A stretch of 20,014 nt of DNA from Candidatus Wukongarchaeum yapensis (GTDB taxonomy: Archaea > Asgardarchaeota > Wukongarchaeia > Wukongarchaeales > Wukongarchaeaceae). Positions 1-20,014 of this stretch are shown in pieces. The notes beneath the pieces were generated by a model. That model made no database searches. It was given only the letters and a program-made list of their open reading frames with translations, and was not told the origin of the DNA. The stretch covers positions 1 through 20,014 of the forward strand of contig JAEOSI010000018.1 in NCBI GenBank assembly GCA_016840425.1, in the 5' to 3' direction. A program made the translations under genes and the position numbers. The first letter of the stretch is position 1; each line of letters starts with the position of its first letter.

Positions 1-618
1 GATTTGTATGTGATTAAAAATAGTGTATGCGTCTTTCATAAGAAGATTGGCGGTAAATATTGTGTGGATGCTGATCTTGTTTCTGGTTTTTTGTCAGCTG
101 TTGAGACGTTTTCTAAGGAGTTACGGGATCGTATTAGGGTTATTGAGATGGAACGGTTTAAGTTTGTTTATGAGGTTTCTGATTTGAATGGGTTTATTTT
201 TGTTGTTCAAAGTGATACTGAGGATGATTTGGAGGGGATTTATAAGCGTTTAAAATCGTTTAAGAGGTATTTTGAGGAGGAGTTTGATGGGGAGTGGGAT
301 CGTTGGAATGGTAGACTTCCCCCGAGGGCAAGGGCTGAAGATTTGACACAGAAATGGCTTGGAGGAGAAACTTTTAGGGGTAAAAAGGAGGATTTTTTGC
401 AGACTTTTGTGCCAGTTGCACGTTTGAGGCGTAGAGAGACCTTGTCTCCTGAGGAGGTTAAGGTGCTTAATTATGCGTTTTGGAGGGGAAGAATGCGTTT
501 GACTGATTTGATTAATGATTTACGTCTCCATGAGAATCTTGCGAGAGGAGTGGCTAATGGTTTGATTGAGAAGGGTTTTTTGAAAAGGGAGGATGTTAGT
601 GAAAGTATTAATACATAA
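1..618 (+). CDS. Longin-domain protein with C-terminal winged helix (Asgard-type eukaryotic signature protein); 5' end probably a few codons outside the window
   Basis: Frame is open from base 1 (DLYVIKNSVCVF). The segment DLVSGFLSAVETFSKEL..IRVIEMERFKFVY...FIFVVQSD.EDD...I.KRL..F..YF.EEF has the longin beta-beta-alpha-beta-beta-beta-alpha pattern. The C-terminal VPV...LSPEEVKVL...MRLTDLINDLRLHENLARGVANGLIEKGFL looks like a wHTH. Confidence 0.7.
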   Translation, partial: DLYVIKNSVCVFHKKIGGKYCVDADLVSGFLSAVETFSKELRDRIRVIEMERFKFVYEVSDLNGFIFVVQSDTEDDLEGIYKRLKSFKRYFEEEFDGEWDRWNGRLPPRARAEDLTQKWLGGETFRGKKEDFLQTFVPVARLRRRETLSPEEVKVLNYAFWRGRMRLTDLINDLRLHENLARGVANGLIEKGFLKREDVSESINT

Positions 619-691
619 TGTTGTTTTATGTAATTTTAATGGTTTTTTTGGTTAGAAGTCTGCCAAGTTTTTTATTGTTGGTTGGTTTTTG
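619..691 (+). terminator. T-rich tract downstream of the longin gene (possible archaeal U-tract terminator)
   Basis: Several T4-T7 runs immediately after the stop codon. This could also reflect local strand skew. Confidence 0.35.
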
Positions 692-1489
692 ATGCAGGAT
701 TCTTCATTGTTTTTAGACATGCTTGAGGAAGTGGCGAATCAGAATAATAGTAGGATAATTTTGGCTTTGGATGATGTGGTTTGTTTTCCTTCGGATAGGG
801 AAGGGTTGAAAAGGGTTAGGGAGGAGGCTGTTTCAAGGGCTTTTAAGCTCATTGAACTTCTTTCTGATTTGATAGCGGGAGTGAAGATTAATAGGCAGCT
901 TGTTTTGCCTTTGGGTCTTTATGATTATGTTTTTGAGATAGTGGATTTTGCCCATGGTTATGGGTTGCCGTGTATTGCTGATTGCAAGGTAGGAGATGTG
1001 GGACATACTAATCGATGGATTGCTACGCACTATTTTAATGCTGGTTTTGATGCTATTATAGCTAATCCTTTTGTGGGGTGGCGTGGAGGGTTGGATTCTG
1101 TTTTTGATGAGGCTAGAAAAAGGGAAAAGGGCGTTATATTGCTTGTTTATATGAGCCATGCTGGGGCCTTGGAGGGGTTTGAGAAGGTTGTTTTAGATGA
1201 AGAGGGGAGCGGTCAGCCTTTCTATTTAGTTTTTGCTAGAAAAGCGGTTGAATGGAAAGCTAGCGGTATTGTTGTTGGCGCCACGTTTCCGGGAAAGATT
1301 ATAGAGGTAAAGGAGATAGTAAAAGAAGAATCTATCCCGATATTTTCTCCAGGGGTAGGAGCTCAAGGAGGTAGTGCGAGGGAGGCAGTTGAGGCGGGAG
1401 CGGATTATCTTATTGTTGGGAGGACGATAATTTCTTCCTCTGACCCGCGGGAAACCGTTAAAAAACTCTTAAAAGATTGTTCATTATAA
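692..1489 (+). CDS. pyrF: Orotidine 5'-phosphate decarboxylase
   Basis: Motifs RIILALD, active-site IADCKVGDVGHTN (DxKxxDxxxT), VVGATFP, SPGVGAQGG and IVGRTI. ATG at 692; the ORF track starts at the preceding TTG at 689. Confidence 0.96.
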   Translation: MQDSSLFLDMLEEVANQNNSRIILALDDVVCFPSDREGLKRVREEAVSRAFKLIELLSDLIAGVKINRQLVLPLGLYDYVFEIVDFAHGYGLPCIADCKVGDVGHTNRWIATHYFNAGFDAIIANPFVGWRGGLDSVFDEARKREKGVILLVYMSHAGALEGFEKVVLDEEGSGQPFYLVFARKAVEWKASGIVVGATFPGKIIEVKEIVKEESIPIFSPGVGAQGGSAREAVEAGADYLIVGRTIISSSDPRETVKKLLKDCSL

Positions 1490-1536
1490 TGAAAAAGCTA
1501 GATTTACCAATTTTTTGAGAGTTATCGAGGGTTTAG

Positions 1537-2211
1537 ATGTTGGGAAAATTGAGGCGAAAGCAGAGGATAATGTTTAGTTTGTTATTTGTGATTATTTTTG
1601 TTGTGGCGGTTTTTTCTGTTCAAAGTTTTGGGCAAAACGTTCAGGCAAATGGAGGGGAATTGGAGCCGGGAGATGTTGTTGAGGGTTATCTTGATGGTTC
1701 AGACGTTTTAGAGAATTATGATGTTTATTTGGTAGTTTTAGAGGAGGGGAAGAATTATGCTTTTCAGATCCAAGCCTTTGATGATGATGATTTTGATATT
1801 TATCTTTTAACTGAAAATTATTCGAATCTTCCTCCAGATCCTGATATTAGCACGAGGATTAATGAGGAGCTTGAAGAGTATCTTATAGCCTATTCGAATC
1901 AGACTACGGACTCTTCTACTGTGGATAGGATTGTTTGGGAGGCTGATAATAGCGGTGAGTATTATATTTGTCCCATAGCTAAGGAGGGAGAGAAGGGGAA
2001 GTATGAACTAAAGTTTGATATCACGGGAGGAATTTTGCCTATTATACTAATAGGAACGATTTTTGTCGCACCTTTTCTTGCCTTATTATTATATTTAAAT
2101 AGGGGTAAAAAGAAGCCCCCTCAAAAATATTGCATTAAATGTGGAGCGGAACTTTTAGAAGGCGCAAATTTCTGCATTAAATGTGGAAAAAAAATTTGGG
2201 GTTATAGGTAG
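1537..2211 (+). CDS. Membrane-anchored surface protein: N-terminal signal/TM, acidic PPC-like beta-sandwich, TM helix, C-terminal zinc ribbon
   Basis: Hydrophobic IMFSLLFVIIFVVAVFSV. PPC-like pattern DVYLVVLEEGKNYAFQI....DDDFDIYLL...SGEYYI.......GKYEL. Second TM ILPIILIGTIFVAPFLALLLYL, then KKK and CIKCG-x9-CIKCG. Confidence 0.75.
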   Translation: MLGKLRRKQRIMFSLLFVIIFVVAVFSVQSFGQNVQANGGELEPGDVVEGYLDGSDVLENYDVYLVVLEEGKNYAFQIQAFDDDDFDIYLLTENYSNLPPDPDISTRINEELEEYLIAYSNQTTDSSTVDRIVWEADNSGEYYICPIAKEGEKGKYELKFDITGGILPIILIGTIFVAPFLALLLYLNRGKKKPPQKYCIKCGAELLEGANFCIKCGKKIWGYR

Positions 2212-2270
2212 AAATTTTTGGTTTTTTTTGGTTTTTTGTTTGTGATTGTTTGTTTTTTTGTTTTGTGGTG
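2212..2270 (+). terminator. Long T/G-rich tract between convergent genes (probable U-tract terminator of the + strand gene)
   Basis: 59 nt with repeated T runs and no C, starting directly after the stop at 2211. Confidence 0.5.
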
Positions 2271-2798
2271 TTAACGGTCGAAGAATGGGCTCTTGCCTGT
2301 TGCTGCGAGGGGTATGCCTATGATTATGTCGGCTTCTTCTAGTATTTTTAGCTGTTTTGCCGCGGCGCCTACCTTGTAGATTATTCTGTTGTCTACGTTA
2401 TGGATTTGAGCTGTTTTTACGGCAGATCCGAGGGCTATTCCTAGGTCTAAAATTTTGAAGGCGCAGAAAGGCCCTTTAAAGTCGCGAGCGTCTTCAAATA
2501 AGGTTTTTTTAAGTTCTTCGCATGTCATTCCGCAGGCGCCGCAATCAAGGCCGACCGGTTTTCGTCCTCTTACCCCCAAAATTATTAAAGATTGGGCAGC
2601 GTCTATGCTGTTTGCGTCTCTTTCCCAATTTTTTCCTCTTTCTTCGGCTAGTTCACGCATCTTTTTCGCTATTTCTTCTTTTTCTTTTTCACTTGCTATT
2701 TTAAATAAAACATCATCTTTTCCTCTTGTTTTTGGAGCGGTTTTTGCTGAAATTAACATTAAACTGGCTACATCATTAACAGCTTTTTCGAGAGACAT
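2271..2798 (-). CDS. DUF2148-like ferredoxin-domain-containing protein (COG4739-like)
   Basis: Family-typical motifs SAKTAPKTRGKDD, WERDANSI, LDCGACG..C...GPFCAF...DLGIALGSAVKTA..HNVDNRI.Y..G.AA and GKSPFFDR. GGTGA RBS upstream of the ATG. Confidence 0.85.
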   Translation of the reverse strand: MSLEKAVNDVASLMLISAKTAPKTRGKDDVLFKIASEKEKEEIAKKMRELAEERGKNWERDANSIDAAQSLIILGVRGRKPVGLDCGACGMTCEELKKTLFEDARDFKGPFCAFKILDLGIALGSAVKTAQIHNVDNRIIYKVGAAAKQLKILEEADIIIGIPLAATGKSPFFDR

Positions 2799-2902
2799 AT
2801 CTTATTCACCTATCTTAGTCTTAATTAGTTAAGATTGAAAAAGGGATAGGAGTTTAAGTTTTTATTTTTGTCGTTGCTTTTTGATTTAAAGGGGGAGGGA
2901 TA

Positions 2903-5032
2903 TTAAGGAGAATTAGTTGTTTCTGTGGTTTCTTTACTGTTTTCGTTTTCTTTTTTTTGTTTTATCTTTTCGAGGGGTTTTAGGGTTTTTCCTTTGATTT
3001 TTGAGCCGCAAGATGGACATTCGCCTTTGGTACGTAAATATTCGAGCAAGTGGGATTTGTGAGCGGGTTTATTGCATTTTGGGCAGACTTTTGCGTCTTC
3101 ACCGTTTTGTATAGGGTTATTGCACACGCTGCACCAGGGGATTTTTTCTTTGCATGAACTACACTTTTCTTCGACAGCGAGGGTTAATTCACCGCACCAG
3201 TAACATTTAGCTCTGAATCGTGGATCTAGTGGATGGGGGCCCGACTCTATTATCAGTTTGTTGTTTTCTATTTTTCCTTTGAAGATTCCTTCTCCTAAGA
3301 GAAGGGAGTACATGAGTACTACTTCGTCTTTTGGGAGACCTAATTTTTCAGCGATTTGTTTTATTTTGATTTCTTCTTCGTCCTTTAAAAGGTCTGTAAG
3401 TTCTTGAAATTTGCCTCCTAGCTCTTTTGGGGTACGGGCGACTAAAATTTGTGGTGGATTTGGTAGATGGAACTCATTATTTACGATGTCAACGGTTATG
3501 ATACCTTGGCTTATTAATTTGTAAATCTCGCATTGAACGTTTTCCCTTGGGGTTTTAAGTAGATTTGATAGGTTTTTTGGATTTAGTGTAGATTTTCCAA
3601 GCATGTAGCCTAAAATTGTGCGGGTGGTTTCTGGGAGGGAGTAGAATGGTGGTGAAAAGGGGTTAGGCGGTCGGTATTCTAATGTGAATGTTCCGTTGGT
3701 CATTTGGCCTTTTATGAAGTTTTCAGCAAGGAGATCATAGATAATGTTTTCTTCTTCATTTTCTGTTATTATTTTTCTTTCTTCTTCTGGGCTTTTATTA
3801 GTGCATGAGATGAGGAGTTTACGTATAAAGCTTGTTGTCAAGGTTTTATGTGCGATAATCGCCCCTAAAGTTATGAGTTCTTTTTCGTTGAGTTCGCGTG
3901 AGTAAGGGCTGGGAAGTTTTGGGGGTTTTTTCAAAACGAAGATATCATCTTTGTTTATGAAACCGTTAATAATGCCGTAGAGTAAGAGGTCAAATATTAA
4001 TCTTAATAGGTCTATTTCTGCCACGTTGAGCTTTTTCTTCATTTGTTTTATGGGTATTGATTTATAGGCAATTATCATTCCTGTTACTTTTTTATGGGAG
4101 TCACTTAGTTCTTCAATATCCATGGTTTGGCTTATTTCTGAAAGATTTTCCAGGCGGATTTTATCTTCTTCAAAGTATACGTTTATTGTTCCGTCACAAG
4201 CCAGGGAGTATATGTTTTTTCTTAAGGTTAATTCGTCTTGAGATATGAGATGAGATGCTTTTTTGACTTCAATTTCCTTGTATGCTACTAAAAGACCCAC
4301 CACATCTCTAAGTCCGCCTTCTAAAAGATAGGGATCTACGGGTAGCTGATCAAAAGATAGTTTTTCTAGGGAGAAGTCTTGCTTTTCTCTAAATTTTCCT
4401 GTTATGGTGCCTTCAGCAACAAGTCTGAGCAAAGTTGAAATTACGTCTTTTTTATCTCTTCCTAAAAGCTCTGATAATTTACGGATATTCTGGAGTTCAT
4501 GGGTTAATAATAAGCCTATAAGTTCTTTTTCTTCAGGTTCTAACTCGTTTAAATCCCGTGGAGAACTAACAGTTACGAAATCTACCAGAAAGAAGCCATT
4601 TTTAGTACAGATAGCGCATACAGATTTGGAAGCTAAGCGATAAATTACATCTAATATTTCCTCGTTTTTTAGGGAGAGTATTTTCCCTATTTCGCTTACT
4701 TTAATACCATCAGGATGACTCATCAAAAGACCCAATACTTTTATCTCTTTTTCAGAGAGATCGGAAAAATCGGCTCTTAAGGGGCCGATTTTAAAGCTTG
4801 ACACGATGAAATTATTACCCTCATATTTGCCGCTTAAAACGCCATTTTCAGGACCAATAAGCAGTTTGAACAGTTCTGAGACCTGTTCTTTTTTAAGATC
4901 AAGTAATTTGGCCAAGGTTTTTGCTTCTAAAGCTCCATAGATGGTAGCATACCCTATAAACCTCATAATTTGAAGATCGTTAAGCCATGGAACCCTTGAC
5001 TTAATTTGTTCTTGAAGTGTTTCTACTATCAT
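2903..5032 (-). CDS. Protein with eight tandem PCI-like winged-helix repeats and a C-terminal zinc ribbon + RING-like finger
   Basis: Eight ~72-85 aa units of the form L...E...LG....H....I..L...L......V...IY.L...G.I.G.F....F.L, followed by CYWC-x10-CSSC and CSVC-x12-CPKC-x4-H-x2-H-x10-CPSC. ATG at 5032 has GGTGA 7 nt upstream; the ORF track starts at the TTG at 5035. Confidence 0.8.
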   Translation of the reverse strand: MIVETLQEQIKSRVPWLNDLQIMRFIGYATIYGALEAKTLAKLLDLKKEQVSELFKLLIGPENGVLSGKYEGNNFIVSSFKIGPLRADFSDLSEKEIKVLGLLMSHPDGIKVSEIGKILSLKNEEILDVIYRLASKSVCAICTKNGFFLVDFVTVSSPRDLNELEPEEKELIGLLLTHELQNIRKLSELLGRDKKDVISTLLRLVAEGTITGKFREKQDFSLEKLSFDQLPVDPYLLEGGLRDVVGLLVAYKEIEVKKASHLISQDELTLRKNIYSLACDGTINVYFEEDKIRLENLSEISQTMDIEELSDSHKKVTGMIIAYKSIPIKQMKKKLNVAEIDLLRLIFDLLLYGIINGFINKDDIFVLKKPPKLPSPYSRELNEKELITLGAIIAHKTLTTSFIRKLLISCTNKSPEEERKIITENEEENIIYDLLAENFIKGQMTNGTFTLEYRPPNPFSPPFYSLPETTRTILGYMLGKSTLNPKNLSNLLKTPRENVQCEIYKLISQGIITVDIVNNEFHLPNPPQILVARTPKELGGKFQELTDLLKDEEEIKIKQIAEKLGLPKDEVVLMYSLLLGEGIFKGKIENNKLIIESGPHPLDPRFRAKCYWCGELTLAVEEKCSSCKEKIPWCSVCNNPIQNGEDAKVCPKCNKPAHKSHLLEYLRTKGECPSCGSKIKGKTLKPLEKIKQKKENENSKETTETTNSP

Positions 5033-5134
5033 CAAAATATCACCAAAAGGAAAAGCCCTAATATTATTAACGAAGATATTTATAAAAAATCCTTTGATTT
5101 TTTATATTCTGGATAATTATGTGATTTAATAAGG

Positions 5135-5839
5135 GTGTTATTCTTGGAGGATTACGATAAGAACATCAGAAGTTTGACGGTTTTTGAGGGAAAAAACCGT
5201 TTTATTGAAGCAGGTTTTCCTGTGAATAAGTATCGTTTGGCGCGTACAGAAGAAGAAGCGGTAAAATTTGCTAAAGAAATAGGTTTTCCTGTGGTTTTAA
5301 AAATAGTTTCACCTAAAATCTTGCATAAAACAGATGTTGAAGGTATTATTTTGAATTTGAAGGATGATGAAGAAGTTTCTCAAGCTTTTAATAAGCTTAT
5401 GAAAATCATGCGAAAACATGATCCTTCCTGTATGAAGTCTGAAAAAACCGGTATAATGGTTGAAGAGATGGTAGAAGATGGAACAGAAACCATTATTGGA
5501 GGCTTTACAGACAAATCCTATGGAAAGGTTATAATTTTTGGTTTAGGCGGAATATTTGTCGAAATTTTACAAGATGTTTCTTTCAGGTTAGCGCCTATTG
5601 AAGAGTATGATGCTTGGGAAATGGTGAAAGGAATCAAAGGATCAAAAATTCTTTTAGAAGGATACAGAGGAAAAGGACCTTATGATGTTGAAAAACTTAT
5701 CGACGTCATTGTAAAAGTTTCAAAATTTTTCCATAAAAGAGAAGAAATTTTAGAGTTTGATTTAAATCCGATATTTGTTTTACCTAAAGGAAAAGGTGTA
5801 AAAATAGTAGATGTGAGGGTGATCTTAAAAAGCGATTAA
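5135..5839 (+). CDS. acdB: Acetate-CoA ligase (ADP-forming) / NDP-forming acyl-CoA synthetase, beta (ATP-grasp) subunit
   Basis: Motifs IGFPVVLKIVSPKILHKTDVEGI, MVEEM, FGLGGIFVEILQDVSFRLAPI, GYRGK and EFDLNPIFV...G..IVDVR. GTG start. The alpha subunit is not in this window. Confidence 0.92.
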   Translation: MLFLEDYDKNIRSLTVFEGKNRFIEAGFPVNKYRLARTEEEAVKFAKEIGFPVVLKIVSPKILHKTDVEGIILNLKDDEEVSQAFNKLMKIMRKHDPSCMKSEKTGIMVEEMVEDGTETIIGGFTDKSYGKVIIFGLGGIFVEILQDVSFRLAPIEEYDAWEMVKGIKGSKILLEGYRGKGPYDVEKLIDVIVKVSKFFHKREEILEFDLNPIFVLPKGKGVKIVDVRVILKSD

Positions 5840-5870
5840 GGAGGCAGGGAGGATCCTATCTTTCTCAGGT

Positions 5871-6482
5871 TTAGGTCTCTTGGAGGATTATTTTAAGGAA
5901 ATATTCGTGGAATCGGGTGTCATCGGTAAGTTCGGGATGAAAAGCGGTGGCAAGTATGTTTTCTTGGCGGACTGCAACAACAATATCTTCTAACCTTGCT
6001 AAAATTTCAACGTTTTCTCCTATTTCTTCTATGGCAGGAGCGCGTATAAAAACGCCTTTGAAAGGTTTATCGCCTAAAATGGGGACGAGGAGGTCTGTTT
6101 CAAAACTTTCTCTTTGTCTGCCAAAATAGTTACGCGAAACGGTAACATTTAGAAGGCCTAAAGTAGGCTGATTTATCTCCCCGACCACCCGATCGTAGAC
6201 GTTTCTAGCAAAAACAATTAATCCAGCACAGGTTCCAAATAAGGGAACTTTTTTGGAAGAGAGCTGTTTAATGGTAGAAAAAACGTTTAAACGGGAAGAA
6301 ACTTTCCCAAAAACAGTACTTTCTCCACCTGTGATTATAAGACCGTCAAGTCCCTCTATTTCTTCAGGCTTTTTAACGACTAAAACTTCGCCTTTTAAGC
6401 TAAGCTTTTCTAAAGCGTTCTCTGTGATATCGACATGTTCTTCTAAATCGCCTTGTAATCCAAGAACACCTATTGTAACCAC
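5871..6482 (-). CDS. pdxT: Pyridoxal 5'-phosphate synthase glutaminase subunit
   Basis: IGVLGLQGDLEEH, GGEST, FGTCAGLI (catalytic Cys), RNYFGRQRESF, FIRAP and AFHPEL (His-Glu). GGAGG RBS before the GTG. Confidence 0.97.
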   Translation of the reverse strand: MVTIGVLGLQGDLEEHVDITENALEKLSLKGEVLVVKKPEEIEGLDGLIITGGESTVFGKVSSRLNVFSTIKQLSSKKVPLFGTCAGLIVFARNVYDRVVGEINQPTLGLLNVTVSRNYFGRQRESFETDLLVPILGDKPFKGVFIRAPAIEEIGENVEILARLEDIVVAVRQENILATAFHPELTDDTRFHEYFLKIILQET

Positions 6483-6556
6483 CGTTTTGTAACCTCCTTA
6501 AAAAATTAGGTTAGATTTTGTTCGATGAAAGAGTTAAATAGAAGAGGGGTCTTTTT

Positions 6557-7540
6557 CTAGATTTTTGAGCCTCTTTCTTGCATTTTTAATTCGAGGTCGT
6601 GTATGTCTAACCCGGGCATAGCTTTTGTCTCGAGGACCATTTTTTGGGCTTCTGCCACTATTTCAGGGTCTTCCCAATAGGAAACTGCAAGAACCATGGC
6701 ATTAGCACGAATTTCAGGGTCGCTCGATTTGTAAATACCTGACCCCACAAAAACACCGTCACATCCAAGGGACATTAAGAAGGCAGCGTCACTGGGAGTC
6801 GCTATGCCGCCGGCTGCAAAATTAACGACAGGTAATCGCCCTAATTTCGCTGTTTCTTTGGCTATGTCATAGGAGACTTTTAGTTTTCTTGCAGTTTTTA
6901 TTAATTCTTGGTCTTCATCGATTATTGATGTCAGCCAGCGTGTTTGGTTATTTAATTTTTTTATGTGTCTGACTGCTTCTGCTACATTTCCTGTACCGGG
7001 CTCGCCTTTAGTTCTTATCATTGCAGCGCCTTCTTCGGTTCTTCTTAAAGCTTCTCCAAGATCCCTTGCACCGTTGACAAAGGGCGTTGTGAAGTCCCAT
7101 TTCCATATGTGTCGCTCTTCGTCGGCGGGGGTTAAAACTTCGCTTTCATCAATCATGTCAACGCCTAAGACTTCTAGGACCTTGGCTTCGTAGGTGTGGC
7201 CTATCCTGCATTTAGCCATTACGGGGATTGTTACATTGTCAAGTATATCTTCAATAATTGTTGCACTGGCGGTTCTTGCTACTCCTCCTGCCCGCCTGAC
7301 ATCGGCGGGGAGCTTGTCCAGAACCATGATGGCGGTGGCTCCAGCATCTTCTGCGATCTGTGCTTGTTCAACGCTTGTAACGTCCATTATTACGCCGTGT
7401 TTGCACATCTTGGCAAAACCGCGCTTAACGCGGACTGTGCCGCGTGTTAATTGTGACTTTCCTAAAAATGTTTGAACTCTTCCATAGTTTATTATTTTCT
7501 CCATTTTGTTAAACGACTCCAAATAATGATAAACTGTCAT
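6557..7540 (-). CDS. pdxS: Pyridoxal 5'-phosphate synthase lyase subunit
   Basis: [60 protein letters not shown] and [12 protein letters not shown]. It carries the long archaeal-type N-terminus. Confidence 0.97.
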
Positions 7541-7544
7541 TTAT

Positions 7545-8849
7545 CTACAATTTATAGGGGGTTTTATAGGCTTTAAAACTTTTTTGAATTTCGCTTGCTT
7601 TTTTAAGGGTTGTTTTCAAGATGTTTTCGCGGTTTTTAGAAGAATTTAATAATGTACAAATAGGGTCGTTTTTTTCTATAAATAAACCTTGAAGAAGGAC
7701 GTCAAAAATCCGGAGATTATGCAGTTTATTATTTTTTTCTATGGCTTTTATGTTGGGAACTATTCCGCTTTTAGTCGAGAAGACAATCGTTTTTATGGCG
7801 AATTTTTCCGCTGAAGGGATTTCTTTGGGCAGTTCGCCTTCACATGCAAGTACATGGAGCATTACCATGTTTTCGTTTGTTGCTATTTCGAAGGGTTCTA
7901 AAGAGCCTTGGAGACGGGGGTTACACTCTAAAATTACAGGCTCTTCATTATTACGAAGAACAAAATCAAAGCCGTTACTTCCCACCAAACCTAAAGCTTT
8001 TCCAAGGGAGGAAAAAACCTCTCTTAAGTTTTCTAAAACTTTTTTTTCACCCAATTTCAATGGTACTATATTACCACAATAAGTAAAAGGACCCGGACTC
8101 CCAAGACTATCGATCCCTATTAATTGTTCATTGATGCTTAAACATATGCAATCAGCAGAAGTTCCAAGAACTGAAGCGCTTGAATGCCTACCTTTAACTA
8201 ACTCCATGACGATTATTTTTCCTTCAGAGGAATCTTTTTCAAGCTTGTTTTTAACACGCTCTACTTCTCCTTTGCTTTTCATTAGAAAGACATTTACGCC
8301 TCCAGAACCACCTTCTCGCCTAACAACACAAGGATACCCTACCGAACCACAAACTTCGGGAACTTCATCAACAACAGAGACCATTTCATGCTTCGGGGCA
8401 GAAATCCCGTGTTTTTGAGCAGTTTTATAGAGAAAACTCCTATTTCTTACTTTAACAATAGTTTCTTTATTATTTCCTAAAATTTTGACGCGGTTCCCCA
8501 GCGCTTTCCAATAGTCGGGATAATCATCTAACCCAGAACCTAACAAAGCAAAATCAAAACCGCCAACTTCCTCGATCATTATCTCAGCCAATTTCATGAA
8601 ATAATCAGCTTTTAAACGCCACATCTTTCTCCTCAGAACCCCTCCCGGCTTTTGATGAATAACGGAAAAAACCCAGCTGCCTAATTGTTTAATCTCGGGA
8701 TCCCCAAAAAAATCCACGATTCCTGCATTCCAACCAAGAGACCTGACGGAAGAAGCAATAGGTCTAGCATTAATAGCGACAATTAAAACACGCTTTAAAG
8801 AACTTTTAATTTCATTATTCCGTCCATGTTTCAAAATTTTAAACTCCAC
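7545..8849 (-). CDS. ATP-grasp superfamily carboligase (COG2232-like), substrate unknown
   Basis: VLIVAINARPIASS..SLG....VDFFGD, GSGLDD, ILGN, REGGSGG, IVMELVKG..SSASV, NEQLIG, F.YCGNI.P, GSNGFDF and LECNPRLQGSLE. Confidence 0.85.
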   Translation of the reverse strand: MEFKILKHGRNNEIKSSLKRVLIVAINARPIASSVRSLGWNAGIVDFFGDPEIKQLGSWVFSVIHQKPGGVLRRKMWRLKADYFMKLAEIMIEEVGGFDFALLGSGLDDYPDYWKALGNRVKILGNNKETIVKVRNRSFLYKTAQKHGISAPKHEMVSVVDEVPEVCGSVGYPCVVRREGGSGGVNVFLMKSKGEVERVKNKLEKDSSEGKIIVMELVKGRHSSASVLGTSADCICLSINEQLIGIDSLGSPGPFTYCGNIVPLKLGEKKVLENLREVFSSLGKALGLVGSNGFDFVLRNNEEPVILECNPRLQGSLEPFEIATNENMVMLHVLACEGELPKEIPSAEKFAIKTIVFSTKSGIVPNIKAIEKNNKLHNLRIFDVLLQGLFIEKNDPICTLLNSSKNRENILKTTLKKASEIQKSFKAYKTPYKL

Positions 8850-8944
8850 GCACCTTTGGAAAAAAACGGAAAAAGGAGGGCTTAGAACTTATTTTCTATG
8901 GTACTAAAGGATTCAGACTAGCTCTTTTCTATGCGTCACTAATT

Positions 8945-10240
8945 TTAACTTGGCTCTTCCTCGCCTGTCTTCTTTTTTAAACGTTCTTTAACAAATTCGT
9001 CGTAGGCGATAATTATCATTACTGCAAGAAGGGAGTTTATTGCAAAAATGATTAAACCGTAACTTATGACTATGTTCCACATAAAAACGCTGATCATCTT
9101 TGACTCCAGGGGCTCGTAGGTTAGGAATATTAGCCATAAAGGCATTCCTATCACAGGTCCAAATATCGGGGAAAGCCACCCTAAGTTGACACGTTTGATG
9201 TTGCCTTCGCTTTCACCTAGAATAAATAATGTAAGGCCTATTGTTATAACTATGAGGAGGAGACTTAAGACGTAGAAAATGTTTCCGTTAAAAGCGTAGA
9301 ATTTTGAGAGGGATTTATGGGCAAAAAAGTCTTCTATTGCCCGAAGACTATTTCCAGTTATAGAACTTCCTAAGGGACCACTATCTATTTTGGAGAAGCC
9401 TAGTTCTTTTGCTCCAAAGAAAATCCATCCCAAGATAAATACAAGGGGAGCTATGCAAAATCCTATCCCTATATTTTTGATGACCCTCCATTTTGCAACA
9501 TCTTTTTTCAGAGTTGTTGTCGATAAAACTAAGAGGGAAGAGCATAGGACCAAGATCGAGATCAGAAAAACGACATCTAAAGTAATGGACCCTAAATCCC
9601 AGTTGTAAGCACTTTTCATAGCATTTTTGTAACCCTTATCTTCAGCAAGATTTCTTACCCAATAGCTCGTAAATACCGCCACCACTCCGAGAATCCCACA
9701 GGCTATACTTGTTAATTTAAGGGCGATTTTAGAACCAAAATCCGCATACGCTAAAAACCCGGTTAATATACATGCAGGAATGTAAAACATCCATAACGAT
9801 AAAGGACTAATATGCCAACTTTCAGGAACGCCCGCGCCAGCAATAGTACCTATTATAAAACACCCGTAAAAGTTTTTAGAAATAGCAGACCCAGCAAGGG
9901 CTAAAGCAGGAGCTATCGATAAAGCAAGAGGTATGTAAACCGAACCGATATCAACGGATAACTCAAAAAATTCTACGATAAACGCCAAAAAGCCGAAAAT
10001 AAGGACGATAAATAAAGATTCAACGGTAAAAAAATTAATAACGCTGAAAAAACCTTCCTCCCTGGTCATTAAAAGTTTTTTAGGAGCTTCAGCTTCAGAG
10101 ACTTTCTTTTTCAATACTTTTAACTCACCTTCAAGCTTTTTCCTCTCCTCTTTGATCCCACTAGCAGATAATTCACCAGATTCAACACTTTCTTTAAACT
10201 CCTCAAGCAATTTTTTCACGTCATCAAAATCACTACTCAA
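8945..10240 (-). CDS. Uncharacterised polytopic membrane protein (~10 TM) with an N-terminal charged helical (SHOCT-like) segment
   Basis: Long ORF with about ten hydrophobic segments. N-terminus DFDDVKKLLEEFKESVESGELSASGIKEERKKL. TTG at 10240 follows a GGTGG RBS-like element; the ORF track start at 10267 is an alternative. Confidence 0.75.
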   Translation of the reverse strand: MSSDFDDVKKLLEEFKESVESGELSASGIKEERKKLEGELKVLKKKVSEAEAPKKLLMTREEGFFSVINFFTVESLFIVLIFGFLAFIVEFFELSVDIGSVYIPLALSIAPALALAGSAISKNFYGCFIIGTIAGAGVPESWHISPLSLWMFYIPACILTGFLAYADFGSKIALKLTSIACGILGVVAVFTSYWVRNLAEDKGYKNAMKSAYNWDLGSITLDVVFLISILVLCSSLLVLSTTTLKKDVAKWRVIKNIGIGFCIAPLVFILGWIFFGAKELGFSKIDSGPLGSSITGNSLRAIEDFFAHKSLSKFYAFNGNIFYVLSLLLIVITIGLTLFILGESEGNIKRVNLGWLSPIFGPVIGMPLWLIFLTYEPLESKMISVFMWNIVISYGLIIFAINSLLAVMIIIAYDEFVKERLKKKTGEEEPS

Positions 10241-10379
10241 CCTTAACCACCCGAATATACAAAACATAAAAAATGAAAAAACAATTTTTATGCTAAGTTT
10301 GTTAACCCCTCCTATTTTTTAACTTATTCGTTAAAAAAACCTCATTTCAACAAAAAGGGAAAAAATCAGGATGCTTATA

Positions 10380-10484
10380 AGGTTTTCAAAAGGAAAAAGA
10401 AAGACAAAAAAGGAGAATAGTTCAAAAAAAACAAAAATATTTGCTTAAATTTTTTAAAAAAAAGAGAAAAAAAGATGATGGTTT
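10380..10484 (-). terminator. Extended T-rich tract (minus strand) downstream of tfb
   Basis: Dense A runs on the + strand from directly after the tfb stop for about 100 nt. Confidence 0.45.
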
Positions 10485-11501
10485 TTAGAATTCTACTGCT
10501 ATTTCAGAGATATCATCTTCCTCCGTAAAGTAGACAGGGGCAGCAGCTGCACCTCTTTTCACTTCTATGTTTTCCAAGCCCAGTTCTTTAATTAGTTCTT
10601 TTACTCGGTTTCTCAGAGTAACGGGTGTTGTATTGGCTATATCTGCGATTTGTTGCTGTGTTCTACGCTCTCCAGTAATGATTCCCGCAAGGTATAAGCA
10701 AGCCGCAGCCATACTTGTTGGATTCTTACCTGCCATAATATTCTTTTCTTTTGCTTGTTCTAGTAATTCGATAGCTTTTTTCTGTGTCGGCATTGTGAGG
10801 CTTAATGAACTGCCAAGACGGAAAACTAATTTTTTAACGTCAAGAGGTGCTCGTCTTACTTTTAGTTCTTCTACTAGAACCCTGAAAGCTTTACTGAGGT
10901 CTTTCTCGCTGACTTGTGATACGTTGACGATGTCTCTAAGGGTTCTTGGAATTTTTTGCAAGCGACACGCCAAATAGAGAGAGGCCGCGATCATAGAGCT
11001 TATGCTTCTACCCCGGATGAGGTTTTTCTTAAGGGCTTTTCTGTAAATAGTAGCTGCCTCTTGTTGAACGTGGCTAGGAAGGCCTAAGGCACTTGAAAGT
11101 CTTGAAAGCTCTCTTAATGCTTTACGTAAGTTTCTTTCTTGGCCTGAGCGTGCTCTTTTGTTGACCCATCGGAGACGTCGGATTTTGGCGCGTTTTGATG
11201 CGGTCATTTTTCCAGAGCTAAGGTCTCCAGGCTGGCCTCCGATTTCTGTTGTTAAACCTTTATCAGGACGGAGGAGAGACAAGGGAGCTCCAACACGGCT
11301 TCTTTTTTGTTCTTCTTGAGGCGTAAATGATCTCCACTCCGCTGCGCGGTCCATAACACGATCATCTTGGACCAAACCACAATCCATACAGACACGTTCA
11401 CCCCTCGAGAAATCGGTAAAAATATTGTTCCCTCCGCATTCGGGACACCTATCTTCGCTACCTGTGGAGGGGGAAACACGTTTGGTTTTAACATCATTCA
11501 T
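10485..11501 (-). CDS. tfb: Transcription initiation factor IIB (archaeal TFB)
   Basis: Zn ribbon CPECGG..IFTDFSRGERVCMDCG, B-reader AEWRSF...RSRVGAP, cyclin repeats with LIRGRSI..MIAASLYLACR and GKNPTSMAAACLY, and C-terminal HTH VTLRNR.KEL. ATG at 11501 has GGTGA upstream; the ATG at 11537 is an alternative. Confidence 0.96.
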   Translation of the reverse strand: MNDVKTKRVSPSTGSEDRCPECGGNNIFTDFSRGERVCMDCGLVQDDRVMDRAAEWRSFTPQEEQKRSRVGAPLSLLRPDKGLTTEIGGQPGDLSSGKMTASKRAKIRRLRWVNKRARSGQERNLRKALRELSRLSSALGLPSHVQQEAATIYRKALKKNLIRGRSISSMIAASLYLACRLQKIPRTLRDIVNVSQVSEKDLSKAFRVLVEELKVRRAPLDVKKLVFRLGSSLSLTMPTQKKAIELLEQAKEKNIMAGKNPTSMAAACLYLAGIITGERRTQQQIADIANTTPVTLRNRVKELIKELGLENIEVKRGAAAAPVYFTEEDDISEIAVEF

Positions 11502-11610
11502 AAATTTCACCAATTTTTTTAACAAATTAATATTCATGACTTGAAGCTTTTAAAAGTGCACTAGTAATAAGGTTTAGAGAGGGTTAATGGGAATTTTTTC
11601 GGGGGACAAC

Positions 11611-11693
11611 GAAGTTATTACGTACCAAGGTAGTAACTTCACTATTAATACGATACCCAATTATATAAATTTTACGTACCCTGGTAGTAACTT
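11611..11693. repeat. Two 22-bp direct repeats (TTACGTACCnnGGTAGTAACTT), the first embedded in a 30-bp imperfect palindrome
   Basis: 11618-11639 TTACGTACCAAGGTAGTAACTT and 11672-11693 TTACGTACCCTGGTAGTAACTT are 20/22 identical and 54 bp apart. 11611-11640 reads GAAGTTATTAC-GTACCAAG-GTAGTAACTTC, with arms 10/11 complementary. Confidence 0.9.
11662..11676 (-). promoter_or_regulatory. Putative proximal BRE-TATA promoter of tfb
   Basis: Minus strand reads CGTAAAA-TTTATATA, matching archaeal BRE + TATA. A T-G initiator step lies about 22 nt downstream at 11641/11640. Confidence 0.6.
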
Positions 11694-11809
11694 GGTGACA
11701 GAAAAGTTATTCCGATAATTCTCTCCGTAAATTGCGAGGGTATCGCGTTAAAGGATCGCCAAGGTCAGCCGTACAACAACATTATGCAAATAAGATATAA
11801 ATTAAACTA

Positions 11810-11839
11810 TTTATAAATTTTACGTATGTAAAAAGTAGC
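11810..11839 (-). promoter_or_regulatory. Putative distal BRE-TATA promoter of tfb with a degenerate third operator copy
   Basis: Minus strand reads CGTAAAA-TTTATAAA. The 15-mer TATAAATTTTACGTA at 11812-11826 is identical to 11664-11678. TTACGTA-N7-AGTAGC lies at 11820-11839. Confidence 0.55.
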
Positions 11840-11859
11840 CCACAATATAAGGACATCTC

Positions 11860-11997
11860 AAAAGGGGAGGGGAAAATCTAAAAAAAAATAAAAAACAATT
11901 AAAAAAACACCTATAAACACGGAAAATAGGAGAGAGAAAAATCAGGATTAAGAGGCTTTTACTTAAATCTTAAACCAGGTAACAAGAAGAGTGTTTT
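11860..11997 (-). terminator. Extended T-rich tract (minus strand) downstream of mcm
   Basis: Long A runs on the + strand between 11880 and 11940 after the mcm stop. Confidence 0.4.
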
Positions 11998-14900
11998 TTA
12001 GCTTCCTACTCTTCCTATATAGCCAGTTTTTGGTTCATATAACATGCCTTCATCTTTTAGCTGCTTCATTATGCGCCCAAAAGATTTTTCGTCTATTCCT
12101 TGGGCTATTGCCTCTTCTTGGAGTTTTTGAAGGGGTACTTCTTTTCCATATTCGGGTTCTAAATCGCTTAGAATATCGATTATTTTTTCCATCTTTGTTC
12201 GGATGCTCATGGGTTTTCCTGTCATTATGGTGTCTATGTCGATCATGCCTGTTTCTTGGTCTATGCCTACTTGTTGGAGAGAGGATTGGACTAATTGAAT
12301 GCTTGCTTCTGCGTCTTCTAAAGTAACGACGTCGCGAAAGGCCATTCTGGCTCTACTTTCTGCCAGCCTTATAAGGGACTCTAATTGTCTTGCGGTAATG
12401 GCTATAGGCGTCTTTTTACTTTCACTAATAGATCTTATTTGGACGTAATAGTCCTCCAAACGTTTTACAGCTTCTTCGCTCAAAATAGGGTGAATGTTTT
12501 TCCTTGCATAGCTTATATATTTTCTTAAAAGGTCTTGGGTTATTGGAGGTTCTGCTGTTTCTTCTGGGGTTTGATGTAGTTTCAATATGTGGGAAGCAAG
12601 GGCACGGTCAGCTGCACTTTCGGGGATATCGGTCATTATGAAAATAAGGTCAAATCTTGAAAGGATTGTTACAGGGAGTTTAATATTTTCGGCAGGGGTC
12701 CGATAAGCATCATATCTTCCGAAAGCAGGGTTAGCGGCAGCGAGAATCGAGGTTCTAGCGTTTAAGGTAGCCACTATTCCTGCCTTTGCTATACTTATTG
12801 TATGTTGTTCCATTGCTTCATGAATGGCTACCCTGTCGGTTGCTTCCATTTTATCAAATTCATCAATGCAATTATGCACTATGATTCCGCCACACAAAAA
12901 GTTGTGGTATTTTGGGATGTAAATATCGTAGACGTATCCTGAGTATTTCTCTGTTTTTATTTCAACTATCTTATCTAGGAAGTAGTCCCGAGTTGTCAGT
13001 AGTTCTATTTGTCTTCCTAGTTTTTCATCTAGAAAGTCGAAAATTTCATTTCTAATTTTTAGAAGTTGTTGTCTGGAGGGCTGATATCTTTTATTTTTAT
13101 ACGCATAAAGGGTGCTCCATATACCCTTTTTAAGCAAGACAGATTTGTTTATGGAAGATATTATTTGAGTGCTTATTTTTGCAACTGGAGAGTTTGGAAG
13201 TTTATCGCTAAGAGAAGAAACCAAATGTTTTCTAGTAGGGATCGTTTTGATTTTGATGCTGTATTTTTTAATGTCGTTTAAAAGTCGACTGACATCTTCT
13301 CTTCCAGTTATTAGAATCTTATTTACTCCTTTACCTTTTCTAAGTTTTGCAAAGCAATCAAATCGTCTTAAAGCAAGCATAAACGCTTTGTTTTCTTCTT
13401 CATTCTTCGATAGCTGAAAGTCTACGTGTACGGTTTCATAGATTTTATCTGATTTTCTTCCTCTCTTAACTGAAATACACCCATCAGAATCTAAGCAACC
13501 TGCAATAAATGCTTTCAAAGCCTCGTCAGGTAGTTTTAAAAGATTTTTTAGCCCTTCTCCAACCACATAACTGTAAATGTATGCTAGTAAATTAGAGTTA
13601 GCATATAAAATGATGTTTTCACTTTCTACTTTTTGTCCTCTTATTAAACTTTCACTTTTCCTCCTATACTCTCCAAGTTTCCTTTGTGAAAAACTATGAA
13701 ACATATTCTTAAGAAGTTCTATTTGTTTTCTGTTTTTCAATGATTGAGTTATTGATATTCTTGACCTTCTGGACGAAATGTTAACGTCGCCATCACCGTA
13801 GACAAATCCGAGAAAATATGCCAGCTCGGGGGTTATCTTATTAGCTTTTAACATTTCTCCTGAAGCTTTTCTACCATATTTAAGGTATTTATTTCTCCAT
13901 TCCTCATACCATCCTAGATCTTTTAATATTTCTCTCAGTTTACCGACCTTTATTTGACTTCTACCAGAAAGGAAATCCTTTGATATATTGTATTTTCTAT
14001 TAAATTCACTTAGGCTTTTATAAATAGCAATTATTTTCCCTTTGAGTTCCATCTTTTCTTTTTTTCCGAGGATGACGAGCCAATTATCCGGGATGATGTC
14101 GAGAAAATATATGTTTTCCTTATTCTCGGGAAGTTTTAGAGGAGCAATTACGAAATCGCCCTCCTTAAATTTTCCAGCATCTCTCCACTCCAGTGTATTT
14201 CCATCTAGAAGTTTGTGATCTGGGGTGACTTTCACTTTAAATCCAGAAGTTAGAGATACTTCAAGTATCTCGCCTTTATACTTCTTTCTTCTAATTAGTA
14301 AAGATCTTGAAGATGCTGTTTTAAGCCTAGAGTCGATGGAAATAATATTTGCATCTAATTCGCATATTTCAACTTCTTCGTTCCCAGATCGAGTCTTAAA
14401 TTTCCTTCTCTCATCGAAAAGACTCTCTATATTGACTATTCTATTATCGATTAAAACTTTTGAGCCCTCATGTAGGCATGCAACGCCCCGGTCAGCTAAA
14501 ATTAGGGCTCCTGCTTCCAGGATGAAGTCTCCCGTGTCTGAATCTCTCAAAACTGCAGCGGTTAAACCGGCGGCCGTGCTGCCTTTTCCGGAGGTGTATA
14601 GCGCGCGGGGAGCGGTGGCTGAAACGTATTTCAGTAGTTGGCTGTTGTGGACATATATGCCATTAGCTACAAAATTATGAGTTTCAGGGACTTGTAAATC
14701 ATATACCCATTCAAAGTCCGGTTTAATTTTTTGAATTGAAATGATTTTGTCCCAAAACACATCTGTATCGGCTATGGTTCTTAGTTGATTGAGTTTATCA
14801 TTATCTCCGTATTTTTCTAGTTCTTTTATTATTACTTTTAGATTTGTCCTAGATGGATTTCTGTCTCCCCTCTCATAATGTTGATAGGTAGATCTCGCTA

Positions 14901-17100
14901 ATCCCATTTGTGATTGAGTAAGATTTCTCTTTTTACGCAATTCTAAAAGTAGATCCTTTAAACTTGGGATAATATCAATGTTAGTGTTAGAACTTAGGTT
15001 TTTATTTAACTTCTCTTTTTTAGATGAATTTAATCCTATCTTATCTTTGAATCGATTAAATTGATCAATTGAAGTTATTTTCAATCGATTATATCGTTTT
15101 TTATCGGAACTTTGACTTCTTGAATGTGAATAACCCAATTGTGATATAATTTCAAATCTGTTTAACAGCAATTGAATATCTGATAATAACCTCTTACTGG
15201 AAGAAGAAACTGAAATGGTAGCACGATTTTTGTCCACATAACCATCGGTATCATAATATGCTTTAAGAAATTCACTAACTGTTCCATTAGGCGATCTCAT
15301 AATAATTGAAGGAACCTGTTTATTTTCAGCACCCTTATAAAAGGAGGGTGAGGTATTTTCTAAAAACCTTCCAAGTTCAATGGATGAAATATATATATCT
15401 CGAGCAGATTTTCTTGGTCGGCTTGGTCTAATATTATAATTAATATTACCGAAAGACTCTTTTGCACAATTTATATAATCCGTTAAGATTTGTCTTTCAT
15501 TATTAGTAAACCATGTGCATGCTGTTTTTGTTCTTTGTACGCAGCCGTCTCCACAAATATAACCTAAAAATCTAGCTAGTTCTTTGGTTACTTTTCTTGG
15601 AACATAGATATGTTTCGCGTTAGTCTTACCTTTTTCAAATTTAATATCAATTTTATCATTTGGACTAGAAGGAATATATCGTGGGGTGGCAATAAAATCT
15701 CCAATTTCTAGTTCTTTAGCTTCTTTTGATAAAATCAATCCATTTTTTGTTATAAAGAAAGGGTGGGTGGGGGTTACTATAATCTCTTTAACGCTAGATG
15801 TTTTTACCTCATACATATATTCGGGGGCTTTTCTTTTCCAAAAAATATTAGCATAAGCAAGTTTAGCTTTTCCGTTTTTATCCATTGTTATTATGGGTTG
15901 TGATCCTTTTGCATAAAACCCATCATCAATCTCGTTAATATTGTCCTTTAATGCATCTTCTACTATTTGTTCAATATTTTTAACCTCACCAGATCCCATT
16001 ATGACCCTAGTTCCAGGCGCAACACATTTAGCCACGCCGGGGTCTCCTATTAGGAGTAGGTTTGATTCTCCCCGTATTTTTATGCCGTCGGGTAAAACTT
16101 TTGGGTTACCGCCGAAGAGTAGTAGGGCTACTGCTTCTTTTATAGCCTCATAGCCGTAGATCGAGGGGGCGATGCTTTTCGTTATTTTTTGGTGTATAAA
16201 AGGATCTCTTGCTAATTCTTTTATTTGCTCTTCTTCTTCGGCGTTTATTTCAAATTCTTCATATTCTTTCCCGAAAGTTTTTAGTTGGAGCAAATCAAGG
16301 TATGTGTGGAAGGTGGCTAGTTTTATGCCGCGTCGTGTAAAATCAGGAAAAGCGCGTAGAATTCCTGTGACGGTAATACGATCCCCGGGCCTTGCAATGT
16401 CGACAAGATCATCTAACAAAGTAGCGTCTATTGAGCGGGGGATTTGGCCTGGTGGGAGTTCTTCTGGGCGTTCTTGAAGCGTTATTTTTTGCCAGTCAAT
16501 ATATTTGCTTTCTTCTTGGAGAAGTTTAAAAGTTCCTGATTTTAGGCAGGTGGGATTTGGGCATTTTGAAGGTTTTGTAAAACGGCCTCTCTCCTGCTCT
16601 ATGTAAACTTCTTCACCGCAGAATCCACATTTGAAAACGCCTTCAATTAGGAGGGGTTTTACTATGGTTACCCTTGTAAGTATCCCATCGATAGAAATTA
16701 ATTTGCCTAGATGAATAGCGCGTAGTGCGCGTAAATTTACGCGTTCAGTCGAGTTGAAAAATCGTGCATGGAACTCTTTTACACGCTCTGCGTGACTGGG
16801 ATCTTCTATTTTAACTAGTTCTTTAATAGCCGCTTTTGCATATGGAATATAGTTATCAGGGTTTTCAAGGAGTTGATCTGCTAATTCTGAATCATAAGTC
16901 ATTAGATCCATTAAATCGATTTCTAAGGATCTTTTATCTTCTAGAGATAGGCGTTTTATGGCTTCAAAATATCTTTTGTTGCCGTTTTCGTCTTCAAATT
17001 CTTTGAAAAATTCGGTAAAGCTCTCTAATGTTGCGGAAATAGTTTCTTCTTCTTCTCCTTCTCCCTCTTCTTCAAAATCTTCCCCTATATCTTCAACCAT
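11998..17100 (-). CDS. mcm: MCM replicative helicase precursor (1700 aa) with two inteins; spliced product 703 aa
   Basis: N-domain with C4 Zn finger (CGFC...CPNPTC) and QERPEELPPGQIPR. After splicing: Walker A GDPGVAK|SQLL, Walker B GVA|CIDEFDKM, sensor-1 AAANP, arginine finger ILSRFDL, sensor-2 ITARQLESLIRL, and a C-terminal wH. GGTGA RBS. Confidence 0.98.
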   Translation of the reverse strand: MVEDIGEDFEEEGEGEEEETISATLESFTEFFKEFEDENGNKRYFEAIKRLSLEDKRSLEIDLMDLMTYDSELADQLLENPDNYIPYAKAAIKELVKIEDPSHAERVKEFHARFFNSTERVNLRALRAIHLGKLISIDGILTRVTIVKPLLIEGVFKCGFCGEEVYIEQERGRFTKPSKCPNPTCLKSGTFKLLQEESKYIDWQKITLQERPEELPPGQIPRSIDATLLDDLVDIARPGDRITVTGILRAFPDFTRRGIKLATFHTYLDLLQLKTFGKEYEEFEINAEEEEQIKELARDPFIHQKITKSIAPSIYGYEAIKEAVALLLFGGNPKVLPDGIKIRGESNLLLIGDPGVAKCVAPGTRVIMGSGEVKNIEQIVEDALKDNINEIDDGFYAKGSQPIITMDKNGKAKLAYANIFWKRKAPEYMYEVKTSSVKEIIVTPTHPFFITKNGLILSKEAKELEIGDFIATPRYIPSSPNDKIDIKFEKGKTNAKHIYVPRKVTKELARFLGYICGDGCVQRTKTACTWFTNNERQILTDYINCAKESFGNINYNIRPSRPRKSARDIYISSIELGRFLENTSPSFYKGAENKQVPSIIMRSPNGTVSEFLKAYYDTDGYVDKNRATISVSSSSKRLLSDIQLLLNRFEIISQLGYSHSRSQSSDKKRYNRLKITSIDQFNRFKDKIGLNSSKKEKLNKNLSSNTNIDIIPSLKDLLLELRKKRNLTQSQMGLARSTYQHYERGDRNPSRTNLKVIIKELEKYGDNDKLNQLRTIADTDVFWDKIISIQKIKPDFEWVYDLQVPETHNFVANGIYVHNSQLLKYVSATAPRALYTSGKGSTAAGLTAAVLRDSDTGDFILEAGALILADRGVACLHEGSKVLIDNRIVNIESLFDERRKFKTRSGNEEVEICELDANIISIDSRLKTASSRSLLIRRKKYKGEILEVSLTSGFKVKVTPDHKLLDGNTLEWRDAGKFKEGDFVIAPLKLPENKENIYFLDIIPDNWLVILGKKEKMELKGKIIAIYKSLSEFNRKYNISKDFLSGRSQIKVGKLREILKDLGWYEEWRNKYLKYGRKASGEMLKANKITPELAYFLGFVYGDGDVNISSRRSRISITQSLKNRKQIELLKNMFHSFSQRKLGEYRRKSESLIRGQKVESENIILYANSNLLAYIYSYVVGEGLKNLLKLPDEALKAFIAGCLDSDGCISVKRGRKSDKIYETVHVDFQLSKNEEENKAFMLALRRFDCFAKLRKGKGVNKILITGREDVSRLLNDIKKYSIKIKTIPTRKHLVSSLSDKLPNSPVAKISTQIISSINKSVLLKKGIWSTLYAYKNKRYQPSRQQLLKIRNEIFDFLDEKLGRQIELLTTRDYFLDKIVEIKTEKYSGYVYDIYIPKYHNFLCGGIIVHNCIDEFDKMEATDRVAIHEAMEQHTISIAKAGIVATLNARTSILAAANPAFGRYDAYRTPAENIKLPVTILSRFDLIFIMTDIPESAADRALASHILKLHQTPEETAEPPITQDLLRKYISYARKNIHPILSEEAVKRLEDYYVQIRSISESKKTPIAITARQLESLIRLAESRARMAFRDVVTLEDAEASIQLVQSSLQQVGIDQETGMIDIDTIMTGKPMSIRTKMEKIIDILSDLEPEYGKEVPLQKLQEEAIAQGIDEKSFGRIMKQLKDEGMLYEPKTGYIGRVGS
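12871..14478 (-). mobile_element. Intein 2 in MCM (536 aa) with LAGLIDADG homing endonuclease, inserted just before Walker B
   Basis: Starts CLHEGSKV; block B VTPDH; endonuclease motifs LAYFLGFVYGDG and FIAGCLDSDG; ends VYDIYIPKYHNFLCGGIIVHN followed by Cys+1. Removing it restores ADRGVA-CIDEFDK. Confidence 0.95.
14644..16026 (-). mobile_element. Intein 1 in MCM (461 aa) with LAGLIDADG homing endonuclease and XRE-type HTH, inserted in Walker A
   Basis: Starts CVAPGTRV; block B VTPTH; endonuclease motifs LARFLGYICGDG and FLKAYYDTDG; HTH LRKKRNLTQSQMGLARSTYQHYERG; ends VYDLQVPETHNFVANGIYVHN followed by Ser+1. Removing it restores GDPGVAK-SQLL. Confidence 0.95.
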
Positions 17101-17159
17101 CCGCCCATCACCTATATAACTAACTGACTAATTTAATCTTCTTATCTTATTTTTTTTCA

Positions 17160-17732
17160 TTATTGGTTGGTAAGGATTTTTTTCCAAGAGTTTACAGTGA
17201 GCCTTATTTTTTCAAAGAGCCACTTTTCTTCTAAACTCATATTTTTTAAAAGGGGTTCTTTTCCAGCTTCTTTGCCTTTTACAGCTATTTCAGCTACTTT
17301 ATGCGCTCTTTTCTCTAAGAATTCTGAAAGAACCTCTTCTAACTTCTTCTTCTTGCGAATCCCAATTTTTCCCTCCGTCTCAGCCCTTATTTTAAGTTTA
17401 GAAAGCTTCAGAAAAGCCTTGATATAAAAATCAGGGCTAATCTCGCCCAGGGTTTTGCTTTTACCTTCTCTAACAGTATTCTTTAAAATTTCCCGGCTTT
17501 CTATCAATATATCTTTTTGAGATAGACTCGCAAAGCCATGAGCTATGAGGTATTTAGCAATCCAAAGCCGTGTTTTAAAAGGCTTTTTATCGACTAACGG
17601 ACCGATTTTAATACCGCCTAAAGAAATTTCAGGATGGTCTTTGGAGGATATTAAATCAATTTTTTGCTCTTCAAACTCATGAACTAAGCGTCTAAACATG
17701 CTGGAAAACTCATCAACGAAGGACTCAGACAA
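17160..17732 (-). CDS. gins23: GINS complex subunit, Gins23 type (B domain before A domain)
   Basis: N-terminal B-domain pattern ISLGGIKIGPL....TRLWIAKYL..HG, then a helical A domain with ISPDFY, R..KV and NMSLEEKWLF. It lies immediately upstream of mcm on the same strand, the established gins23-mcm arrangement. TTG start with GAGGTG RBS. Confidence 0.85.
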   Translation of the reverse strand: MSESFVDEFSSMFRRLVHEFEEQKIDLISSKDHPEISLGGIKIGPLVDKKPFKTRLWIAKYLIAHGFASLSQKDILIESREILKNTVREGKSKTLGEISPDFYIKAFLKLSKLKIRAETEGKIGIRKKKKLEEVLSEFLEKRAHKVAEIAVKGKEAGKEPLLKNMSLEEKWLFEKIRLTVNSWKKILTNQ

Positions 17733-17998
17733 ATTAAGTTAACACCTCTTTAATTTAAGAATCTTATCAACCTGAATTTAATTCTTTACTGTTTAATTTT
17801 TAAAAAACGACAGAGAGATACAAAAAAATATATGATACCCATAAAACACGGGAAAAACTTTTTGTAAAAAATTGAAAAGTATAAAACTTTTAAAAACTCA
17901 AAAATAGGCGGAATAAGCGCGTATGGATCGAAAACAAGCATATTATATCTTTTTTAAAAACATATTAGTAAAAATTTTAAAAAAAGAATTGGTATAAG

Positions 17999-19648
17999 AT
18001 GTACATGCCAATAAAAAAGACGAAATATGTGGTTATTACAGGCGGTGTAATGTCCGGTATAGGGAAGGGAATCGTGACAGCAAGCATAGGCAAAATCCTC
18101 CAAAGCTTAAACAAAAAAGTTACGATAATCAAAATAGACCCGTATTTGAATTGGGATGCGGGGACTATGAATCCGTTTCAACATGGGGAGGTTTTTGTTA
18201 CCATCGATGGTGTTGAGCTGGATTGTGATTTTGGGCATTATGAAAGAATGCTTGATTTACAGCTTCTTGGAAACCAAAATATTACTACAGGACAAGTTTA
18301 TTATGAAGTTATTTCCAAAGAGCGGCGGGGGGATTTCTTGGGCCAAACTGTGCAGATTATTCCCCATATTACTGATGAGATTAAGCGCCGCATTAATCTT
18401 GTTGCGAAGCGGAGCGGGGCTGAGGTTGTTATTATTGAGGTTGGGGGGACTGTGGGAGACATCGAGGGACTGCCTTTTCTTGAGGCAGTACGGCAGTTGA
18501 GTTTGGAAGTTGGTCGTTATAATTGTTTGTTTGTTCATGTTACTTTTGTGCCTTTCCCGACACATTTGCGGGAGCCTAAAACTAAACCCACTCAACATTC
18601 TGTAAAAGAGCTTAGGAGTATAGGTATTGATCCTAGTTTTATTGTTTGTAGGAGCGAAAACCCGGTGGGCAAAGGACCTAGGAGAAAAATTGCGCTTTTT
18701 TGTAATGTTGAGGAGCGAGCTGTTTTTACTTTACCAGATTTGGATGTTGTTTACGAGGCTCCCTTGGTTCTAGATGGACAAGGTTTAGGGCAAATGATAC
18801 CAGAATATTTGGACTTTGAAGAAAAGAAGCCGGAACTTTTAGAATGGAAGGAAACTGTTGACTCTTTTAAAAATTTCGAGGGAGAAATAACGATCGGCAT
18901 GATCGGGAAGTATGCCGAACTTGCAGACAGTTACATCTCGATTAATGAATCGTTAAAGCACGCGGGGGCGGTTTTAAAGAGGAGAGTCAACATTGATTGG
19001 GTTAATTCTGAAGATTTTGAGAAGGACCCTTATGCTATTGAAAGGTTGGGAAAATATGCGGGCATTTTGATTCCTGGAGGTTTTGGCGCGCGCGGTACTG
19101 AGGGAAAGATTTTAGCGATAAAGTTCGCGCGGGAGAATAATGTTCCCTTTCTAGGTATATGTTTTGGCATGCAACTTGCCACGGTTGAATTTGCAAGGAA
19201 TATGGCAGGGTTAGAGGGAGCAAATAGTACTGAGCTTGATCAAAAGTCGCCTCATCCTGTTATATGTATTCTTCCAGAGCAGGTAAATGTAAAAAATAAG
19301 GGAGGGACCATGCGTCTTGGAGGTTATACGGCAGTCATAACGCCGGGGACTAAAGCTTATGAGCTTTATAAAACGGAAAAAATAGTAAGGAGACACCGTC
19401 ATAGATTTGAAGTAAATCCGGAATATATACAAATATTGGAGAAAAACGGACTGGTTTTCAGCGGGAGGAGTGAAGATGGGAGACTTATGGAGATATTAGA
19501 ATTACCAAATCACCCGTTCTTCTTTGGCACTCAATTCCATCCAGAATTTGATTCTAGACCTGCAAAACCCGAACCTGCTTATTTAGGATTCATTAAAGCT
19601 GCTGTTGAGAGGGAATTAAAAACGAAAATTATAGAAGCTACATCATAA
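17999..19648 (+). CDS. pyrG: CTP synthase
   Basis: ITGGVMSGIGKG, KIDPYLN.DAGTMNPFQHGEVFVT, GQTVQIIPHITDEIK, EVGGTVGDIEGLPFLEA, KTKPTQHSV, GICFGMQ, GGTMRLG, RHRHRFE and QFHPEF. Confidence 0.98.
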   Translation: MYMPIKKTKYVVITGGVMSGIGKGIVTASIGKILQSLNKKVTIIKIDPYLNWDAGTMNPFQHGEVFVTIDGVELDCDFGHYERMLDLQLLGNQNITTGQVYYEVISKERRGDFLGQTVQIIPHITDEIKRRINLVAKRSGAEVVIIEVGGTVGDIEGLPFLEAVRQLSLEVGRYNCLFVHVTFVPFPTHLREPKTKPTQHSVKELRSIGIDPSFIVCRSENPVGKGPRRKIALFCNVEERAVFTLPDLDVVYEAPLVLDGQGLGQMIPEYLDFEEKKPELLEWKETVDSFKNFEGEITIGMIGKYAELADSYISINESLKHAGAVLKRRVNIDWVNSEDFEKDPYAIERLGKYAGILIPGGFGARGTEGKILAIKFARENNVPFLGICFGMQLATVEFARNMAGLEGANSTELDQKSPHPVICILPEQVNVKNKGGTMRLGGYTAVITPGTKAYELYKTEKIVRRHRHRFEVNPEYIQILEKNGLVFSGRSEDGRLMEILELPNHPFFFGTQFHPEFDSRPAKPEPAYLGFIKAAVERELKTKIIEATS

Positions 19649-19797
19649 TCTGCCATCAGCTTTCGGGTAAAGAAAAGTAGAAAAAGCTAAAGATTAACTT
19701 CGAATATTCGGCGCTTTTTGAAGTATCGCCCATCCTTTAAACATTAAGGAGCATGGATGAGATATAATTTTTACAATAGTTTATACCCCGGATTTTT

Positions 19798-20014
19798 TTA
19801 TTCTTCTAGTTCGATTATTATACGTTTAACGCCAGGTTTACACACTTTTCTTACTCCATGTTTACCAGGACAATATTGGCTAGCCACAAGCTTTGCTTTT
19901 TCCAATATTTTTATTTGTGCAGAAATGTTTGCACCAGTCTGATCTTGAGCCTCGGCTATTTGTGATACATCCACTCCATCGCTATCTAGCATTCTCAAAA
20001 TTTTTAATCTTGTT
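19798..20014 (-). CDS. ArsR-family winged-helix transcriptional regulator (COG4189-like), 5' end outside the window
   Basis: The frame continues to the window edge as TRLKILRMLDSDGVDVSQIAEAQDQTGANISAQIKILEKAKLV..QYCPGKHGVRKVC. Confidence 0.8.
   Translation of the reverse strand, partial: TRLKILRMLDSDGVDVSQIAEAQDQTGANISAQIKILEKAKLVASQYCPGKHGVRKVCKPGVKRIIIELEE

Follow-up and report, generated by a model that had tools for sequence, protein, structure and literature searches.

Eight tandem winged helices ahead of a RING finger in a putative single-chain E3 ubiquitin ligase of Asgard archaea

What might an archaeal polypeptide with eight winged-helix (WH) domains in a row and a RING finger near its end do? 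The question is raised by a gene in the window analysed here, a 20,014-nucleotide stretch from Candidatus Wukongarchaeum yapensis (contig JAEOSI010000018.1), for which a first-pass annotation had proposed a concatenated "PCI-like" scaffold, possibly mimicking a PCI ring, that presents substrates or nucleic acid to the RING. Neither RING ligases nor winged-helix scaffolds are new; to our knowledge, no earlier description exists of a conserved protein in which eight PCI/DDRGK1-type winged helices are chained together and followed by a terminal RING. The gene product belongs to an uncharacterised Asgard family and is probably a single-chain E3 ubiquitin ligase of the RING type. Its nearest known relative, and the closest known look-alike of its WH array, is UFL1/UFBP1, which the first-pass annotation had overlooked.

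Layout of the repeat units and extent of the family

The open reading frame occupies 2903..5035 of the minus strand, with its stop codon at 2903-2905, and encodes 710 aa from a TTG start at 5035; public records for this ORF use an alternative ATG start at 5032, which yields 709 aa. Two contigs from metatranscriptome X20 fall within the gene at 98.6-99.4% identity, a weak hint that it may be transcribed. An N-terminal lead-in (aa 1-17, 4985..5035), in which AlphaFold2 models a short helix over aa 7-14, is followed by units starting at residues 18, 93, 165, 238, 310, 382, 467 and 539, i.e. from window position 4984 down to ~3221. All eight start strings named by the first-pass annotation are present in the ORF, and its span of 3244-4984 agrees with these ~72-aa units; the helix-wing strings and Pro-rich linkers it quoted were likewise found in the protein. 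The consensus of 215 family units, LS..E..LLGYL.....I.LK.LA..L.L...EVh..I..LI..GhI.G.h.....F.L.......P, shows the same helix, G.I.G wing and linker proline.

Repeat HMMs and the AlphaFold2 model delimit, on the minus strand like all features described here, WH1 (aa 18-92, 4760..4984), WH2 (aa 93-164, 4544..4759), WH4 (aa 238-309, 4109..4324; the most acidic unit here, with a net charge of -7) and WH6 (aa 382-466, 3638..3892), which in its own lineage has an insert of 13 aa separating H2 from H3 and is followed by a conserved PxxPPL linker with an invariant P459. WH3 (aa 165-237, 4325..4543) is identified by the same two approaches and by Pfam. The Pfam PCI model locates WH7 (aa 467-538, 3422..3637; G511 invariant) as well as the two units designated PCI/DDRGK1-type, namely WH5 (aa 310-381, 3893..4108; net charge +6), also supported by the family profile, and WH8 (aa 539-605, 3221..3421), also supported by a CSN2 fold match and a DDRGK1 profile match.

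Repeat detection bears out the array as a whole. Leave-one-out HMMs, in which each unit was scored against the other seven, gave 15-37 bits, compared to a maximum of 5-9 bits for shuffled controls (n=300), and every unit was also positive (5-51 bits) with HMMs built from orthologues at most 25% identical to this protein, WH5 reaching 51 bits on the orthology diagonal. Units are 14-31% identical to one another and no DNA-level repetition between them was found, suggesting that the duplications are ancient. AlphaFold2 models all eight as H1-b1-H2-H3-b2-b3, the winged-helix fold the first-pass annotation had called, with a mean pLDDT of 88.2 and a pTM of 0.75, and recovers a WH fold in every unit of an orthologue at 20% identity (pLDDT 87.6, pTM 0.76). 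Linkers between units measure 8-15 residues in the modelled secondary structure of both orthologues. The pTM values of 0.75-0.76, which are the model's own estimate, argue against a loose beads-on-a-string arrangement.

The family to which the gene belongs is conserved and consists of proteins of ~690-700 aa, mostly present in a single copy, in 7 of the 33 family-level groups of the phylum. Of 400 genomes of the phylum, ~55 contain full-length matches (ORFs of 686-700 aa), usually a single one each, and an exhaustive phmmer search retrieved ~25 full-length relatives at 22-27% identity. A survey of repeat number found exactly eight units in 39 of 50 Asgard family members, and both this count and the ~690-700 aa length are kept among orthologues sharing only ~20% identity. 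Members include Wukong- and Heimdall-labelled metagenome-assembled genomes, where the organism names of relatives derive from three NCBI labels that disagree with GTDB ranks; for instance, a "Hodarchaeota"-labelled protein is 83% identical to one from a genome in the window's own order. Public records name family members "hypothetical" or "RING finger protein", a feature-based protein atlas search returned a single, sub-threshold match (0.82), and an ESM-Atlas fold search gave TM <= 0.29 in every row.

Kinship of the winged-helix array

The "PCI-like" label proved partly appropriate. PCI is the best-matching Pfam family: PF01399 scores 50.2 bits (E 3e-13, cut-off 22) for the whole protein when summed over units 5, 7 and 8, which individually fall under the cut-off (WH5 20, WH7 18.7 and WH8 21.1 bits), and it matches 21 of 28 family members, although the model cross-hits prokaryotic wHTH domains and also matches in 4 of 14 control prokaryote genomes. 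The units carry a PCI/DDRGK1-type motif, LI..GhI.G, and have their sequence type, down to the LI..G.I.G stretch that follows helix 3, in common with the WH subdomain of PCI subunits from the proteasome lid, COP9 signalosome and eIF3. PCI subunits are defined by a helical-repeat half and a C-terminal bundle helix and assemble through these, whereas the Pfam alignments here span only profile positions ~23-80 of 84, and both the helical-repeat (TPR-like) N-terminal half and the bundle helix are absent from the AlphaFold2 secondary structure of the units. As three-dimensional folds, the units are generic winged helices, and a single chain stands here in place of the six subunits of PCI complexes.

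Searches with family and unit profiles repeatedly recovered four natural proteins from the PDB, namely DDRGK1, CSN2, eIF3e and Rpn9, to which PCID2 can be added as a further PCI protein matched by unit profiles. By unit, WH1 matched the archaeal wHTH protein PH1932 (3.8e-5) and eIF3e (4e-3), WH2 matched DDRGK1-UFL1 (1.8e-6) and, weakly, the WHB domain of cullin-2 (9e-3), WH5 matched CSN2 (1e-6) and DDRGK1 (6.6e-6), and WH8 matched DDRGK1 (3.9e-5); the DDRGK1 winged helix was thus matched by the profiles of WH2, WH5 and WH8, and also by that of WH6. The family profile matched RPC6 over WH1-WH2 at 5.5e-4, and the unit profiles of WH3, WH4 and WH7 gave no PDB sequence match below E 0.01. The top PDB match of WH1, WH2 and WH6, the "CAP repeat" 8vd6, is a repeat protein designed de novo (PMC12339374) and was therefore disregarded as evidence of kinship. 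Rigid structure comparison yielded single-unit matches only, with no solved chain superposing on more than one unit. WH8 matched CSN2 (Z 10.2, rmsd 1.8), WH2 matched the N-terminal winged helix of BirA (Z 10.5-11), and WH3, which also has Pfam HVO_A0114 and TrmB matches, resembled MarR and Z-alpha-like folds (Z ~8.8), such that WH2 and WH3 match BirA, LexA and MarR as well as WH8 matches CSN2/Rpn (Z 8-11).

One way to read these similarities is as a single-chain mimic of the PCI horseshoe, in which the eight wings would lie edge to edge in one curved sheet, as in the WH ring of the proteasome lid, CSN or eIF3, and might recruit an MPN/JAB partner. The rank of PCI as top Pfam family, the superposition of WH8 on CSN2 and Rpn winged helices (Z 9-10, rmsd 1.3-2.2) and the defined global shape implied by a pTM of 0.75 all fit this arrangement. 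Nevertheless, we consider it very unlikely: besides the missing helical-repeat half and C-terminal helix of PCI assembly, inter-unit strands are absent from the linkers, and the best collinear structural match, UFL1/UFBP1, takes the form of an open, C-shaped clamp and not of a PCI horseshoe (PMC10937380).

The fold matches of WH2 and WH3 instead raise the question of nucleic-acid binding, their best rigid matches being DNA binders (BirA at Z 11, LexA, MarR, Z-alpha). Under such a reading, the eight winged helices would bind DNA or RNA, as in SelB, TFIIIC tau138, RPC82/RPC34 or MarR-type regulators, and the RING would modify chromatin- or RNA-bound proteins. Foldseek matches to TFIIIC tauB (1.4e-5 to 1.9e-4), SelB (1.5e-4 to 7.8e-4) and the Pol III subunits RPC3 and RPC6, Pfam TrmB, FeoC and PafC matches in 8-12 of 28 members, and the mildly basic character of WH5 (+6) and WH7 are all in line with it. 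However, the family mean net charge per unit is -1.7 to +3 with wide scatter, several units are acidic in this protein (-7 for WH4, -4 for WH8), and it is protein-binding WH types (PCI, DDRGK1, cullin WHB) that recur among the significant sequence matches. MarR and MarR_2 stay below threshold (E 0.014, 16 bits, against cut-offs of 24.6-27), and the AlphaFold2 model contains none of the dimerisation helices that flank MarR/ArsR-type units; the fold matches of WH2 and WH3 at Z 8-9 are level with those of WH8 to PCI winged helices. The presentation of nucleic acid to the RING suggested by the first-pass annotation is not favoured, given that unit charges are near neutral, and nucleic-acid binding by the array seems unlikely overall. 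The C-terminus of SelB (four WH), TFIIIC tau138, RPC82/RPC34, ESCRT-II and ScpB do provide collinear multi-WH Foldseek matches (E 1e-5 to 1e-2), but these nucleic-acid or membrane-trafficking adaptors have 2-4 winged helices and no RING, and score more weakly than UFL1/DDRGK1.

The closest parallel is UFL1/UFBP1, already known as a tandem PCI-like WH array serving an E3 ligase; UREL has seven WH domains, of which the single UFL1 chain contributes five and a half (PMC9627666, PMC10937380). For two orthologues at 20% identity, the top Foldseek match was the UFL1-DDRGK1 chimera 8b9x (E 8.6e-6 and 3.0e-6, ~290 collinear columns), followed by ribosome-bound UFL1. A Lokiarchaeial-type UFL1-like Asgard protein of 788 aa, which passes Pfam E3_UFM1_ligase at 52.5 bits, aligned with the family over four units in hhalign (95.4% probability, E 1.7e-8), where the real sequence scored 69 and shuffled and reversed controls 12-20. 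The same Pfam model (PF09743) scores this protein, P0001, at 11.7-13.9 bits, under the cut-off of 23.2, and reaches E<=0.01 in 2 of 28 family members, P0007 (25.5 bits, above the cut-off) and P0005 (19.4 bits, below it). It gave no match at E<=1 in a search of the window's own genome, and none at this gene in genomes holding the family. The rigid inter-WH geometry is not superposable either, with an rmsd of 15-20 Å over the collinear UFL1 alignment, which counts against a UFL1-like arm, and in the rigid structure search UFL1 chains were aligned yet ranked outside the top 50.

Although the bodies of both proteins are tandem arrays of PCI-like winged helices, they differ in composition. UFL1 lacks a RING, works with UFC1/UFM1, closes with a helical domain and needs a split composite WH shared with UFBP1 (DDRGK1), whereas the protein described here has eight complete winged helices in one chain together with a zinc ribbon and RING. 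UFL1 and DDRGK1 have been traced to Asgard archaea, while UFM1 and UFC1 are reported from eukaryotes only (PMC10183829). The family could conceivably be a RING-bearing archaeal sister, or precursor relic, of UFL1/UFBP1, with an ancestral WH arm that clamped a large particle, e.g. the large ribosomal subunit, and a RING that was lost when UFC1/UFM1 took over, but we regard this specific scenario as quite unlikely.

The zinc-ribbon-RING module and its genomic context

As the first-pass annotation had noted, a RING follows the WH array; it is preceded by a Cys4 zinc ribbon (aa 606-632, 3140..3220), whose C611, C614, C625 and C628 are invariant in the family alignment. The RING finger itself (aa 633-682, 2990..3139) was delimited from the family alignment and a profile match, and is followed by a Lys/Glu-rich C-terminal tail (aa 683-710, 2906..2989) modelled with low confidence from aa 694. 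Its eight ligands (C635, C638, C651, C654, H659, H662, C673 and C676) are invariant in alignments of 28 and 33 sequences, with the spacing C-x2-C-x12-C-x2-C-x4-H-x2-H-x10-C-x2-C, i.e. a C4-H2-C2 order that is a variant of the canonical C3H2C3. Classical RING contacts with E2 enzymes involve a hydrophobic residue after the first cysteine, an aromatic residue in the central helix and a proline after the seventh cysteine. V/I637, W/Y666 and P674, which we take to be these E2-contact positions based on c-Cbl-UbcH7-type structures, are each 100% conserved across 33 sequences, and the family profile matches the RING-H2 of Arkadia/RNF165 at 3.5e-8. Components for such a ligase are encoded in the same genome: on contig C109, genes for ubiquitin, an E2/UEV and a small RING lie in a cluster, contig C135 encodes a canonical E2 bearing the HPN...C motif, and three ThiF-type E1-like genes are also present.

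Several observations run counter to an E3 role. The residue just past the last RING cysteine is Gly in this protein and Arg in most members, and gene neighbourhoods at 16 loci contain housekeeping genes only (PdxS/PdxT, GlnA, ABC ATPase, PKD protein, subtilase, TFIIB), with no ubiquitin-system genes. In addition, outside the archaea the zinc-ribbon-RING pair is matched most closely by IFT144/WDR19 and GATOR2 subunits: the C-terminal 90 residues match WDR19/IFT144 (1.9e-5; Z 10.2, 29% identity) as well as WDR24, WDR59 and MIOS, which share the same zinc-ribbon-plus-RING tandem with similar ligand spacing. In IFT144/WDR19 and GATOR2, this module is chiefly structural. By analogy, the protein could be a structural subunit of some complex, without ligase activity, in which the zinc-ribbon-RING serves as an assembly handle; the ~8 further proteins of this genome that carry the module would suit hetero-pairing. 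We nonetheless find this role improbable, as the presumed E2-contact residues are fully conserved and active RING-H2 ligases are the best-scoring matches of the RING part. The bodies of IFT144/WDR19 and GATOR2 proteins consist of a beta-propeller and alpha-solenoid, with no WH arrays.

Winged helices and a RING do occur together in known ligases. Nse1 of Smc5/6 has a WH-WH-RING order in one chain (Foldseek E 4-6e-3), but two winged helices rather than eight, and cullin-RBX1 and APC2-APC11 ligases combine the RING with one WHB domain. Both types lack the zinc ribbon, and neither shows significant sequence kinship to this protein.

A putative docking arm and its implications

In the E3 ligase reading that we favour, the WH array would act as a structured arm for protein-protein docking that keeps a bulky substrate or partner particle at a set distance from the E2~ubiquitin bound to the RING. 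The model for such an arm would be the seven-WH arm of UFL1/UFBP1 on the 60S ribosome, nearly all WH domains of which touch ribosomal proteins rather than rRNA (PMC10937380). Conservation and orthology signals across the family are highest in WH5-WH8 and the RING, while WH1-WH4 diverge faster. As the most conserved and most clearly orthologous units, WH5-WH8, the RING-proximal half, probably provide the specific docking surface, and WH1-WH4 may serve as a spacer or in lineage-specific recognition. WH8 accompanies the zinc-ribbon-RING in many shorter paralogues, and these three domains together probably represent a catalytic or E2-recruiting module.

The family sits in Asgard lineages, including Heimdall-labelled genomes, and displays profile and fold kinship to the WH arm of UFL1/UFBP1. 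If its array docks a defined particle, it would allow the positioning of an E2~ubiquitin-like conjugate by tandem WH arms to be studied in a tractable single chain, and would provide a concrete candidate for what the UFL1 lineage did before UFM1. Should the sister or precursor scenario hold, the RING-less, all-WH E3 of UFM1 would descend from an Asgard tandem-WH ubiquitin ligase. More broadly, the family adds a large putative E3 of fixed architecture to the few archaeal ubiquitin ligases catalogued so far.

Eight winged-helix units in one polypeptide

The eight tandem winged-helix (WH) repeats proposed by the first-pass annotation belong to a single ORF (window 2903..5035, minus strand), which encodes 710 aa if translation begins at TTG; public records use the next codon, an ATG, giving 709 aa. 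The source genome, in which the window is contig C152, is 2.16 Mb and 92% complete. All eight proposed start strings were found, at residues 18, 93, 165, 238, 310, 382, 467, and 539, and the units (WH1–WH8, N- to C-terminal) are 67–85 aa long and mutually alignable. Their repeat nature was upheld by a leave-one-out analysis, in which HMMs built from the other seven units gave 15–37 bits per unit while the best of 300 shuffles per unit reached 5–9 bits. HMMs built from orthologues at most 25% identical to this protein also scored all eight units positively (5–51 bits). The 215 units of 28 family members yield the consensus LS..E..LLGYL.....I.LK.LA..L.L...EVh..I..LI..GhI.G.h.....F.L.......P, which bears out the described helix plus G.I.G wing and proline-bearing linker. 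Units are 14–31% identical to each other and the gene contains no DNA-level repeat, so the duplications are old.

An AlphaFold2 model based on the 28-sequence family alignment (mean pLDDT 88.2, pTM 0.75) folds each unit as H1-b1-H2-H3-b2-b3, i.e., a winged helix, with a short 3-residue helical turn in most linkers, and places a small zinc ribbon and then a RING with a C-terminal helix downstream of the array. The model of P0013, a 20% identical orthologue labelled Heimdallarchaeota, likewise has eight units (pLDDT 87.6, pTM 0.76). Such a high pTM for a nine-domain chain, being the predictor's own estimate, suggests that the domains adopt a defined arrangement rather than behaving as loose beads.

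Family conservation and genomic context

An exhaustive phmmer search with a threshold of E<1e-3 returned 612 proteins, and about 25 of these are 680–700 aa long and align end to end at 22–27% identity. Of 400 genomes searched in the phylum, about 55 encode a full-length match (E<1e-120, coverage ~1–688 of 689, ORFs of 686–700 aa), mostly as a single copy; they span seven family-level groups (the window's own order plus f7–f10 and f31), and matches in the remaining groups were limited to the zinc-ribbon–RING tail. NCBI labels these proteins Wukongarchaeota, Hodarchaeota, or Heimdallarchaeota, with no clean mapping onto GTDB ranks. The architecture is conserved: by a pooled unit HMM, exactly eight units were counted in 39 of 50 RING proteins of 640–740 aa, and seven in five of them. 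WH5–WH8 are individually orthologous (diagonal scores of 51, 36, 49, and 45 bits), WH1–WH4 are less individualised than these RING-proximal units, and column conservation peaks in WH5–WH7 and the RING.

Shorter paralogous architectures carry 1–6 WH domains ahead of a zinc-ribbon–RING tail of identical type, and the window's own genome encodes about eight further zinc-ribbon–RING proteins beside its one full-length member. Among these is a 312-aa paralogue (L002, C104:906-1454, minus strand) with a lone WH8-like unit ahead of the tail. This exact WH–zinc ribbon–RING trio is common to many database relatives, suggesting a recurrent three-part module. Tandem WH arrays of this type were also seen in fusions, one with a restriction endonuclease domain of the Mrr type (P0082, 942 aa) and one with an N-terminal resolvase and a C-terminal RING (P0085, 892 aa).

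The gene sits among housekeeping genes, namely OMP decarboxylase, DUF2148, an ATP-grasp protein, PdxT/PdxS, TFIIB, an intein-bearing MCM, GINS, and CTP synthase. Around the orthologous gene at 15 loci, the neighbours that recur are GlnA, an ABC ATPase, a PKD protein, a subtilase, and PdxS/PdxT, and no ubiquitin-system genes were found nearby. PdxT/PdxS (window 5871-7540, minus strand) adjoins the RING gene here and in the distant group f10 (L027, L028), through either conserved synteny or chance, with no evident functional link. Also in the window, the 1700-aa MCM helicase gene (11998-17100, minus strand) is broken by two inteins, with two Intein_splicing, two LAGLIDADG_3, and one HTH_3 Pfam match between its MCM OB and P-loop parts; a 224-aa ORF (1537-2211, plus strand) carries a zinc ribbon (Pfam Zn_Ribbon_1, 1.9e-8) at its C-terminus and hydrophobic segments at its N-terminus and near residue 170; and a 440-aa ORF (8945-10267, minus strand) matches no Pfam family at E<=0.01. 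The eight-WH gene was detected in metagenomes from 12 studies of marine sediment, mangrove, marsh, and seawater. Two contigs within it (98.6–99.4% identity) in one metatranscriptome, where no contig covered its downstream neighbour, give only a weak hint of transcription.

Relationship to PCI and UFL1-type winged helices

The units carry a PCI/DDRGK1-type sequence signature. For the protein as a whole, the best-scoring Pfam family is PCI (50.2 bits against a cut-off of 22), a signal stemming from units 5, 7, and 8 (19–21 bits each). The archaeal families HVO_A0114 and TrmB were matched by unit 3, and no clear Pfam match was obtained for units 1, 2, 4, and 6. Within the 28 members, PCI was matched in 21, DDRGK in four, E3_UFM1_ligase in two, and TrmB, FeoC, or PafC in 8–12. 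Unit-by-unit family profiles searched against PDB sequences matched archaeal PH1932 (3.8e-5) and eIF3e (4e-3) for WH1, DDRGK1-UFL1 for WH2 (1.8e-6) and WH6 (2.3e-3), CSN2 (1e-6) and DDRGK1 (6.6e-6) for WH5, and DDRGK1 (3.9e-5) and archaeal AspA (3.5e-5) for WH8, with nothing below 0.01 for WH3, WH4, and WH7. The top match of the WH1, WH2, and WH6 profiles, the 8vd6 "CAP repeat", was rejected as kin, being a tandem wHTH repeat protein of de novo design (PMC12339374). In rigid 3D comparisons the units prove generic, with tied matches to the BirA N-terminal WH (WH2, Z 10.5–11), MarR and Z-alpha (WH3, Z about 8.8), and CSN2, CSN3, and Rpn subunits (WH8, Z 8.6–10.2). The Pfam PCI model also gave matches in 4 of 14 control prokaryote genomes, and, unlike a real PCI domain, the modelled units lack a helical-repeat half. 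Hence, the first-pass term "PCI-like" is a fair label for these winged helices in the sense used for UFL1, whereas "PCI domain" is not. The further idea that the array might mimic a PCI ring has no specific support. An array binding DNA or RNA is less likely, because the units are near-neutral in charge and their best sequence relatives are protein-binding.

For both models Foldseek ranked the UFL1-DDRGK1 chimera 8b9x first (about 290 collinear columns at probability 1.0; E 8.6e-6 and 3.0e-6), followed by ribosome-bound UFL1 (1.2e-4 to 2.4e-5) and then the multi-WH proteins TFIIIC tauB, SelB, Nse1, RPC3, RPC6, ScpB, and ESCRT-II. UFL1/UFBP1 (UFBP1 being DDRGK1) is described as a scaffold-type E3 formed by PCI-like WH domains arrayed in tandem (PMC9627666). 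Its cryo-EM structure has seven WH domains, nearly all touching ribosomal proteins, and shows it as one component of a C-shaped clamp on the 60S subunit (PMC10937380). Asgard archaea have been reported as the origin of UFL1 and DDRGK1 (PMC10183829). A 788-aa ORF from another Asgard family (genome G205, L043:442-2808, minus strand) passes Pfam E3_UFM1_ligase (52.5 bits) and is probably the "Asgard UFL1" of that report; CxxC zinc fingers stand at its N-terminus, it has about four WH domains and a beta-rich middle part, its C-terminus is helical, and it lacks a RING. hhalign matched the eight-WH family alignment to this protein over WH1–WH5 (274 columns, 95.4% probability, E 1.7e-8), scoring 69 vs 12–20 for 15 shuffles and one reversal, and an ESM-Atlas fold search also picked up an Asgard cluster with the annotation PCI / E3_UFM1_ligase / DDRGK. 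The two families seem complementary across the few genomes tested, a sample too small to rely on. The eight-WH protein does not share the rigid geometry of UFL1 (rmsd 15–20 Å) and scores below the Pfam cut-off for UFL1; its relatedness lies in the type of repeat and the design, and it is not an orthologue of UFL1.

The RING and a putative docking arm

The RING is intact and carries an E2-contact signature. Its ligands (C635, C638, C651, C654, H659, H662, C673, C676) and those of the zinc ribbon (C611, C614, C625, C628) are invariant in both 28- and 33-sequence sets, and the three classical E2-contact positions, V/I637, W/Y666, and P674, whose role is established from RING-E2 structures, are fully conserved. 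The family profile matches the active RING-H2 ligases Arkadia/RNF165 (3.5e-8); it also matches WDR19/IFT144 (1.3e-6) and GATOR2 RING domains, and a RING with a purely structural role, like those of GATOR2 and IFT-A, is a live alternative to a ligase. The genome encodes a ubiquitin system: a cluster at C109:16057-17772 (L007, L010, L011) compactly groups a 77-aa ubiquitin, a 116-aa Rbx1-like RING-H2 protein, a 157-aa ORF without family, and an E2/UEV-like protein; a canonical 161-aa E2 with an HPN...C motif lies outside it on C135, and three ThiF-type enzymes are present.

By analogy with UFL1/UFBP1, the WH array may act as a structured protein-docking arm that would set the position of a large substrate, or of a partner, with respect to a RING-bound E2~ubiquitin, with WH5–WH8 as a putative specific docking surface and WH8–zinc ribbon–RING as the candidate catalytic module. 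Our literature search found no paper describing this family, whose public annotations read "hypothetical protein" or "RING finger protein", the latter also being the NCBI name of a 99% identical protein ("RING finger protein [Candidatus Wukongarchaeota archaeon]"). The components and design principle are already known, and the family is of interest because it may be connected with how the UFM1 ligase arose.

Follow-up and report, generated by a model that had tools for sequence, protein, structure and literature searches.

RING ligases and a ubiquitin operon are already known from Asgard archaea, and the origin of the zinc finger plus RING (ZnF+RING) domains of the IFT-A and GATOR2/SEA complexes belongs to the protocoatomer question, which is itself still open. 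In SEAC the RINGs heterodimerize and "clearly play a structural role" (PMC9646525). The zinc-binding domains of IFT-A lie at subunit interfaces, and zinc chelation destabilizes the complex; RING site 1 has been lost in IFT144, which thus binds two zincs and retains one degenerate site (PMC10066299). The small RING protein of Caldiarchaeum (srfp) is an experimentally active E3 ligase that needs I30, W58, and R69, has a shifted C3/H4 register, and is the only homologue of the RING described below that has been assayed for E3 activity (PMC5654768). Our literature searches brought up no paper in which a protein family of archaea is tied to the ZnF+RING domains at the C-termini of IFT-A and GATOR2/SEA subunits.

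Here we describe a 710-aa protein encoded in a window of 20,014 nucleotides, the whole stretch of Candidatus Wukongarchaeum yapensis DNA that was analyzed. The protein is probably a winged-helix scaffold with a RING E3 ligase tail, and this tail is probably the archaeal equivalent of the ZnF+RING domains that IFT-A and GATOR2/SEA subunits carry.

The gene and its three-zinc tail

The gene is divided as follows.

2903..5035, minus strand: whole gene, a 710-aa ORF with a TTG start at 5035 and its stop codon at 2903-2905 (ORF list, translation)
3242..4978, minus strand: tandem array of eight winged-helix domains (PCI/TrmB/MarR-like) that carries the tail (Pfam, AF2, Foldseek)
3152..3205, minus strand: C4 zinc ribbon, zinc site 1 (C611, C614, C625, C628; CxxC-x10-CxxC), by direct reading
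3134..3151, minus strand: six-residue linker KEKIPW, from ribbon to RING (HMMER alignment)
3008..3133, minus strand: cross-brace C4H2C2 RING finger (zinc sites 2 and 3)
2906..3007, minus strand: Lys-rich, low-confidence C-terminal extension, residues 677-710 (pLDDT <50 for residues 692-710)

The homologue in the database has 709 aa and begins at the ATG at 5032, and a 99%-identical record bears the name "RING finger protein [Candidatus Wukongarchaeota archaeon]". Elsewhere the window carries pyrF-like, DUF2148, ATP-grasp, pdxS/pdxT, TFB, MCM, and CTP synthase genes. Positions 1-618 encode a longin+winged-helix protein, and homologues of it are neighbors of orthologues of the 710-aa protein in two other genomes. 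Ubiquitin-system genes were found neither within these 20 kb nor in the gene neighborhoods of seven full-length orthologues.

On the minus strand the C-terminus reads ...RFRAK-CYWC-GELTLAVEEK-CSSC-KEKIPW-CSVC-NNPIQNGEDAKV-CPKC-NKPA-H-KS-H-LLEYLRTKGE-CPSC-GSKIKGK..., giving the ligand pattern CxxC-x10-CxxC-x6-CxxC-x12-CxxC-x4-H-x2-H-x10-CxxC. An earlier note on this DNA had claimed this Cys/His spacing for 3008-3205, and direct reading of the translation reproduces it exactly. The C611 codon occupies 3203-3205 and the C676 codon 3008-3010, so the interval covers precisely the 12 ligands: the four of the ribbon, C635, C638, H659, and H662 at zinc site 2, and C651, C654, C673, and C676 at zinc site 3. 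The last ~70 residues are thus a three-zinc module in which a C4 zinc ribbon (residues 611-628) is followed directly, across the six-residue linker, by an eight-ligand cross-brace RING (residues 635-676 of 710) at the extreme C-terminus. In the AF2 model the ribbon consists of two-strand knuckles (pLDDT 90-95), and the tail adopts the three-dimensional fold of a RING/U-box domain.

We aligned 27 homologous modules from this genome and other Asgard genomes. Seven residues never vary (C635, C654, H659, H662, C673, P674, and C676), and conservation reaches at least 90% at C611, C614, and C638. Among the RING ligands, C638 is kept by 26 modules and C651 by 23, the remaining ones being invariant; the ribbon ligands are kept by 24 to 25 members. 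Because the 12-ligand pattern is conserved across the 27 modules and recurs in the genome and the phylum, it is no chance arrangement. About nine copies of the module occur in this genome, 293 of the 400 Asgard genomes searched contain it, and 7445 representative protein clusters match it at E<=1e-3 in an exhaustive profile search. Word-indexed homology searches gave no more than three proteins, all near-identical and from Wukongarchaeota. It took whole-genome and exhaustive profile searches to reach the distant family, and the organism names for its wider membership, Lokiarchaeia and Thorarchaeota, come from a few cluster names only. The language-model neighbors all score <0.9 and serve as leads only.

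Relatives of the ribbon and RING

Searched against the PDB, the 27-module profile matches IFT144 at 9e-9 (positions 13-90) and IFT144 of the kinetoplastid Leishmania tarentolae at 3e-8. RNF24, EL5, Arkadia, RNF165, and RNF4 follow at 2e-7 to 9e-7, then MIOS (1.3e-6, residues 1023-1102), WDR59 (2.2e-6), WDR24 (4e-6), and IFT122 (5e-5). The coat-complex tails are the only protein class in this comparison that covers both halves of the module, and the only full-length matches with the same six-residue linker and non-Cys identities. The ribbon aligns with zinc site 1 of IFT144 (CPFC...CPGC), and in the HMMER alignment KEKIPW corresponds to human IFT144 KNSIPY, equal in length and similar in sequence.

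Structure comparisons point in the same direction. Whole-module matches among solved and Swiss-Prot structures are limited to IFT144, IFT122, IFT121, IFT172, WDR59, WDR24, MIOS, and Sea2-4. IFT144 leads by 1.5 Z units when the whole module is scored, and in three other structure libraries the first non-archaeal matches are IFT144/IFT121/WDR59/WDR24. The two-domain unit superposes as one rigid body on the coat-complex ZnF+RING domain; the GATOR2 domains superpose at 7-10 A rmsd only, which indicates that the orientation of ribbon and RING differs there.

The assignment of the tail to the coat-type ZnF-RING class, made in the earlier note, therefore holds. Its choice of MIOS/Sea4 as the closest relative does not, as IFT144/WDR19 comes first both by sequence (9e-9 versus 1.3e-6) and by structure, and in the Swiss-Prot fold search MIOS falls outside the first 30 matches. 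Agreement with the Pfam models for the MIOS and WDR24/59 tails is weak: scores stay below the cut-offs of zinc_ribbon_16 (12.9 versus 27 bits for the 710-aa protein), zf-RING_16, and Zf_2nd_IFT121, with best E-values over the 27 members of 4e-4, 1.4e-5, and 2.8e-4, respectively. A closer kinship to MIOS than to other RINGs, on which the earlier note had made its reading depend, holds only in part: the RING half is as near to generic RING-H2 ligases (RNF24 and EL5, 2e-7) and to Prok-RING_1 and zf-RING_2 as to MIOS.

Among Pfam RING families, the mostly bacterial Prok-RING_1 (PF14446) scores best for the tail, at 26.9 bits against a cut-off of 29.1 and over profile positions 7-33 of 54 only; 24 of 27 family members match it (best 1.9e-9). 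The 710-aa protein stays under the cut-off of every Pfam RING family (zf-RING_2, 23.5 versus 27.3 bits). All 27 members match zf-RING_2, and the orthologue P0066 lies above its cut-off (27.4). A short query also gave a resemblance to PRDM9 C2H2 fingers (KSHLL...TGE.P), with a score summed over repeats and non-significant per domain, which we judged to be chance.

The likeness to IFT-A and GATOR2 could have arisen by convergence or from shared generic ancestry, given that a ribbon beside a RING is taken to be common in prokaryotes (Prok-RING_1 with Zn_ribbon/DZR); the coat tails would then not derive specifically from the Asgard family. We find this rather doubtful. The shared linker and non-Cys identities are confined to coat-complex tails among the full-length PDB matches, and both the lead of IFT144 on the whole module and the first places in the three other libraries argue for a more specific relationship.

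The ubiquitin system and the role of the tail

The ubiquitin, E2, and E1-like genes that a ligase reading presupposes are present: the genome encodes a ubiquitin with a terminal GG (C109:16045-16278), an E2 that has the HPN...Cys motif (C135:1186-1668), and, on contigs C63, C232, and C119, three genes of the ThiF family as E1 candidates. A small RING protein of 116 aa (C109:16387-16737) is encoded in the interval from the ubiquitin gene to the UEV/ESCRT genes; it passes the Pfam cut-offs of zf-rbx1 (33.2 versus 31) and zf-RING_2 (31.6). The tail matches it at E 1.7e-8, with 38% identity over the RING.

V637, Y666, and P674 are candidate E2-contact residues of the RING, judged from sequence. 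Val or Ile occupies position 637 in 26 of 27 modules, Trp position 666 in 24 (Tyr in this copy), and P674 is kept in all. At the linchpin position, 677, directly after the last Cys, the family is mixed (G8/K7/Q4/R3), and this copy has Gly where Arg or Lys was sought. When the tail with three zincs was modeled against the E2 of the genome, the complex prediction, made without controls, scored 0.24 (mark 0.32) and speaks neither for nor against binding.

Family members differ widely in what precedes the tail: receptor-like ectodomains, TPR, HEAT, and winged-helix arrays. Such diversity fits a catalytic handle placed on varied substrate binders. Many members are single-pass receptor-like proteins, and paralogues in this genome carry TPR or HEAT solenoids ahead of the tail; no propeller-solenoid combination was seen among these paralogues. 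Thorarchaeota members of ~1000 aa, checked for a propeller-solenoid body, give weak FG-GAP signals only and resemble membrane receptors instead of protocoatomers.

E3 activity of the tail is plausible and somewhat more likely than not. We propose a cytosolic protein whose eight winged-helix domains would hold a substrate or partner complex and whose ribbon-linker-RING module would act on it. Docking of the organism's own ubiquitin-charged E2, for ubiquitin transfer, would fall to the RING surface with V637, which follows the first Cys, the helix residue Y666, and P674 of the final CPxC knuckle, and the zinc ribbon, rigidly packed on the RING, may serve as an accessory element. Several observations count against a ligase: Gly at the linchpin, Tyr for the usual Trp, Pfam RING scores below cut-off, and the lack of ubiquitin-system neighbors. 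To these can be added that in the nearest eukaryotic structural relatives the module serves as inter-subunit glue and is no demonstrated ligase (PMC9646525, PMC10066299).

In the main rival reading the tail is purely structural: it would form homo- or heterodimers with paralogue tails or other partners and in this way build the winged-helix scaffold into a larger assembly. The nearest solved structures are assembly domains of this kind (Sea2/3/4, MIOS/WDR24/WDR59, IFT121/122/144), with the RING heterodimers of SEAC (PMC9646525) and the interface zinc domains of IFT-A (PMC10066299) as precedents; the roughly nine tails of the genome could pair, and this copy lacks the linchpin Arg/Lys. However, unlike in IFT144, strong conservation extends to all eight ligands of the RING and to the candidate E2-contact positions, the RING half is equally like active RING-H2 ligases, and a paralogue sits within the ubiquitin gene cluster. 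A ligase tail is also the simpler reading for the many single-pass receptor-like members. We consider a solely structural tail unlikely, and dimerization and E3 activity are not mutually exclusive.

The winged-helix body and comparison with known systems

As the earlier note had supposed, the tail is mounted on winged-helix repeats and not on a solenoid; Pfam and AF2 resolve eight domains, at residues 20-81, 95-154, 167-226, 241-298, 312-370, 384-454, 469-523, and 541-598. The full-length AF2 model (pLDDT 80, pTM 0.64) shows eight H-E-H-H-E-E units. PCI is the best Pfam match (3e-13), followed by HVO_A0114, TrmB, MarR, and HTH_36, and the best Foldseek matches are UFL1-DDRGK1 (8b9x, 6.5e-6) and the winged-helix arrays of TFIIIC tauB and SelB. 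At least four Asgard families (f1, f8, f10, and f31) retain the combination of eight winged helices and a RING. Eight PCI/UFL1-like winged helices joined to a RING is an architecture previously undescribed.

The TrmB, MarR, HTH_36, and HVO_A0114 matches, the fold matches to the arrays of TFIIIC tauB, SelB, and RPC62, and an AFDB relative auto-named PadR-domain protein would suit a regulator whose winged helices bind DNA or RNA and whose tail is a generic zinc finger for affinity or dimerization with no link to ubiquitin, but this is very improbable, given the net acidic charge of the array (pI 5.6, only one of eight domains clearly basic), the best Pfam match to a protein-scaffold winged helix (PCI) and the best fold match to UFL1-DDRGK1, and the genuine RING fold of the tail, in which the candidate residues for E2 contact are conserved.

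UFL1, the UFM1 E3 ligase, likewise has a long PCI-like winged-helix array in its ligase scaffold, and an orthologue of the 710-aa protein passes the Pfam E3_UFM1_ligase cut-off (25.5 versus 23.2 bits). Unlike the 710-aa protein, UFL1 has no RING, and global TM-scores are low. In this 92%-complete genome, the UFC1, Ufm1, and UFL1 Pfam families have no match. A UFM1-type pathway was thus not found, so the likeness of the body to UFL1 is structural only.

In evolutionary terms, the module is probably the archaeal counterpart of the IFT-A and GATOR2/SEA ZnF+RING domains, with IFT144 nearest and all three zinc sites intact here. A bolder account, which we hold only tentatively when its parts are taken together, makes the Asgard tail the direct prokaryotic ancestor of the protocoatomer-derived ZnF+RING domains of IFT-A, GATOR2/SEA, and possibly HOPS/CORVET and COPI. 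The archaeal ancestor would have been an active, modular ubiquitin-ligase handle on many scaffolds, alpha-solenoids included; the examples of these are the HEAT-RING and TPR-ribbon-RING paralogues of this genome. Eukaryotes would have fused the tail behind propeller-solenoid bodies as structural glue, with zinc site 2 lost in IFT144, and the eight-winged-helix protein would be a UFL1/PCI-like scaffold ligase predating eukaryotes. If the likeness is homology, one component of the eukaryotic complexes for membrane coats, nutrient sensing, and ciliary transport can be traced to a source in archaea that still retains all three zinc sites and a predicted E2-binding surface. The disputed question of whether the eukaryotic tails were once ligases or always structural would then become testable in a simpler system.

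Eukaryotic RING-H2 E3 ligases (RNF24, EL5/ATL, Arkadia, RNF165, and RNF4) have a C3H2C3 register and no preceding zinc ribbon, whereas the register here is C4H2C2, with CxxC as the third pair and His as the sixth ligand. The distinctness of C-x2-C-x4-H-x2-H from canonical RING-H2, pointed out in the earlier note, is borne out, and the active Caldiarchaeum srfp shows the same shift (PMC5654768). The srfp proteins of Caldiarchaeum and of this genome share with the tail the register CxxC-x4-H-x2-H, the I/V, the W, and the CPxC. They have about 90-116 aa, an N-terminal G-x-W-x-W segment in place of the ribbon, and a location beside ubiquitin/E2/UEV genes; the 710-aa protein, with its ribbon and housekeeping neighbors, falls outside the srfp group, although its RING is homologous to theirs. 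The GATOR2/SEACAT tails (WDR59, WDR24, and MIOS; Sea3, Sea2 (Rtc1), and Sea4) follow beta-propeller and alpha-solenoid bodies, in contrast to the eight winged-helix domains found here in place of N-terminal beta-propeller(s) and an alpha-solenoid. In IFT144/WDR19 of IFT-A, the domain lies behind beta-propellers and TPRs as inter-subunit glue and has lost RING site 1, namely its second Cys and its two His, whereas the archaeal module, behind its winged-helix repeats, keeps all three zinc sites.

The RING-tail protein and its window

The gene under study and its ligand-bearing segment are:

2903..5035, minus strand: RING-tail gene, a single long ORF of 710 aa from TTG
3008-3205, minus strand: 12-ligand tail segment, C676 codon to C611 codon

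Translation of the ORF gives CYWC-x10-CSSC-KEKIPW-CSVC-x12-CPKC-NKPA-H-KS-H-x10-CPSC, exactly the Cys/His pattern and coordinates read in the earlier note. A 709-aa database record of the protein begins at the ATG next after the TTG; the nearest record (99% identity) is titled 'RING finger protein [Candidatus Wukongarchaeota archaeon]'. C152, the contig that makes up the window, belongs to a 2.16-Mb genome (92% complete, 38% G+C).

Pfam finds RING and zinc-ribbon matches to the tail below threshold only, and the tail-only AF2 model is confident (pLDDT 90.4, pTM 0.77). Sequence and predicted structure agree on two subdomains, a C4 zinc ribbon (CxxC-x10-CxxC) followed by a cross-brace RING. When HMMER aligns the family with RNF24 and EL5, RING-H2 ligands 5 and 6 are matched by the two His of the family, and ligand 3 by the second Cys of CPKC, so the register is C4H2C2, not C3H2C3. 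Across 27 homologous modules from this and other Asgard genomes (alignment A1), C635, C654, H659, H662, C673, P674, and C676 are invariant, and conservation is 90% or higher at C611, C614, and C638. Candidate E2-contact positions are also retained: V/I637 (26/27), W666 (24/27; Tyr in the 710-aa protein), and P674 (27/27). The linchpin position varies (G8/K7/Q4/R3) and is Gly here.

In the protein body, Pfam identifies PCI (3e-13), HVO_A0114, and TrmB winged helices. The full-length AF2 model (pLDDT 80, pTM 0.64) places eight H-E-H-H-E-E winged-helix units at residues 20-598, with the Cys-rich module after them at 608-680. The top fold matches of the array are tandem winged-helix scaffolds: UFL1-DDRGK1 (6.5e-6), TFIIIC tauB, the UFL1-60S complex, and SelB. 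With a pI of 5.6 the array is net acidic, which favors a protein-scaffold role over DNA binding. Full-length collinear orthologues occur in seven other genomes from three further GTDB families (22-29% identity over 460-724 residues); thus, the architecture of eight winged helices plus tail is itself conserved.

The 20-kb window holds only housekeeping genes and no ubiquitin genes: OMP decarboxylase family, DUF2148, ATP-grasp, PdxT/PdxS, TFB, an MCM with an intein, and CTP synthase. Individual window genes of note are:

1-618, plus strand: longin/roadblock-like plus winged-helix protein, at the window start
1537-2211, plus strand: 224-aa protein with N-terminal and C-proximal hydrophobic segments
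5871-7540, minus strand: PdxT (SNO) and PdxS (SOR_SNZ), beside the RING gene
8945-10267, minus strand: 440-aa ORF, 84% identity in a same-genus genome
11998-17100, minus strand: 1700-aa MCM helicase interrupted by an intein (two Intein_splicing stretches, a LAGLIDADG endonuclease domain, HTH_3)

The 224-aa protein closes with a C4 zinc ribbon of its own (Zn_Ribbon_1, 1.9e-8) and has no RING, and the 440-aa ORF has no Pfam match at E<=1e-5. PdxT/PdxS also lie beside orthologous or tail-bearing genes in four other Asgard genomes (G055, G045, G082, and G399; loci L076, L082, L084, and L086). The synteny is conserved, but no functional link is obvious. Homologues of the longin plus winged-helix protein adjoin the RING orthologue in two genomes of one genus (L083:3892-4497 and L076:2028-2729, both plus strand; 24-26% identity, E 1e-13 to 7e-15), in one case directly upstream of it, in the same orientation and 29 nt away. 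The two proteins could form a functional pair. The homologue was not seen at the five other full-length orthologue loci, leaving aside the same-genus one, whose contig stops before that position. In five genomes from two families, the RING orthologue is followed directly by, or has within 3 kb, a gene for a ~620-aa protein whose N-terminal segment is hydrophobic (L076:6606-8471, L082:6352-8289, L083:6788-8647, L074:2-895, and L081:1096-2910); no homologue was found in the window.

Copies and distribution of the module

About nine more copies (E 2e-16 to 2e-2) turned up when the tail was searched against the genome that encodes it; they end unrelated bodies. Among them are:

C104:894-1829, minus strand: TPR repeats (TPR_1 3e-26), then ribbon and RING
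C139:1306-2598, plus strand: HEAT/ARM solenoid (HEAT_2 2e-62), a single CxxC knuckle, RING
C57: membrane protein with YGGT...DGGY repeats
C181, C197, C117, and C257: small single-pass membrane proteins
C109: 116-aa small RING

The C139 ribbon lacks everything beyond its one knuckle. The solenoid-then-RING order of C139 and C104 corresponds to the C-terminal two-thirds of the protocoatomer layout.

The module occurs in 293 of 400 genomes of the phylum, with up to at least 13 scored copies per genome; family members that carry an organism name are from Lokiarchaeia and Thorarchaeota. Against 1.84 billion representatives, the A1 profile matched 7445 clusters at E<=1e-3, of which 1163 reach E<=1e-10. 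For 137 of the 150 matches listed, no more than 20 residues follow the matched module; the rest are mostly multi-copy. Preceding bodies among the matches scanned include beta-helix/NosD, VWA+PKD, solute-binding, TPR, and PCI/winged-helix.

Ubiquitin genes and the predicted role of the tail

As the earlier note proposed, we looked for a ubiquitin system in the genome; ubiquitin, an E2, and three ThiF-family genes, candidate ubiquitin activators, are present.

C109:16045-16278: ubiquitin gene, ending LGG
C109:16387-16737: small RING gene, 116 aa
C135:1186-1668: true E2 (HPN...Cys), off the C109 cluster

The C109 cluster (16045-19997) continues after the small RING with a coiled-coil gene, a UEV-like gene (HPN motif, Ser at the catalytic Cys position), and further genes; judging by their sequences, we take the last to be Vps28-like and Vps22/25-like (ESCRT-I/II-like), in the Asgard ubiquitin-ESCRT arrangement. 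Of 121 Asgard genomes sampled, 78 have the E2, and in at least two of them (G106 and G110) a small RING is no more than ~1 kb away. The small RING clears the Pfam zf-rbx1 and zf-RING_2 cut-offs and matches the tail at E 1.7e-8 (38% identity). The small RING finger protein srfp of Caldiarchaeum, which has a similarly shifted ligand register, is an active E3 that requires I30, W58, and R69 (PMC5654768); the E2-contact and linchpin positions given above are the counterparts in the tail family.

A RING-type E3 is the best-supported mechanism, given the fold, homology to active RINGs, conserved E2-contact positions, the distribution of the module as a handle on many bodies, and a complete ubiquitin pathway in the genome. 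The tail would recruit E2~Ub, and the winged-helix array would recruit a substrate or partner; we infer both E2 binding and catalysis. The main rival is a structural junction, the role of the tails of eukaryotic relatives (PMC9646525, PMC10066299). Two features of this copy favor it: the linchpin residue is missing, and the gene is not linked to ubiquitin genes in the genome. Ligase and junction roles are compatible, not exclusive.

Comparison with eukaryotic coat-complex tails

The earlier note assigned the tail to the coat-type ZnF-RING class, and profile and fold searches back this; its specific choice of MIOS/Sea4 is not supported, and IFT144 is nearest. The single tail sequence matched human WDR19/IFT144 best in PDB (9e-6), followed by WDR24 (4e-3), WDR59 (0.04), and MIOS (0.6). 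With the A1 profile, human IFT144 reached 9e-9 (positions 13-90) and Leishmania tarentolae IFT144 3e-8, followed by MIOS (1.3e-6), WDR59 (2.2e-6), WDR24 (4e-6), and IFT122 (5e-5). The RING-H2 ligases RNF24, EL5, Arkadia, RNF165, and RNF4 (2e-7 to 9e-7) matched positions ~40-90 only; ribbon, linker, and RING are jointly covered by coat-complex tails alone. Taken alone, the RING half resembles generic RING-H2 or Prok-RING_1 at least as closely as it does MIOS.

The first 20 Foldseek matches in PDB are all IFT-A or GATOR2/SEA chains, IFT144 at TM 0.64-0.69 and rmsd 2.7-3.0 A over 81-84 columns. GATOR2 tails superpose at 7-10 A rmsd only, so the ribbon/RING orientation differs there. Swiss-Prot models ranked WDR19, dyf-2, WDR59, WDR24, Rtc1/Sea2, and IFT172, with MIOS outside the top 30. 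In AFDB fold clusters archaeal RING proteins lead, then IFT121-like and WDR19 entries; in ESM Atlas WDR19/IFT121 clusters come first. Four paralogous tails (C181, C57, C139, and C197) have T-P-C-C in place of C-P-x-C at the third ligand pair, as does kinetoplastid (L. tarentolae) IFT144 at the aligned position (PDB 8f5o_F).

Asgard RING proteins and srfp were already known, and a 2026 preprint places RING-type E3 ligases among Asgard-eukaryote structural clusters without mentioning the ribbon-RING module. Among about 8.4 million papers and preprints searched, we found none tying an archaeal family to IFT144, IFT122, WDR24, or MIOS tails. What this window adds is the mounting of the module on eight winged helices, an arrangement that is conserved. 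The IFT144 linker KNSIPY mirrors KEKIPW of the tail. Human IFT144 binds two zincs, the first in an NZF-finger-like site and the second in one like the RNF146 RING, and has one degenerate site (PMC10066299). The alignment identifies the degenerate site as RING site 1, and the archaeal module still has this site.
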